From Pseudomonadota bacterium (lineage in GTDB: Bacteria; Pseudomonadota; Gammaproteobacteria; BMS3Bbin11): a stretch of DNA of 64,000 nucleotides. The stretch is from the NCBI GenBank assembly GCA_034659075.1, contig JAYEGM010000222.1:290-64289 (forward strand). The letters are read 5' to 3'. The position numbers and the translations under genes were made by a program. The stretch's first letter is position 1. Each line of letters starts with the position of its first letter. Below are positions 1 through 64,000 of the stretch, piece after piece. The notes under the pieces are model-generated. The model saw nothing but the letters and a program-made list of their open reading frames with translations. It did not search any database and had not been told where the DNA came from.

Positions 1-206
1 TATGCATCACCCATCTGGCACAGGTAGCTGCCAATGCTCATCAACAAATTCTAATCAGCAAATCGGGCGATCCGGTAGAAGCCGTCATCGAGACCCTGGG
101 GAAAAAACAGCGAGTAGAAGAAATTGCCCGTATGATGGGAGGAATTGAAATTACAGAACAGACGCGTGCACATGCGGAGGAAATACTGAAACAGACGAAT
201 GGTTAG
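1..206 (+). CDS. recN: DNA repair protein RecN, C-terminal fragment (5-prime truncated by window edge)
   Basis: Frame ending at TAG 204-206 translates ...ITHLAQVAANAHQQ...IARMMGGIEITEQTRAHAEEILKQ, matching the conserved RecN C-terminus (VTHLPQVA ... LARLLGGSEVT...). Convergent with fur. Confidence 0.8.
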   Translation, partial: CITHLAQVAANAHQQILISKSGDPVEAVIETLGKKQRVEEIARMMGGIEITEQTRAHAEEILKQTNG

Positions 207-217
207 AGTAGAAGATT

Positions 218-270
218 CGGTTTACGGTTTACGGTTTAAAAACATAATACATAATACGTAACACGTAAAT
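218..270. repeat. Tandem heptamer array (cggttta x3, cataata x2, cgtaaca/cgtaaat) filling the recN-fur convergent gap
   Basis: Direct reading of the sequence; perfect 7-nt periodicity. Confidence 0.8.
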
Positions 271-271
271 C

Positions 272-721
272 TTATGATTTTATAACCTGCTTTTTAGAAC
301 ACTTGCCGTTCTTTTTCATGCCCCCGCAAACTCCGTACAGATACAGGCTATGGTCTTCAATACAAAAGTCTGATTCTTCGGCGACCTGTTTCTGGCGTTC
401 TTCAATACGCGAATCAAAAAATTCAAATACTTCACCGCATTCTACGCAAACCATGTGATCATGGTGTTTCCCTTCATTCAGCTCAAAAACTGAGCTGCCG
501 CCTTCAAAGTGATGGCGGATAACCAGACCTGCGCCTTCAAATTGGGTCAGGACACGATAAACAGTAGCAAGGCCAATATCCTCATCAGCATCAAGCAACT
601 GGCGGTAGACATCTTCCGCCGTCAGATGACGTTGATCGCTCAGTTCAAGCAGGCGAAGAATCTTCAGCCTGGGTACAGTCGTTTTGAGTCCAGCCTTCTT
701 CAGGTCTGATTTATCCGGCAT
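272..721 (-). CDS. fur: Ferric uptake regulator Fur
   Basis: 149 aa; N-terminal winged-helix PRLKILRLL..., metal site HHDHMVCVECGEV...; typical Fur length and motifs. Confidence 0.9.
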   Translation of the reverse strand: MPDKSDLKKAGLKTTVPRLKILRLLELSDQRHLTAEDVYRQLLDADEDIGLATVYRVLTQFEGAGLVIRHHFEGGSSVFELNEGKHHDHMVCVECGEVFEFFDSRIEERQKQVAEESDFCIEDHSLYLYGVCGGMKKNGKCSKKQVIKS

Positions 722-823
722 TTACGGCTCCAGAGAGTCATTTGAAGGATCAAAATAGTAGTCTGACCCGATACTATCAGCTATCATCCCATGCTGTCTA
801 AAAGAGTAAGGGTTAATTTTCGT

Positions 824-1246
824 ATGTCGAGATTATTGCGTATCACTGGAATTTTTCTGGCCCTGCTATTGCTGGCTTCATGTATCAAAACTTATAAACA
901 TGATGTGCAACAGGGCAATATCGTTGATCCTGACCGCCTGGCCAGGCTGGAACTGGGCATGAGCAAAAATGATGTTCAGGCCTTGCTCGGCACATCAATG
1001 CTGCAGGACAGCTTCCACCCGGATCGCTGGGACTATTTTTACTCGCTGCGCAAGGCAAGAGCAAAAAATACCGTACAAAAATTAATCACCCTTTATTTCG
1101 AAGACGATAAACTTTCGCGGATAGTCGGCACTATCACATCAACAGATGGAACAGAGGCAGGCAGCCAGACAAAAACTGTCATTATCGATGAAAAACCCTC
1201 ATCAGGCGGAATAATCCAGCGCGGCTGGGACAAGGTCTGGAAATAA
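824..1246 (+). CDS. bamE: Outer membrane protein assembly factor BamE (SmpA/OmlA lipoprotein)
   Basis: Start moved to MSRLLRITG (RBS aaggg 9 nt upstream); lipobox LLLASC; SmpA/OmlA-like sequence; conserved fur-bamE-ratB-ratA-smpB neighbourhood as in E. coli. Confidence 0.85.
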   Translation: MSRLLRITGIFLALLLLASCIKTYKHDVQQGNIVDPDRLARLELGMSKNDVQALLGTSMLQDSFHPDRWDYFYSLRKARAKNTVQKLITLYFEDDKLSRIVGTITSTDGTEAGSQTKTVIIDEKPSSGGIIQRGWDKVWK

Positions 1247-1248
1247 AC

Positions 1249-1315
1249 AAAAGGTAAAAGGTTAAAGGATAACCGGTTACGGTCCTGATAATTTTTTACC
1301 TTTTACCTTTTACCT
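1249..1315. terminator. Bidirectional hairpin between bamE and rnfH, built from heptamer repeats (aaaaggt x2-3 ... acctttt x2-3) around an aaccggtt core
   Basis: About 14-bp perfect stem aaaaggtaaaaggt / accttttacctttt with T/A runs; lies between convergent genes. Confidence 0.6.
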
Positions 1316-1627
1316 GATTTTCTCTTTCGCCCGCTGTTTGCGCATTTCCTTCGGGTCGGCAATCAATGGCCGGTATATCTCTACCCGGTCACCCGGATGC
1401 AGGACCGCATCTCTCTTTGCCGGCTTGCCGAAGACCCCCGTTTTATTGACCTCAAGATCGATTTCGGGGTATTTCTCCATTATTTTAGACTCTCTGATGG
1501 CATCATCTAACGTTGACTGCGCGGGCAGTTCAACATTAATAACGGCCTGCTCATCAGGCACGGCAAAAATAACATCAATGTGCATGGTTTCTTCATCTTT
1601 GGGTGAAGAATTTAATAAATCATTCAT
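1310..1627 (-). CDS. RnfH family protein (UPF0125, YfjF/RatB-like)
   Basis: C-terminal ...PGDRVEIYRPLIADPKEMRKQRAKE matches E. coli YfjF; ATGA start/stop overlap with upstream ratA suggests translational coupling. Confidence 0.8.
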   Translation of the reverse strand: MNDLLNSSPKDEETMHIDVIFAVPDEQAVINVELPAQSTLDDAIRESKIMEKYPEIDLEVNKTGVFGKPAKRDAVLHPGDRVEIYRPLIADPKEMRKQRAKEKIR

Positions 1628-2067
1628 AAATTTCTCGGTCCATACATTTCTACTGCTCGCTGCTGAAAAGCATCAACCATGCCATTGGCGATTATGCTGA
1701 ATACCGGACCTATAACGGCCCTGGCAAGCCGGTTGGAAAAATCAAATTCAAGATCAAAAAGAATCTTGCTTGCCTGCTCATCCAGTTCGATAAATTGCCA
1801 GACGCCGCTGAGAGAACTGAAAGGGCCCTTTTCCAACCTCATTGTAATCTGTTTTCCTTCATCATAGATATTTTTTGTAGTGAAGGATTGCCTGACTGCT
1901 TTAAATGCAATATCAACCTGTGCCATCACCTCGTCACCTTCCCGTTGAAGAATACGTGCCCCACTACACCAGGGCAGGAATTCATCATAATGCGGGACAT
2001 CTGTCACCACATTGAACATTTCCTGCGCCGTATAGGGCACCAGTGCAGAGCGCTGAATTCTAGGCAT
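1624..2067 (-). CDS. ratA: SRPBCC-family ribosome association toxin RatA (YfjG)
   Basis: MPRIQRSALVPYTAQEMF...FLPWCSGARIL...FTTKN... aligns along its length with E. coli RatA; start taken at MPRIQR. Confidence 0.8.
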   Translation of the reverse strand: MPRIQRSALVPYTAQEMFNVVTDVPHYDEFLPWCSGARILQREGDEVMAQVDIAFKAVRQSFTTKNIYDEGKQITMRLEKGPFSSLSGVWQFIELDEQASKILFDLEFDFSNRLARAVIGPVFSIIANGMVDAFQQRAVEMYGPRNL

Positions 2068-2085
2068 GGGCATCATCCTCCTGCA

Positions 2086-3462
2086 TTAGATCAGCCCGAA
2101 CAGATTCAGAATAACGACGGAGACCAGGGCTGGTGCCACATACTTGATCAGGAACTGCCATATCCTGTAACTGTGATTTAGAGCAAGCTCTTCCTTACTA
2201 TGCTTCGGTTTCATCATCCAGCCGGCGAAGATTGCGATCAACAATCCGCCTACCGGCAACATAATGTTAGCAGTAAGTATATCCAGAATATCAAACACAC
2301 CATTATGCTTAACCGTACCAAGAAAATTAAAATCGAATGCCCAGTGGCTGAATGAAAGAACCGTTGCTATACCCACCAGCCAGGTAATCACACCGCACCA
2401 GACAGCAGCCATGATCCGAGTCATGCCATGATTCTCAATCAACCAGGCAACAGCTGGCTCAATCAGGGATATAGATGATGTCCATGCAGCGACTACGATA
2501 AGGACAAAAAACAGCGCACCGAATATCTGTCCACCCGGCATCTGCGCAAAAGCCAGTGGCAATGTCTGGAATATAAGCCCCGGACCGGCTCCCGGCGCTA
2601 ATTCAGGAAAGCTAAAAACGATAGGAAAGATGGCCAGTCCGGCCAATAGTGCAATGCCCGTATCAGCGATAGAAATTATTATCGATGTCCTGGCTATAGA
2701 TGCATTCTCAGGCAGATACGAGCCATACATCATGATGGCTCCCATGCCCAGGCTGAGAGTAAAAAAGGCATGTCCCATTGCCGTGAGTATGGCCCCTCCG
2801 GTTAATTCACTAAAATCAGGCTTGAACAGAAAATCGATCCCTTCGTAGAAATGACCGGTATTCATCGCATAGCCAACCAGTACCAGCAGCAATATCAGCA
2901 GCACCGGCATCAGGAAGCGCACGGCTTTTTCAAGTCCCTGTTTTACACCACGGGCAACAACCACCATCGTCATGGCCATAAAGATGGTATGCCAGGCCAA
3001 CAGTTTTTCAGGATCCGACACCAGTTCAGAGAAGATATCCTGTATGCCTGCTGCATCGGCAGCCTGAATAGCACCAGAGCCTGTCCTGAACACATATGCC
3101 ATCGCCCAGCCGGCAATCACACTGTAATAGGATAGAATAAGAAATCCTGCCAGCACGCCCATCCAGCCTATCCAGGACCATATTCCATGTCGTCCTTCAG
3201 TCTTCGCCAATGAACGCATCGTATTAATCGGGCTCTGCCTGCCACGTCGACCAAGCATGACTTCTGCCATCATGATAGGAATCCCAATCAGAGCGACACA
3301 AACCAGATACACCAGAACGAAAGCCCCGCCACCGTATTCACCCGTTATATAGGGGAACTTCCAGATATTTCCCAGCCCTACCGCCGATCCGGTAGCAGCC
3401 AGAATAAAAGCCCAGCGACTGGACCATTGACCATGAATTGAAATATTTTTTTCTTTTGACAT
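2086..3462 (-). CDS. Sodium-dependent transporter, neurotransmitter:sodium symporter (NSS/SNF) family
   Basis: 458 aa, polytopic; N-terminal SRWAFILAATGSAVGLGNIWKFPY is the NSS signature. Confidence 0.85.
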   Translation of the reverse strand: MSKEKNISIHGQWSSRWAFILAATGSAVGLGNIWKFPYITGEYGGGAFVLVYLVCVALIGIPIMMAEVMLGRRGRQSPINTMRSLAKTEGRHGIWSWIGWMGVLAGFLILSYYSVIAGWAMAYVFRTGSGAIQAADAAGIQDIFSELVSDPEKLLAWHTIFMAMTMVVVARGVKQGLEKAVRFLMPVLLILLLVLVGYAMNTGHFYEGIDFLFKPDFSELTGGAILTAMGHAFFTLSLGMGAIMMYGSYLPENASIARTSIIISIADTGIALLAGLAIFPIVFSFPELAPGAGPGLIFQTLPLAFAQMPGGQIFGALFFVLIVVAAWTSSISLIEPAVAWLIENHGMTRIMAAVWCGVITWLVGIATVLSFSHWAFDFNFLGTVKHNGVFDILDILTANIMLPVGGLLIAIFAGWMMKPKHSKEELALNHSYRIWQFLIKYVAPALVSVVILNLFGLI

Positions 3463-3593
3463 ACTTGTATACCCTGATTCTTTCTACAAAATACGCTTTT
3501 ATCCGAAACCAGCTTCGCTGTTGACCTGTTTTATGATTGAATGCGACTTTACTACAGAACATTATTTAACATACTAAAGCCATTACACCAACC

Positions 3594-4076
3594 ATGTCCG
3601 GAAAATCAAAAAAGAAATCCTCACCTGGCAGCACCATAGCCTTAAACAAAAAGGCAAAATTTGATTACCACCTGGAAGAAAGGTATGAAGCCGGTATGGT
3701 ACTCGAAGGCTGGGAAGTCAAGAGTATGCGTGAAGGCCGCGCGCAGATGAAAGAAAGTTATGTGATTATCCGTAATGGTGAACTGTTCCTTTTCGGTGCG
3801 CATATCTCTCCGCTGATATCTGCCTCAACTCATATCCACCCCGACCCGACACGCATGCGAAAGCTGCTGCTCAACCGCCGGGAGATCAGCCATCTGATCG
3901 GTTCGGTAGAACGCGATGGCTATACCCTGGTACCGGTTGCCCTGTACTGGAAACATGGCCGAGCCAAGCTTGAAATTGCGCTGGCGAAAGGTAAAAAACA
4001 GCACGATAAGCGTGCATCTATCAAAGAGCGGGAATGGAAGCGGGACAAAGAGAGATTAATGAAACACAATCATTAA
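3594..4076 (+). CDS. smpB: SsrA-binding protein SmpB
   Basis: 160 aa; [39 protein letters not shown]... is canonical SmpB; immediately upstream of tmRNA. Confidence 0.95.
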
Positions 4077-4145
4077 AAGTCACCTCGATTCATCAGTGGC
4101 ACCCTTTGCACTTGAAATCCTCAACATTGCCAGCAAATAACTTGC

Positions 4146-4151
4146 TATAAT
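4146..4151 (+). promoter_or_regulatory. Candidate -10 box (TATAAT) of the ssrA promoter
   Basis: gctataatg sits 10 nt upstream of the tmRNA 5-prime GGGGG; no clean -35 found. Confidence 0.4.
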
Positions 4152-4161
4152 GATCAAACTT

Positions 4162-4518
4162 GGGGGCGACCGGTTTCGACACGGGTTACAAAGCCTTCAG
4201 TGCATGTCGAGGAGCAGATCCCCTCGTAAATCCAGCTGCACAACATAGTTGCCAACGACGACAACTACGCACTAGCCGCCTAATACCGGTTAGTCCTTTC
4301 ACCTTTGCTTGATTGTGGGCGGGGATTCGAAAGGTCATCTCACACAGTATCGCGATGAGGCATGTCTGTGGCCAAGTCGTTAAACTTTAAGCAGAATCGC
4401 CGTACGTTTTCCCAGTTTGCCGGGTAGCGGCCGGTTAAATCAAAGGTGCAAACTAAGCATGTAGATCTGGAGTGTAGAGGACTTGTGGACGGGAGTTCGA
4501 TTCTCCCCGCCTCCACCA
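4162..4518 (+). ncRNA. ssrA: tmRNA (SsrA), tag peptide ANDDNYALAA
   Basis: 5-prime GGGGGCGACCGGTTTCGACA; tag reading frame gccaacgacgacaactacgcactagccgcctaa = ANDDNYALAA*; 3-prime tRNA-like end GGACGGGAGTTCGATTCTCCCCGCCTCCACCA. Confidence 0.95.
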
Positions 4519-4724
4519 ATATTTAATACAACCCCTTGTTAATCAAGGGGTTTTTATTGGGTGAAATCCAATGAATTCACTGGTGAGATACAAAGGTATG
4601 TTACCAGTGAGTTCAAGAATCCCATCTTAACCTTACAAAAAACTGTTGAAGCACTACCTGTTTGAATAAAAACATTGAATCAGAATCATCCTCAGCAAAG
4701 CTTACAATACCAATAACTTTCTTA

Positions 4725-6500
4725 TCACTTCGCACATGCAGAGCCTATTTTTTTGAATAACTCGGTAGATTCAACAGGATGGCGTAGTGAATTCTTGAAT
4801 CCTTTTCCATCAACTTTAGAGGATTTATTATTTCCAATATTGGAATGACTAAACTTGATAAGGGCTAGAATGTCCTCAGAGAATTCAGAAATTTCATTTT
4901 CATTTAATGTGTCAACAACTACGCCATATTTGCATGAACAGCTTTGAGCAGCGTATTTTTTGAGCAGCCTTGATTCATCTTCACATGACCTTACATCGCT
5001 ATTTGATAACACTGCTAGCCGCATTTTACGTGAAAGTTTTTTCGTTGCTGTAATTGAAGAAGCAACACATTCATTGTAATCATTAATGAAATAACCTCCC
5101 CTTTCCCTATAGATTTCCGTGTATTTAATAATATTTTTTGGAAGTTTTTCTCTTTCAATCTTCGCTTTGGCATATAACTCTTTTCTTTCCTCGTGACACT
5201 TTTTATATTCTGCCTGGAAATCATGAATTGTCTTATTATTTGATGCAAGACTTACATATTTTGACGGAGGCTCTTCATTCCGACAATTCATAAAATCTTC
5301 ACCTGCTTTTTTACAAGTTAGGGAAATCAATTCAGTGTCATAACATTCTGTATATCTGGTAGCGATATATTCTTCAAGCCCATCAATCTTATCAAGCATT
5401 TTTGCTTTAGATGCATATTGATTTGGTTGTAGTTTTTTCAGGTTTACTGCATCTTCCTTCCCGCTCTTACATACATCTTCTATCAGCATGTCTGCCTGTG
5501 TCTTTTGTTTTAAGTAGAGCTCCTGGTTCTCCCTCTGAACCCTATTTTTCTCTTCTTCTATACGCCTTTTCTTTATCATTTCGAGTTCAGCCAGATATCC
5601 CTTTTTCCTCTTAGCTACAAGCTGTTCGTCTAATTCCCTCATTGCATTATTAGTTGCTTTGATATTTGCCAATGCAATACTCACTCCGGACAAATACGGC
5701 AAAATCATTTGCCGTTCAATATTGCTCATTTGATAGTCGAAAGGGGCCCCTTTAGTTCTATCAAACGCATTTTTTACATCTCTTTCACCATATGTACTAA
5801 ATGCTTCTTCCGAGTAGCCAATCTGTCCTTTCATTTGCTCTAACTGTCTCTTAAATTGGTCATCCCACAATGCAAAGCTATCTAGATTAAACTCTTTCCA
5901 GCCAGTAATATTGCACCAACGAGCAATAAGCGCCTCATCATTTTTACTAACTAAATAGGCATTCTGGCAACTTTTATTGAATCTCACCCTCAAATCCTCA
6001 GCACGTTTCTTCTCAGTGGCATAGCGACCTGGAACTTCTTCTACCACAGATATCCAGTCATGAAACCAGGCAAATGGTTTTTCAGATGTATGAGGAGGTA
6101 GTTTTAACCCTGAAACATCATGATTATTCTTAGAATATTCCTTATTATTGACCTTTCTCCTGGTAATTTCTTCTGGTGTAAAAGCAGCAGCCTTGCTACC
6201 GCTATTATTGTTGTCTATAGAAGGAATTGGGGTACTTGAAATAGTCGAATTATTTCGCCTGTAACATTTCTCATATTCTTTTCTTATAAGTGCTTCAAGT
6301 TCGATATATTTGCTACCAGCATTTTTCAGGGAGATTCCCCCAGAGTCCATGGTTTTTCCGCTTTTTGCATCATCTCTACCCATCTGACAACCCTGCTTAA
6401 TCAACATATTATGTTGATTAAGCACCTCTGCAGCATTTGAGTCTGAAATCATAATGGGAACAAAAAGTAATATTGCAAAAAAAGAAACTGCAATTTTCAT
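4725..6500 (-). CDS. Hypothetical secreted cysteine-rich coiled-coil protein (signal peptide; K/E-rich; recurring [E/T]Y-x-[EK]-C motifs)
   Basis: 591 aa uninterrupted ORF with N-terminal signal peptide MKIAVSFFAILLFVPIMISDSNA; coding region roughly 35% GC against about 48% in flanks; no recognisable catalytic motifs. Confidence 0.7.
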   Translation of the reverse strand: MKIAVSFFAILLFVPIMISDSNAAEVLNQHNMLIKQGCQMGRDDAKSGKTMDSGGISLKNAGSKYIELEALIRKEYEKCYRRNNSTISSTPIPSIDNNNSGSKAAAFTPEEITRRKVNNKEYSKNNHDVSGLKLPPHTSEKPFAWFHDWISVVEEVPGRYATEKKRAEDLRVRFNKSCQNAYLVSKNDEALIARWCNITGWKEFNLDSFALWDDQFKRQLEQMKGQIGYSEEAFSTYGERDVKNAFDRTKGAPFDYQMSNIERQMILPYLSGVSIALANIKATNNAMRELDEQLVAKRKKGYLAELEMIKKRRIEEEKNRVQRENQELYLKQKTQADMLIEDVCKSGKEDAVNLKKLQPNQYASKAKMLDKIDGLEEYIATRYTECYDTELISLTCKKAGEDFMNCRNEEPPSKYVSLASNNKTIHDFQAEYKKCHEERKELYAKAKIEREKLPKNIIKYTEIYRERGGYFINDYNECVASSITATKKLSRKMRLAVLSNSDVRSCEDESRLLKKYAAQSCSCKYGVVVDTLNENEISEFSEDILALIKFSHSNIGNNKSSKVDGKGFKNSLRHPVESTELFKKIGSACAK

Positions 6501-6758
6501 GGGTACTCCAAATAGTTAATAATTATCATATTACGGATAAATACTTGCTAATTTTAGTACATATTTTTTATTTGTGGTGGAAAGAATTATCATGAAACAA
6601 CTACTAAATCAGGAAACAAATTAAGCAAGTTGGGGGTGTGTTACAAAGGTGTGTTACACCTAAATTATCGTCATAATACAGCTGTTAATTCAATAGGTTG
6701 TGTGAGAGTGGGCAACCTCTCCCTGCCTCCTCCAAATACCCCCAGCAGTGCAGCAAGA

Positions 6759-6782
6759 GCCGCCCACCAGGGCGGCCCTTTT
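6759..6782 (+). terminator. Rho-independent terminator hairpin (gccgccc-acca-gggcggc then ccttttc), possibly the ancestral ssrA terminator
   Basis: 7-bp GC stem plus T-run on the plus strand, located 21 nt after a degenerate copy of the tmRNA 3-prime end. Confidence 0.5.
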
Positions 6783-6804
6783 CACTTTATATGGTAATGA
6801 ATGG

Positions 6805-7011
6805 CTAGTCCCGGTAGTGTGGGTCCATCCAGCACTTTGGCAAACTTTCGCCTGAAGGGAAACTTACCCCCACCTTCTTGAAATTTTCTGGTTCTGCGAC
6901 ATCTTCACCGAAATCCAGACGACCTGTGAATGAATCCTTGAAAGGATCAAATACCTCTGTAGGATCCAGTACTTCGATCAGATGACCGGAATTTTTTTCC
7001 ATAAGCAACAT
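6805..7011 (-). CDS. Small acidic hypothetical protein (68 aa)
   Basis: ORF only; no recognised family. Confidence 0.3.
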   Translation of the reverse strand: MLLMEKNSGHLIEVLDPTEVFDPFKDSFTGRLDFGEDVAEPENFKKVGVSFPSGESLPKCWMDPHYRD

Positions 7012-7252
7012 GACAAGTCTCCTTTTTTAATGCTGTGTTAAAACTCAATTATAATCCGAGTCTACGTAATAGCAATGATACAGATCAACTTCACTCTTGC
7101 AGGTTTTATTAAAACCTGGCCTGTTATCTGTTTCGGCTTCTTTACTTTCCTTATTATCCGTGTTTTTTTAAATATGGACAATTCCTCAGTCAAATTCTAC
7201 CTTTAGTCATTCCCTGCTTGAATCTGCTATTATTGACAGCTACTTTTGCTAT

Positions 7253-8467
7253 ATGGATCTTTACCTGGACAAAACATTACAATTAAAACCAATGCTTGAA
7301 GCTCTGGCACATTCATTAGCGGAAACGGATTACACGATTAACCGCGCCGATGTAGTTCGCTGGCTGCGCCCCTTTGCGGCGACCACACCTACTTTTTATC
7401 TACTATTTGTAATCCCGTTTGCTCTACTGGGATATTTTGCTCTGCTGCTGTTTCCCGCTCTTTCGATCTGGCTATATTTCAAGCTGATAAACTCACTTTA
7501 TTATGCTGCCGACTACCAGCACTGGCCTGACGCCATGATGATTGGCAGCTTCCTGTTACTCAGCACATTGGCAACCATCGCGCTGGCTAGACTGGCTTTC
7601 AGAAACCCGGCAGGAAGTGCTGTCAACGATGAGAGGACGCCGGTACTTTTCCACCTTGTAAAAAAGCTGCAGCAGCACTATGGCAATCCCGGAATTTCCA
7701 GGATACTCATCACGAGAGACGATAGTATACAAATTACCCGCAACCCTGTTAGCGGATTTCCAATTAAGTTTAGAAATACGCTCGAGATAGGCATGTCTGC
7801 CTTATTATGCACCTCACCAATGGAATTTCGCGGCATGCTTGCCAGGGAAATTGCCAAACTAGCCAGTCAGAAGAACCCTGTAACAGGCTGGATGTTAAGC
7901 CTGCATCGACAGTGGGCAGATTATCATTATTATCTTGAGCGTAGCGGAGGCCTTATACTGAAGCCACTGAGCTTTTTCTTTCGCTACTATTCACCTTTAT
8001 ATAATACCGTGTCGTTCTTCGCCGCTCGTCGAGCTGAAATACGGTCAGATCGCTACACACTGGAAGTCATGGAGGACGACGATGCCATCAACGCCATCAT
8101 TCAAACAATAATATTTCAGAATTTCCTGCGGGAAAAATACTGGCCACAGGTCGTGAATCAACCGAAAGACGGAAAACACCGGGTATTCCTGCCCTATAAG
8201 AAAATGAGCCAGACTGTTCGAAAAAACGTCAAACAAACTGATATAGAACGATGGGTTGAACTGGAGCTGCGAAAATTTGGCGATACCAGCACGACTCTAC
8301 CGCCGCTAAAGACCCGCCTTCATCTGTTAGGGCATATAATACCTGTCTATCCACCAGCACTTGAAGAAACTGCAGCAGAACACTATCTTGATTTATCTAT
8401 GCAGCAGCTATTAATTAACAGTTTCGATAAAAGCTGGATTAGGAAAGCAGGAATACAGTCCTCATAA
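7253..8467 (+). CDS. Membrane protein with a degenerate M48/M56-peptidase-like fold (HExxH replaced by RExxK)
   Basis: N-terminal TM helices; segment ...NTLEIGMSALLCTSPMEFRGMLAREIAKLASQKNP resembles the zincin region of M48/BlaR1 peptidases (..gLL..l..eEl.aVlAHElgHi..), but the first His is Arg and the second His is Lys (RExxK), which would abolish zinc binding. Confidence 0.55.
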   Translation: MDLYLDKTLQLKPMLEALAHSLAETDYTINRADVVRWLRPFAATTPTFYLLFVIPFALLGYFALLLFPALSIWLYFKLINSLYYAADYQHWPDAMMIGSFLLLSTLATIALARLAFRNPAGSAVNDERTPVLFHLVKKLQQHYGNPGISRILITRDDSIQITRNPVSGFPIKFRNTLEIGMSALLCTSPMEFRGMLAREIAKLASQKNPVTGWMLSLHRQWADYHYYLERSGGLILKPLSFFFRYYSPLYNTVSFFAARRAEIRSDRYTLEVMEDDDAINAIIQTIIFQNFLREKYWPQVVNQPKDGKHRVFLPYKKMSQTVRKNVKQTDIERWVELELRKFGDTSTTLPPLKTRLHLLGHIIPVYPPALEETAAEHYLDLSMQQLLINSFDKSWIRKAGIQSS

Positions 8468-10381
8468 TTTATCTTCGTGGATAACGATGTCAGATAATTC
8501 ATACAGGCCACGCTCGTAGTCTGAGAATAAATCCTCGCCTTTACGTTGCTTTATAACTAATCGAATTTGATTACGGATATCCTCTGGGACATCCTGTGGA
8601 TTTCCAGGCAGGATTTTTGTAACCGAAAAGATTACATAGTCGCCATTTGCCAGCTGTACACTTCCTGCCGCCTTGTCATTCGCATCAGCACTGACAGAAG
8701 AACGGAATACCTCACTCAACAATGCCGCCGACAAGCCGGTATTTCCACTACGGGAAAGTTCTTTATGATTGGCTAGCGCTAAGGCTTCTGTTTCAGCAAT
8801 CAGCGCAAGTGTCTTATCTCCTGACTGCAACGTCTTTATTAACTCAGCCACCTCTTTGGCAACCAGTTCATTGCTGCGCTGTTTGAGTAACATTTGCTTT
8901 ATTTCATCAGAGACATCTGCCAGCGGCTTTTGCTGCGGCTCACGATGTTCCAGCAACCTCAAGGCAACAAGAGTATCGTCTGATGTTTCAACTACTTCAC
9001 TGTTCAGCCCTTCAAGCAGCACATCTTCTGTAAATGCAGAATCAACAAAAGGACGCTTTTCAGCTATACCCTGCCCGCCTGCTCGCGAAAACCATTCAGT
9101 GGTCGCTATTTTTAACCCCAGTGCATCTGCTGCAGGCTGTAATGTCGTCGGCTGCTCATAGACGATATTTTGCAATTCCTCTGCCATTTGGCCATAGCGT
9201 AAAGATGCCTCACGAAGTGCGTACTCTTTACTGATTTGATCCCTTACATCATCAAAACTTTTCCCTGACTCTGGTCTGGTATCATTTAATTTAATGATGT
9301 GGATTCCGAAACGGCTTTTCACCGGCCCGGACACCTCACCTTCCTGCATGGCAAAAACCTTTTCATCAAAGGCTGCATCCATTACACCTTTTTCAAAATA
9401 TCCCAGGTCGCCGCCATTTTCGGAACTTATGCTATCGACAGAAAACTTCATTGCCATTTCAGCAAAATCCTGACCATCATTCAGCTGCTTCACAAGATCA
9501 GTTACCACTTCCTCTACGCGTTTAATTTCCTCATCACTGGCATCACTCGCGAGAGCAAGTAATATATGTTGAGCCTTACGCTGCTCAGGCTGTATGTACT
9601 GGTCTTTATTCTCCTGATAATAGGTACGCAAGGCCTCTTCATCAGGCTGTATCTGCTCTGCTATACCCATCAGCGACAAAGAAATGTACTCTACCTGCAC
9701 TTCTTCCTCTGTCATGTACTGCTTTTTATTTGATTCGTAATTCTGCTTAATATCTTCTTCCTGGATTTCAACTTTATCAAGGAAACTATCAGCCGCAAGC
9801 GTCACTGATTTAAAATTTCGCTTTTCCTGCTGCAGACGTAATAAATCATCCAGTTCCGCCTCGCTGCTAATAACTGAACGCGTAAAAGCTTCCTTGATCT
9901 GGCCGACAATATTTCCCATCCTTATCTGGCTTTCAAATGCAGTGGGACTAAGGCCATTGTTACGCACTGCCTGAGAGTACAGTTCAGGTGAAAAGGAGCC
10001 ATTCATCTGGAAAGAGGGGTTGGATCTCAAAAAACTGGCGAGTTGCTGATCACCTATCTGGTAATTCTGTTTCTGTATGTCGGCAGTCACCAGGCGCTGG
10101 GTAATCATTTCATTCAAAACCTGTTGCTTGAAAGCAGCTGATTCGAAAATTTTATTATCAACCTTACCGGCAAACTGCTGCCTCAGAGCGTTTCGCTGTC
10201 GTTGCAGCTGCCTCTGGTAATCCTGGGACACCAATTCACTACCATTTATTTCGGCAACCGGTACTTTTTTCTCTGCATCGAAATATTCATTAATACCCCA
10301 TAAAGCAAAGGGCACGGAGATAAGGATTACGATCACCCAGGCAATCCAGCCCTGGGCCCTTTCACGAATTGTAGTGAGCAT
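8462..10381 (-). CDS. ppiD: Periplasmic chaperone / peptidyl-prolyl isomerase PpiD
   Basis: 639 aa; N-terminal TM anchor MLTTIRERAQGWIAWVIVILISVPFALWG; SurA-like and parvulin regions; conserved position downstream of lon-hupB. Confidence 0.9.
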   Translation of the reverse strand: MLTTIRERAQGWIAWVIVILISVPFALWGINEYFDAEKKVPVAEINGSELVSQDYQRQLQRQRNALRQQFAGKVDNKIFESAAFKQQVLNEMITQRLVTADIQKQNYQIGDQQLASFLRSNPSFQMNGSFSPELYSQAVRNNGLSPTAFESQIRMGNIVGQIKEAFTRSVISSEAELDDLLRLQQEKRNFKSVTLAADSFLDKVEIQEEDIKQNYESNKKQYMTEEEVQVEYISLSLMGIAEQIQPDEEALRTYYQENKDQYIQPEQRKAQHILLALASDASDEEIKRVEEVVTDLVKQLNDGQDFAEMAMKFSVDSISSENGGDLGYFEKGVMDAAFDEKVFAMQEGEVSGPVKSRFGIHIIKLNDTRPESGKSFDDVRDQISKEYALREASLRYGQMAEELQNIVYEQPTTLQPAADALGLKIATTEWFSRAGGQGIAEKRPFVDSAFTEDVLLEGLNSEVVETSDDTLVALRLLEHREPQQKPLADVSDEIKQMLLKQRSNELVAKEVAELIKTLQSGDKTLALIAETEALALANHKELSRSGNTGLSAALLSEVFRSSVSADANDKAAGSVQLANGDYVIFSVTKILPGNPQDVPEDIRNQIRLVIKQRKGEDLFSDYERGLYELSDIVIHEDKL

Positions 10382-10421
10382 GTCTGATTAATTTATATTG
10401 TGATTAGAAAAAAATTAAAAA

Positions 10422-10445
10422 GGGCAAATCCTTCCGGATTTACCC
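10422..10445 (-). terminator. Rho-independent terminator downstream of the tRNA-Val/tRNA-Asp pair
   Basis: On the minus strand GGGUAAAUCC-GGAA-GGAUUUGCCC followed by a U-run (plus-strand A-run 10411-10421). Confidence 0.55.
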
Positions 10446-10455
10446 TGTTTTTTAA

Positions 10456-10532
10456 TGGCGGAGTGGACGGGACTCGAACCCGCGACCACCGGCGTGACAG
10501 GCCGGTATTCTAACCAACTGAACTACCACTCC
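10456..10532 (-). tRNA. tRNA-Asp (anticodon GUC)
   Basis: Reverse complement GGAGTGGTAGTTCAGTTGGTTAGAATACCGGCCTGTCACGCCGGTGGTCGCGGGTTCGAGTCCCGTCCACTCCGCCA; near-identical to E. coli tRNA-Asp; anticodon loop CUGUCAC. Confidence 0.95.
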
Positions 10533-10563
10533 TAAAAGTATCGCTATGCGTTACAAATACATT

Positions 10564-10639
10564 TGGTGGGTGCTGAGGGGATCGAACCCCCGACCCTCGC
10601 CTTGTAAGGGCGATGCTCTCCCAGCTGAGCTAAGCACCC
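10564..10639 (-). tRNA. tRNA-Val (anticodon UAC)
   Basis: Reverse complement GGGTGCTTAGCTCAGCTGGGAGAGCATCGCCCTTACAAGGCGAGGGTCGGGGGTTCGATCCCCTCAGCACCCACCA; anticodon loop CUUACAA. Confidence 0.95.
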
Positions 10640-10648
10640 GAGGGCGCG

Positions 10649-10921
10649 CTAGTTTACTGCATCCTTTAGTGCTTTGCCAGCCTTGAATTTAGGCATTTTA
10701 GAGGCTTTAATCTGGATAGCTTCACCAGTACGAGGGTTGCGTCCTGTACGTGCAGCACGTGCGCTTACAGAAAAAGTACCAAAGCCAACCAGCGTGACTG
10801 TATCCCCTTTTTTCAGGCTGTTTGAAATGCCTTCGAATACTGCGTCAACGGCACGGCCGGCTGCAGCTTTTGAAATATCGGCTGCTTCAGCAACCATATC
10901 TATCATTTCTGATTTATTCAC
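10649..10921 (-). CDS. hupB: DNA-binding protein HU-beta
   Basis: 90 aa [32 protein letters not shown]...[26 protein letters not shown] is canonical HU. Confidence 0.92.
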
Positions 10922-11160
10922 TATAATTTCCTCTCTTTCAATTCTAGGTTTGGTGGATTATATTCTTTTCCAGGACGGCTTTGTGTATCCTTTTAATGCC
11001 CATATTTACCACGGCACAGGATTGTAACCATGCTGGGCACTAGTATTCAAGGGGAATCCCGCTGAATGGGGCAGTTTTTATGCGCAAGATAGAAATAATT
11101 GCCGTATTATGACGAAATGTGCAGAAAACCCTCTTTTTAGAGAGTTTTCTACAGCAAATA

Positions 11161-13605
11161 TTAATGCGTAGTCACCCCTTCATCACCGGCTTTCTTGCTG
11201 CTCCGTGTAGCCGTTTTTTTGCTTTTTTCAGCCTTACTGGAGACCTTTTTCTTCAACGGTGTGGGTGCTTTTTCCAGCGCCACCTCCAGCACCTGATCGA
11301 TCCATTTGACGGGACGGATATCAAGTCCTTTCTTTATCACATCAGGCATATCTACCAGATCCTTGGTATTCTCATCAGGGATCACAACAATCTTAATCCC
11401 CCCCCTGTGGGCGGCCAGCAATTTTTCTTTCAATCCGCCAATCGGCAGCACTTCACCTCGTAAGGTGATTTCCCCGGTCATTGCCACATCAGCTCGTACC
11501 GGAATACCTGTCAGCCCGGAGACAATAGCCGTACACATACCGACACCGGCAGAAGGACCATCTTTAGGTGTCGCCCCCTCCGGCACATGCACATGGATAT
11601 CATTTTTCTGATAGAAGTCGGTGGCGATACCCAAAGACTCTGCACGGCTACGTACGACACTCATGGCCGCCTGGATAGATTCCTGCATAACTTCGCCCAG
11701 TTTACCGGTAAACTGCTGCTTGCCACTGCCTTTAAGTACGACGGCCTCGATGGTCAGCAACTCACCGCCAACTTCTGTCCACGCCAGACCTGTTACCTGC
11801 CCGACCTGGTTATGCTCTTCGGCTTCGCCATAACGGAAACGGCGCACACCAAGATATTTTTCCAGCTGCTTTGGCCCCACTACGGCTTTTTTGTGACGCT
11901 TATCCATCAAAAGGTCTTTCGCCACTTTACGTGAGACCTTGGCAATTTCGCGTTCCAGCCCACGGACGCCGGCTTCCCGCGTATAGTAACGCACCATGTC
12001 ACGCAATGCCGTGCGGGAAAGAGAAAGCTCATCATCTTTAAGACCGTTGCTTTCTTTCTGCTTTTTAACCAGATATCTCTCGGCTATCTGAACCTTTTCC
12101 TCTTCCGTATAACCTGCCAGTCGAATCACTTCCATCCGGTCAAGTAAAGGACCCGGTATGTTGAGCGAGTTAGCTGTCGCTATAAACATGGTTTCCGACA
12201 GGTCGTATTCCACTTCCAGATAATGATCGGTGAAAGTACTGTTCTGCTCGGGATCCAGCACTTCCAGTAAAGCGGAAGAAGGGTCACCACGGAAATCCAT
12301 CGACATCTTGTCGACTTCATCGAGCATTAGCAGCGGGTTTTTAGTCTTTACCTTACTCAGGTTCTGAATAATTTTACCCGGCATAGAACCAATATAGGTG
12401 CGTCTGTGTCCGCGAATTTCGGCTTCATCACGCACGCCACCCAGTGACATGCGAATGAACTTCCTGCCAGTCGCCCTGGCGATTGATTTCCCTAGCGAGG
12501 TCTTGCCCACACCTGGAGGACCAACAAGGCAAAGTATCGGGCCTTTAATCTGTTTGACGCGTTGCTGAACCGCCAGATATTCCAGTATGCGTTCTTTAAC
12601 TTTTTCCAGACCATAGTGATCAGCATCAAGGACTTCCTGCGCCTTTCCCAGATCCCTGCGCATCTTCGAGCGCTTCTTCCACGGTACGCTAACCAGCCAG
12701 TCTATGTAGTTCCTCACCACCGTCGCTTCCGCCGACATGGGTGACATCATTTTAAGTTTTTTGAGTTCGCTCTCGGCCTTCTCTTTGGCTTCTTTGGTCA
12801 TCCCTGCTTCAGTAATCTTTTTAGCCAGCTCTTCAAGTTCGTTAGGTGCTTCATCCATGTCACCCAGTTCTTTCTGAATGGCTTTCATCTGTTCATTCAG
12901 GTAGTACTCACGCTGGCTCTTTTCCATTTGCTTCTTGACCCGGCCGCGAATGCGCTTTTCCACCTGCAACAGGTCTATCTCGGCTTCCATCACACCAAGT
13001 ATATGCTCCAGTCGCTCACGCTCGTTGCTGATCTCGAGTATTTGCTGCTTTTCTTCCAGCTTCTGGCTGAGATGCGCTGCAATCGTATCAGCCAGTCTGC
13101 CAGGCTCTTCTATACCAGACAACGAGTTCAACACTTCAGGAGGTATTTTGTTGTTTAATTTGACGTACTGCTCAAAACTCCCCATGACAGTACGCATCAA
13201 TGCATCGGCTTCGTCCTCACTGAGGCCTTCAATTTCAATTTTTTCCGGTACGGCCATGAAGCATTCATCCGTTTCCGTGAACTCAACCACACGCGTGCGA
13301 TCGCCCCCCTCAACCAGGACTTTTACCGTACCATCCGGAAGCTTCAATAACTGCAGAATACTGGCCATAGTACCGATGGTATACAGATCACCTTTTACCG
13401 GATCATCATCCACCGCATCCTTTTGTGCCAGCAGCAGTATCTCTTTACCGCTATCCATTGCACGATCCAGTGCAACGATTGATTTTTCACGGCCCACAAA
13501 TAGAGGAATAACCATATTTGGAAAGACCACAACATCACGCAAAGGCAATACTGCTACGGTTTTATTCTGCGGGCTGGGATGCTGTATGCTTTCGTTTTCG
13601 CTCAT
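11161..13605 (-). CDS. lon: ATP-dependent Lon protease
   Basis: 814 aa; N-terminal [25 protein letters not shown]; Walker [10 protein letters not shown]; protease Ser motif PKDGPSAGV. Confidence 0.97.
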
Positions 13606-13801
13606 ATTAGATATCGACCTGATTTATGTTATACGTATCGTATGTTATGAATTCGGCCTGCCATTTATGCAGGCTGTGATATGGAAGATAGTGTCTGAAA
13701 AGCAAATATCAAGCATCTAAACACTGAGGTTTAATGCGGAATATTAAAATACTGACGAAGCCTGCTATTCGCTCATGCAGAATAGAGGCGCTCGTCGCAT
13801 G

Positions 13802-15085
13802 TTAATGCGTGGCTGCACTGGCTGAAACAGCTTGTTCGTCTTCGTAGATAAATAGGGGCTGAGTGCCGTCAGTGATTGCATTAGCATCAACGACAACTTC
13901 TCTTACTCCTGTCATGGCAGGTAGTTCGTACATGGTCTCGAGTAAGGCATGTTCAAGGATAGACCGCAGGCCGCGTGCACCAGTTTTTCGTTCCATTGCT
14001 TTTTTGGCTACTGCGCGCAGAGCCTCTTCGCGGATCGTCAGATCCACACCTTCCAGGCTGAAAAGCTTCTTATACTGTTTTACCAGTGCATTTTTGGGCT
14101 CTTTCAGTATACGAATAAGCGCTTCTTCATCCAGTTCTTCCAGCGTAGCGACAATAGGCAGACGCCCGACAAATTCTGGAATCAAACCATAGTGCACAAG
14201 ATCTTCTGGCTCGATACCCTTGAGAACTTCTCCTATCTTGCTCTCTTCATCCTTGCCCTTGATGGTTGCACCAAAACCAATACCGCTTTTTTCCGAGCGA
14301 TCCCGAATTATTTTGTCCAGGCCGGCAAATGCACCACCAACGATAAATAGAATATTCCGTGTATCGACCTGCAGGAATTCCTGCTGCGGGTGTTTTCTAC
14401 CCCCCTGAGGCGGCACCGAGGCAATCGTACCTTCAATCAGTTTCAACAGCGCCTGCTGTACGCCTTCACCAGAAACGTCGCGGGTGATCGATGGATTGTC
14501 CGATTTGCGTGAAATTTTGTCGATTTCATCAATATAAACGATACCCCGCTGAGCAAGTTCTATTTCATAGTCACATTTCTGCAGCAGTTTCTGAATGATA
14601 TTCTCTACATCTTCCCCGACATAACCCGCCTCGGTCAGGGTCGTCGCATCAGCAATGGTAAATGGTACATTCAGTAATTTTGCCAGAGTTTCAGCTAATA
14701 GTGTTTTACCTGACCCCGTAGGACCAACAAACAGGATATTGCTCTTGGCAATATCGACCTCATCGGCATCATCTTCATGTTTGATACGTTTATAGTGATT
14801 GTAGACCGCAACAGAGAGGATTTTCTTGGCTTCCTGCTGGCCGATGACATAGTTGTCCAGACGCTCCTTGATCTCGTGCGGCTTGAGGAACCCTTCGCCT
14901 TCGGTCTCCTCTTTCAGATCGACATCAATTTCTTCGCGAATGATCTCATTGCAAAGTTCGACGCATTCATCGCAGACGTAGACTGACGGACCGGCAATCA
15001 GCTTACGAACTTCATGCTGGGATTTTCCGCAAAAAGAACAATAAAGCAGCTTTTCGTCATTATTATCTTTTTCGTCGTCTGACAT
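13802..15085 (-). CDS. clpX: ATP-dependent Clp protease ATP-binding subunit ClpX
   Basis: Zinc-finger [14 protein letters not shown]...CDEC; Walker A GPTGSGKT; start set at the ATG giving MSDDEK (RBS gagagag upstream) rather than the GTG of the ORF track. Confidence 0.96.
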
Positions 15086-15171
15086 TAAATGCACTCTCTC
15101 TAAGTATAGTCAGAAACTTATCAGGTATATGACACTATTGGCAAGCCCAATAGACTGACAGCTCTAGTGGT

Positions 15172-15804
15172 TTATCCAGGTTCGCTTCTGTCTGTAATGA
15201 CTTTGTCGATAAGCCCGTATTTCATAGACTCTTCTGCTTCCAGGAATCGATCTCGTTCTGTATCGGCCTCAATGGTGGAAAGATCCTGACCGGTGTGCTT
15301 CTGTAAAATTTGATTAAGGCGCTCCCGCACACGGAGAATTTCGCGGGCATGTATTTCAATATCGCTGGCCTGGCCCTGGAACCCGCCCAGCGGCTGATGA
15401 ATCATCACCCTGGAATGCGGCAGGCAATACCGCTTACCGGCAGCACCGCCAGCCAGTATGAGTGCACCCATACTGGCAGCCTGGCCCATACATACTGTAC
15501 TGACATCAGGCTTGATAAACTGCATGGTATCGTAGATGGCCATACCTGCAGTCACTGCACCACCGGGAGAATTTACATACAGGTGTATGTCTTTATCCGG
15601 GTTCTCTGATTCTAAATAAAGCATCTGTGCCACAATAAGGTTAGCCATGTGGTCCTCTACCTGGCCGACCATAAAGATCACGCGCTCTTTCAGCAATCGA
15701 GAATAAATATCGAATGCACGCTCGCCTCTACCCGTGGTCTCGATGACCATAGGTACCAGACCGAGTGCCTGTGGATCTATCCTGTCATTGCTGATTTCTG
15801 TCAT
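15172..15804 (-). CDS. clpP: ATP-dependent Clp protease proteolytic subunit ClpP
   Basis: 210 aa; catalytic Ser context [11 protein letters not shown] and conserved flanks; tig-clpP-clpX-lon synteny. Confidence 0.97.
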
Positions 15805-15806
15805 AG

Positions 15807-17120
15807 CTACTCCTGTTTGCCAGCCTCAATTGCGGCCGGATTTACCAGCTCCTGAAAGCTGACCGCCTTATCTTTAATTTCAGCATCTTTCAGCAATTTG
15901 TCAACAACCATGCTTTCCAGAACCTGGGCTTCAATTTCTGACAGGCGCTTGCGGTCTGATTTATACCATTCCACGAATGACGCGGGGTCTTCATAGCTTT
16001 CTGCAAGTTTATGCAAGCGCTCTTCGACTGCTTTGGCCTCTGGCTGCATTTTCTCGTTTTCAGTAATCTCAGCAAGGATCAGACCCAGTGCCACACGACG
16101 CTCAGCAAGTTTGCCATACATGGCCAGCATTTTTTCATCTTTTTTTACGTCTGGCTGCTCTTTCTCGGCAGTCTCAATGAGCATATCCTTTTCCTGCCTG
16201 ACCAGAACCTGCGGCAAATCGATTTCATTGCTTTCCAGGACGGCCTGGAAAACCGTGTCCCGCGTCATGATCGCCAGACGGTCTTCAGCCTCTCGTGAGA
16301 GATTCTCTTTGATTTCCTCTCGAAATTTTTCCATGCCACCTTCCTTTACACCAAAGGCTTCTGCAAGTTCTTCGTCGATTTCAGGCAGTTCTTCTTCAGC
16401 AACCTCAGTCGCCTTTACTTCAAATACAGCCTCTTTCCCAGCCAGATCTTCTGCATGGTAATCATCCGGGAAAGAAACGGTTAATGTTCTTTCCTCACCT
16501 TCTTTTATACCGACCAACTGATCTTCAAAGCCAGGGATCAGAGAGCCGGAGCCAATCACTACAGGCATTTCCTTGCCTTCACCGCCGGCGAAAGGGGTGC
16601 CGTCTACACTGCCGGTAAAATCCAGTGTGACTCGGTAGCCTTCTTTTGCCTCGCCATCCGTTTTATTCCAGTTCATACGCTGACGACGTAAAGATTCCAG
16701 CGTTGTATCAATATCCTGATCAGATATTTCACAAACAGTACGTTCTATTTTAAGCGCTGTCAGAACCAGTTCTTTCAGATCAGGGAAAACCTCAAAGGTA
16801 GCAGTGTATTCAAGGTCCTTGCCTTCACCACCGGCCGAGGTTTCTATACTGGGCGGGCCTGCAGGCCGAATTTCCTCCTGTCCCAGCGCCTCCTGATAAG
16901 AAGACTGGATCAAATCTCCGATGACATCCTGCATAACCTGCCCGAGATAGCGTGATCTCATTATTTTCATCGGGATCTTTCCCGGGCGAAAACCCGGTAC
17001 TTTTACCTGTTTAGACAGTCGCTGCAACTGTCTGCTTATTTCGCTATCCACGCGTTCAGCGGGAACTGAAATAGTCATTTTTCTTTCAATATTACCCGAC
17101 TGCTCTAGGCTTATTTGCAT
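15807..17120 (-). CDS. tig: Trigger factor
   Basis: 437 aa [28 protein letters not shown]...; FKBP-like middle domain; position upstream of clpP. Confidence 0.95.
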
Positions 17121-17150
17121 TTTAATATTCTCACTGGTTACTCAATATCT

Positions 17151-17235
<85 letters not shown>

Positions 17236-17356
17236 TGGTATCACGAACATTCCTGGCAAATAAGCGTTATTTGGCAGAAAATGTTACAGAACCGCGTGAT
17301 TCTAGCGTAATACAGAATTAATTCAATCTACATTGATCATCACACGGCATGAATTA

Positions 17357-18307
17357 TTATTTTTCACTGCGTCGTGATAGCCAGACTTCCAGCCCCTGCA
17401 CAATGATACCGAGATCCAGATCAAGAACCTGAGCCAGCCGATCACTGCCCAGCTGACAACCGTGTTTTTTCAGTTCCTGATAAATATATCGTTCAACCGC
17501 CGGTGCCAGCGCCCTGTCAGAATCATCACAGTCAGTCGCCAGGGTAGCCAGCTCATCGATCATTCGATGCAGGGTGTTTACATAGAGAACGGGTTCATCA
17601 AGCTGGCCGAAATGCGTTAAATACATACGCTCCGGTTGCCATGCCATCAACCGGTCAATCGAAGCATGCCAGGCGGGCGGGTCAAACTGTACCGGGGTAG
17701 TCGGTGGAAAAATGAAAGCACGCCCGTCACAAGCAAGCTCGGGATAGGCGATGCCAAAAGTGTCACCCGTAAAAAAACCCCTGCTCTGCTCATCCCATAC
17801 ACAGAAATGGTGCCGGGCATGGCCCGGCGTATCGAGGACCAGTAATTCTCTTGCACCAACTCGGAAACGGTAGGAGTCAGCCGCTTCAATGACACGGCTT
17901 TCATCAACGGGAAATATTTCCCCAACGCTATCGCGTAAACCCTGCTTGCCGTAAACAGCTTCAGCACCGGCTATCAGGCGAGCAGGATCAATCATATGCC
18001 GGCTGCCAAAGGGGTGAATGACCAACCTGGCATGCTGGCAAAGCTGCATCAGTTTTCCCGCCCCGCCTGCATGATCAAGATGTACATGGGTAGGAACGAT
18101 GAAGTCTACATTATTGAACGTTAAGCCCTGCTCTGCGAGCACAACTTTCACACGATCACTAGTTCGTTCTACCCCTGTATCAATAACCGCCACACGGCTG
18201 TCATCAATGAGCAGGTAACAGGCCGCCAGTCCGGTTCGTAAGTAACCGCTATCAATCTGTATAATATGATGATCAAGTAATTTGCTGAAGGAGGCCATAT
18301 AAGTCAC
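17357..18307 (-). CDS. MBL-fold metallo-hydrolase
   Basis: 316 aa with THVHLDHAGG (HxHxDH) metallo-beta-lactamase fold motif. Confidence 0.8.
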   Translation of the reverse strand: MTYMASFSKLLDHHIIQIDSGYLRTGLAACYLLIDDSRVAVIDTGVERTSDRVKVVLAEQGLTFNNVDFIVPTHVHLDHAGGAGKLMQLCQHARLVIHPFGSRHMIDPARLIAGAEAVYGKQGLRDSVGEIFPVDESRVIEAADSYRFRVGARELLVLDTPGHARHHFCVWDEQSRGFFTGDTFGIAYPELACDGRAFIFPPTTPVQFDPPAWHASIDRLMAWQPERMYLTHFGQLDEPVLYVNTLHRMIDELATLATDCDDSDRALAPAVERYIYQELKKHGCQLGSDRLAQVLDLDLGIIVQGLEVWLSRRSEK

Positions 18308-18437
18308 CCCTGTTATTCGAGATATCAGTATCTTACATGTTTTTTATTTTAGCTACAGATGCTATTACTAGATAATTACTGAAAATAACCTATATTTCAG
18401 GCATAGGACACTCATAACATATCCCCTGTACAAAATA

Positions 18438-18932
18438 ATGGCAAAAGATACGGATAATCAGGTATACCGCGTAGTCATGGACGGTTATTTTCTTGCTGAT
18501 ACCAGCAAGACACAGGTGATTCGAAAATTGAGAAGGCTGTTTGGTATCACTGAAGAAAAAATGTTGAATATGTTTGATGGCCAGCCAACCATTATCAAAA
18601 GCCAGCTTCCCAAGCATAAGGCCTATCAATACCTCAGAACGATTACCAATGCAGGCGCCGCCTGCCACATCGACAGGCTGCACCTGACCGGCCCGGAAGA
18701 AACAACGCAGCTTCCTGTTCATATTGAAAGATTCAACGATATAGATAGCTTCGACCCTCTGGACAAAATAAAAAGGCGCATCCAGGACAGAAACGATTTC
18801 AGTGAAGTTATGCGACTGGAACTGATGGAAATGGATCAGGTGCGCAAAAAAAGCGATCTGATTATTACCACCCTGTTCATTTCACTGTTTCTCATTCTTA
18901 TTGCCGCAGTTATTTTTCTTTTCCTGTTTTAG
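18438..18932 (+). CDS. Hypothetical protein with C-terminal transmembrane anchor
   Basis: 164 aa ORF; hydrophobic C-terminus LIITTLFISLFLILIAAVIFLFLF; no family recognised. Confidence 0.45.
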   Translation: MAKDTDNQVYRVVMDGYFLADTSKTQVIRKLRRLFGITEEKMLNMFDGQPTIIKSQLPKHKAYQYLRTITNAGAACHIDRLHLTGPEETTQLPVHIERFNDIDSFDPLDKIKRRIQDRNDFSEVMRLELMEMDQVRKKSDLIITTLFISLFLILIAAVIFLFLF

Positions 18933-19040
18933 GGTATTCCTGCAGATCAAGGACGCCCTGGATAGTTTCAAATTCTCAATACTATTAGCCTGTTTCTGCT
19001 GTATAATCCCCGCCCTTTCTCTCCCTACCGGACTTAGAAC

Positions 19041-20867
19041 GTGTCTCGCAAACTTAGAAATATCGCTATCATCGCCCATGTCGATCATGGCAAAACAACT
19101 CTCGTTGATGCTCTGCTTGAACAATCTGGCACCTTCGGTGAGCGTGAACAGGCACCCGAACGAGCCATGGACTCCAATGATCTTGAGCGTGAGCGTGGAA
19201 TTACCATCCTCGCAAAAAACACCTCAGTCAGCTGGAAGGGCCACACAATAAACATCGTCGACACCCCCGGCCATGCCGATTTCGGTGGTGAAGTAGAACG
19301 CGTACTATCAATGGTCGATTCAGTCCTGCTGCTGGTCGATGCCGTGGAAGGCCCGATGCCGCAAACCCGCTTCGTCACTCAGAAAGCCTTTAACATGGGC
19401 TTCAAACCGATTGTCGTGATTAATAAAATTGACCGCGATGGCTCGCGTCCCGACTGGGTCATGGACCAGACATTCGATTTGTTCGACCGTCTCGGCGGCA
19501 CTGATGAACAACTTGATTTCCCGGTCGTTTATGCCTCAGCCATCAATGGTTATGCTACGATCGATCCGGATGTTAAAACTGACAACATGGATGCCCTGTT
19601 TGACATGATTATCGAGCATGTCAGTGCGCCAGATGTCGATGTCAACGGTCCGATGCAGTTGCAGGTATCCGCACTGGATTACGATTCCTTCAAAGGTATT
19701 ATCGGTATCGGCCGCGTTTCTCGAGGCAAGTTAACCCCCAATACCCCAGTAAAAGTCATCGATATCGACGGTAAAGTAAGAAACGGACGTATCCTGCAAT
19801 TAATGGGCCTGCATGGACTGCAGCGCACAGAAATAGAAGAAGCCGAAGCAGGTGACATCATCGCCTTCAGCGGCATGGATGAATTGCATATCTCTGATAC
19901 GCTCTGTGATCCGGACAATGTTGAGGCACTCACGCCTCTTTCGGTTGATGAGCCAACAGTAAGCATGTTTTTCCAGGTAAATAATTCCCCATTTGCCGGT
20001 AAAGAAGGTAAATATGTGACTTCCCGCCAGATTCGTGACCGCCTGCAGAAAGAATTACTGCATAATGTTGCCTTACGCGTAGAAGATACCCCGGATCCTG
20101 ATAAATTCCGTGTATCCGGTCGCGGTGAGCTGCATCTTTCAATTCTCATTGAAAACATGCGCCGCGAAGGCTTTGAACTTGGCGTCTCTCGACCTGTAGT
20201 TATCATCCGTGAAGTCGATGGCGAACAGCAAGAGCCCTATGAAATGCTGACGGTCGATGTAGAAACAGACCACCAGGGTACCATTATGGAAAAACTCGGT
20301 GAACGCAAAGGTGAACTGGCTGACATGCAGCCGGATGGGCGTGGCCGCGTCCGGCTGGACTACATGATTCCTGCCCGTGGGCTGATCGGTTTCCGTACTG
20401 AATTTCTGACCGCCACCCAGGGCACTGGACTGATGCACCATGTGTTTGATCATTATGGCAAGGTTAAACCCGGCGAAGTTGGTCAACGCATGAACGGTGT
20501 ATTGATCGCCAATGGGTCGGGTAAATGCCTCGGTTTTTCTCTGTTCAATCTACAGGAACGGGGTCGTCTGTTTCTCGGTCCCGGTGCGGAGGTTTACGAA
20601 GGCAGTATTATTGGCATTCACTCTCGCTCAAACGACCTCGTTGTCAACCCACTCAAAGGCAAGCAACTGACCAACGTCCGTGCCTCGGGCACCGATGAAG
20701 CTATTGATCTGGTTCCACCGATTAAATTCACCCTGGAACAGGCACTGGAATTCATCAATGATGATGAACTGGTTGAAGTGACACCGGAAAGCATACGTAT
20801 CCGTAAAAAACTACTGCTGGAGCATGAACGCAAGAAAGCCTCGCGGGTGCCGAAATCTGAAAGATAA
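19041..20867 (+). CDS. typA: Translational GTPase TypA/BipA
   Basis: 608 aa; [39 protein letters not shown]-motifs and the BipA-specific C-terminal domain. Confidence 0.95.
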
Positions 20868-20870
20868 AAC

Positions 20871-20920
20871 TTCTCTGTTAACCACAGAGGGCAGAGGGGT
20901 ACACAGAGAGAACCTTTTTT
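20871..20920 (+). terminator. Candidate intrinsic terminator of typA
   Basis: ttctctgt ... acagagagaa stem with nested ctctgt/acagag hairpin, followed by T6. Confidence 0.45.
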
Positions 20921-21153
20921 GAATTAATCCGTCATTGCGAGCACAGCGCGGCAATCTCTTTGTTTTGCTGCAGCCGTTTTGAGATTGCTTCGTCACTATG
21001 TTCCTCGTGATGACGAACCGAAGTCACTAGAATGTTTACATGATTCAGTTTTGCATTGGTGCAGACACAAGAAAAAATATCATAAAGGAACCTCTGTGAC
21101 CTCCGTGTCCTCTGTGGTGAAATAGCCTTTAGCCTTTAAATAGGAACTCCCCA

Positions 21154-23787
21154 ATGCGTGATGCCACCCCTTCAGCTATATACCTGAAAGACTACCATAA
21201 ACCCGATTATCTGATTGACACGGTTGATCTTGAATTCGACCTAAAACCTGACCAGACGACTGTCTCTTCCCGCATGCAGGTTCGTCGCCGTGAGGGCGTT
21301 TCAGCCTCTGCACCGTTGTTGCTTGATGGGCAGGAACTTGAACTTATTTCAGTCACTATTAACGATGCACAACAGGATGTATCCAGCCTGCTGCTGACCG
21401 ATAGTGAACTGACACTGACATCACTGCCGGACCGATTTACCCTTGAAATTATCTGCGCCATCAGACCTGAGTTAAACACTAAGCTCGAAGGTCTGTATAA
21501 ATCCGGCAGCATGTACTGCACGCAATGTGAAGCCGAAGGCTTCCGGCGCATTACTTATTTTCCTGATCGGCCGGATATCATGGCACGCTTCAGCACCCGT
21601 ATTATTGCCGATAAAACCGACTATCCCGTACTGCTTTCAAACGGCAACCTTGTGGAGGATGGAGACAGTGATGACAATCGTCACTGGACATACTGGGAAG
21701 ACCCCTACCCTAAACCCTGTTATCTGTTTGCTCTGGTTGCCGGCCCGCTAACTGTACTCGAGGACAGCTACCGCACAACATCTGGCCGCGAAGTCGCGCT
21801 GAAGCTTTATACCGAACCCCACAATAGCAGTAAAACCGATCATGCCATGTGCTCTCTAAAACAGGCCATGCAGTGGGATGAAGAAGTCTTTGGCCTCGAA
21901 TATGATCTCGATTGTTTCATGATCGTCGCAGTCGATGATTTCAACATGGGTGCAATGGAAAACAAGGGCCTGAATATTTTTAACACCGCCTGCGTACTGG
22001 CCCGGCCTGACACAGCGACGGATGCCGACTATGACCGTATACAGTCTATTGTTGGTCATGAATATTTCCATAACTGGACCGGTAACCGCGTCACCTGCCG
22101 CGACTGGTTTCAGCTGAGTCTGAAAGAAGGTTTAACAGTTTTTCGGGACCAGGAGTTTAGCGCAGACCTTAACTCTCGCGCAGTCAAACGAATTGAAGAA
22201 GTGCGCGTGCTGCGCGGCCATCAGTTTCCTGAAGATGACGGCCCGACAGCACATTCTGTAAGACCGGATAATTACATAGAAATAAGCAACTTCTACACCT
22301 CTACCATCTACCGCAAAGGAGCTGAAGTTATCCGCATGATGCATACACTGATCGGCGGCGATGCCTTTCGACGGGGCATGGATCTTTACTTCAAGCGCCA
22401 CGATGGCCAGGCGGTCACTACGGATGATTTTGTCTGTGCCATGGAAGATGCAAGCCAACAGGACCTGGGGCAATTTCGTCTCTGGTACAGCCAGGCCGGG
22501 ACACCGGAACTTGAAATCAGTACGGAGTTTGATGAAGTAAAAGCTGAGCTGAAACTTGAGGTCAGTCAGCATACGCCTGTCACCCCCGGTCAGTCGAATA
22601 AACTGCCTTTGCATATCCCCTTCTCCATCGGCCTGATCGATAAATGTGGCAACGACATCACCGTGCAACTCAGCAGTGAAAAGACTGCCCCTGCAGCAGG
22701 CACCCGGACATTGGATGTTCGCAACAGCAGCGAAACTTTTATTTTCAAAACAGGTAGTAATCGACCGCAGCTTTCGCTGCTGCGAAATTTCTCTGCACCG
22801 GTTCGCATCATCAGCAAACAGTCACTGGAAGAACTCTGCTTTCTACTACGCTACGACAGCGATCCGTTTAATCGGTGGGAAGCCGGCCAGCAACTGGCCA
22901 TGGCACAGATGCAGGCTCTCATAACAGATAAAAACCACCAGGTCCCGGATACTGTCTTCGATGCCTACGCAGAGGTACTCGAAAATCCAGCGCTGGATCC
23001 CACTCTGATTTCCGAGATATTTATCCTGCCGGGTGAAAGCTATCTTGCCGACAATATGGAAACCGTGGACATTGATGGCATACACAGAGCAAGCCGGCAC
23101 TTCGCAAAGCTTCTTGCAAAAAAACTGGAAAGCCAGTTCAGCGCAATTGCAGAGAGAAAAGTCACCCGCACAGCTTACAGTTTTAACGCCAAGGACGTTG
23201 CCAGGCGAAGATTGCACAATCTGTCTTTATCATACCTGATGGAACTACCCGACAGTAAATATGTAAAGCTTTGTTTGCAGCACTTTCAGCAGGCAGACAA
23301 CATGACCGACAGCCTGAATGCACTGATTGCCCTGTCAAACCGCGATTGTGGTGCATGCAACCAGGCGCTGGAGTCATTCTACGAAAAATGGTCTGCTGAT
23401 GTTCTGGTGGTGAATAAGTGGCTATCTGTACAGGCCATGTCCCGCTTGCCGGGCACACTCGACAGAGTTCGTGCGTTAACTGAACATGAAGCTTTTGAAA
23501 TCAGAAACCCCAATAAAGTACGTGCACTGATTGGCACTTTCTGTAGCGCTAACCAGGCCCAGTTTCATGCGGAAGATGGTCAGGGTTACGCCTTTCTGAC
23601 TGAATATATCATCAGTATTGATGCACTGAATCCGCAGATTGCTGCCAGGCTATTGACGCCCCTGACAAGATGGAAGCGCATGGATAGCAAGCGTCAATTG
23701 CTGATGAAAAAGGCTTTGGAGATTATACTCTCGCATGCAGGACTGTCCCGTGATGTGTATGAAATTGTCAGTAAGTCGCTGGCCTGA
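21154..23787 (+). CDS. pepN: Aminopeptidase N
   Basis: 877 aa; GAMEN and HEYFHNWTGNRVT...LKEG zinc motifs. Confidence 0.97.
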   Translation: MRDATPSAIYLKDYHKPDYLIDTVDLEFDLKPDQTTVSSRMQVRRREGVSASAPLLLDGQELELISVTINDAQQDVSSLLLTDSELTLTSLPDRFTLEIICAIRPELNTKLEGLYKSGSMYCTQCEAEGFRRITYFPDRPDIMARFSTRIIADKTDYPVLLSNGNLVEDGDSDDNRHWTYWEDPYPKPCYLFALVAGPLTVLEDSYRTTSGREVALKLYTEPHNSSKTDHAMCSLKQAMQWDEEVFGLEYDLDCFMIVAVDDFNMGAMENKGLNIFNTACVLARPDTATDADYDRIQSIVGHEYFHNWTGNRVTCRDWFQLSLKEGLTVFRDQEFSADLNSRAVKRIEEVRVLRGHQFPEDDGPTAHSVRPDNYIEISNFYTSTIYRKGAEVIRMMHTLIGGDAFRRGMDLYFKRHDGQAVTTDDFVCAMEDASQQDLGQFRLWYSQAGTPELEISTEFDEVKAELKLEVSQHTPVTPGQSNKLPLHIPFSIGLIDKCGNDITVQLSSEKTAPAAGTRTLDVRNSSETFIFKTGSNRPQLSLLRNFSAPVRIISKQSLEELCFLLRYDSDPFNRWEAGQQLAMAQMQALITDKNHQVPDTVFDAYAEVLENPALDPTLISEIFILPGESYLADNMETVDIDGIHRASRHFAKLLAKKLESQFSAIAERKVTRTAYSFNAKDVARRRLHNLSLSYLMELPDSKYVKLCLQHFQQADNMTDSLNALIALSNRDCGACNQALESFYEKWSADVLVVNKWLSVQAMSRLPGTLDRVRALTEHEAFEIRNPNKVRALIGTFCSANQAQFHAEDGQGYAFLTEYIISIDALNPQIAARLLTPLTRWKRMDSKRQLLMKKALEIILSHAGLSRDVYEIVSKSLA

Positions 23788-23902
23788 TTCTATGTGAAGC
23801 CAGTCTGCGATTCTCTCCCTTACAAGCAACGCCACTGATAACACGGTCTTTTACAGCAAAACATCAGTTATAATCATCAGAAATTAACTTTGTGATCTAC
23901 TG

Positions 23903-26900
23903 ATGAATTCATCCAGCCAGCAATCAATCGCTGACCTTTCCTTTGATTCCCTGAATACTGTTTCAGGCCTGCAGCAATTGGACCAGAACTTTCTTGCTGT
24001 GCTTGCTAACAGGGATCCATCGTTGCACAGGACATTGCTCGCCTATCGCCAGCAAAATATAAATCTCACTGCCATTGATCTGAGTGAATTTCTCCTTGCA
24101 CTAGCACCGTATATCGAAGCATATATTGCACTGAATTTCGGAATCGAAAATGAAACCGAAGCATCGCATAACCGTATCAATAACGAAAAAGCAATCCACG
24201 TATTTAAAAAACAATTCGTCCAACGCCGCTCACGCCGATATCGTGGCGACATGGACATTCCTTTTACTGAGCTTGATCAGTGGCTGAATAAACAGATAAG
24301 CAACAACGAAGACCGGGAACTTGCTGTCTCTCAATTTGCCATTGGTTTGCTTGAGGACACTGAAAAATTTAAGGAAGACATCCGGCGCCTTATACAATGG
24401 GTCATCCACATCCGGAAAAATAATGTGGCCACCGATATCCTTGAAAACTGGGTCAGTTTCAAATTGCCGGCACTTATCGATTATGCCCAGTTAGTCCCGC
24501 TGGAAGATATTGACAATGACCCTGTAGGCAGATGTCAGGCCAGCATGGAAAATCATGTAAGACGTGACGGCTTCAGCCTGACCGACCAGCGAATGAACCT
24601 GCGCCAGATCATGGGCGAAATTAACTACTGCATCTATTGTCACGACCATGACGGGGATTTCTGTTCACGTGGTTTCCCCGAAAACAAGAAGGATTCCGAC
24701 TCAGGCTTTCGTGTTAATCCGCTCGGTGAAACCCTGACAGGCTGTCCGCTGGGAGAAAAGATCTCCGAGATGCACCTGCTCAAGCGCGATGGTTATGATA
24801 TTGCCGCCCTCGCCATGGCAACTCGTGATAATCCCATGCTGCCCGCTACCGGTCACCGTATCTGTAATGATTGCATGAAGTCCTGCATCTATCAGAAACA
24901 GGATCCGGTGAATATCCCGGAAGTGGAAACCGGCATTCTGACTGACGTACTAAAGCTTACCTGGGGGGTAGAAATTTATTTGCTGCTGGTGCGCTGGAAC
25001 CCTTTGCGTCAGGAACAATACCTGCCCGAAGAAAACAACAAACGCCGCGTACTGGTCGTCGGCCTGGGACCTGCAGGTTTTACCATGGCACACTACCTTA
25101 GCATGGCAGGCTGTAATGTTACCGGCGTAGATGGTTTGAAGCTTGAACCACTGGATGAACATCTGCTGATGTCCCCCATACGTAATTACTCCAGCATTGT
25201 AGAATCGCTGGACGACCGGGTGCTGTCCGGTTTTGGTGGTGTAGCCGAATATGGAATAACCGTACGCTGGGATAAAAATTTTCTTAAACTGATTTATATC
25301 AGCCTTGCACGGCGCAAGAATATAGGCCTTTCCGGTGGTGTCCGTTTTGGCGGCACACTCACCATCGAAGATGCCTGGGAGCAGGGCTTCGAACATATCA
25401 GCATAGCCAATGGCGCTGGCCTGCCCAGGGTAATACCCATGATTAACAGTCTGGCCCGCGGCATGCGACAGGCCAATGACTTCCTGATGGCGCTGCAACT
25501 GACCGGCGCAGCAAAATTTGATAGCCTGGCCAACCTTCAGGTGCGCCTGCCGGCGGTGGTAATTGGCGGTGGTCTGACAGCCATCGATACTGCTACCGAA
25601 CTGCAGAGCTATTATATCCGCCAGGTTGAAAAGGCTCTCATACGCTTTACAATTCTTGATACAGAAATGGGCAGAGAAAAAATCTTTGCCGGCCTCGATA
25701 AAGAAAATCAGGGCATACTTGAAACCTTTCTCGAACATGGCAAAGCCGTCGTCAACGAAAGAAAACGGGCGGCTGCTTGCAATGAAAAACCAGACTTTCT
25801 TCCTCTGCTGCGGCAATGGGGCGGCGTTACCCTGACCTACCGCCGGGGCCTGAATGAATCACCGGCTTATTTGCGCAACCACGATGAAGTGGTCAAGGCT
25901 CTGCAGGAAGGCATCTATTATGCCGAAGGCGTGGAACCCGTCGAAGCCATGCTTGATGAGTATGGCCATGTATCAGGACTCAGATGCAGGGTTAAACAGC
26001 AACGCGATGGCCGCTGGCTGGCCAGCGAAGAACAAGTTTTACCCGCACGTGCGATCATGGTGGCGGCCGGTGCATCACCCAATACTATTTATGAAAATGA
26101 ATACCCCGGTAGCTTTAAAATGGAAGGCAATCACTTTTTGCCGCATATTTGCCACCCTTCAGGGGTGCAGCCCGTGGCGGTTGCCGAAAACTGCAAGGTG
26201 GATGAATTTGGTCCATTTACCTCCTATGCGTATCAGGACAAACGCATCAGTTTTATTGGAGACACGCACCCGGTTTTTCATGGCAGCGTGGTAAAAGCCA
26301 TTGCCTCAAGTCAGCGCACTTACCCTGAAATCATCAAATTACTCGATCAGCAAACTGAAGACCCAATGCGTGAAGAGGGTGATAATTTCACATCAGATTT
26401 CCAGCAGCAGCTATCTGCTACTGTTGATCGCATCGATGCATCACACCCTGCCGTTGTGGAAATATGGGTCAGGGCGCCAATGGCGGCAAAGAACTTTCAG
26501 CCCGGACAATTTTTCCGCCTGCAGACATTTGAAAAATATAGTCGCGTAGTGGCCGGCACACGTTTACAGATCCCCTTACAAACGGTCAGCGGCGCCGGAG
26601 TGGAGGGAGATTGCGTGCGACTGCTGCTATTACGTTTCGGGGCCAACGCTCGCATTGCTGAACAACTCAAGCCCGGCGACCCGCTGGTGCTGATGGGGCC
26701 GACAGGATCACCGGCAGAGCTGGGGCACCAGCGTACTGTACTGGTGATTGCTGGAGCATGGGGAGCTGCAGTAATGATAGACCTGGGCAGAGCCCTGCGT
26801 GCAGCAGGTAACCGTGTCCTGTTTTTCGCCTCCTTTCGCTGCCAGGATGACATCTATTTTAAAGATGAACTGGAACAATGTGCAGACCAGATCGTCTGGG

Positions 26901-27382
26901 CCAGTACATCAGAGGCACTTATTGAATGCCGCCGTCCTCAAGACAGCAGTATTCAGCAAGCCAACATCATTCAGTTGATCAAGGATTATGATAACGGCAG
27001 TATTTCTACTGACAATACTGAAAAGCTGATCAAGTTGTCTGATGTGGATGAAATTATGATTATGGGTTCTACCGGCCTTCTGAAATCCATGCAGCATTCA
27101 CTTAAAGATGACCTGAAACCTCTGTTCAAGAGGGGTGTACATGCCACTGGTACTGTCGGCAGCCCGATGCAATGCATGATGAAAGGTGTTTGTGGACAAT
27201 GCCTGCAATGGCAGATAGACCCTGCGACAGGCAAACGCACACGGGCCGTCTTTTCCTGCGCCAAACAGGACCAGCCCCTGTCATGGATTGATCTTGAAAA
27301 CCTCGCTGCGCGTCAGTCGCAGAACAGGCTGTCAGAATACATGACAGGTCTATGGGCAAATCATGTACTTCAGAGCAGCTGA
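23903..27382 (+). CDS. Large multidomain Fe-S/FAD/NAD(P)-dependent oxidoreductase (GltD/NfnB-like domain fused to PyrK/NfnA-like FNR-type domain)
   Basis: Cys clusters CIYCHDHDGDFC, CPLGEKISEMH, CNDCMKSC; two Rossmann-type dinucleotide motifs VLVVGLGPAGFTMAH and VVIGGGLTAIDTATE (GltD-like); C-terminal PGQFFRLQTF...MGPTGSP...VLVIAGAWGAA...CGQC resembles PyrK-type FAD/NAD domain with a 2Fe-2S motif. Confidence 0.7.
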   Translation: MNSSSQQSIADLSFDSLNTVSGLQQLDQNFLAVLANRDPSLHRTLLAYRQQNINLTAIDLSEFLLALAPYIEAYIALNFGIENETEASHNRINNEKAIHVFKKQFVQRRSRRYRGDMDIPFTELDQWLNKQISNNEDRELAVSQFAIGLLEDTEKFKEDIRRLIQWVIHIRKNNVATDILENWVSFKLPALIDYAQLVPLEDIDNDPVGRCQASMENHVRRDGFSLTDQRMNLRQIMGEINYCIYCHDHDGDFCSRGFPENKKDSDSGFRVNPLGETLTGCPLGEKISEMHLLKRDGYDIAALAMATRDNPMLPATGHRICNDCMKSCIYQKQDPVNIPEVETGILTDVLKLTWGVEIYLLLVRWNPLRQEQYLPEENNKRRVLVVGLGPAGFTMAHYLSMAGCNVTGVDGLKLEPLDEHLLMSPIRNYSSIVESLDDRVLSGFGGVAEYGITVRWDKNFLKLIYISLARRKNIGLSGGVRFGGTLTIEDAWEQGFEHISIANGAGLPRVIPMINSLARGMRQANDFLMALQLTGAAKFDSLANLQVRLPAVVIGGGLTAIDTATELQSYYIRQVEKALIRFTILDTEMGREKIFAGLDKENQGILETFLEHGKAVVNERKRAAACNEKPDFLPLLRQWGGVTLTYRRGLNESPAYLRNHDEVVKALQEGIYYAEGVEPVEAMLDEYGHVSGLRCRVKQQRDGRWLASEEQVLPARAIMVAAGASPNTIYENEYPGSFKMEGNHFLPHICHPSGVQPVAVAENCKVDEFGPFTSYAYQDKRISFIGDTHPVFHGSVVKAIASSQRTYPEIIKLLDQQTEDPMREEGDNFTSDFQQQLSATVDRIDASHPAVVEIWVRAPMAAKNFQPGQFFRLQTFEKYSRVVAGTRLQIPLQTVSGAGVEGDCVRLLLLRFGANARIAEQLKPGDPLVLMGPTGSPAELGHQRTVLVIAGAWGAAVMIDLGRALRAAGNRVLFFASFRCQDDIYFKDELEQCADQIVWASTSEALIECRRPQDSSIQQANIIQLIKDYDNGSISTDNTEKLIKLSDVDEIMIMGSTGLLKSMQHSLKDDLKPLFKRGVHATGTVGSPMQCMMKGVCGQCLQWQIDPATGKRTRAVFSCAKQDQPLSWIDLENLAARQSQNRLSEYMTGLWANHVLQSS

Positions 27383-27393
27383 AACAGGTTTTG

Positions 27394-29748
27394 TTAAAAA
27401 TGGATTTTATTACTATATATGTCTTCAGGTTTGACGGGCCTGCTAAAGTAATAGCCCTGCCCCATATCACATCCACTCTCAACCAGGAAATCGTACTGTT
27501 CCTTCTTTTCAACACCTTCCGCTATGACACTTATCCCAAGCTCCCTAGACATATTTATGATGCCGCGAATCAAGTTGCTGTCAGCTTCATCATCCGGCAC
27601 GCGCTGAATAAAGGCCTGATCAATTTTCAGGATATCTACAGCAAAGCGGCGTAAGTAGCTCAGAGATGAGAACCCCGTCCCAAAGTCATCGATTGCTATT
27701 TTACATCCCACCTCACGTATCTGCTCCAGAATGATTTCATTTTTAATATTATTTTCCATCAAGCTATTTTCTGTTATCTCAAGAATAATTCTTTCCGGGC
27801 TGACATTAAAATACTGTAGCTGGCTTCGCAAAAATTCCACGAAGGTATCATCCTGCAACTGACGCGGTGACAGGTTTATAGTCAGGCTATATCGCCTGTC
27901 GCTCTGATTATCAAGGGCGTGCAGATGTAACAGAGCATTCCGTATAACAAACTGGCCTATCGGACGAATCAGACCTGTCGTTTCAGCCAGCGGGATAAAT
28001 TCAGCTGGTGAAATATTCGGGAAATCTGGATGTGAGAACCTCAGCAGAACTTCGAACAGCTCACTCGACTTGTTCTTAATATCAACAATGGGCTGAAATA
28101 CGAGTGAAAACCTTTCTTCCTGTATGCCCATGCGCAGGACGCTGTCAAGATGAAGCTGCTTCTCCATCCGCTCGTGCATGTCGCCTTGATAAAACTCACA
28201 GGCATCACCCCCTCGATTCTTTGCATGGTACATAGCGGTATCGGCTGCGCCAATCAATTCGTCCGGGTTTTCACCATCGGAAGGGAAGGTGGCAATTCCA
28301 ATGCTTGCAGATAGATGTATCTCATGCTGCAGGATACGAAACGGATCAGCCAGTGTGCATAGAATATTTTCCGCCACCTTTGATTCCAGAACTTCTTCAC
28401 GCGACTTATGTAATGCAACAATAAATTCATCACCACCAAACCGGCTAACCAGTGACTGCGCCTCTGTGGCATTTTTTATTCTAGTTCCCGCCTCTGCAAG
28501 CAATACATCACCGACACTGTGACCAAATGTATCATTGACCCATTTAAAACGGTCAAGATCAATAAAAATTACGGAGACTGGACCTTCCGTCCTGCGAGCA
28601 GTATCAAGTAATGAGCGAAACCTGGTAGAAAAGAAAAAACGGTTTGGTAAATCTGTCACTACGTCGTAATTTGCCTGCCTGAAAACAGTATCCTGTGCAT
28701 GTACCTGTTTACTGATATCAGTCATCACACACAAACTCGTCTCGACAGACTCATCATCACTATCAGGACTGAGGGAAATGGTATTTATCAAAACATCTAT
28801 TTTCTCTCCGGTATTCGTTTTGATACAGGTTTGGAAATTGGATAAACGACCGCCCCTTTCCAGTCTGTCTGGAACCTCATTGCCTTTACCCGGGAAGTTA
28901 TCACAAACCATTTCAGATAGTGTGAGTCCGATCAATGACGCTTTCCTGTAGCCCAGCTTCTGCAGAAAATAAACACTCGCATCGGTAACCACCCCTTTCG
29001 TATTCATAGAAAAGAGCAGTGCAGGCGTTTTATTATAAAGATCCTGGTAGCGCAATGCACTCTCTACCAGGAACTTCTGATTTTTATTAAGCGAACGCTG
29101 CATAGCATTAAAGGCTGCTGCCAGTGTGCCGAATTCATCGTTCCTTTTCCACTCTATTAATATTGTATTTTCCCCTTTGGCATTTTCCACGAGGGCATCC
29201 ATAATCTTGTGAATAGGCGCATGTATATGCTGCCGGTAGACACGAAACAGTACGGCAGTGAAAGCAATGAGCAATACAGTAAGCAGGAAAAGCAGCTTTA
29301 TCATTTCAATAATAGCCGTGTTCAGAAAATTTTCCGGTACCAACTGATAGCGAACTACAGCCGCAGTTCTTTTCTCACCTTTCGCTACTGGTTTTTTTAT
29401 TATTCTTGTGACAGGCATTGCCTGTATACTGTCTACCTTTCCGACTGCCGCAATTACATTTCCGGAGCTATCACTCAGTTCAATAAATGGAACATTATTA
29501 TTTACAGCTAATAGCGCAAGCAGTTTTTCAGCTTTGACTGAATCAAAATCCCCGATATCATCAGGTATAACCTTATCAAGCAGATGGAGGAATTGTTTCT
29601 GTGATGCATCCTGCCTGTTTAGTGCTGAATGCTTCTCATACAGAACAATTAATATTGCAGCCAGGATAAGCGTAAGTATGAGCGAAGGTATCAATACGCG
29701 TAAAAAAGCGGATAGAATTGTCTGCTTCTTGTTTGAAGAAAAAATCAT
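27394..29748 (-). CDS. Membrane sensor diguanylate cyclase/phosphodiesterase (PAS-GGDEF-EAL)
   Basis: 784 aa; N-terminal TM; GGDEF motif RFGGDEFIV; EAL-domain motifs EVLLRF, EITE, DDFGTGFSSLSYL. Confidence 0.9.
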   Translation of the reverse strand: MIFSSNKKQTILSAFLRVLIPSLILTLILAAILIVLYEKHSALNRQDASQKQFLHLLDKVIPDDIGDFDSVKAEKLLALLAVNNNVPFIELSDSSGNVIAAVGKVDSIQAMPVTRIIKKPVAKGEKRTAAVVRYQLVPENFLNTAIIEMIKLLFLLTVLLIAFTAVLFRVYRQHIHAPIHKIMDALVENAKGENTILIEWKRNDEFGTLAAAFNAMQRSLNKNQKFLVESALRYQDLYNKTPALLFSMNTKGVVTDASVYFLQKLGYRKASLIGLTLSEMVCDNFPGKGNEVPDRLERGGRLSNFQTCIKTNTGEKIDVLINTISLSPDSDDESVETSLCVMTDISKQVHAQDTVFRQANYDVVTDLPNRFFFSTRFRSLLDTARRTEGPVSVIFIDLDRFKWVNDTFGHSVGDVLLAEAGTRIKNATEAQSLVSRFGGDEFIVALHKSREEVLESKVAENILCTLADPFRILQHEIHLSASIGIATFPSDGENPDELIGAADTAMYHAKNRGGDACEFYQGDMHERMEKQLHLDSVLRMGIQEERFSLVFQPIVDIKNKSSELFEVLLRFSHPDFPNISPAEFIPLAETTGLIRPIGQFVIRNALLHLHALDNQSDRRYSLTINLSPRQLQDDTFVEFLRSQLQYFNVSPERIILEITENSLMENNIKNEIILEQIREVGCKIAIDDFGTGFSSLSYLRRFAVDILKIDQAFIQRVPDDEADSNLIRGIINMSRELGISVIAEGVEKKEQYDFLVESGCDMGQGYYFSRPVKPEDIYSNKIHF

Positions 29749-29829
29749 TGACTCACGGTATCGCTAATATCTATTCAGATGTCGAAAAAAAATTTTTAAT
29801 ATTTTTATTTAGTGGGTCTCTGTATTATT

Positions 29830-30717
29830 TCACTCAGAGTCAGTTCGAATCCATCTGGCATCACTGCCAAGTTCATAGGATGCCAACCCTGCCAGTATCA
29901 TAACTGCACCAACCGTAATTTGCAGGCTAAGTGGCTCATCATTCAAATACCTCCCGAGCAATAATGCCGTAACGGGTGTCACCAGTGTAATTAAAGACAC
30001 GCGTGTGGCACTAACATGCTTAAGTATATAGAAAAAAAGAGCAAATCCTAATACAGATCCAAAAATTGCCAGATACAGAATCGACATCGCTGCACGGCTA
30101 ACTATCACCTCTGGAACAGTTCCATCAATCAAATACCAGATTAAGATATAAAATGGCATAGCAAACATAAGTCCTGTAGCCGTAATAGTCAATGCGGGTA
30201 TACCATGATTGTGCTGTTTCACCTTTATTGCCGTATACGAATATATGACAGTTGACAGCAAAACGGCAACGATACCCAGCACAGCATTCACACTGAGTGA
30301 AAAACCCGTGGTGAAAATTATGGCAAGCCCTGCCAGGCCGAGAAATAGTCCAATCAGCTTATCTTTACTAAATTCATTCTCTCCATACAGAGCAAGCATT
30401 AACAGCCCGGTAATAATGGGTGACAGGCCAAAAATCAATGATATCCAGCCTGAAGGAATATATTGAGACGCCCAGTAGACAAACATCATAGAAGCCGCAA
30501 TACCGAAGCCGGAAAAGAAATATGCCTTGACTGCAGGTTTATGCCATGGGATATCCAGTCGCATAACGAGCATCAATATTATCGCTATCACGGCACCCAG
30601 CACCATTCTGCTTGATACAGCAAAAGCAAAGCCTGTGCCCTCTGCACTCCACTTAATCGCCAACGGCGTTGTAGTCCAGATTAAGATAACTGTTATATAT
30701 GACAATGGTACAGACAC
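29830..30717 (-). CDS. DMT-superfamily (EamA-like) transporter
   Basis: About 10 TM helices, EamA-like repeats. Start placed at GTG 30717 (AGGAGG RBS 7 nt upstream), because the longer ORF-track start would run through an intrinsic terminator hairpin. Confidence 0.75.
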   Translation of the reverse strand: MSVPLSYITVILIWTTTPLAIKWSAEGTGFAFAVSSRMVLGAVIAIILMLVMRLDIPWHKPAVKAYFFSGFGIAASMMFVYWASQYIPSGWISLIFGLSPIITGLLMLALYGENEFSKDKLIGLFLGLAGLAIIFTTGFSLSVNAVLGIVAVLLSTVIYSYTAIKVKQHNHGIPALTITATGLMFAMPFYILIWYLIDGTVPEVIVSRAAMSILYLAIFGSVLGFALFFYILKHVSATRVSLITLVTPVTALLLGRYLNDEPLSLQITVGAVMILAGLASYELGSDARWIRTDSE

Positions 30718-30735
30718 GACAGGCCCTCCTGACAT

Positions 30736-30767
30736 AAAAAAAGGCCACAATTCCAGGAATTGTGGCC
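30736..30767 (-). terminator. Strong intrinsic terminator (perfect 12-bp palindrome ggccacaattcc/ggaattgtggcc plus U7) immediately upstream of the DMT gene RBS
   Basis: Read directly from the sequence; on the minus strand the hairpin is followed by TTTTTTT. Confidence 0.65.
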
Positions 30768-31164
30768 TTCGCGAGCGGTAATGCTAAAAATCTGTTACAT
30801 CGTTCTACACACGCAAAGGCCACTGGACGCCAGCCAGACCACTCTCACCAGTCGGAAAAGCTGCGCCGGAATCTTTACGAATTTGATTGAAATGATAATT
30901 AACATGATTGAAGTCAGTTTGCCTATGTAAACGCAATTCTGTCAAGTATAAAGAGGAAAATAGCCAATTTGTTTTTCTTACCCTGAACAACTGGATAGAC
31001 GCTCCACATGGTTCTGGTGCCTGAAAAGGTAATACAATTATCCAAAAATAGTATTTTGGTCTATTATTAAACAGAGGGTGCAGGGATGCTCCTTTGTCAG
31101 GGTATGGAGCCAACAAGGATAATACTAAAAAAATTAATAGAGTAAGTTCCCGAGTATTTTATCT

Positions 31165-31554
31165 ATGTCTAATCGATTGTATAGATTGATTGCCGGATTA
31201 GCTCTGCTTACCGGGCTATATTTTGATCTGCCTGCAGTGATCTATGCATTGATTGCCGTCGTCCTTTTCGAAGGCATCACCAACCTTCGCATACCAGTTA
31301 TCATATCAGAAATGCGTAATACTGCAGGCGATGAAAATGAAGGAACTCTTGGTTTATCTCTACACCCACGGTTTAATTTTGATGCGGAGCGGGCCTGGCG
31401 ATTAGTCCTTGGCAGCGTCCTGATTCTTGTCTACGTCATATTCTTTGATGAGGTCTGGTATCTGGCCTGGTTTATGGGCTTTGCTATCCTTGGTGCCGGC
31501 CTGAGCGGAGTTTGTCCTCTATTCATTTCTTTGAAATATCTAGGGTTCAGATGA
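31165..31554 (+). CDS. DUF2892 (YgaP-like) small membrane protein
   Basis: 129 aa; two hydrophobic segments and conserved C-terminal GVCP motif typical of DUF2892; stop overlaps the start of the downstream GGDEF-EAL gene (ATGA). Confidence 0.55.
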   Translation: MSNRLYRLIAGLALLTGLYFDLPAVIYALIAVVLFEGITNLRIPVIISEMRNTAGDENEGTLGLSLHPRFNFDAERAWRLVLGSVLILVYVIFFDEVWYLAWFMGFAILGAGLSGVCPLFISLKYLGFR

Positions 31555-34004
31555 GAAAAAAGCCAGCTAACGCCAATAATATCGGTACAATCTATACCAA
31601 CCTCCCGGTAAAGATTACCGGCATTGTTTTCTGGGGTCTGGTTCTGCTCGGCCTGGTTGCATCAGCAGCATTCATCAGTTTTCTTGAGTCCCAGCTCACT
31701 GCTGAACGTGAGCTCAAACTGGATCTCACACATGACTCAGTAAAATACATATTCAGCACCCCGCAGCCTGCATCCCCCCTCAACTACAGCTCAGCGCTTG
31801 AAACTCTCCGTCAACGTTTTGGGTTTAGCGCCATGGAAGTACGCCTTAATAATGAAGTCATACAAGCCGGGGAATACCAAGCTGATCTGGATGTCAGTGA
31901 AACAACTTTCCCCGTTTATACTTCATCAAAAGACGGCATAAATTTTCAGCAGCAAGCCAGAGTAAAGATATATTTATCGCCATTGAAAGATGAAATCACC
32001 CGCTACCGGAAGAATATCCTGGTCATCATGGCGGCAATTTTTCTGGGTTTCGGTCTTATTCTTCAGGCTATTTTGAAACATGTACTGTCACGCCCCATAA
32101 TCAACATGGTACAGACTGCTGACAGTATAGTCAGGGGTAACAGCAGTATCCGCTTCGATGAAAAAAGAGAGGATGAATTCGGCTTTCTCGGTTCCTTCAT
32201 TAATCGGGTACTCGATCATCTAACGACAAAGCAGGAGGAACTTGAAAATTCGCTTTCCGGACAGCAAATTGCAGAGCAATTCCTGTCCCGTGAAAAGGAA
32301 CGTGTTGAGATCACTCTTTATTCAATTTCCGATGCTGTCATCACGACTACACGTTCCGGCCACATTGATTTCATAAACCGTGCGGCAGAGGAGCTTTCCG
32401 GACTTAATGCCACAAGCTTGCACGGCAGGGAAATCAGTGCGGCTTTAAAATTACATTTTGATGATGGCAAAACACCGATGCAGCTTCCGGTAAATGCAGC
32501 TGTACACACGAATACGGACATCAAACACGTGCCCCTCAGAGGCACATGTGTAGTTATCCGTAATAATGGGAATAAATTAAATGTCCGCTATAACGTCGCG
32601 CCAATTCTGGATCGAAAAGGCGTCGTTATGGGCAGTGTCATCGTCCTTCATGATATTACAGATACACTGGCACTGACAGAGAAGCTTTCGCATCAGGCAA
32701 CGCATGACAGTCTGACCGGTTTGTTCAACAGGGCAGAATTCGACCATCGCATTCATCTCCTGCTTAAGCAATTACAAAACTCGAAAATTCATACCAAGCA
32801 TGCGCTGTTATATATGGACCTGGATCAGTTCAAGATTGTCAATGATAGCTGCGGCCATATGGCAGGGGACCAATTGCTTAGACACATCAGTGAGCGATTA
32901 CAGCAACGTCTTTCTGATTCCGGCACTCTTGCTCGTCTGGGTGGGGATGAATTCGGCGTATTGATCGAAAATTGCAATAGAATATCTGCACATAAAGTAG
33001 CAGATGAACTAAGAAAAGAAGTTGAAAATTTTCGCTTTCAATGGCAGGAAAAAACCTTCAGCCTCGGCATAAGTATCGGTGTCGTCATGATAGATAAAAA
33101 TAGCGAAAGTCCTGACCTCCTTCTCAGCATGGCTGACCGTGCATGTTATGCTGCCAAGGATACAGGCCGCAATAAAATTTGCATGTATCAGCCCAATGAT
33201 ATCGAAATGGTCCGGCGCAAGCGTGACACGCAATGGGTATCTCGCCTGAGAAAGGCGCTGGAAACAAACAGCCTGTTACTTTCGCAGCAGGCTATCGTAG
33301 CTGTTGGATCAAAGCAGAAGCACGGCAGTATGTTTGAAATACTGGTAGGTCTTGAAAATAATGAAGGTGAACGTATACCAGCAGGTGCTTTTCTGGCTGC
33401 AGCTGAACGGTTTGGCCTGATGCCACAAATGGATCGCTGGATCATTAACAATATTTTTCTGTGGTTGTCTCGCAACCCGGAGCAGTTACATCAACTTGAT
33501 AGATGCATGATCAACCTTTCCGGGCAGACACTCAATGATGAAACTATTGCCAGTTACATCATGAAATGCATGGAAAAATCTTCCATACCTGCTGAAAAAA
33601 TATGCTTTGAAATCACAGAAACATCAGCAATTTCGAACCTCGCAAAAACCAGCCGCCTGATCAGAAACCTGAAAACTGAAGGCTGCCACTTTGCCCTTGA
33701 TGATTTTGGGTCAGGCATGTCTTCCTATGCCTACCTTAAACATTTGCCAGTAGACTACATCAAGATTGATGGTATTTTTGTTCGTGATTTAGCTGAGGAC
33801 CCTATCGATCTTGCACTGGTACACTCGATCAACGAAATCGCCCATATTCTTGATAAAAAGACTATCGCTGAATATGTGGAGAATGATGATATACTGAAAA
33901 AGTTGCAGGAAATAGGCGTCGACTATGCTCAGGGCTTCGGTATTGCCTACCCGGAAGCGATTAAGGAAGAAATACCACCGGATGGTTCACAGGCATCGCA
34001 ATAA
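31551..34004 (+). CDS. Membrane sensor diguanylate cyclase/phosphodiesterase (HAMP-PAS-GGDEF-EAL)
   Basis: Start at ATG 31551 (MRKKPANAN...), overlapping the upstream stop; GGDEF motif RLGGDEFGVL; EAL motifs EITETSAI, LDDFGSGMSSYAYL. Confidence 0.9.
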   Translation: MRKKPANANNIGTIYTNLPVKITGIVFWGLVLLGLVASAAFISFLESQLTAERELKLDLTHDSVKYIFSTPQPASPLNYSSALETLRQRFGFSAMEVRLNNEVIQAGEYQADLDVSETTFPVYTSSKDGINFQQQARVKIYLSPLKDEITRYRKNILVIMAAIFLGFGLILQAILKHVLSRPIINMVQTADSIVRGNSSIRFDEKREDEFGFLGSFINRVLDHLTTKQEELENSLSGQQIAEQFLSREKERVEITLYSISDAVITTTRSGHIDFINRAAEELSGLNATSLHGREISAALKLHFDDGKTPMQLPVNAAVHTNTDIKHVPLRGTCVVIRNNGNKLNVRYNVAPILDRKGVVMGSVIVLHDITDTLALTEKLSHQATHDSLTGLFNRAEFDHRIHLLLKQLQNSKIHTKHALLYMDLDQFKIVNDSCGHMAGDQLLRHISERLQQRLSDSGTLARLGGDEFGVLIENCNRISAHKVADELRKEVENFRFQWQEKTFSLGISIGVVMIDKNSESPDLLLSMADRACYAAKDTGRNKICMYQPNDIEMVRRKRDTQWVSRLRKALETNSLLLSQQAIVAVGSKQKHGSMFEILVGLENNEGERIPAGAFLAAAERFGLMPQMDRWIINNIFLWLSRNPEQLHQLDRCMINLSGQTLNDETIASYIMKCMEKSSIPAEKICFEITETSAISNLAKTSRLIRNLKTEGCHFALDDFGSGMSSYAYLKHLPVDYIKIDGIFVRDLAEDPIDLALVHSINEIAHILDKKTIAEYVENDDILKKLQEIGVDYAQGFGIAYPEAIKEEIPPDGSQASQ

Positions 34005-34039
34005 CAGGTTTCAGGTTTCAGGTTTCAGGTTTCAGGTTT
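34005..34039. repeat. Perfect tandem heptamer repeat (caggttt)x5 immediately after the GGDEF-EAL stop codon
   Basis: Read directly from the sequence. Confidence 0.9.
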
Positions 34040-34112
34040 CAAGATGAAAACTGAAAACAATTATTTAATCAGAGGCTCCTTAAACTGTAGTAAAATTATC
34101 ACTCAATCCTCA

Positions 34113-34745
34113 TCAACCATTCGAAATATCCCCAAGCGATTCCTCTGCTATTTCACGTACCATTGCCGAATCATCATTTATACATTCCTGCAGTCGTTTA
34201 ATCGCCGCATCACTCCCCTGCAGTGAAAGAAAATGACAGGCGTCTGCTCGTGTTGTTTCGTCCACTGATTTAGACAGTTGAAGTAAATCAGGCAAAATAT
34301 CGTTAAGTGCAGCAGGGTCTTCCCGCAGGTCTTCAAGGATGGCACTTATGCCAATACGCACAGACATCGGTACCTCTTCCTCTCTTAACAATGCCAAAAG
34401 CTCAGATAGCTGAGATTTGTCACGTTCAATCAGTGCAGAAACCTCATCAAGCTGTCCATTTTTCAGCTGCTCAAAAAGATACTGTCGCTGGCCATTATCA
34501 CTGCCTGACATCTCGATAGCTTTCTCTAAATCAGCCCGGGATTGTGCACCGGCGAACTCCATCTCGCCCAGCTTTAACCACGGTACCGAGCGAACATTGT
34601 ATTTAGCTGCTTCATCAGGCTGCTCTGCAATATTGATCATTAACAAGCGGGAAATCTTGCCTTCTTTAAGCAAGTCACCCAGTAAGCTCATCATCGTGCT
34701 GCAATACTGACAGCCCGGTGCAATCAGCAGTTTTGCTTCTGTCAT
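34113..34745 (-). CDS. Thioredoxin-like (CxxC) domain fused to HEAT-repeat domain
   Basis: N-terminal APGCQYCS ... VRSVPW (thioredoxin-fold CxxC and cis-Pro); C-terminal PBS-lyase-type HEAT repeats (AMVREIAEESLGDI). Confidence 0.6.
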   Translation of the reverse strand: MTEAKLLIAPGCQYCSTMMSLLGDLLKEGKISRLLMINIAEQPDEAAKYNVRSVPWLKLGEMEFAGAQSRADLEKAIEMSGSDNGQRQYLFEQLKNGQLDEVSALIERDKSQLSELLALLREEEVPMSVRIGISAILEDLREDPAALNDILPDLLQLSKSVDETTRADACHFLSLQGSDAAIKRLQECINDDSAMVREIAEESLGDISNG

Positions 34746-34755
34746 AAGGGTACCC

Positions 34756-35448
34756 TCATCCTCTATCAGGTAAATCTTCAGTAAAAACTCGTCTTAACTG
34801 TCTGGAAATAAAAGAAAGAGCCTGATGCTCCTCAACAAATTCTTTGTAATGGGAATCTGAGCTAAGCACGTTCCCACAGACCTTTTCTTCAAGCTCTGCC
34901 CATCTACTGCAATTATTATAGATCTGGCTCAGCTCACTTTTACTAAACTGAATTTTTCGTTGATATGAACCCTGGTTTGACATAAAACCATCATCCAGCT
35001 GTGACACATCAATATAGGCCGCCATAACCTGCCTGAAATCGGTCAGTAAATTCTCGGTGCGAATCCAGTGATAGATGCTGTCCAGTTCATAATAATCAAA
35101 AATCACCTCATCAATTTTCACCAGTCGCCAGTCAGAAGTATAGGGCTCCAGCCACCAGATCATCCCCTGTAGCAACTGCCTTCGGGTGTAAGGCCGGTCA
35201 TCATTGCCCGGATTCCACTTACTGTGCTGACTATAGTGCACCCCCCAGCTTTTTAGTAATGAAGGCAAACGCCTGATATTTGAAATCCGGTTAAGTCCTG
35301 CGATGCCTTCCTGCCTGAATGAGTTGTGTTTTTCCTGCCCGTCAATAAACCGTAGGCTACCGTCATCCACAGTACGAAATAATAAATGCGTACTGTCTCC
35401 GCCTGTTTTGGGTATATGCGCCCAGGCGAATCTTTCACCTATAGCCAT
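34756..35448 (-). CDS. Putative sulfotransferase-family protein
   Basis: N-terminal HIPKTGGDS resembles the PAPS 5-prime-phosphosulfate-binding loop (PK[ST]G[ST]) of sulfotransferases; 10-nt gap to the downstream trx-HEAT gene suggests an operon. Confidence 0.45.
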   Translation of the reverse strand: MAIGERFAWAHIPKTGGDSTHLLFRTVDDGSLRFIDGQEKHNSFRQEGIAGLNRISNIRRLPSLLKSWGVHYSQHSKWNPGNDDRPYTRRQLLQGMIWWLEPYTSDWRLVKIDEVIFDYYELDSIYHWIRTENLLTDFRQVMAAYIDVSQLDDGFMSNQGSYQRKIQFSKSELSQIYNNCSRWAELEEKVCGNVLSSDSHYKEFVEEHQALSFISRQLRRVFTEDLPDRG

Positions 35449-35546
35449 CTATAGCCACCATTTACCCATTTGAGGGTGCAATCACGACCAAGCTCTCAAA
35501 CATGTCTTTTTAAACTGCTATAATCAGCAGCCGATTTATCGAAATA

Positions 35547-36581
35547 GTGATTCTAGCATTGAAAATTGCACATTGGTTATTGGGGATTTGCCTGCTGATC
35601 TTTCTAATGGTAGTGATCGGCGGCATGACACGCCTGACTGGCTCCGGCCTTTCCATGGTTAACTGGGCTCCGGCAACAGGATTCATTCCTCCGTTTACAG
35701 AAGCCCACTGGCAGGAACTGTTTGACAACTACAAACAGTATCCGCAGTTCCTCAAGCTTAACCAGCATATGGAACTTGTCGACTTTAAAGGTATCTTCTG
35801 GCTGGAATTCATTCATCGCGTACTGGGAAGAGTCATCGGCCTCGCTTTTTTACTGCCTTTTCTTTATTTCTGGTTTCGCGGCATGATTACAAAAAGTCTG
35901 GCACCAAAACTCGTCATCATGTTTATTCTTGGCGGCCTGCAGGGCGTTCTGGGCTGGTACATGGTCAAAAGCGGCCTGGTCAATGATCCGCATGTCAGTC
36001 AATACCGGCTAACAGCCCACCTGATGCTGGCGGTGGCTATCTACTGCTATGCACTGTGGGTCGCGCTTGGCCTGTTAGCAGAGGACAGGCCAGCTACAGG
36101 CTATACAATGGATATTGAAAAACTCACGGGAAAAAGCCTGCTATTGCTGGGGCTGGTGCTCATCACCATGGCATCAGGCGGTTTTGTCGCCGGTCTCAAG
36201 GCCGGACTGATTTACAATACCTTCCCACTAATGGGTGACAGCCTGATAGCCCCCGGAGTCTATTCCCTTTCGCCCTGGTATTTGTCCGCATTAGAAGATG
36301 CCGTTACAGTGCAATTCAATCACCGCCTGATTGCCCTGACGACTTTTTTCCTGATTGTCGGTTTATTTTTTTACAGTCGTAAACTTGACCTTCCCACACT
36401 GACAAAAAACCTGCTGACCCTGGTGCTGGTTGCCAGCATAATTCAGGTGAGCCTGGGAATTTCGACACTGCTGCTGAAAGTCCCGCTGGTACTCGGAGCC
36501 AGTCATCAGGCCGGTGCACTGATATTGTTGAGTAGTCTGCTGCTGCTGTACCACCATGTGAAAAATACAAAACCGGTATGA
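35547..36581 (+). CDS. ctaA: Heme A synthase (COX15/CtaA)
   Basis: 344 aa polytopic; GGMTRLTGSGLSMVNW ... HR motifs typical of COX15. Confidence 0.9.
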   Translation: MILALKIAHWLLGICLLIFLMVVIGGMTRLTGSGLSMVNWAPATGFIPPFTEAHWQELFDNYKQYPQFLKLNQHMELVDFKGIFWLEFIHRVLGRVIGLAFLLPFLYFWFRGMITKSLAPKLVIMFILGGLQGVLGWYMVKSGLVNDPHVSQYRLTAHLMLAVAIYCYALWVALGLLAEDRPATGYTMDIEKLTGKSLLLLGLVLITMASGGFVAGLKAGLIYNTFPLMGDSLIAPGVYSLSPWYLSALEDAVTVQFNHRLIALTTFFLIVGLFFYSRKLDLPTLTKNLLTLVLVASIIQVSLGISTLLLKVPLVLGASHQAGALILLSSLLLLYHHVKNTKPV

Positions 36582-36695
36582 GCATGGGGCTGTAGTGATT
36601 AACACGAAACTTAATAAATATAAACACTAGGGAACTCGAAGGAACTCACTATACATAACTGGTGTCTTTATTCTTGACAATAACAGGAAAACACC

Positions 36696-37682
36696 ATGTT
36701 CATAATACGATCCAACGATATCGGACAAAACTCTGGTATCAGCCCCAGTGAAATTACCAGTCAAGAAGTCTTCCAGTCACGCCGCCGTTTTCTGCAGGGA
36801 GGCGCCGCACTGGCTGTCGGCAGCGGCCTGGGCATAACATCCATGCTGGCGACACAAAAAGTCGGCCACGCAGCTGCCAAATTCAGCAACCTTATCAAAA
36901 GCCCCTTCAATACGGACGAAACGCAGACTCCCTATAAAGATGTCACGACCTATAATAACTTTTACGAATTCGGCACCAGCAAGGCCAGCCCGGCTGGCAT
37001 GGCGAAAAACTTTAAAGCTGAACCCTGGGCCATTGCCGTCACAGGTGAAGTAGAGAAACCACTGACGCTGGATATGGAAGACATACTCAAACGATACACA
37101 ATGGAAGAACGCATCTATCGCCTGCGCTGTGTCGAAGCCTGGTCTATGGTCGTGCCCTGGGTCGGCTTCCCGCTGGCGAGTTTAATCAGGGATCTGAAAC
37201 CCACTTCAAAAGCAAAATATGTCGCTTTTCGAACACTGCATGACCCGAAGCGAATGACAGGACAGAAAACTTCCCTGTTCGGCAGTGGGCTGGACTGGCC
37301 CTATCGCGAAGGCCTGCGCATGGATGAGGCCATGAATCCGTTGGCCATACTCGCTGTGGGTTTATACGGGGAGGTTCTGCCAAATCAAAATGGCGCACCT
37401 ATACGCCTTGTTGTGCCCTGGAAATATGGTTTCAAAAGTATCAAATCGATTGTTTCGATTGAGTTCATCGAGAAACAACCCGAAACGACCTGGGAGAAGT
37501 TAGCGCCAAAAGAATATGGCTTTTATGCCAACGTCAACCCTGAAGTCGATCATCCACGCTGGAGCCAGGCCAGAGAGCGGCGGCTGGGCGAGTTCCGTAA
37601 ACGCAAAACGCTAATGTTCAATGGCTATGAAGAACAGGTCGCCGGCATGTATAAAGGCCTTGATATGAAGAAGTTCTTTTAA
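36696..37682 (+). CDS. msrP: Protein-methionine-sulfoxide reductase catalytic subunit MsrP (YedY), Tat-exported molybdoenzyme
   Basis: Tat signal [15 protein letters not shown]; sulfite-oxidase-fold sequence; followed 5 nt later by msrQ. Confidence 0.92.
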
Positions 37683-37687
37683 GCTCC

Positions 37688-38311
37688 ATGACGAACAGAC
37701 AAATCACTTTCACAAAAATAAGCGTTTTCTTTCTGGCGCTGGTCCCATTTTCTCTACTTTTATTACGCGCCTGGAACAATGAGCTGGGGGCCAACCCTAT
37801 CGAGGCCATCACCGACATGACCGGCATTTGGACTATACGCTTTCTGGCCATTACACTGGCCATCACTCCCCTGCGCAGACTAACAGGACAGGTGATATTC
37901 ATCCGTTTCCGACGCATGCTTGGACTGTTCACTTTTTTCTATGCCAGTCTGCATTTCCTCACCTATGTCTGGCTGGATCAATATTTTGACTGGCCATTTA
38001 TAGTTAAAGATATTGCCGAGCACCCCTATATCATCGTCGGCTTCACCACTTTCCTTATCTTGCTTGGCATGGCGGTAACATCGCCTCGTTTTATGGTTCG
38101 CAAGATAGGTAAGAACTGGAAAAGATTGCATCGCCTGATCTATCCAGCAGCCTTCCTTGCATCATTACATTTTATCTGGCTAGTGAAATCTGACATTCGT
38201 GAACCACTACTTTATTTTGTTCTATTTACTGTGCTTATGCTATTGAGACTGCCGTCAGTGCAGCAGAAAACACCACTAGTCTCCAACTGGTTTCGTTCTG
38301 TAAAGATTTGA
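37688..38311 (+). CDS. msrQ: Protein-methionine-sulfoxide reductase heme-binding subunit MsrQ (YedZ)
   Basis: 207 aa, 6-TM ferric-reductase-like with conserved His residues; operon with msrP. Confidence 0.9.
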   Translation: MTNRQITFTKISVFFLALVPFSLLLLRAWNNELGANPIEAITDMTGIWTIRFLAITLAITPLRRLTGQVIFIRFRRMLGLFTFFYASLHFLTYVWLDQYFDWPFIVKDIAEHPYIIVGFTTFLILLGMAVTSPRFMVRKIGKNWKRLHRLIYPAAFLASLHFIWLVKSDIREPLLYFVLFTVLMLLRLPSVQQKTPLVSNWFRSVKI

Positions 38312-38400
38312 ACTCTATGTTCATTTCTTTTTTTATGAAAAAAGAAATCCACCCAATATGTTGGCCTACGGCTGCTCTGCGTTCTTCTGGGGTAGACGAC

Positions 38401-38417
38401 AAAAAAAAAGGGGGGGG
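38401..38417. repeat. Homopolymer tract A9G8 in the msrQ-batD convergent intergenic region
   Basis: Read directly from the sequence: aaaaaaaaagggggggg. Confidence 0.9.
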
Positions 38418-38597
38418 CGTGTCAGATCATAACCGAAGCCCCAGCTCATCCTGAAATTCTCGACAAAGGTAAAATCGAACAGGCCGTCGCATGCAGCTGT
38501 TCGTATTGCAGCAGGCAAATGCTTTAGCATCGATTTTGACCTGTATATCTCTTTTTGTGTTATCAAGCGGTGCGCTTGTCTGAGGTATTTTCGATCA

Positions 38598-40427
38598 TCA
38601 GTCAGGATAAAGAGGCTCTAATACATCGCGGACAGGCTTTTCACTTGCCCTGAAAGCCAGGCCATTCCTGAATTTTTCATAAAACCGCCGGCCATCCCAG
38701 CCCGTCTCATCCGTGGCATAAAGAAACCTGTCCAGCAGGATCAACTCCTCACTGCCCTGATCCAGCAAGGCCGCCAGAGCAGGCAGGGTTTTCGGTGGGT
38801 TTTCCGGTTTCGCCAGGGCGGCCATTTCCAGCAGGACGTCTACCGCAGCATTCGCATCATTACTATTGCATGCTTCATGTAAACGCTTCTGCAACTCACG
38901 CTGGCTCCGTATATGTTCTGCATTATCTTCTGCAACAAAAGGTATATTACGGCCCTTATCAGCGTTTTTACCAGAGACTCTATTCCGTCGCAGAAACAGT
39001 GCAATAATCAAAACCAGAAGTATCAGCAACAACCAATATTTCTGCAGAGTATTACCTAACCAGCCTGTCTGCCGGCGGCTGTCAGGATCATCTACACTAT
39101 CACCTATGGGTAAATCCGACATCTGGCCTGCCTCGGCTGTATTTTCAGTCTGTACCACAGAACCAGCCGGAAGATTTTTTCCGGCTACTACATCCACACT
39201 CCATTGAGGCAGCACCGCCGTGCGTTCAACTCCTGCCTCGGTATCCCACCAGTGTAATTTCAACTCAGGGATGACCAGTGCACCTGCCTTTGTCGGCATA
39301 TAAGTCAGGTTTTGTTTGCTGATACCATATACCCAGACTCCATCAGTTTGGGTTTCCGATACAGGCTGTTCCGGATAAATCTTAACGCCATCCACCTCAT
39401 TGACGTCCAGAGTTGGCAGCAGAGTTGCCAGCATGCCTTTTGCCTGAATTGTAATGCTGCGGCTGACGGGCTCACCGACTTTAAATTCCGGTGGCTGTTC
39501 AAGCCAGCTATCATTAAGTTTCAGTTCCGCCGATGGCAGCCAGTCGCTGGCTGAGTATGAAGCTGGACGTGGCAGGACCTGAATACTTAACGCCTTACCC
39601 TGTACCGTAACGGGTCTTCCACGGTCAAACGCGCTGGCAAATGGATCGCCGCCAAAAAATCGCCGCATGCTCGGGTCAATACCAGAAGGCTGTCGCCTGC
39701 CTGCCGTCCTGCTAACCAGACTTCCGGTGAAACGTAATGGCGGTATCACTAGCTCACCGCTTTTTTCAGGAAAGATCGCATAGCGACGCTCAATAACGGT
39801 AAATGGCTTGCCGTTGCGCTGGCTGGTATAACGTTTATTCTTAGCTAGCTGTTCAACCAACGCATTATCAGGTGCAGGCTCGGACAAGCTGCCATCCAGT
39901 ATAGGCTGATCAAAAACCAGCCGCACGGTGTAGAGTATTTGCTGCTGTAAATAGACAGGCTGGTCAGATGAAGCAACTTCGGCCTCTATAAAAATGTGCT
40001 GACCATCTTTCGCGGAGGATGCCACTGGCGGCGCTGATACTGTAACCTGTATCGGATTGGTCAGTTCTTTGCCTACCCGCAGTGACGGGATATGGAGCTT
40101 GCCGCTTGTTTTTGCCTGCAAACTAATCGTCCACGATGTTTTTGACGTCATCACACCATTGATAATCTGTACCTGCTGGCTGTTACCGGTACCCAGAATT
40201 TGAAAGTCTTTCTCCAGCAGCGATAAATCAGGCATTTCACGCTGCTTGCCATCACTGCTGATGAGCAGGGTGAAACTTTCACCTTCATAGACTATCGGCC
40301 TGTCGATACTCGCCTGCACAGATGCCTGGCTGAGTGATGTCGCCGTCAATAAGCCAAGTATTACCAGAAACTGGACAAACAACTTTCCATTTCTTGAAAT
40401 CATAATTTTTCTATAGTTCCACTTCAA
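38598..40427 (-). CDS. batD: BatD-family protein (aerotolerance operon, signal peptide plus C-terminal TM)
   Basis: 609 aa; signal peptide; C-terminal TM LLLILLVLIIALFL; last gene of the moxR-DUF58-batA-batB operon. Confidence 0.75.
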   Translation of the reverse strand: MKWNYRKIMISRNGKLFVQFLVILGLLTATSLSQASVQASIDRPIVYEGESFTLLISSDGKQREMPDLSLLEKDFQILGTGNSQQVQIINGVMTSKTSWTISLQAKTSGKLHIPSLRVGKELTNPIQVTVSAPPVASSAKDGQHIFIEAEVASSDQPVYLQQQILYTVRLVFDQPILDGSLSEPAPDNALVEQLAKNKRYTSQRNGKPFTVIERRYAIFPEKSGELVIPPLRFTGSLVSRTAGRRQPSGIDPSMRRFFGGDPFASAFDRGRPVTVQGKALSIQVLPRPASYSASDWLPSAELKLNDSWLEQPPEFKVGEPVSRSITIQAKGMLATLLPTLDVNEVDGVKIYPEQPVSETQTDGVWVYGISKQNLTYMPTKAGALVIPELKLHWWDTEAGVERTAVLPQWSVDVVAGKNLPAGSVVQTENTAEAGQMSDLPIGDSVDDPDSRRQTGWLGNTLQKYWLLLILLVLIIALFLRRNRVSGKNADKGRNIPFVAEDNAEHIRSQRELQKRLHEACNSNDANAAVDVLLEMAALAKPENPPKTLPALAALLDQGSEELILLDRFLYATDETGWDGRRFYEKFRNGLAFRASEKPVRDVLEPLYPD

Positions 40428-40537
40428 TTTGTTAGCTCTGTGCAGGTTTCCCTTAAGAATTAAATCCAGGCTAACGCTGTATTAACATCCTTCTCATGTT
40501 CATCAGCGGGTAAAAACGGTCCATGATTTCTCCTCTC

Positions 40538-42463
40538 CTACCATGGCTGTGGGTCACCGGCTTTACCGGAACCACCGCCACGTTGTATATACTGATAACG
40601 TAATTTCCGACGCAGCAAACCCGCCGGATCATCTGGAATCCGTCGCAGCCACTGTTCGGCTGCTATTTGTTCTTCGGAGCTTAAGTCTTCAGCTTCAGCA
40701 GTGGCTCTTCCTTTTCCTTGCTGATCACCATTCTCAGCTTGCTGTGGCTCTGCTGATTGAGCTTCTGACTGCTGAGCTTGTTCGGTACCTTTTTCACTGT
40801 CATTTCCTTCCTGCTGCTGAGCTGCCTGTTCTTCCTGCCGCTCAGACTCTTCACTTTCTGTATCCTTTCCAGCTTGTTCAGCGGCATCAGAAAAGGCGTT
40901 TTCATTGTCTTTCTTTTCTCCAGCGCCTGGCTTGTCCTCTGCCTGCTGCTGTACCTGTCCACCGCCTGAAGAATTGGATTCATCTCCCTGCTGACTATTC
41001 TTGCCCTGCTCATCCTGCTGGTTTTGCTTATCCTGATCGCCTTGCTGCTCTTTGTTGTCCTGCTTAGACTGTTGATTCTGTTCCGATTGCTTTTGCTGCT
41101 GCAGTAATTTCTCCACGGCTTTCCTGTTGAATTCAGCATCATCCATCCCTGGCTGCTCTTTCAATGCCTTATCATAAGCATCAATCGCTTCCTGCAACTT
41201 GCCAAGTTTTGCCAGCGCATTGCCCTTGTTGTAGGCCGCGTCAACACTTTCAAGTGAAAAAAAATCTTTAACCGCTGCTTCGTAATCACCCTTACGATAA
41301 TCTGCTACACCCTTGCGCAAAGGGTCCTGCGCCAGTTCAGATGCACGCTCTGCCTCACCTGCGAGCAGGGCTTTATGCGCCTGTTGATCCTGGCGCTGCC
41401 ACAGATCCGTCATACTGAATGCCATCGCCTGTTCATTTGGCATTACTGTAATGGCGAGCAGACAAACGCTCAGCAGCCAGCCACGCCGAAATGCCAGTGC
41501 GGCCAGTGGCAGGAGCAGGATAGCCAGCCAGGGCCCGGTTTCTTTCCAGCGGGTGGCCTCAAAAGTTTCATTTTCTGTATTGCTGCGAGAACCTTTGACG
41601 CGCGCTTCCATTAGCCGGCTGATATCCGCATCACTGGCAGAAAGGCTGACATAGCTGCCACCACCGGCATTGGTAAGCTTTTGCATTGCCGGAATATTAA
41701 GACTGGTAGTTATCACGTCACCGTCATTATTGGTAAAAAAACCACCCTTTCCGGTCGGCAATGGTGCGCCCTGCTCTGTGCCCATTCCCAGTACGGAGGT
41801 AATAACCCCCTGTTTTCGGAGTTTCTCTGCGACCTCGATAGTGCGCTGATCAGTATAAGAGTCGGCCAGCAGCAGAATTTCTCCCCGTAACCGCCCTGCC
41901 TGCTGCAGCAGTTCTGCTGCCTTCAGCAAACCCAGATCTGCGCGGCTGCCCTGCACCGGCATAATGCCAGGTTTCAGTGCCGGCAACATGGCGCTAATGG
42001 TGTCAGCATCACGTGTCAGCGGTGACACAACAAAAGCATCGCCGGCAAACACCACAAGCCCGATAACGCCTTCCTGCTGTAGTTTCAGTATATCGGACAC
42101 TTTAAATCGTGCACGCTCAATACGGGAGGGTTTAAGGTCGCTGCTGTTCATGGAACGGGATAGATCAAGTACGATAACACGCGCCTGATCTGTCTGAAAA
42201 ACAGGCTGCGGAAGCTTCTCCCATACCGGGTTAGCCAGAGCGATGACTGTAATGAACCAGCCTGTCGACAGCAGCCAAAATGGCAATCGGTTGCCGCTGC
42301 CGGCTTTAGAAATTCGCAACCAGCTCAATAGCTTTTTATCAATAATACTGGACCAGGCGTCATTTTCACTGCCACCCTGCCTCAGCAGCATGCCAAGAAG
42401 GAGAACTAAGGGCAGCAGTAAATAAAGCCACTGTGGCTGTAGAAAATGAAAATTTTCAGGCAT
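40538..42463 (-). CDS. BatB/BatC-like fusion: VWA domain plus TPR repeats with a long Q/E/D-rich low-complexity tail
   Basis: Start set at MPENFHF (N-terminal TM). VWA region VIVLDLSRSM...; TPR region AYNKGNALAKLGKLQEAIDAYDKAL; about 150 aa tail rich in Q, E, D and K. Confidence 0.8.
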   Translation of the reverse strand: MPENFHFLQPQWLYLLLPLVLLLGMLLRQGGSENDAWSSIIDKKLLSWLRISKAGSGNRLPFWLLSTGWFITVIALANPVWEKLPQPVFQTDQARVIVLDLSRSMNSSDLKPSRIERARFKVSDILKLQQEGVIGLVVFAGDAFVVSPLTRDADTISAMLPALKPGIMPVQGSRADLGLLKAAELLQQAGRLRGEILLLADSYTDQRTIEVAEKLRKQGVITSVLGMGTEQGAPLPTGKGGFFTNNDGDVITTSLNIPAMQKLTNAGGGSYVSLSASDADISRLMEARVKGSRSNTENETFEATRWKETGPWLAILLLPLAALAFRRGWLLSVCLLAITVMPNEQAMAFSMTDLWQRQDQQAHKALLAGEAERASELAQDPLRKGVADYRKGDYEAAVKDFFSLESVDAAYNKGNALAKLGKLQEAIDAYDKALKEQPGMDDAEFNRKAVEKLLQQQKQSEQNQQSKQDNKEQQGDQDKQNQQDEQGKNSQQGDESNSSGGGQVQQQAEDKPGAGEKKDNENAFSDAAEQAGKDTESEESERQEEQAAQQQEGNDSEKGTEQAQQSEAQSAEPQQAENGDQQGKGRATAEAEDLSSEEQIAAEQWLRRIPDDPAGLLRRKLRYQYIQRGGGSGKAGDPQPW

Positions 42464-43469
42464 GTTTCGCCTCTCTGCGCAGGAGGAAGCTGAGCAAAGA
42501 CAGTTTCGACAAGGCCAGCAATATAGATAGAACCATTGCAATCGACAGAGGCCAGAAATACAGTTCATTTACCGGCCGGTATACTTCTACGTCATCGGCT
42601 ATCGGCTCCACCTCATCCAGCAGACTGTAGATTTGCAGCAGTGATTCAACATCCCTGGCGCGGTAATAACTGCCGCCTGTCTTGTCGGATATAGCCTGTA
42701 AGGTTTCTTCATCGATATCGGCACTGACCGCTTGCTGTCGGCCAAACAAGTCTCGAACCATGCGACTGTCGGCACCCACGCCTATGGTATAAATTCTTAT
42801 CTTTTCCTGCGCGGCAAGATCGGCGGCCTTCAGCGGCTCGATAGTGCCTGCTGTATTACTGCCATCTGTTAACAGGATTAGAACGCGATTCTGTTCAGGC
42901 TCATTGCGTAAACGTTTGACTGCCAGGCCAATGGCATCACCGATGGCTGTTTTCTTTCCGGCCAGACCTATCGCAGACTCCTGCAGCAGTGTCTTTACTG
43001 TTTTTCTGTCCAGCGTCAGCGGAGTCTGCAGATATGCCCTGTCACCGAATAGAATCAAGCCAAGGCGATCACCGACACGTCGGTCGATAAACTCTCCGGC
43101 AACCGCCTTGACCGCGGCCAGACGTGATACCTGCCGGTTGCCAATTACCATATCATCGGCTTCCATGCTGCCCGAAAGGTCGACTGCAAGCATCAGGTTC
43201 CTGCCCTGTACCGGCAGTTGGATCGCATCACCAACTGACTGGGGGCGAGCGGCAGAAACCAGCAGCAGCAGCCAGATGACAACCGCAATTATGAGCCGGA
43301 TACGGGACGCCGGTCCGGCTTCATGCTGCAGTTGTGAGTGCATGGCAGCGTAAAAGGGTACACGGATGGTAGAGATCTGCAGCTCATCCGCCTTCGGTAG
43401 CAATAGCCTGATTAATAGCGGTAAAGGCAGCAGCAGAAAAATCCATGGTAATGAAAAATTTATATCCAT
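42456..43469 (-). CDS. batA: BatA-like VWA-domain membrane protein
   Basis: N-terminal TM MDINFSLPWIFLLLPLPLLI; VWA MIDAS region LMLAVDLSGSM...TDGSNTAG. Confidence 0.85.
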   Translation of the reverse strand: MDINFSLPWIFLLLPLPLLIRLLLPKADELQISTIRVPFYAAMHSQLQHEAGPASRIRLIIAVVIWLLLLVSAARPQSVGDAIQLPVQGRNLMLAVDLSGSMEADDMVIGNRQVSRLAAVKAVAGEFIDRRVGDRLGLILFGDRAYLQTPLTLDRKTVKTLLQESAIGLAGKKTAIGDAIGLAVKRLRNEPEQNRVLILLTDGSNTAGTIEPLKAADLAAQEKIRIYTIGVGADSRMVRDLFGRQQAVSADIDEETLQAISDKTGGSYYRARDVESLLQIYSLLDEVEPIADDVEVYRPVNELYFWPLSIAMVLSILLALSKLSLLSFLLRREAKHA

Positions 43470-43612
43470 TGTTGGCTTATATTTCTAAGTCCGCTGCACT
43501 CTCACAATCTCGTCTTTCCGGCGAATGCCGGATTCCAGTGGCGGTAAAAAATAAAATACTTTCTGGATACTCGCATACGCGTGCAGGACGGTTTTTTTGT
43601 ATCGGCATTGTT

Positions 43613-44092
43613 CTAGATTACCCTCGTATTTCGTTCAATCCATTTCCTGGCCAATTGCAGCAGGCCTTCTTTGTCTACATTACTTTTATGCATATAGGGC
43701 CCGGCCTCCAGCACACTGCCTGCGCCATTGACAAAGTCACCTTCTCCGCCATGCATGTCGAGAAAAGACAGCCAGCCTTTGCCTGTCAGTGCCGCCACTT
43801 CTTTTCGCGGGTATTTGAGTAAGGCAACGCGGCGCAGCAGCGTCGACACTGATGCCAGAAATTCAGGTATTTGGTCATCAGTCACCGTTTTCGATAAATC
43901 ATCCAGTAGCAAAAATATTTCCCTTTGGGCTCTTTTCCGTCGCCAGAAACTGATCAAACGAATAGCCAGCCAGCAGAGAATCGCCACAGCAAGCAGAGCT
44001 ACTATCCACCAGCCGGGTGCCGGCGGCCAGAATTCAGGACTGGCGGGCAGATGAACGTCTCGCAATTGTAATGTTTGCTCAGCAGGATTCAT
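43613..44092 (-). CDS. DUF4381-domain membrane protein
   Basis: 159 aa; single TM WWIVALLAVAILCWLAI; conserved position between the DUF58 and batA genes. Confidence 0.7.
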   Translation of the reverse strand: MNPAEQTLQLRDVHLPASPEFWPPAPGWWIVALLAVAILCWLAIRLISFWRRKRAQREIFLLLDDLSKTVTDDQIPEFLASVSTLLRRVALLKYPRKEVAALTGKGWLSFLDMHGGEGDFVNGAGSVLEAGPYMHKSNVDKEGLLQLARKWIERNTRVI

Positions 44093-45117
44093 GCCGCCGC
44101 TCTGCCTGGCACAGTTGCACCACTATTAGGATTCGCCATAAACCGGCGCAAAGCTATCGCCGCATCATCAGCTGTGGATAAGCGCAGTAAAGGGATAGCC
44201 CGTTTACGCATGACTTCGGCAACTGCCGAATTATGCTCAATGCACCATCGCTCATAGCGCTGACGTTGTTTAGTGGCGCGGGTATCAATAATGGCTGACT
44301 GTTGACCGTCACTGACCCCGTAAACCCCCGCTGGCGGCGGGGATGTTTCTATTGGATCAAACAACTGTATAGCCACCACATCATTATGCTGACGCAGTCG
44401 CAATAACTGGGCCGAAGTCTCTTCGCTGACATGATAAAAGTCACTGAGGATAAAAATCAGACTGCCGGGCTTTGTCACCCGACGACAGCGTTTTAGCGCA
44501 CTATCAAGACCGGGATTATCTGTCTTCTCCTGCGCCGACTGCATACCTTTCACAGGGTCCGTTGCCGACATCAGCAGCCTGAACAAACGCAGAGCACCCT
44601 TTGCCCCACCGGCAGGGGGAAGCTCCTGGTGTCTGCCATTAAAGACCAGGGCTCCAATTCGGTCGCCATTTGCCACCCCGGTCCATGCGATCAGCGCTGC
44701 CAGACGTGCAGCCTGTACAGACTTGAATGCTCCCCTTGTGGCAAAGAACATACCGGGATTGAGATCAATCAACAGCATTACCGGCCGTTCACGTTCTTCC
44801 TCATACATCTTGACGTAGGGATGACCGGCACGTGCGGTTACCCGCCAGTCCATGCTGCGCACATCATCACCCGGCTGATAGGCACGTGACTCCTGGTAAT
44901 CCATACCACGGCCGCGAAAGCGGGAGGCATGCGCACCAGTAATAGAACTGTTTTTTACCCGTGCCGAAGTCAGGCTGATGCCGCGTACAGCCGCTTTCAG
45001 TGCAATCAGTTCGCCTATACTCACCGCCACACAGGATGATGCTGCCGGATCATTGTGCCCTGCATCAGTCAGGGGCTTGTCGCCAAAACCCAGTTTATTC
45101 CAGATCCTCTGCAGCAT
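44089..45117 (-). CDS. DUF58-domain protein (MoxR-associated, VWA-like)
   Basis: 342 aa; conserved DUF58 region ...YQPGDDVRSMDWRVTAR...; 4-nt overlap with the downstream gene. Confidence 0.8.
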   Translation of the reverse strand: MLQRIWNKLGFGDKPLTDAGHNDPAASSCVAVSIGELIALKAAVRGISLTSARVKNSSITGAHASRFRGRGMDYQESRAYQPGDDVRSMDWRVTARAGHPYVKMYEEERERPVMLLIDLNPGMFFATRGAFKSVQAARLAALIAWTGVANGDRIGALVFNGRHQELPPAGGAKGALRLFRLLMSATDPVKGMQSAQEKTDNPGLDSALKRCRRVTKPGSLIFILSDFYHVSEETSAQLLRLRQHNDVVAIQLFDPIETSPPPAGVYGVSDGQQSAIIDTRATKQRQRYERWCIEHNSAVAEVMRKRAIPLLRLSTADDAAIALRRFMANPNSGATVPGRAAA

Positions 45118-46139
45118 CAGGAAACCGGCACTCGCCTCACCAGTTCATTAATAAAGTCATCAGGCGAGACGCCTTCTGCCTCGGCTTCAAAAGAAAGCAG
45201 TACACGATGCCGCAATACATTGTGCACAACTGCCTGTACATCTTCAGGCGAAACATAATCTCGCTGCTGCAGCCAGGCATGCGACCGCGCACAACGATCC
45301 AGCGCAATAGTTCCACGCGGACTGGCGCCATAATTCACCCAGCGCACAAGATCCTCACCATAAGACTTCGGTTTCCGACTGGCCATCACCAGCTGTACCA
45401 TATAATCCTCAACGGCTTCCGCCATATGTAAATCCAGCACTTCATTCTGAGCCTGCCGGATCTGGTCTTTGCTTAGAATCACTTCCACTGCAGGCAGGTT
45501 TGCAGTCTCAATCCTGGCCTGCTCTTTCGCCAGGGCAAGAATCTGTTTTTCTGTACCGACAGCCGGATAATCTATACTGATATGCATCAGAAAGCGGTCA
45601 AGCTGAGCTTCAGGCAACGGGTAGGTCCCTTCCTGTTCAATCGGATTCTGTGTCGCCATTACCAGAAATGGCCGCTCCAGCTTATAAGTAGTCTGGCCGA
45701 CGGTAACCTGATGTTCACCCATCGCCTCAAGCAGTGCAGACTGCACTTTGGCCGGGGCACGGTTGATTTCGTCTGCCAGCAATAAATTGTGGAAAATCGG
45801 CCCATGCTGAAAGTTAAACTCGCCGGTTTGCGGTCGATAGATCTCGGTTCCGGTCAGGTCACCGGGCAGCAGGTCCGGGGTAAACTGCAGTCGGTGAAAA
45901 TCACCTTCTATGCGTGATGCCAGCTCTTTAATAGCTGTTGTCTTGGCCAGGCCCGGTGCACCTTCAACCAGTAAATGACCATCTGCCAGCAAGGCTATCA
46001 GCAGGCTGTCAACCAGTGACTCCTGTCCGATAATTTTTTCCTGCAGCTGCGTACGCAGACGATTAAACGACGTGTATACTGTTGCCGAAGCTGTCGAGGC
46101 TGCTGCAACATTTTCCTGCGATGCCAGTTGTGAATCCAT
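45117..46139 (-). CDS. MoxR-family AAA+ ATPase
   Basis: Walker A GAPGLAKTT; Walker B LLLADEINRAP; typical MoxR length. Confidence 0.9.
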   Translation of the reverse strand: MDSQLASQENVAAASTASATVYTSFNRLRTQLQEKIIGQESLVDSLLIALLADGHLLVEGAPGLAKTTAIKELASRIEGDFHRLQFTPDLLPGDLTGTEIYRPQTGEFNFQHGPIFHNLLLADEINRAPAKVQSALLEAMGEHQVTVGQTTYKLERPFLVMATQNPIEQEGTYPLPEAQLDRFLMHISIDYPAVGTEKQILALAKEQARIETANLPAVEVILSKDQIRQAQNEVLDLHMAEAVEDYMVQLVMASRKPKSYGEDLVRWVNYGASPRGTIALDRCARSHAWLQQRDYVSPEDVQAVVHNVLRHRVLLSFEAEAEGVSPDDFINELVRRVPVS

Positions 46140-46342
46140 TAATACTCGCTCCTGTTTCTGAAATACACATTATGACCTGAATAGTCTTCTTTTGTTCCGT
46201 AATTCAGTTATTCCGGTCACTATTATTTACGGTCTTCTATTGAAGGATTCAAGCTATCTGATACAAAAGGACAGCCTGCTTGTACTTATTTATCAGACAG
46301 GAATATTATCCTTGAAACCTCTGCACATCAGGATCACTCAGA

Positions 46343-46840
46343 ATGAAAAACTTGCTTAGCTCTGTCGCTATAATACTTTCAACGTTACCCGCACCGCTGG
46401 CCCTGGCCACTGACGTCATCAGACACCGCAACATTGGCATGGAACTGGCGCGTGATCTGGCGACTGAAGCTATCATAGTCTGTCGCAAAGACGGTTACCA
46501 CATCAGCGCCGTTGTTGTTGATCGTTTCGGTATCCTTCGCGCAGCACTGCGTGATGATATAGCATCACGCTTCACGCTGCAGATTGCCGAGGAGAAGGCG
46601 AATGCTGTTGTCCTGGCCGGCATACCTTCAGGACAGTTTCGTGACAGCCGCGGGGATATCCGCCCTGAACTGAACCATATAAATGGTATTATCATGATGC
46701 AGGGCGGCCTTCCCATAAACGCCGGTGGCAGCCGTATTGGGGCAATCGGTGTCAGCGGAGCGCCGGGTGGCGAAAAGGATGAAGCCTGCGCGGCAAAGGC
46801 ACTGGAAATAATGATGGAACGGCTGGAGTTTGCTGAATAA
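46343..46840 (+). CDS. GlcG/HbpS-like (DUF336) heme-binding protein with signal peptide
   Basis: 165 aa; signal peptide; ...GIPSGQ...GGLPI...GAIGVSGAPGGEKDEACA matches the DUF336 core. Confidence 0.7.
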   Translation: MKNLLSSVAIILSTLPAPLALATDVIRHRNIGMELARDLATEAIIVCRKDGYHISAVVVDRFGILRAALRDDIASRFTLQIAEEKANAVVLAGIPSGQFRDSRGDIRPELNHINGIIMMQGGLPINAGGSRIGAIGVSGAPGGEKDEACAAKALEIMMERLEFAE

Positions 46841-46934
46841 TGAACCAAAAGCCTCTACGCTTGCAGCCTTCATTCCTGCTTAAAGGCAAAGAAATCTGCA
46901 ATAGTAATTTGATCAATTACGAGAGTGGAAAATC

Positions 46935-47252
46935 ATGACAACCTATAAAACTGTTTTAGTATCACTACTGTTACTTCTTTTGACTAGCTGTGTAACCGAT
47001 AACGAGATTTCACAGGAGGAGCTTGAGAAGCAAAATAAAGTATCTGAAATTATTTCTGCCGTTTTATTCGACAATGATCTTGATAGCCTGGCTTCCTATA
47101 ATATTAGAAGGAGTGGCTTCGTGGTCATTATTTTCGATGAATCTGTAGCCGATGAAAAATATAGAAAAGTTGTGGATCTGCTGCGATCAAATGCTGTCAT
47201 CAAAGGCGTCAGGGCAAAGCAAAATGGCGTGGAAATCTGCGGCCTGCCCTAG
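46935..47252 (+). CDS. Hypothetical lipoprotein
   Basis: Lipobox LLLTSC after hydrophobic leader; 105 aa. Confidence 0.5.
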   Translation: MTTYKTVLVSLLLLLLTSCVTDNEISQEELEKQNKVSEIISAVLFDNDLDSLASYNIRRSGFVVIIFDESVADEKYRKVVDLLRSNAVIKGVRAKQNGVEICGLP

Positions 47253-47311
47253 GGAACTTCTGATTACATGGCATATCTCTGGCTCAGCAGACATGCCGCC
47301 TGTTGCCCGAT

Positions 47312-50300
47312 TCATCCCAGCCAGACACGGGCATTTCTGAATAAACGCATCCAGCCACTGTCTTCACCCCAGTCTGCCGGGTGCCAGGAATTGGCCACGG
47401 TACGAAATACCCGCTCAGGATGCGGCATCATGACAGTGTAGCGGCCATCTGCTGTCGTCAGCCCGGTAATGCCCTGTGGTGAGCCATTTGGATTTGCCGG
47501 ATATTTTTCTGTTTTCACACCGTAATTATCGACAAAGTGCATGGCAACTATGGCGTTCTGCTGGTCTTTATGGGTAGTGAACTCCGCCCTCCCTTCGCCA
47601 TGTGCCACGGCAATCGGCAGTGTAGAGCCTGCCATGCCTGACATGAATATGGACGGGTTCTCGGGGATGCTGACCAACGAGCTGCGTGCTTCAAACTGTT
47701 CGGACTGATTGTTAACGAATCGCGGCCATTTTTCAGCCCCCGGGATAATGTCTTTTAATGTTGCCATCATCTGACAGCCGTTGCAGACACCCAGGGCAAA
47801 GCTGTCCTGCCGCCCAAAGAACTGGCTAAATACATCGCGTGCCTGGTTATTATAAAGAATCGACTTTGCCCAGCCGCCGCCGGCACCGAGAACATCGCCG
47901 TAGGAAAAACCGCCACAGGCAACCAGTCCCTGGATCGCTTTCAGTGTTTCGCGACCACTCAAAATGTCACTCATGGTGATATCTATGGCATCGAAACCTG
48001 CGCGATCGAATGCCGCCGCCATCTCCAGCTGTGAATTGATTCCCTGCTCCCGCAAGATGCCCATTTGCGGACGTTTGCAGCTATTGATATAGGGCAAACT
48101 GATATCTTCGGATGGATCGAAACTCAACTCGGCATGTAATCCCGGATCTTCCTGATCCAGCAGCTGATCAAATTCCTGTTGCGCATTGTCGGGGTTATCG
48201 CGCAGCGATTGTATGCACATGCTGGTTTCGCTCCAGACCCGATGGAACTCGGTGCGAGAGCCATGCAGACAGACTTTGCCGGCCTGGGAAAAGTATACTT
48301 CATCGCTGTCTACCGGCGCACCGATGACATGTGCACATTCAGACAGGCCGGCACTGGCAAACACAGCCAACACCTTTTCCAGATCATTGCGGCGAATCTG
48401 CAGTGCGGCCCCAAGCTCTTCATTAAACAGAATGTTCGCTACTTTATTGCCCAGGGTATCCAGCGTGATTGTCAGACCACAATGGCCGGTAAAAGCCATT
48501 TCAAGCAGACAGGCAAATAGACCACCGTCAGAGCGATCATGGTAGGCCAGCAGCATACTCTCTTCATTGAGTGTCTGAATGGCAGCGAAGAAACTGCTCA
48601 TGTCTTCTGCCTGGTCGAGATCAGGACACTCATTGCCCAGCTCACCGTAAACCTGGGCCAGACAGGAACCCCCCAGGCGATTCTGCCCACGGCCGAGATC
48701 AATAAAAATTAGATCGGTTTCACCCTGATCAAGTACTAATTGCGGTGTAAGCGTCTGGCGTACATCCAGCACCGGTGCGAAAGCAGATATTATTAATGAT
48801 AACGGGGCGGTGACAGAGTGCTCCTCACCCTGCTCCTGCCACACGCTACGCATAGACATGGAATCCTTGCCAACGGGGATGGAAAGCCCCAGCGCAGGGC
48901 AGAGTTCCATACCGACACTTTGCACAGCATCAAACAAATTGGCATCTTCACCCGGATGGCCGGCAGGTGCCATCCAGTTGGCAGAGAGCTTGATATCGGA
49001 CAACTCTTTTATCCGAGCGGCAGCAATATTGGTCAGCACTTCACCCACCGCCATGCGACCGCTGGCAGGGCCGTCAATTAATGCCAAAGGGGGTCGTTCT
49101 CCAACCGCCATAGCTTCGCCGGTGTTTTCTCCAAGATTTGTAGCCGTCACGGCCACATCCGCCACCGGCACCTGCCAGGGACCGACCATCTGATCACGAC
49201 AGACCAGGCCGGTTACACTGCGATCACCGATAGTAATCAGGAATGACTTACTGGCAACTGTCGGCAAACGCAGTACGCGCAAGGCAGCTTCATTCAAGTC
49301 TATGCTATCAGCATTGAAAGGCATGAGCTCAGCTGCCTTATGCTGCACGTCACGCAGCATTTTTGGCGGCTTGCCGAGCAATACATCCATCGGTATATCA
49401 ATCGGCCAGGCCAGATCACGACAGGCTGATGAGTTATCAGCAGGCTGATCAACAAAGTGCTGGTCATGCAAGCTCAGTCGCCGCTCTTCCGTAGCTTTTC
49501 CCACCACTGCATAGAGGCACCTTTCACGCTCACAGATCTGCGTAAAACCGTCCCAGTACCGGTCAGCAATCGCCAGCACATAGCGTTCCTGTGATTCATT
49601 GCTCCACAGTTGCATCGGTGACATACCCGGCTCGTCATTTAATACGTCGCGTAATTCAAAATTACCGCCACGGCCTGAATCATCCACCAGCTCCGGCAGG
49701 GCATTGGATATACCACCCGCGCCGACATCGTGGATCGACAGAATGGGACTGTCCGCTCCCTTTTCACAACAGCGGTTAATGACTTCCTGACAACGACGTT
49801 GCATCTCAGCATTACTGCGCTGTACAGAAGCAAAATCGAGATCTTCGGAACTGGAACCGGAAGCCATGCTGGACGCCGCACCTCCACCAAGTCCAATCAG
49901 CATAGATGGCCCACCCAGTACCACTATTCGACTACCGGCAGGGATGTTAGATTTTTCTGTGAACTCTGCCTGTATCGAACCCAAACCACCGGCCAGCATG
50001 ATTGGCTTGTGATAGCCACGCACTTCACCGGATGGCAATGCCTGCTCATAGCTGCGGAAATAGCCGCAGATGTTCGGTCGGCCAAATTCATTATTAAACG
50101 ATGCCGCACCTATCGGGCCTTCGAGCATGATGTCCAGTGCGCTGGCAATACGTTCAGGCTTGCCATAGTCCTGCTCCCAGGCCTGCACAGCATCCGGCAG
50201 CCTGAGATTGGAAACGCTGAACCCGCAAAGTCCTGCTTTAGGTTTACTGCCGCGACCGGTCGCCCCTTCATCGCGTATCTCGCCGCCTGATCCAGTTGCT

Positions 50301-51235
50301 GCACCGGGGTGCGGGGCAATGGCGGTCGGGTGATTATGGGTTTCCACCTTCATCAGTATATGAGCATCACCTTCCTGCCAGCGGTAATGCCGTCCCTCTT
50401 CATTGAGGCGGAAGTTAGCCGCTTCATAGCCGCTGATAACTGAAGAATTATCGCTGTAAGCAACTACCGTTCCCTGCGGATGGCTTTCGTGCGTGTTACG
50501 AATCATACCGAACAGAGATTTTTCCTGTTCTGCACCATCAATAATCCAGTCAGCATTGAAAATTTTATGGCGACAGTGTTCCGAATTCACCTGTGCGAAC
50601 ATCATCAGTTCTACATCGGTCGGGTTCCTGCCCAGTTCAGTAAACGATTCAAGAAGGTAATCAATCTCATCTTCTGATAACGCGAGTCCCCATTGCTGGT
50701 TGGCAACTAATAGTGCATCCTTTCCTTTGTTAAGCAGATCAACACAACGCATCGTGGCAGGGCTGTGCTGATCAAACAAAAGCTTAGCCTTATCCAGCGA
50801 GCTGTATACAGATTCCACCATGCGATCATGAATTAGCTCATGAACACTTTTCTTTTCGGATGCTTCCAGCAGGCGATGTTCTCTGGTGCTGATATGCCAG
50901 ACCACGCCACGTTCTATGCGCTGTACTTTTTCAAGGCCACAATGGCGGGCGATATCCGTTGCCTTGGTAGACCAGGGTGAAATCGTTCCGGGTCGAGGGA
51001 TTACCAGAAAAGGCTCACCGGGAACATCCAGTTCATGGCGTGACGGACCATAGTCAAGAATAACGGAAAGGTGCTCGAGTTCAGCTTCATCCAGATCGCT
51101 GGAGTGTTGAACAAAATGGTAGTAACTCGCCGAAATCTCGTCCAGGTCAGTAATTTTTTCCGACAGCAGACTGTGCAGCTTGTTGAGTCTGAAATCAGAG
51201 ATGGCAGGTGCGCCTTGTAATGACAGAAAACTCAT
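47312..51235 (-). CDS. purL: Phosphoribosylformylglycinamidine synthase (single-chain PurL)
   Basis: 1307 aa; N-terminal [20 protein letters not shown]; C-terminal glutaminase triad region GVCNGCQ. Confidence 0.97.
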
Positions 51236-51284
51236 TTTTCAGGACTCAATCTTGATCAATGTAGGGTAAAGCCTATGATTAAAT

Positions 51285-51317
51285 GAAAAAACCCGTCTGA
51301 AGACAAAAGACGGGTTT
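51285..51317 (-). terminator. Intrinsic terminator downstream of bamC
   Basis: acccgtct / agacgggt 8-bp stem with U-run on the minus strand. Confidence 0.6.
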
Positions 51318-51345
51318 AGATACTGCAAGCAATATAGCACAGGCC

Positions 51346-52530
51346 TTATCTTAATTGCTCATAAAGCAATTTTACGATCTGACTAGATACTTTTTCTGCT
51401 GCTGGCGAACCGTCTTTCTCCAGCACATCAAGCTTTGTTTGCTCACCGTCCGCCGTTAGTAAAATTTGATAGATACTATCTTCAGTAACATTCTTGTTTT
51501 TCTTGAACATTTTGCTGAAAAATCCGGGCTTTTTTCCATCCAGATCAGGATTGGCATAATCAACGAAATACTGCCATTGACTCTTGTCCCTGTCTTCTAC
51601 ATTAAAACCTACTCTGTCCAGTGTCTGGCCAACTCTGCGCCAGGCTATATCGATGGCATTATTGACTATCAATCGGGGCTGGCCATTTTCAGCCTTAATG
51701 ATGCTGGCCCGATCTGCTGACTTATCTGCCTTCGCATGGCTTGTTACTGCAGCAGCTTCACTGGCACCCATTTCTATCATTAACAACGACAGCATTTCAG
51801 CTTCAATACTGGGATCAGGGGGGGTCGCCTGCCAGGCAGTCTTAACAGCATCAACGCCAGTATCACTAACAACTGTCTCTATCATGCCTTTGTGAGTAAG
51901 GTAAATTTCTGTGGTATCCGTAGTACGGCCAGGCTCAATTCTGATACGAAACTTGTCTCGACTTGCGGAAGTATAAATGGATCCTAAATATTTGTTAAAC
52001 AATTTTTGCGTTCCACGCAAAACACCGGATGCATAATTGTCAGCCCAGGTCGTTTCAAGTATCCCGGCATCCTTGTCCTCCCGCTCCAGTGCCAAACCAG
52101 AGGACAGAATATAATCCCGCGCATCCGACCATGTCTCAGGATAAGACTGGTGTACGACCAGCCAGCGCTGGGAACCAGCCCGTTCGATATACATCTCTGG
52201 TGCATTACCCTCAGCCGAGGATATGGCTTTGGCAGCAGGTTCTGTCGTCTCACTAACTTCCAGGGCACTATCTTCAGCCGTTGCAGGTGATGCTATCTGT
52301 GCACCGGCAGCCGTGGCAGGTTTTTGCTTATAGGCAGGGACACTGAGACTCTTGTCAGAGGCATCGGAACTAAGATCTGGAGGTATTTCCAGTGCTGAAC
52401 GTTCTCTGCTTTCACGGTAATCCGTCAGAGCCTTCTGTTTCGGGTCTTTATCCTTTTTTGACCAGCTGCAGCCACTGGCGAAGGCAACGATCAATGCAAG
52501 TAATATGATTCCAGTAAAAGATTTTTTCAT
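51346..52530 (-). CDS. bamC: Outer membrane protein assembly factor BamC (NlpB) lipoprotein
   Basis: Lipobox AFASGC; conserved dapA-bamC adjacency; about 390 aa as expected for BamC. Confidence 0.7.
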   Translation of the reverse strand: MKKSFTGIILLALIVAFASGCSWSKKDKDPKQKALTDYRESRERSALEIPPDLSSDASDKSLSVPAYKQKPATAAGAQIASPATAEDSALEVSETTEPAAKAISSAEGNAPEMYIERAGSQRWLVVHQSYPETWSDARDYILSSGLALEREDKDAGILETTWADNYASGVLRGTQKLFNKYLGSIYTSASRDKFRIRIEPGRTTDTTEIYLTHKGMIETVVSDTGVDAVKTAWQATPPDPSIEAEMLSLLMIEMGASEAAAVTSHAKADKSADRASIIKAENGQPRLIVNNAIDIAWRRVGQTLDRVGFNVEDRDKSQWQYFVDYANPDLDGKKPGFFSKMFKKNKNVTEDSIYQILLTADGEQTKLDVLEKDGSPAAEKVSSQIVKLLYEQLR

Positions 52531-52639
52531 CGTATCAGTTTGTCACTTTAATAAATTCAAGAACGTTATATGCGGATCGATTACTAAAAACCCACCCTTG
52601 CTAAACTAAACCCTGCCTGGCCCCGTCACTGCACATCTT

Positions 52640-53515
52640 CTATTTCACGCCGGCTTTTGCCATGGCATCCCGGACAGCCTGATGATTTTCACTGGAAAGA
52701 GTGGTCAGAGGCAGACGTATCCCGCCTCCTATCAAACCCATCTGCTGCACTGCCCATTTGACCGGCATTGGATTCGCTTCCACAAACAAGTCCCGATGTA
52801 AGCCGGTAAGTGGTTCGTTGACTACTTCTGCCTGTTGTCGGTCACCCTGCCGCGCAAGCATTATCATCTCATGCATGGCCGCCGGTGAAATATTTGCGGT
52901 CACGGAAATCACACCGTCGCCGCCTGCCAGCACAAATTCCATCGCTGTTGCATCATCCCCTGAATACAGGGCGAATCCATCCGGACGATGCTTCACCAGC
53001 CATGCTGCACGCTGCAGATCTCCTGTTGCATCCTTAAGACCTATAATATTAGGTATTTCAGCAAGTCTCATGCTTGTTTCATCAGACATGTCACAGGCGG
53101 TACGTCCGGGTACATTATAAAGTATTTGCGGGACATCAACAGCTTCTGCAACAGATTTGTAATGCAGATAAAGGCCTTGCTGGCCGGGTTTATTATAGTA
53201 TGGGGTTACCAGCAGGCAGGCATCGACACCCAATTCAGCTGATCGGGCTGTGAGCGATATGGCTTCACGGGTAGAATTCGCGCCGGTGCCGGCAATAACG
53301 GGAATTCGACCATTGGCCAGGCTGACTATCTGCCTGACCACATCACAGTGCTCTTCAACGTCCAGCGTGGCAGACTCTCCAGTAGTGCCAACAGCCACTA
53401 TTGCATCGGTCTGGTTGTCTATGTGGAATTCGACCAGGCGCTCAAGCGCTGCCTGATCAACATTGCCGTCCTCATCCATAGGCGTGACGAGGGCAACAAG
53501 ACTGCCGTAAATCAT
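52640..53515 (-). CDS. dapA: 4-hydroxy-tetrahydrodipicolinate synthase
   Basis: MIYGSLVALVTPMDEDGNVDQAALERLV... aligns with the E. coli DapA N-terminus; catalytic Lys region; start set at the ATG (the ORF track used a TTG 15 nt upstream). Confidence 0.93.
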   Translation of the reverse strand: MIYGSLVALVTPMDEDGNVDQAALERLVEFHIDNQTDAIVAVGTTGESATLDVEEHCDVVRQIVSLANGRIPVIAGTGANSTREAISLTARSAELGVDACLLVTPYYNKPGQQGLYLHYKSVAEAVDVPQILYNVPGRTACDMSDETSMRLAEIPNIIGLKDATGDLQRAAWLVKHRPDGFALYSGDDATAMEFVLAGGDGVISVTANISPAAMHEMIMLARQGDRQQAEVVNEPLTGLHRDLFVEANPMPVKWAVQQMGLIGGGIRLPLTTLSSENHQAVRDAMAKAGVK

Positions 53516-53781
53516 GTTTGTTGTCCGCAAAATAAACTAAGCAGGCAATACTACTGTGCTACCCGATGATTGACAAGAAAAGACGCCTGTCAAAGTAGCA
53601 AGGCGTAGAATTAAGAGAGGAACAGATATGAAAGAGATAGGCGTATTTTCAGGGAACCGCGATTAATATTCAGATAGTCGCCCTTGTGAGCAAAGCACCA
53701 CATCCTCTATCATAAAAATCAATTGCTTAGAGACTGTTTCGTCACCACGTTTCTGGTATTGACGAATAAAATAGAGCTTAT

Positions 53782-53988
53782 TCAGGCGGCGTGCTCAGTC
53801 AATGACTCCCCGCGTGGAACATTGATAAACTCCCTGTGTCCATCGTCATATTCGATTTCCACTTCCGCCTCTTTCAGCCAGTGAAGGCAGGGTACGTCAG
53901 TACGATAGGGAACCAGTCCGTTGCTCAGTAATTCAGGATGCTCATAAAGAATTTCGTCAGTAAGTGGTATAAAAATATTAATCGACAT
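53782..53988 (-). CDS. Small hypothetical protein (68 aa)
   Basis: ORF with AGGAG RBS 8 nt upstream of the ATG; no family recognised. Confidence 0.45.
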   Translation of the reverse strand: MSINIFIPLTDEILYEHPELLSNGLVPYRTDVPCLHWLKEAEVEIEYDDGHREFINVPRGESLTEHAA

Positions 53989-54221
53989 AATTTGTGCTCC
54001 TGCTATCAGTTGCCTCTATGTTGCTTCGCTGGAGGATTTCAGTAACCTGAAAGCCTGCCCGTTTCGTTATATATAGTGAAGCAAATCGGACTGGCAGTGG
54101 AACCGCAAAGGAATGGCAATATGATGTGTAATTATGGTGAAAAAATGGTTTTTTCACAGGGCGCTGATTTCGCCAGCATACTGATATACTGTTGCGCGCG
54201 AAATCTATGGAGCCGCTATTT

Positions 54222-54917
54222 ATGAGTAGGAAAATTGCCATCGTTGAGGATGACCCTGATCAACGCGAAAACTATGCTGATGCCATGACTATGCATGGCT
54301 TTGAAGTAACCACCTACCCAAACAGGCCTGAAGCCCTGAAGGGCTTCAAGAACGAACTGCCAGATCTGGCCATTCTGGACATCATGCTGGAAGACGAGCC
54401 GGATGGCGGGTTCGACCTGTGCCGGGAGCTGCGAAGCATGTCCAGGAACCTGCCTATTATTTTCCTGACTGCTCGCGATAATGATATTGACACCGTTTCA
54501 GGCTTGCGCCTGGATGCCTGGGATTACCTCACCAAGCCGGTAAATTTACAGTACCTGGCGGTACGCGTGTCCTCATTATTCCGTATTGTAGATACCCTGA
54601 GTGCGCGCACAGTAGACGAAGACAAGGTCTATCGACTGGGTGATTTGATGGTTGACCAGCAAAGCATGTCCATCGCCTGGAAAGGCCAGCCATTGAATCT
54701 GACACTGACAGAATACTGGCTGGTCGAATCAATGTCACGGCATCCCGGCCACGTCCGCACCTATGACCACATGATGCAGGTTACCCGGCAAAGCATGGTT
54801 GAGCGAAATACTATCAATGGCTACATCAGGAGAATTCGCAACAAGTTCAAGGCGCAGGACAGTAAGTTTGATGCCATTCAAACCGTTTTTGGCGTGGGCT
54901 ACCGCTGGAAAGCCTAG
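54222..54917 (+). CDS. OmpR-family response regulator (receiver plus winged-helix)
   Basis: IAIVEDDPDQ ... LAILDIMLEDEPDGGFDLC ... winged-helix C-terminus ...VFGVGYRW. Confidence 0.9.
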   Translation: MSRKIAIVEDDPDQRENYADAMTMHGFEVTTYPNRPEALKGFKNELPDLAILDIMLEDEPDGGFDLCRELRSMSRNLPIIFLTARDNDIDTVSGLRLDAWDYLTKPVNLQYLAVRVSSLFRIVDTLSARTVDEDKVYRLGDLMVDQQSMSIAWKGQPLNLTLTEYWLVESMSRHPGHVRTYDHMMQVTRQSMVERNTINGYIRRIRNKFKAQDSKFDAIQTVFGVGYRWKA

Positions 54918-54938
54918 AAGAACTAAGGAATTCCTTCA

Positions 54939-57098
54939 ATGATTCGGGTAAGTATCCGCTACAAATTACTGCTGGTCGTGCTGACCCTGCTGCTGATTCC
55001 CTGGATGGGCTACCAATACGTAAGGGAAATGAAAACGTTTGCCCTGCAGGGACAGGAAGAAGCACTGTTGCTGACCGCGGGTGCCATCGCCACCGTACTG
55101 CACGACCGACCTGAACTATTTTCGTCTGAGAAAATCGTCCCTGCTACAGATAGAGAAATTGGTGATCTTCGGGTAATGAGACTTGACCATCCCTTAACGA
55201 TGGACGGTAAACTTGATGACTGGGGACGACTGGCTGAAAATGCCGGTCATTACTCCGTGCCCAGGTATTTAAAAAAGCCTGGCGGTCATGAAAAAGATCT
55301 GTCTTATAAGCATGTACTCGGCAGCTGGGGACGTTATCTGTATGCATTGTTCATCGTGCAGGACGACAAGGTCACGTACCGGGACACTAGCTATCGTCGA
55401 CTGGATAACAGCGATCATCTGCGGATTTATTTACGTAATGAAAAGGACACAATGACCCAGTTTGCTGCAGTGGCCGCTAAACCCGGCCGGATGGATGTAT
55501 ACGCTATGGATGAAGAATGGCGTTACCCGATTACCGGTGACCCAATCTACAGCATCGTCAGCTATTTCAGGCCACTGGAAAATGGCTATGCCATAGAACT
55601 TAGAATCCCGGGCAATATGGTGTCCGATGATACCCGCCTGGCGATCGCAATTGCTGATGTAGATGACGTAAAAAAACGAAAGGTGGAAACTGTACTCGGT
55701 ACTTCTACCGCCAAAAACACGACTGATCCTGGCAGAGTACGGATACCTTCCCCGGAGATTGACAGGATTCTCCGGGGCCTGGACAAACCCGGCACCAGAA
55801 TCTGGATCATTGACCAGAATAAATATGTCCGGGCTCTGGTCGGTGACCTTTCAACTCCACAGAACAGGGAAATCAAGCTCAGTGGCTCCAACATGAAGTC
55901 GCTGCAACAGTGGATGAATAAATTTCTTGGACCCGTTTTCAGGATAATACTGAATACCCCGGTGACCGAGTTTAAAGACCTGCCCGATGATACACGCACA
56001 CGAAACGAGGCTGTTATCTATCAGGTACTGGAAGGAAAACCGGCAACAGACAGGCGCGCCAGTGTTGACCAGCAGGCTGAACTGCTCATGGCAGCACACC
56101 CCATTTTAAATAATGACAAAATCATGGGTGCTGTGATTGTCGAACGCAGCAGTAATAATGTCGTCGACCTGCAAAACCAGCTGCTGCAAAACCTGATTGC
56201 TGTAACGGTGATTGTGTTCGCACTTGTGGGTGCGGCCCTGATGACCTTTGCCTGGCGACTGACCCGGCGCATTAGACGCCTCAGCAGAGCCAGCGGCCAT
56301 GCCATCAACCCGGAGGGGCGGCTACGAATGGAGCATGGGCTACCCGATACAAATGCCGGAGATGAAATCGGTGACCTGTCACGCAGTATATCGGGCATGC
56401 TGAAACGCCTGACACATTACACACGGTATCTTGAACGCATGCCAGACACCCTTGCCCATGAGCTTAACAACCCGCTAAACGTCGTCAATTCCTCACTGGA
56501 GAACCTTGGCACACAGCATCCAGATATTGCACAAAGCAAGTATATGTCACGCGCCCGAAACGGAGTAAACAGACTGGGCTCGTTACTGGCCAGCCTGACT
56601 GAAGCCGGCAACCTGGAAGAGGCGCTGGAAACCGAGCACCACGAAAAATTTAACCTCAATAAAATGCTGGCCATGCTCATCGAGGGCTACCAGGAAAGCC
56701 ACCCGGAATTCAAACAGGGCTTCATCACCCAGCTGCCCGAACATCAGGTAATCCTCGAAGGCAGCCCTGATCATATTGCGCAAATGATGGACAAACTGCT
56801 GGATAATGCAATGGACTTTTGTGCACCTCGGCAACCGGTATCATTTTCACTCAGCATCTGGCACCAACAGGCCATCATCAAGGTTATGAACATCGGCAAG
56901 ACCTTACCCGAAGGTATGGAAGAACGGCTATTCGACCCCATGATTTCACTGCGTCAATCAGGTGAATCACGCTCTCACCTGGGCATGGGATTGCACATCG
57001 TACGACTTATAGCCACAGCGCATGGCGGCACAGTAGATGCCAGGAATAATGAAGCGGGGAACGGGGTGGTGTTCGAGGTCAGACTGCCGTTGGCTTAA
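54939..57098 (+). CDS. Sensor histidine kinase with large periplasmic sensing domain (TM-periplasmic-TM-HAMP-HisKA-HATPase)
   Basis: H-box LAHELNNPLN; G-boxes ...GMGLHIV.., HGGTV; two TM segments flanking a periplasmic domain of about 360 aa. Confidence 0.9.
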   Translation: MIRVSIRYKLLLVVLTLLLIPWMGYQYVREMKTFALQGQEEALLLTAGAIATVLHDRPELFSSEKIVPATDREIGDLRVMRLDHPLTMDGKLDDWGRLAENAGHYSVPRYLKKPGGHEKDLSYKHVLGSWGRYLYALFIVQDDKVTYRDTSYRRLDNSDHLRIYLRNEKDTMTQFAAVAAKPGRMDVYAMDEEWRYPITGDPIYSIVSYFRPLENGYAIELRIPGNMVSDDTRLAIAIADVDDVKKRKVETVLGTSTAKNTTDPGRVRIPSPEIDRILRGLDKPGTRIWIIDQNKYVRALVGDLSTPQNREIKLSGSNMKSLQQWMNKFLGPVFRIILNTPVTEFKDLPDDTRTRNEAVIYQVLEGKPATDRRASVDQQAELLMAAHPILNNDKIMGAVIVERSSNNVVDLQNQLLQNLIAVTVIVFALVGAALMTFAWRLTRRIRRLSRASGHAINPEGRLRMEHGLPDTNAGDEIGDLSRSISGMLKRLTHYTRYLERMPDTLAHELNNPLNVVNSSLENLGTQHPDIAQSKYMSRARNGVNRLGSLLASLTEAGNLEEALETEHHEKFNLNKMLAMLIEGYQESHPEFKQGFITQLPEHQVILEGSPDHIAQMMDKLLDNAMDFCAPRQPVSFSLSIWHQQAIIKVMNIGKTLPEGMEERLFDPMISLRQSGESRSHLGMGLHIVRLIATAHGGTVDARNNEAGNGVVFEVRLPLA

Positions 57099-57109
57099 AT
57101 CGTAAAAAC

Positions 57110-57526
57110 TTATTTTTTCAGGCTGCTCTGGTCCCAATGCACGGTGCAATCAAGCAGAGACAGTACTGAAATCAGGTCATTGCGGCTACCGCGACCCAGA
57201 ATTTCTACCGGACGATGGTTATCCAGATGACGGTTTTTCTGTTTGATCCAGAACATGGCCATTTGAGGATTGGTCGGATAAGTGGTTCTTAAGGCATCAC
57301 TGATATGCGCCAGAAGTGAGACCCGCTGCTGGATCTGTTCATCATCAGGGAAAGGCTTGTTCTCGCGGTGCTGGCGCAATGTACGCGTGCGCGTGCCTTC
57401 TGGAAACCCCAAAACCCGTATCTGCTGCTCTGCATCCAGTCCGAACTGGTCAAGCATACGAATTATGCCCTGTGTCTGCTGCATCTTTTTTTCCTGTAAG
57501 TCCTGATCCATAACTCTCACCCTCAA
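57110..57526 (-). CDS. DUF2384 / Xre-like antitoxin-family protein (ParS/MbcA-type toxin-binding domain), solitary
   Basis: C-terminal ...PTNPQMAMFWIKQKNRHLDNHRPVEILGRGSRNDLISVLSLLDCTVHW matches the DUF2384 consensus (..PNPALGGRRPLDLL.TE.G...V..LLGRIEHGV.); N-terminal Xre-like HTH region; no RES-domain gene adjacent. Confidence 0.6.
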   Translation of the reverse strand: MRVRVMDQDLQEKKMQQTQGIIRMLDQFGLDAEQQIRVLGFPEGTRTRTLRQHRENKPFPDDEQIQQRVSLLAHISDALRTTYPTNPQMAMFWIKQKNRHLDNHRPVEILGRGSRNDLISVLSLLDCTVHWDQSSLKK

Positions 57527-57539
57527 TAGAGCCCGAAAT

Positions 57540-57567
57540 TATACCTGACTTTATTCATCAGGTATAA
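57540..57567. promoter_or_regulatory. Palindromic operator (atacctga-N9-tcaggtat) overlapping divergent -10 boxes
   Basis: 8-bp inverted repeat 57540-47 / 57557-64; plus-strand TATAAT 57562-67 and minus-strand TATAAT 57542-37. Confidence 0.5.
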
Positions 57568-57610
57568 TCATACACATTATTTCAGGGGATATATCAGGAA
57601 TATAATTAAA

Positions 57611-57814
57611 ATGAAATGGATAGATAAACTGTCATGGCCGGTGGTGATTGTAATAACCGCCACACTGGGTCTTGCACCCTTTTCTCCACAACCTCATGTA
57701 GTCGAAAAGCTGGCTATGCTGCTCAATGGAACACTGTCCAGACCCATTGATATATTCGACCTTCTGCTGCATGGTACGCCGTGGGTTTTTCTTGGATATG
57801 GGGAAAGAAGCTAA
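57611..57814 (+). CDS. Small membrane protein (67 aa), unknown function
   Basis: One TM helix WPVVIVITATLGLAPF; divergent from the DUF2384 gene. Confidence 0.45.
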   Translation: MKWIDKLSWPVVIVITATLGLAPFSPQPHVVEKLAMLLNGTLSRPIDIFDLLLHGTPWVFLGYGERS

Positions 57815-57826
57815 ATGAAAGTATTA

Positions 57827-57877
57827 CGTTTTATGGTTTAGGTTTTACGTAAAACCTAATACCTAAAACCTAAAACA
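57827..57877. repeat. Palindromic heptamer-repeat element (22-bp perfect palindrome ttaggttttacgtaaaacctaa flanked by cctaaaa repeats)
   Basis: Read directly from the sequence; lies immediately after the stop of the 67-aa gene. Confidence 0.85.
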
Positions 57878-58083
57878 TCTGTCCTTCATCCAGCTCTTCC
57901 ATGTGACAGGTAGCATTTCTGTGAGGTTTGTCATCAGGCTTCATTTCGGCCATAGTGCACCATATTTTTTAAAATCGTGACCTTATAATCTGAAATAAAC
58001 ATCGTGTCTCAGAAAAATTGTCGAGTGCGGCTTTACATCATAATCCAGTACAGTCTGCTATCAAAATGAGATCCTGAAATTCC

Positions 58084-58860
58084 ATGTCAGTCCCACCTTC
58101 TTCTCATCTTCTAAAAATCTCAGACCTGACCGTGGCGATTGGAGATCAGATACTTTGCCGGTCATTATCTATTGACATGTCTGCAGGTGAGTCCTGGGCT
58201 ATTCTCGGTTCGAATGGTTCGGGTAAAACCACTCTATTGCTTACCCTGGCCGGCCTGCGAGATGCCCGGTCAGGGGAAATACGGCTGCAGGGGAAAAAAA
58301 TTTCATCCTACAGTCCGCGGCAACTCGCTACCCTGCGCAGCATGCTTTTTCAAAAAACAGATGATGCCTTCCCCACCATGGTTATGGAGACTGTGCTATC
58401 CGGACGCCACCCGCACATCCCCTACTGGCAAACCGAGACAATTGAGGATTTCAGAATTGCCCAACAGGCACTGGACAAGGTCGACATGTCTGGCTTTGAA
58501 GATCGTGACATCAACAGCCTTTCCGGCGGCGAACGTCAGCGTGTCTCGATTGCAGCCTGTCTGGCACAGAAATCACCAATCCGTATGTTTGATGAACCTG
58601 CCAATCACCTGGACATGAAACATCAGAATAGCATCCTGCAGTTGATCAGTGAAAACTATCAGCACCTGAATCTGGTGGTACTACAGGATATAAATCAGGC
58701 ATGGCGATATTGCAGTCATGCCTTGTTGCTGTACCCGGATGGCTCGGTCGAAACGGGCAGCATTAAAGATATGCTGGTCATTGAAAAACTTGAAGCTCTG
58801 TATGGTTGTAAGTTGAAGATTGTTCAGGATGGGAATGATCGGATATTTGTTCATTCATAG
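58084..58860 (+). CDS. ABC transporter ATP-binding protein (FecE/HmuV/BtuD-like), solitary
   Basis: Walker A GSNGSGKTT; signature LSGGERQR; Walker B MFDEP; no permease or binding-protein gene adjacent. Confidence 0.85.
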   Translation: MSVPPSSHLLKISDLTVAIGDQILCRSLSIDMSAGESWAILGSNGSGKTTLLLTLAGLRDARSGEIRLQGKKISSYSPRQLATLRSMLFQKTDDAFPTMVMETVLSGRHPHIPYWQTETIEDFRIAQQALDKVDMSGFEDRDINSLSGGERQRVSIAACLAQKSPIRMFDEPANHLDMKHQNSILQLISENYQHLNLVVLQDINQAWRYCSHALLLYPDGSVETGSIKDMLVIEKLEALYGCKLKIVQDGNDRIFVHS

Positions 58861-58969
58861 TGGGGCTAAAGTTCAGACTAAGGATAAAAGATAAAACCGT
58901 CATTCCGGCATGCTTTTAGCCGGAATCCATCAAATTAAAAAAACTGGATTTGCTTTCCCCCTTTCCTCC

Positions 58970-59518
58970 TTAGCCCTTAGTCTTATCCGTTGACCTCCCA
59001 TCCCCTTCGTCTACCTCCACCAAAATCCTTCGCCACTGCTCAAGCTTCTCATCAAAACGCATCGCCGCATATGCCGGGCTGGTAGAAGGCAGCTTTTGAT
59101 AACGCAGCTCGCAAGAATAAATCTCTTTCTGGCAGAGAACATGTTTTTTATATAATCGCTCAGCAGTACCGCCATTAAAGTAGACACATCTAATCGAGCG
59201 ATGAGCAGAAAATAATCGGACAAAATCATTCGCCTGCTCAGTAGCAGTCTCGATGCTCGAATCCAGACTGCCAACCCTATTGCAGGTTTTCAATACATCC
59301 CAGACAGCCAGGCCACAGTCCGTAAGCCTTGTACAACGTTCATCATAGTCGCTGCCCCGTTCGATATCGAGCAGCTCTTGCATAATCGGCCAGAACGCAT
59401 TTCTGGGGTGCGCATAGTATTGCTGCTGTCGTAAAGAAGCCACGCCCGGCATGGATCCCAGAATCAGAACTCTGCAATTTTCCTGCACCACAGGATCAAA
59501 GCTTCTTAAAAGGGCCAT
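58970..59518 (-). CDS. UDG-superfamily DNA glycosylase (DNA-deoxyinosine / hypoxanthine glycosylase-like)
   Basis: RVLILGSMPGVASL motif and overall UDG-fold pattern; start set at MALLRSF. Confidence 0.65.
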   Translation of the reverse strand: MALLRSFDPVVQENCRVLILGSMPGVASLRQQQYYAHPRNAFWPIMQELLDIERGSDYDERCTRLTDCGLAVWDVLKTCNRVGSLDSSIETATEQANDFVRLFSAHRSIRCVYFNGGTAERLYKKHVLCQKEIYSCELRYQKLPSTSPAYAAMRFDEKLEQWRRILVEVDEGDGRSTDKTKG

Positions 59519-60684
59519 ACATCTCTTGCCAGGCGCAAGCCGGCAAACATATGGCGTTTTTCCGGCTGGTAGAAGTTGCGAAATGATGGGTGGCAAACAG
59601 TCTTTCCTGAAAACCGACTATTACCTTTTAATGTGTAATGATTGCCATCAAACCAGGGACTGGAATAGCGTTCATACGGGAAGGCCTTGAAGCCCGGATA
59701 GGGGAAAAAGGTATTGGCGCACCATTCCCACACTTCTCCGGTCGACTTATTTAACACAGGATCTGATGCCACTGCAGCCTCCCATTCGTGTTCATGCGGT
59801 AATCGGCAAGCCGCATAACGTGCAAAAGCATCCGCTTCATACCAGCTAATTCCCGAAACAGCTGCATCGGGATCAATATCTACAACCCCCTCTGGGCTTA
59901 TTTCACACCAGTTTTCTGATTTATCACGCAGCCAGAATTCAGGTGCATGTAATTGTCTCTCTGTTATCCATTGCCAGCCAGCCCTGCTCCAGAAACTTTT
60001 TTGCTGATAACCGGCGGCCTGCATAAAACCCAGATACTCGGCATTACTGACCGGTTTCTCAGCAAGTTGATAAGCAGCAAGCTCTGTTTCATGTACCGGT
60101 TGTTCATTATCACAGGCCAGAACATCATTGGAGCCGACTTCGTATCTACCTTGTTCAAACGATGCTTCTGGCAACGCGGGTCCGTGTGCATCAAAGCTTT
60201 TAACCATTGAATTTGTTACAGATGCCGTTCCAAGGGCTTTCTGATGCAGTGCCATCTGCATCGTTTCCAGGTGCTGTTCGCCGTGCTGGAGCAGAAACCA
60301 GCCAATATAATCATATTCCAGCAGCGGATGCTTCTGTTGCCTGGATAGTTTTTCGAATAACAGGACGGACAATAAATTTTCCGCATCAGAAAAGTCATGC
60401 TGCAGACGTGAAAAGTCAGTCATCCCCGGCAACTCACCGCGTTCAGACTTAGCTATCATTTCCGGAAAATAACAGTGATGAAAACCTGCAGTTCTGCTGT
60501 TGTCATTCAGCAAAACTTCGCGCAACCAGTACTGCTCGATAAACGCAACATGTGCAAGATGCCAGCCCAACTGACTGAGATCAGCGTGATACTGATTACG
60601 CAATTCTGCCTCAGAACAGGTGGAAAACTGTTTTATCAGCCGATCATGTAGAGATGAAAGACCCTCTGCAACTGATGTATTCAC
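59506..60684 (-). CDS. egtB: Ergothioneine biosynthesis sulfoxide synthase EgtB-like (DinB_2 plus FGE-sulfatase domains)
   Basis: N-terminal DinB-like HxxxE region (WHLAHVAFIEQYW); C-terminal FGE-like domain (...GEVWEWC...); 4-nt overlap with upstream egtC; egtD adjacent. Confidence 0.75.
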   Translation of the reverse strand: MNTSVAEGLSSLHDRLIKQFSTCSEAELRNQYHADLSQLGWHLAHVAFIEQYWLREVLLNDNSRTAGFHHCYFPEMIAKSERGELPGMTDFSRLQHDFSDAENLLSVLLFEKLSRQQKHPLLEYDYIGWFLLQHGEQHLETMQMALHQKALGTASVTNSMVKSFDAHGPALPEASFEQGRYEVGSNDVLACDNEQPVHETELAAYQLAEKPVSNAEYLGFMQAAGYQQKSFWSRAGWQWITERQLHAPEFWLRDKSENWCEISPEGVVDIDPDAAVSGISWYEADAFARYAACRLPHEHEWEAAVASDPVLNKSTGEVWEWCANTFFPYPGFKAFPYERYSSPWFDGNHYTLKGNSRFSGKTVCHPSFRNFYQPEKRHMFAGLRLARDVWPF

Positions 60685-61460
60685 AAATGGATTTCTACCG
60701 GCACATTACCGCCGTCAAAAACCATTAATGACTGCGGTGTCACTTCTGTCCAGTCCGCATCATCCGTCAACGGCTCAGAGGCAACCAGACAGGCGCCGGG
60801 AAATGGCGGGGGATTTAGTGAGTAATATAACGAAGGACAGTTTCCATTGATTGCACAGCGCATCGCCCAGATTTTCCCGGGGACAGCAATGATTATATTT
60901 AACAGACCGCGTTCATCTTTTAACCAGGCTTTTAATCGCGAAACCATTTCAATCAATGCCGCAGCCGGGTCATTTGTATTCATTTCCCACATGATTTGCT
61001 TAAACAGGATGAACAAGTGCTCTGAATCGGTATTGCCTTCGATAAAATCCTCGAATTCAGGTTTAAATTCTCGCCGTAAACATGAACGAAGTGTGCGTGA
61101 AAATTTATTAATATAACCGTTATGCATGAACTGAAATTTTTCATCCGCATAAGGCATGGTATTGGCAAGATTGATCGGGATATTTGTCGTGGCACTGCGC
61201 ACAACAGCTACCCAGGTATCAGATTTCAACCCTCGGCCTAACTCAGGCAAATTCGGATCGGTCCAGATAGGCATGGTCTGTCGATATCGTAATGGCTGAC
61301 CCATCTGATCAAACCAGCCAAAGCCGTAGCCATCAGCATTCAGCCTGGCTTCTATCATTTCTCTGGGAGCCCATGACTGCTTCACCAGGCTATGCTCCGG
61401 CTTGAGCAGCATTTCTTCTAGCCGCAAAGCAGGACCAATATAAGCTGCAAGTCTGCACAT
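60681..61460 (-). CDS. egtC: Class-II glutamine amidotransferase EgtC-like amidohydrolase
   Basis: N-terminal MCRLAAYIG (Ntn Cys nucleophile); ...DGYGFGWFD; about 259 aa, typical of EgtC. Confidence 0.75.
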   Translation of the reverse strand: MCRLAAYIGPALRLEEMLLKPEHSLVKQSWAPREMIEARLNADGYGFGWFDQMGQPLRYRQTMPIWTDPNLPELGRGLKSDTWVAVVRSATTNIPINLANTMPYADEKFQFMHNGYINKFSRTLRSCLRREFKPEFEDFIEGNTDSEHLFILFKQIMWEMNTNDPAAALIEMVSRLKAWLKDERGLLNIIIAVPGKIWAMRCAINGNCPSLYYSLNPPPFPGACLVASEPLTDDADWTEVTPQSLMVFDGGNVPVEIHL

Positions 61461-61536
61461 AATTCTCTCTGAAACTTTATTAGACAGTAAACTGTCACTT
61501 AGTATAATGAAAAATAATTAAAAACAAAGGAATGCT

Positions 61537-62541
61537 ATGCAAGAAGCTGTAAAAATTGACTCAAGCCGGTTTCAGTTAAACCGGCTATCACCGGAACAGC
61601 ATCTAGATTCACTGGTAGAGGACATCTACGCAGGTTTGCTGAGCCGCCCCCGCAGCTTGCCGCCAAAGTACTTCTATGATGAGCGCGGCTCTATGCTATT
61701 TGATCAGATTTGCCAGACCAATGAGTATTACCTGACGCGAGCTGAATCCGCACTTTTAAAGAAGCATGCCGATGAGATCGTCGCCACTGTAAGGCCAACG
61801 GCTATTGTTGAATACGGCAGTGGCACATCCGAAAAAACCGAGCTGCTTATTCAGGCAGCCAATCAGCATTACGACTGGTTGCATTACCTGCCGCTGGATG
61901 TCTGCGAAGAAATACTGATTGAGTCGTCGAAGCGTCTGTTAGACAGATATCCCTGGTTATCCATTGATGCATGGCATGGTGACTTTTTACATGATATGCA
62001 ACTATTCAATAATAGTCATACACGCAGCCTTTATACTTTTCTTGGCAGCTCCTTAGGTAATTTTTCATATGATGAGGCCAGCCAGTTTTTGCGCGATGTG
62101 AGAAATACAGCCTATGACGATGACTGGTTTCTGCTGGGTATTGATATGGTCAAAGATCACAGCATCCTGAATGCTGCCTATAATGACATTGAGGGATACA
62201 CAGCAGCATTTAACCTTAATCTGCTGAATGTACTGAACCAGGCACTTGATGGTAATTTTAATACTGAAAAATTCGAACACCACGCTTTTTTTGATGTTGA
62301 TAATTCCCGTGTCGAAATGCGTTTACGCTCCTGTTGCCGGCAAACCGTTATACTCCGGGATATTGATTTAAAGATAGATTTCGAGGATGGCGAACACATT
62401 ACTACGGAATACAGCCGGAAATACACAGCCGACTCGATACACCAGCTATTGACCAGCACCGGCTTCTCTCCAGAGCATATATACACGGGTGACAACAATG
62501 AATTTATGCTGATCCTTTCTCGATGTTCAAAAGCCGATTAA
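61537..62541 (+). CDS. egtD: L-histidine N-alpha-methyltransferase EgtD
   Basis: Hallmark motif LPPKYFYDERGSMLFDQI... and SAM-binding VEYGSGTSEKT; about 330 aa. Confidence 0.88.
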   Translation: MQEAVKIDSSRFQLNRLSPEQHLDSLVEDIYAGLLSRPRSLPPKYFYDERGSMLFDQICQTNEYYLTRAESALLKKHADEIVATVRPTAIVEYGSGTSEKTELLIQAANQHYDWLHYLPLDVCEEILIESSKRLLDRYPWLSIDAWHGDFLHDMQLFNNSHTRSLYTFLGSSLGNFSYDEASQFLRDVRNTAYDDDWFLLGIDMVKDHSILNAAYNDIEGYTAAFNLNLLNVLNQALDGNFNTEKFEHHAFFDVDNSRVEMRLRSCCRQTVILRDIDLKIDFEDGEHITTEYSRKYTADSIHQLLTSTGFSPEHIYTGDNNEFMLILSRCSKAD

Positions 62542-62600
62542 GAATAATAGTTCAAAGTTGGAAGACAGAAGACAATAGGGTATAAAATAACTCTCTTCTT

Positions 62601-63911
62601 ATGACAAAAACGACCAGAACTTTAGCCCCGCGAAAAGAACTTATTTCCTGGGCAATGTATGACTTTGCTAATTCCGGCTACACCACCGTTGTTTTAACTG
62701 CTATTTTCAATGCCTATTTTGTTGGCGTTATCGCCGCATCAGTTGATAGCACTAACGGTGGCACAGGCACCTTGCTGTGGAGTTTAAGTATCGGTGCTGC
62801 AAATACATTGATTCTTTTTACTGCGCCTGTACTCGGAGCAATCGCTGACTTCTCAGCGTCCAAGAAAAAGATGCTTGCCTATAGCACGATTGGCTGTATC
62901 GTCATGACTGCCCTGCTAGGTTTTACCGGTCCAGATCAACTGCTACTCAGCATGTTATTTCTGGCGGGCTCGGCATTTTTGTTTGGTACCGGCGAAAACC
63001 TGATCGCGGCATTTCTGCCGGAAATTGCCCCGCCGGATAAAGTCGGCAAGGTTTCCGGTTTCAGCTGGGCACTGGGCTATGTAGGCGGCCTGCTGGTACT
63101 CGCACTCTGCCTCATCTATATAGAAAGCGTTAAGCCATTGGGACAGACTGCAGAACAATATGTCCCTGTTACACTCTGGATTACCGCCCTGATTTTTGCC
63201 CTGGCAGCTACACCAACTTTCCTTTTCCTGAAAGAAAGGGCTCAACCAGCAGGCAGTACGCCTTCCACAATATCTTCTTATACCCGGACCGGCTTTTCCC
63301 GCCTCAAGCAAACCCTGCAGCACAGGCACCAGTTTCGTGACCTGTTTCGGTTTCTTTTCGCATTGAGCATCTTCAGCAGCGGGGTCTATACCGTTATTGT
63401 CATCGCAGCCATCTATGCCCAGGAAGTGATGCACTTCTCCACTACTGAAAATATCATCATGATCATGGTGGTCAATATCACAGCTGCTATCGGTGCCTTT
63501 GTCTTCGGGCTGTTTCAGGATCGCCTGGGAGCTAAACGCACATTAGAGCTGACATTACTAATATGGATACTCGCCATTACTGTTGCCTGGCAAGGTGAGA
63601 CGAAGACCCAATTCTGGATCGCCGCCAATTTAATCGGGCTGGCCATGGGCTCCAGTCAGTCAGCCGGGCGTGCCCTGGTGGCTCTGTTTGCCCCGGATGG
63701 CCGCACAGCTGAATTTTTTGGCCTGTGGGGCCTGTCAATCAAACTGGCCGCCATCATTGGCCCCATGAGCTATGGAATCATCGCCTGGTACAGCAACGGC
63801 GACCACCGCCAGGCCATTTTCTCTACTTTGATGTTTTTTGTTGTCGGATTAATCGTCCTGTTTACTGTAAATGAAAAGCGTGGACGGGAGGCGGCGGTGG
63901 TTGGGGAGTAG
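62601..63911 (+). CDS. MFS transporter (UMF1/Atg22-like family)
   Basis: 436 aa, 12 TM; N-terminal SWAMYDFANSGYTTVVLTAIF is characteristic of Atg22-like MFS. Confidence 0.85.
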   Translation: MTKTTRTLAPRKELISWAMYDFANSGYTTVVLTAIFNAYFVGVIAASVDSTNGGTGTLLWSLSIGAANTLILFTAPVLGAIADFSASKKKMLAYSTIGCIVMTALLGFTGPDQLLLSMLFLAGSAFLFGTGENLIAAFLPEIAPPDKVGKVSGFSWALGYVGGLLVLALCLIYIESVKPLGQTAEQYVPVTLWITALIFALAATPTFLFLKERAQPAGSTPSTISSYTRTGFSRLKQTLQHRHQFRDLFRFLFALSIFSSGVYTVIVIAAIYAQEVMHFSTTENIIMIMVVNITAAIGAFVFGLFQDRLGAKRTLELTLLIWILAITVAWQGETKTQFWIAANLIGLAMGSSQSAGRALVALFAPDGRTAEFFGLWGLSIKLAAIIGPMSYGIIAWYSNGDHRQAIFSTLMFFVVGLIVLFTVNEKRGREAAVVGE

Positions 63912-63912
63912 A

Positions 63913-63975
63913 AGTTTCAAGTTTCAAGTTTCAAGTCTTAAGACGAAAGACGAAAGACGAAAGACGAAAGACGAA
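63913..63975. repeat. Tandem heptamer arrays (agtttca)x3 then (agacgaa)x5 directly after the MFS stop codon
   Basis: Read directly from the sequence. Confidence 0.9.
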
Positions 63976-64000
63976 AAATTATGGAGCAAGGGGGAAAATG

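Follow-up and report, generated by a model that had tools for sequence, protein, structure and literature searches.

Gene content of the locus

The window, meaning the whole stretch of 64,000 nucleotides (64 kb) that was analysed, carries on its minus strand a solitary gene of the Xre/DUF2384 fold (57110..57511). According to its open reading frame and the alignment of its orthologues, it encodes a protein of 133 amino acids that begins with the ATG at 57511. The first-pass annotation had given a length of 138 amino acids, and the open reading frame 57110-57526 on the minus strand does exist, with the longer frame starting at a TTG at 57526. We prefer the shorter protein because this TTG has no ribosome-binding site and is only some 5 nt away from where transcription is predicted to begin. 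A GAGG-type ribosome-binding site is present just 5' of the ATG at 57511, and this methionine is the common alignment start of all 58 close homologues, which are co-linear from it and nearly all 133 amino acids long. In the public record of the same contig, the protein of this Pseudomonadota MAG (P0001) is also called as 133 amino acids, and we have corrected the length accordingly.

On the downstream side there is no RES-domain gene, and the Xre-like gene faces a convergent sensor histidine kinase of 719 amino acids on the plus strand (54939..57098), whose stop at 57098 lies 11 nt from its own; both points had been correctly noted at first. The kinase scores 604.7 against TIGR03785 (cut-off 612.2) and 294.3 against TIGR03787 (cut-off 335.7). 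Together with its response regulator (54192-54917), which is syntenic with it in all orthologous loci, it resembles the 'dedicated sortase system' pair. Upstream lies a divergent open reading frame of 67 codons (57611-57814), followed by the gene for an ABC ATPase, and a perfect palindrome occupies the region between the two divergent genes. The GC content of the Xre-like gene is unremarkable, and the locus had no match among defence-system models. A search of the locus against Rfam found no family, the only matches being chance miRNA-like hairpins at a perfect 22-bp AT-rich palindrome (57838..57859). This second palindrome is unique in the window and lies downstream of the small gene; a similar sequence also follows the small gene in one orthologous locus, L004.

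The divergent frame (57611..57814, plus strand) had been described as a 67-aa protein with a single transmembrane segment. The frame is real, but it is a frameshift-truncated copy of a membrane protein that measures 75-77 amino acids in relatives. A deletion of 20 nt with respect to the orthologous loci L007 and L004 shifts the frame of the last ~17 residues, and what is lost with them is a second hydrophobic helix (WVLLAIKLLRL...). A relative that is 97% identical (P0288) is intact at 75 amino acids. We found no Pfam or NCBIfam family for this protein, and members of its family are sometimes mislabelled 'RND transporter'. The family is large, with 3468 matches against about 58 orthologues of the Xre-like protein, and at the two other loci sampled (L019, L020) the next gene after it encodes a 124-aa CxxC protein, while no Xre-like gene lies beside it. 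Conversely, the small gene has been lost in L001-3 and L011, where the Xre-like gene and the palindrome are kept. Where it is present, the small gene at most shares the control region of the Xre-like gene.

Domain composition and fold

The Xre-like protein contains two domains: an N-terminal Xre-like helix-turn-helix region (residues 16-58; 57338..57466, minus strand) and a C-terminal DUF2384 (Xre_MbcA_ParS_C) domain (residues 80-121; 57149..57274, minus strand). From the alignments of orthologues and relatives we could delimit a further conserved, clade-specific tail, LDCTVHWD (residues 120-127; 57131..57154, minus strand). The same two domains had been proposed at first, together with a search with PF09722 and PF20432 as a check. 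With the single protein as query, both profiles match in the correct order and each falls 2-3 bits under its gathering threshold (PF20432 Xre-like-HTH, 23.6 bits with a cut-off of 25.8; PF09722, 21.6 bits with a cut-off of 24.5). Precomputed Pfam assignments are blank ('-') for most orthologues. The protein scores far lower on the models built for antitoxins, with 23.5 bits on the NCBIfam model NF049845, 'type II RES/Xre antitoxin' (cut-off 90), and 16.7 bits on TIGR02293 (cut-off 57).

The assignment becomes firm at the level of the family. When a profile built from 28 orthologues was run over 1.84 billion cluster representatives with a threshold of E<=1e-3, it recovered 328 relatives, most of them 125-140 amino acids long. 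PF09722 is matched by 71 of the 76 relatives that were aligned, with a best E of 4.5e-13, and PF20432 by 21 of them. Against the PDB, the family profile matches the antitoxin MbcA over the C-terminal domain (6.3e-5), the antitoxin NatR over residues 12-123 (1.6e-4) and, less well, the Xre protein of Pseudomonas putida (0.0095).

An AlphaFold (AF2) model built on the 76-sequence alignment has eight helices, a pLDDT of 90.1 and a pTM of 0.80, with low confidence beyond residue 120. Predictions from shallower input (the single sequence or the 28 orthologues) had a pLDDT of 60.7 and an unreliable C-terminal half, and were discarded. When the model was compared with the PDB using Foldseek, the best eleven matches were all antitoxins of RES toxins (NatR, VPA0769, MbcA, Xre, ParS), and NatR gave a TM of 0.67-0.69 (~0.68). 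Homology to the Xre/MbcA/ParS fold is established by the family profile and the fold match together.

Several positions of this fold stand out. The helices at residues 27-34 and 42-50 of the model superpose on those of NatR and Xre, and the second of these (TRTLRQHRE) is the predicted recognition helix. It contains R43, which aligns with Arg67 of P. putida Xre and is present in 64 of the 76 family members. All 76 relatives, without exception, have W88 and P101. In the tail, D121, C122 and W126 are invariant in the orthologues and their 14 closest relatives; across the 76 relatives the cysteine is found in 48 and the tryptophan in 61.

Conservation at a fixed chromosomal position

We found about 58 orthologues, 71-100% identical and all from uncultured Gammaproteobacteria, which are labelled Arenicellales in GTDB genomes. 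The gene is single-copy, and 62 of the 133 alignment columns are invariant among 28 orthologues. The window protein is 71% identical to its counterpart in L001, 82% in L004 and 77% in L012; at these loci this equals the identity of DapA, EgtC and the kinase, and exceeds that of the ABC ATPase, UDG, EgtB and BamC.

The surrounding genes keep a conserved order: egtD-egtC-egtB-UDG-ABC ATPase, a variable spacer, the Xre-like gene, the convergent kinase and its response regulator, and dapA-bamC-purL. The ancestral spacer, as seen in L008 and L012, read ABC(-) PqqD(+) HprK-related-kinase-A-like(+) small(-) Xre-like(+). The PqqD/HprK-like pair is intact in L001, L008 and L011 and has been lost in the window, L004 and L007. 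In the window a PqqD-family remnant of 27 codons (57870..57953, minus strand), MAEMKPDDKPHRNATCHMEELDEGQMF, matches the N-terminus of the PqqD protein of L011 and thereby marks the deletion of the pair.

Because of this strong conservation, the fixed gene order and the ordinary GC content, the Xre-like gene behaves as a core cellular gene; addiction modules and decaying remnants behave otherwise. It is under strong purifying selection at a fixed chromosomal position.

A family without RES neighbours

Antitoxins of COG5642 are normally encoded in an operon with RES genes; they are mobile, show plasmid enrichment and have undergone expansion in certain lineages (PMC2701414). Here, the absence of a RES gene extends well beyond the immediate neighbours. 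None of the 24 other mid-size open reading frames of the 64-kb window contains a RES domain at E<=1e-6; the frames belong to housekeeping genes, for example fur, smpB, clpP and bamE. The two annotated orthologous neighbourhoods have no RES gene either. Another 8 genome and 11 metagenome orthologue loci come without annotation, and the five of these that were examined share the gene order described above.

The same holds for more distant members of the family. Seven relatives at 23-35% identity whose surroundings are annotated likewise have no RES gene beside them; the genes around them encode, among others, MsrB, an alpha/beta hydrolase, HAD hydrolases, a pseudouridine synthase, an epimerase and a metallo-beta-lactamase-fold protein. 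A Pfam scan of 25 co-directional downstream neighbours of family members matched 21 families and also detected no RES domain; 21 of these neighbours came from 69 metagenome relatives, gathered with a 14-sequence alignment, and four from the annotated contexts. Altogether there is no adjacent RES gene at the roughly 95 loci looked at (19 orthologues and 76 more distant relatives), of which only part are annotated. In the literature searched we found no description of a RES-less DUF2384 clade.

One other neighbour recurs in the family. In about half of the loci of a sister clade, a gene for an uncharacterised Cys-rich protein of ~150 amino acids lies within 1 kb. An HMM of this protein found no match in the window or the Arenicellales loci.

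A conserved palindrome over two predicted -10 boxes

The palindrome between the two divergent genes (57538..57568) is a putative operator. It had been noticed as an inverted repeat with arms of 8 bp; the repeat is real and its arms are longer, being perfect over 11 nt each (57538-57548 and 57558-57568) around a spacer of 9 nt. In the orientation of the Xre-like gene (minus strand) it reads ATTATACCTGA-tgaataaag-TCAGGTATAAT. The promoter-proximal arm ends in TATAAT, the predicted -10 box of the Xre-like gene (57538..57543, minus strand; a consensus hexamer, 24-35 nt upstream of the ATG), and the other arm holds the mirror-image TATAAT, which can be read from the sequence as the -10 box of the small gene (57563..57568, plus strand). 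The overlap of the repeat with -10 hexamers on both strands, which the first-pass annotation had also pointed out, consists of one TATAAT in each arm, one per strand. A consensus promoter scan called neither promoter, and the -35 elements are weak.

Each of the 19 orthologue promoters whose upstream sequence could be retrieved carries the palindrome, whereas the intergenic DNA on either side of it has diverged. In the promoter alignment, the columns without variation concentrate in TA..TGA-N9-TCAG.TATAAT, and the -10 TATAAT of the Xre-like gene is invariant in every orthologue. Most orthologues have a single arm-to-arm mismatch at a constant position, and the copy in the window is perfect. The left TATAAT has been lost in L001, where the small gene is absent, and in L012, where it is present; both keep the core TAYYYGA-N9-TCAGRTA with its inner half-site TTAC(C/T)TGA, so the symmetry exceeds that of two opposed -10 boxes. 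In L007, an element of ~210 nt with terminal inverted repeats is inserted between the palindrome and the start codon, and both of these are undisturbed.

Within the window the 27-nt core occurs once with up to three mismatches, against an expectation of 0.05 in 64 kb. A lone core match with one mismatch (9969-9989) lies inside an open reading frame and probably arose by chance, and we do not regard it as a second operator copy. The centres of the half-sites are 16-20 bp apart, wider than for classical Cro/cI-type dimers. The LexA (SOS) box is CTGT-N8-ACAG, with invariant CTG/CAG and fixed spacing. The motif found here, CTGA-N9-TCAG, is one base wider and its left CTG varies (TTG in L001; CCG in L008, L027 and L031; CTT in L033), and on these two grounds we rejected a LexA box.

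Upstream of 64 more distant relatives, inverted repeats show no general excess over shuffled sequence (7.19 against 7.30 of 10), and the half-site motif of the window is not shared by these distant relatives. One sister sub-clade has its own palindrome, TATTGTA(C/T)AATA, in 15 of the 64 loci and nowhere else in 0.5 Mb.

A possible stand-alone regulator and its alternatives

On balance, and with a little better than even confidence, we take the Xre-like gene to encode a regulator that stands alone, represses its own gene and has arisen from the antitoxin fold of the Xre/DUF2384 type. The first-pass annotation had already raised the possibility of an orphan antitoxin repurposed as a regulator, and this idea fits the fold, the missing RES gene, the conservation and the palindrome placed on the -10 boxes. 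The protein would descend from the Xre/MbcA/ParS (helix-turn-helix plus DUF2384) antitoxin fold, would since have lost its membership of a RES operon, and would have been inherited vertically as a single-copy core gene in the Arenicellales-like gammaproteobacterial lineage. At least two copies would bind the 11-N9-11 palindrome through the N-terminal helix-turn-helix. With its own -10 box in the right arm (in gene orientation) and that of the small gene in the left arm, such binding would repress transcription of the regulator itself and, where it is present, of the small gene. In true antitoxins the C-terminal DUF2384 domain plugs the RES toxin. Here, this domain and the LDCTxxW tail may instead serve in oligomerisation or in sensing a partner or signal, and the conserved tail, which the structural model places with low confidence, would suit an oligomerisation or partner-binding segment.

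Part of this mechanism has a precedent in P. putida, where the Xre-RES complex represses its own promoter via an inverted repeat and Arg67 of Xre contacts bases, its loss abolishing repression (PMC12204516). On its own, however, Xre of P. putida is monomeric and represses only weakly, and the RES toxin is needed for the DNA-binding complex (PMC12204516); a relative without a toxin would need another route to oligomerisation. The wide spacing of the half-sites, the weak -35 elements and the lack of a general excess of inverted repeats upstream of distant relatives also speak against DNA binding and repression.

The symmetry of the palindrome could in part be promoter architecture, the arms being two opposed TATAAT boxes. 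Taken further, the palindrome would be nothing other than that, or would be bound by a different regulator; the protein would not bind DNA at all and would act through contacts of its DUF2384 domain and tail with a partner encoded elsewhere. We consider this unlikely overall, yet with a real share of the probability. It would explain the -10 hexamer in both arms and the lack of a general excess of inverted repeats upstream of distant relatives, and it agrees with the poor repression by P. putida Xre alone and with a tail that is strongly conserved and modelled with low confidence, as expected of a partner-binding segment. The Cys-rich gene that about half of the sister-clade loci have within 1 kb is a further point for it, countered by its absence from the window and the Arenicellales loci. 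It accounts less well for TACCTGA/TCAGGTA, which lies outside the -10 hexamers and is kept in L001 and L012 despite the lost left hexamer, or for the conserved helix-turn-helix with its equivalent of Arg67. A related proposal, which we regard as distinctly unlikely, is that the C-terminal domain has been kept to bind a non-RES partner via the LDCTxxW tail, forming a new regulator-partner module. The Cys-rich ~150-aa protein near the sister-clade genes is a candidate for such a partner; for the Arenicellales proteins, that role would fall to a neighbouring signalling protein or to the product of a gene elsewhere.

That the protein is an antitoxin acting in trans on a RES toxin encoded elsewhere in the genome seems to us quite improbable. 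In its favour, the protein shares the fold of RES antitoxins and has kept the toxin-binding domain, and our inspection covered 64 kb of the genome. This reading is disfavoured because of the evolutionary pattern: no RES gene adjoins the Xre-like gene across the clade, at ~95 loci looked at and only in part annotated, although antitoxins of COG5642 usually share an operon with RES genes and are mobile and plasmid-enriched (PMC2701414), and the gene is single-copy, fixed in order and conserved like housekeeping genes. The 23.5 bits out of a required 90 on the NCBIfam antitoxin model and the absence of a RES domain in the window speak against it as well. An accessory role for the adjoining two-component system, exerted by transcriptional interference or protein contact, is very improbable in our estimate. 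The convergent layout with a gap of 11-56 nt recurs in every orthologous locus, and kinase and response regulator are conserved to the same degree as the Xre-like gene; however, the linkage carries little information because the whole 12-kb region (the egt genes, UDG, ABC ATPase, dapA, bamC and purL) keeps its order, and the distant relatives do not lie beside such kinases. Hardly credible at all, finally, is the other option raised at the outset, in which the protein and the divergent small membrane protein form an unconventional pair akin to a toxin and its antitoxin. Small hydrophobic peptides can be toxic, and the two genes are adjacent and have a common palindromic control region in most orthologous loci. 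Against this pairing, the small gene is absent in two lineages that retain the Xre-like gene and palindrome, it is truncated in the window, its far larger family includes the L019 and L020 copies beside the 124-aa protein, the two genes are divergent and not co-transcribed, and none of the seven annotated distant relatives has such a neighbour.

Comparison with known antitoxins

The closest counterpart of the putative regulator is NatR, from the NatR-NatT RES system of Pseudomonas aeruginosa (PDB 8qnl/8qnq), which is the best structural match (Foldseek E 3e-4 over ~115 residues) and the second-best sequence-profile match. NatR is similar in length (~128 amino acids), has the same order of helix-turn-helix and DUF2384 domains and is likewise described as belonging to a core genome (PMC11535050). 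However, it is encoded with the RES toxin NatT, whereas the Xre-like gene has no toxin neighbour; the identity between the two is only 16-17%, and the clade studied here adds the conserved CTxxW tail beyond the end of NatR. MbcA (Rv1990c; PDB 6fkg), the antitoxin of the NAD+ phosphorylase MbcT of Mycobacterium tuberculosis, has a related fold and is the best profile match in the PDB, but it is co-transcribed with MbcT, and such a toxin is absent beside the gene in the window.

P. putida Xre (Xre-RES; PDB 6gw6, 9r35) also combines a helix-turn-helix with DUF2384, and its Arg67 is the counterpart of R43, although it is matched only weakly, with an E of 0.0095 for the profile and 0.29 in Foldseek. 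It differs in its requirement for the RES toxin to form a 4:2 DNA-binding complex (PMC12204516), and the putative operator described here is a perfect and wider 11-N9-11 palindrome placed over two -10 boxes. More generally, the adjacent toxin, the mobility and the score on a curated antitoxin model that characterise type II RES-Xre systems are lacking. The gene resembles orphan antitoxins in being of the antitoxin type and having no cognate toxin. The leftover of a lost toxin-antitoxin module would be expected to show decay, whereas this gene shows no signs of it and belongs to a clade of 328 cluster representatives.

Implications

In automated annotation, DUF2384/Xre-like proteins may be called antitoxins, and the first-pass annotation of this locus did the same. 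A clade that has no RES neighbours where it was examined calls for caution against counting such genes as toxin-antitoxin loci, and its best-sampled member resembles a housekeeping regulator with its own conserved putative operator. Most likely the gene simply represses its own promoter through the palindrome, a modest variation on a known theme. If our reading is true, this gene would be a natural example of an antitoxin fold that became a chromosomal regulator working alone. As a relative of Xre that regulates with no toxin, it would also reveal how the dependence of Xre on its toxin can be lost.

Neighbors of the Xre-like gene in the sister clades

Of the 69 metagenome loci from sister clades of the solitary Xre/DUF2384-fold (Xre-like) family (L035–L103), 35 have an uncharacterized gene coding for a Cys-rich protein of ~150 aa, which is encoded on the strand opposite to the Xre-like gene and no more than about 1 kb from it (for example L045, 1832–2308, and L072, 3388–3840, both on the minus strand). 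It lies convergently downstream in 26 loci and divergently upstream in nine. Two further loci, L022 (5077–5484) and L023 (5308–5727), likewise carry it on the opposite strand and within the same distance. The protein displays the motif RCVFEKAI...RFxLADREGVxC...LPHxKEIKVQxGG and had no match in Pfam, NCBIfam or PDB. We could not detect the gene in the window or in the Arenicellales loci.

Fifteen of 64 sister-clade loci possess a palindrome, TATTGTA(C/T)AATA, unlike that of the window, at a fixed spacing 5' of the Xre-like gene (86–149 nt upstream of the match). All 15 occurrences across the 0.5 Mb of fetched loci fall at this same spot. A divergent Rieske-domain gene is close by in ten of them (L043, L047, L050, L052, L059, L061, L063, L071, L083 and L085, the last assignment being doubtful), the others being L053, L055, L062, L069 and L070; the full tally for the Rieske cluster is 13 loci.

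Genes flanking the Xre-like and small genes in the window

Both proteins of the neighboring two-component system (54192–57098, plus strand), a response regulator and a kinase of 719 aa, score just below the NCBIfam cut-offs for a "proteobacterial dedicated sortase system" (294 against 336 for TIGR03787 and 605 against 612 for TIGR03785, respectively). On the other side (58084–62541), a heme/siderophore-type ABC ATPase stands alone, with no adjacent permease. It is accompanied by UDG and by adjoining ergothioneine-type genes, namely an EgtB-like FGE-sulfatase/DinB, an EgtC-like GATase_4 and an EgtD-like methyltransferase, and all of these are syntenic across the lineage.

Surroundings of the small membrane protein gene

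Outside Arenicellales, the gene for the 75–77-aa membrane protein is followed by a translationally coupled gene for a conserved 124-aa protein (L019, 4001–4600; L020, 4001–4605), which is missing from the window. This protein contains the motif FVYNADSGLFN...CxLCxLTHG; it had no NCBIfam match, and its Pfam entry in the precomputed table is "-".

In the window, a PqqD-family gene persists as a stub of 27 codons (MAEMKPDDKPHRNATCHMEELDEGQMF; 57870–57953, minus strand). PqqD is paired with an HprK-related-kinase-A-like gene (96 bits against TIGR04352, under the cut-off), and the pair is intact in the orthologous loci L001, L008 and L011, and probably also in L012. In L011, a MITE-like element of ~210 nt with terminal inverted repeats GGAACCTCTGAT(C/T)AATTC lies between the two genes (~1975–2140), and L007 has a copy of opposite orientation, inserted in the Xre-like gene's 5' leader (~5770–5985). 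A search of the window found no clear copy. The region 5' of the Xre-like gene looks rearranged in L014.

Finally, 3' of the truncated small gene we detected a perfect AT-rich palindrome of 22 bp (TTAGGTTTTACGTAAAACCTAA; 57838–57859), present once in the 64-kb window, along with AAACCTAA repeats that reach ~57876. A similar sequence is also found 3' of the small gene in L004. This palindrome may correspond to a bidirectional terminator or to a protein site.
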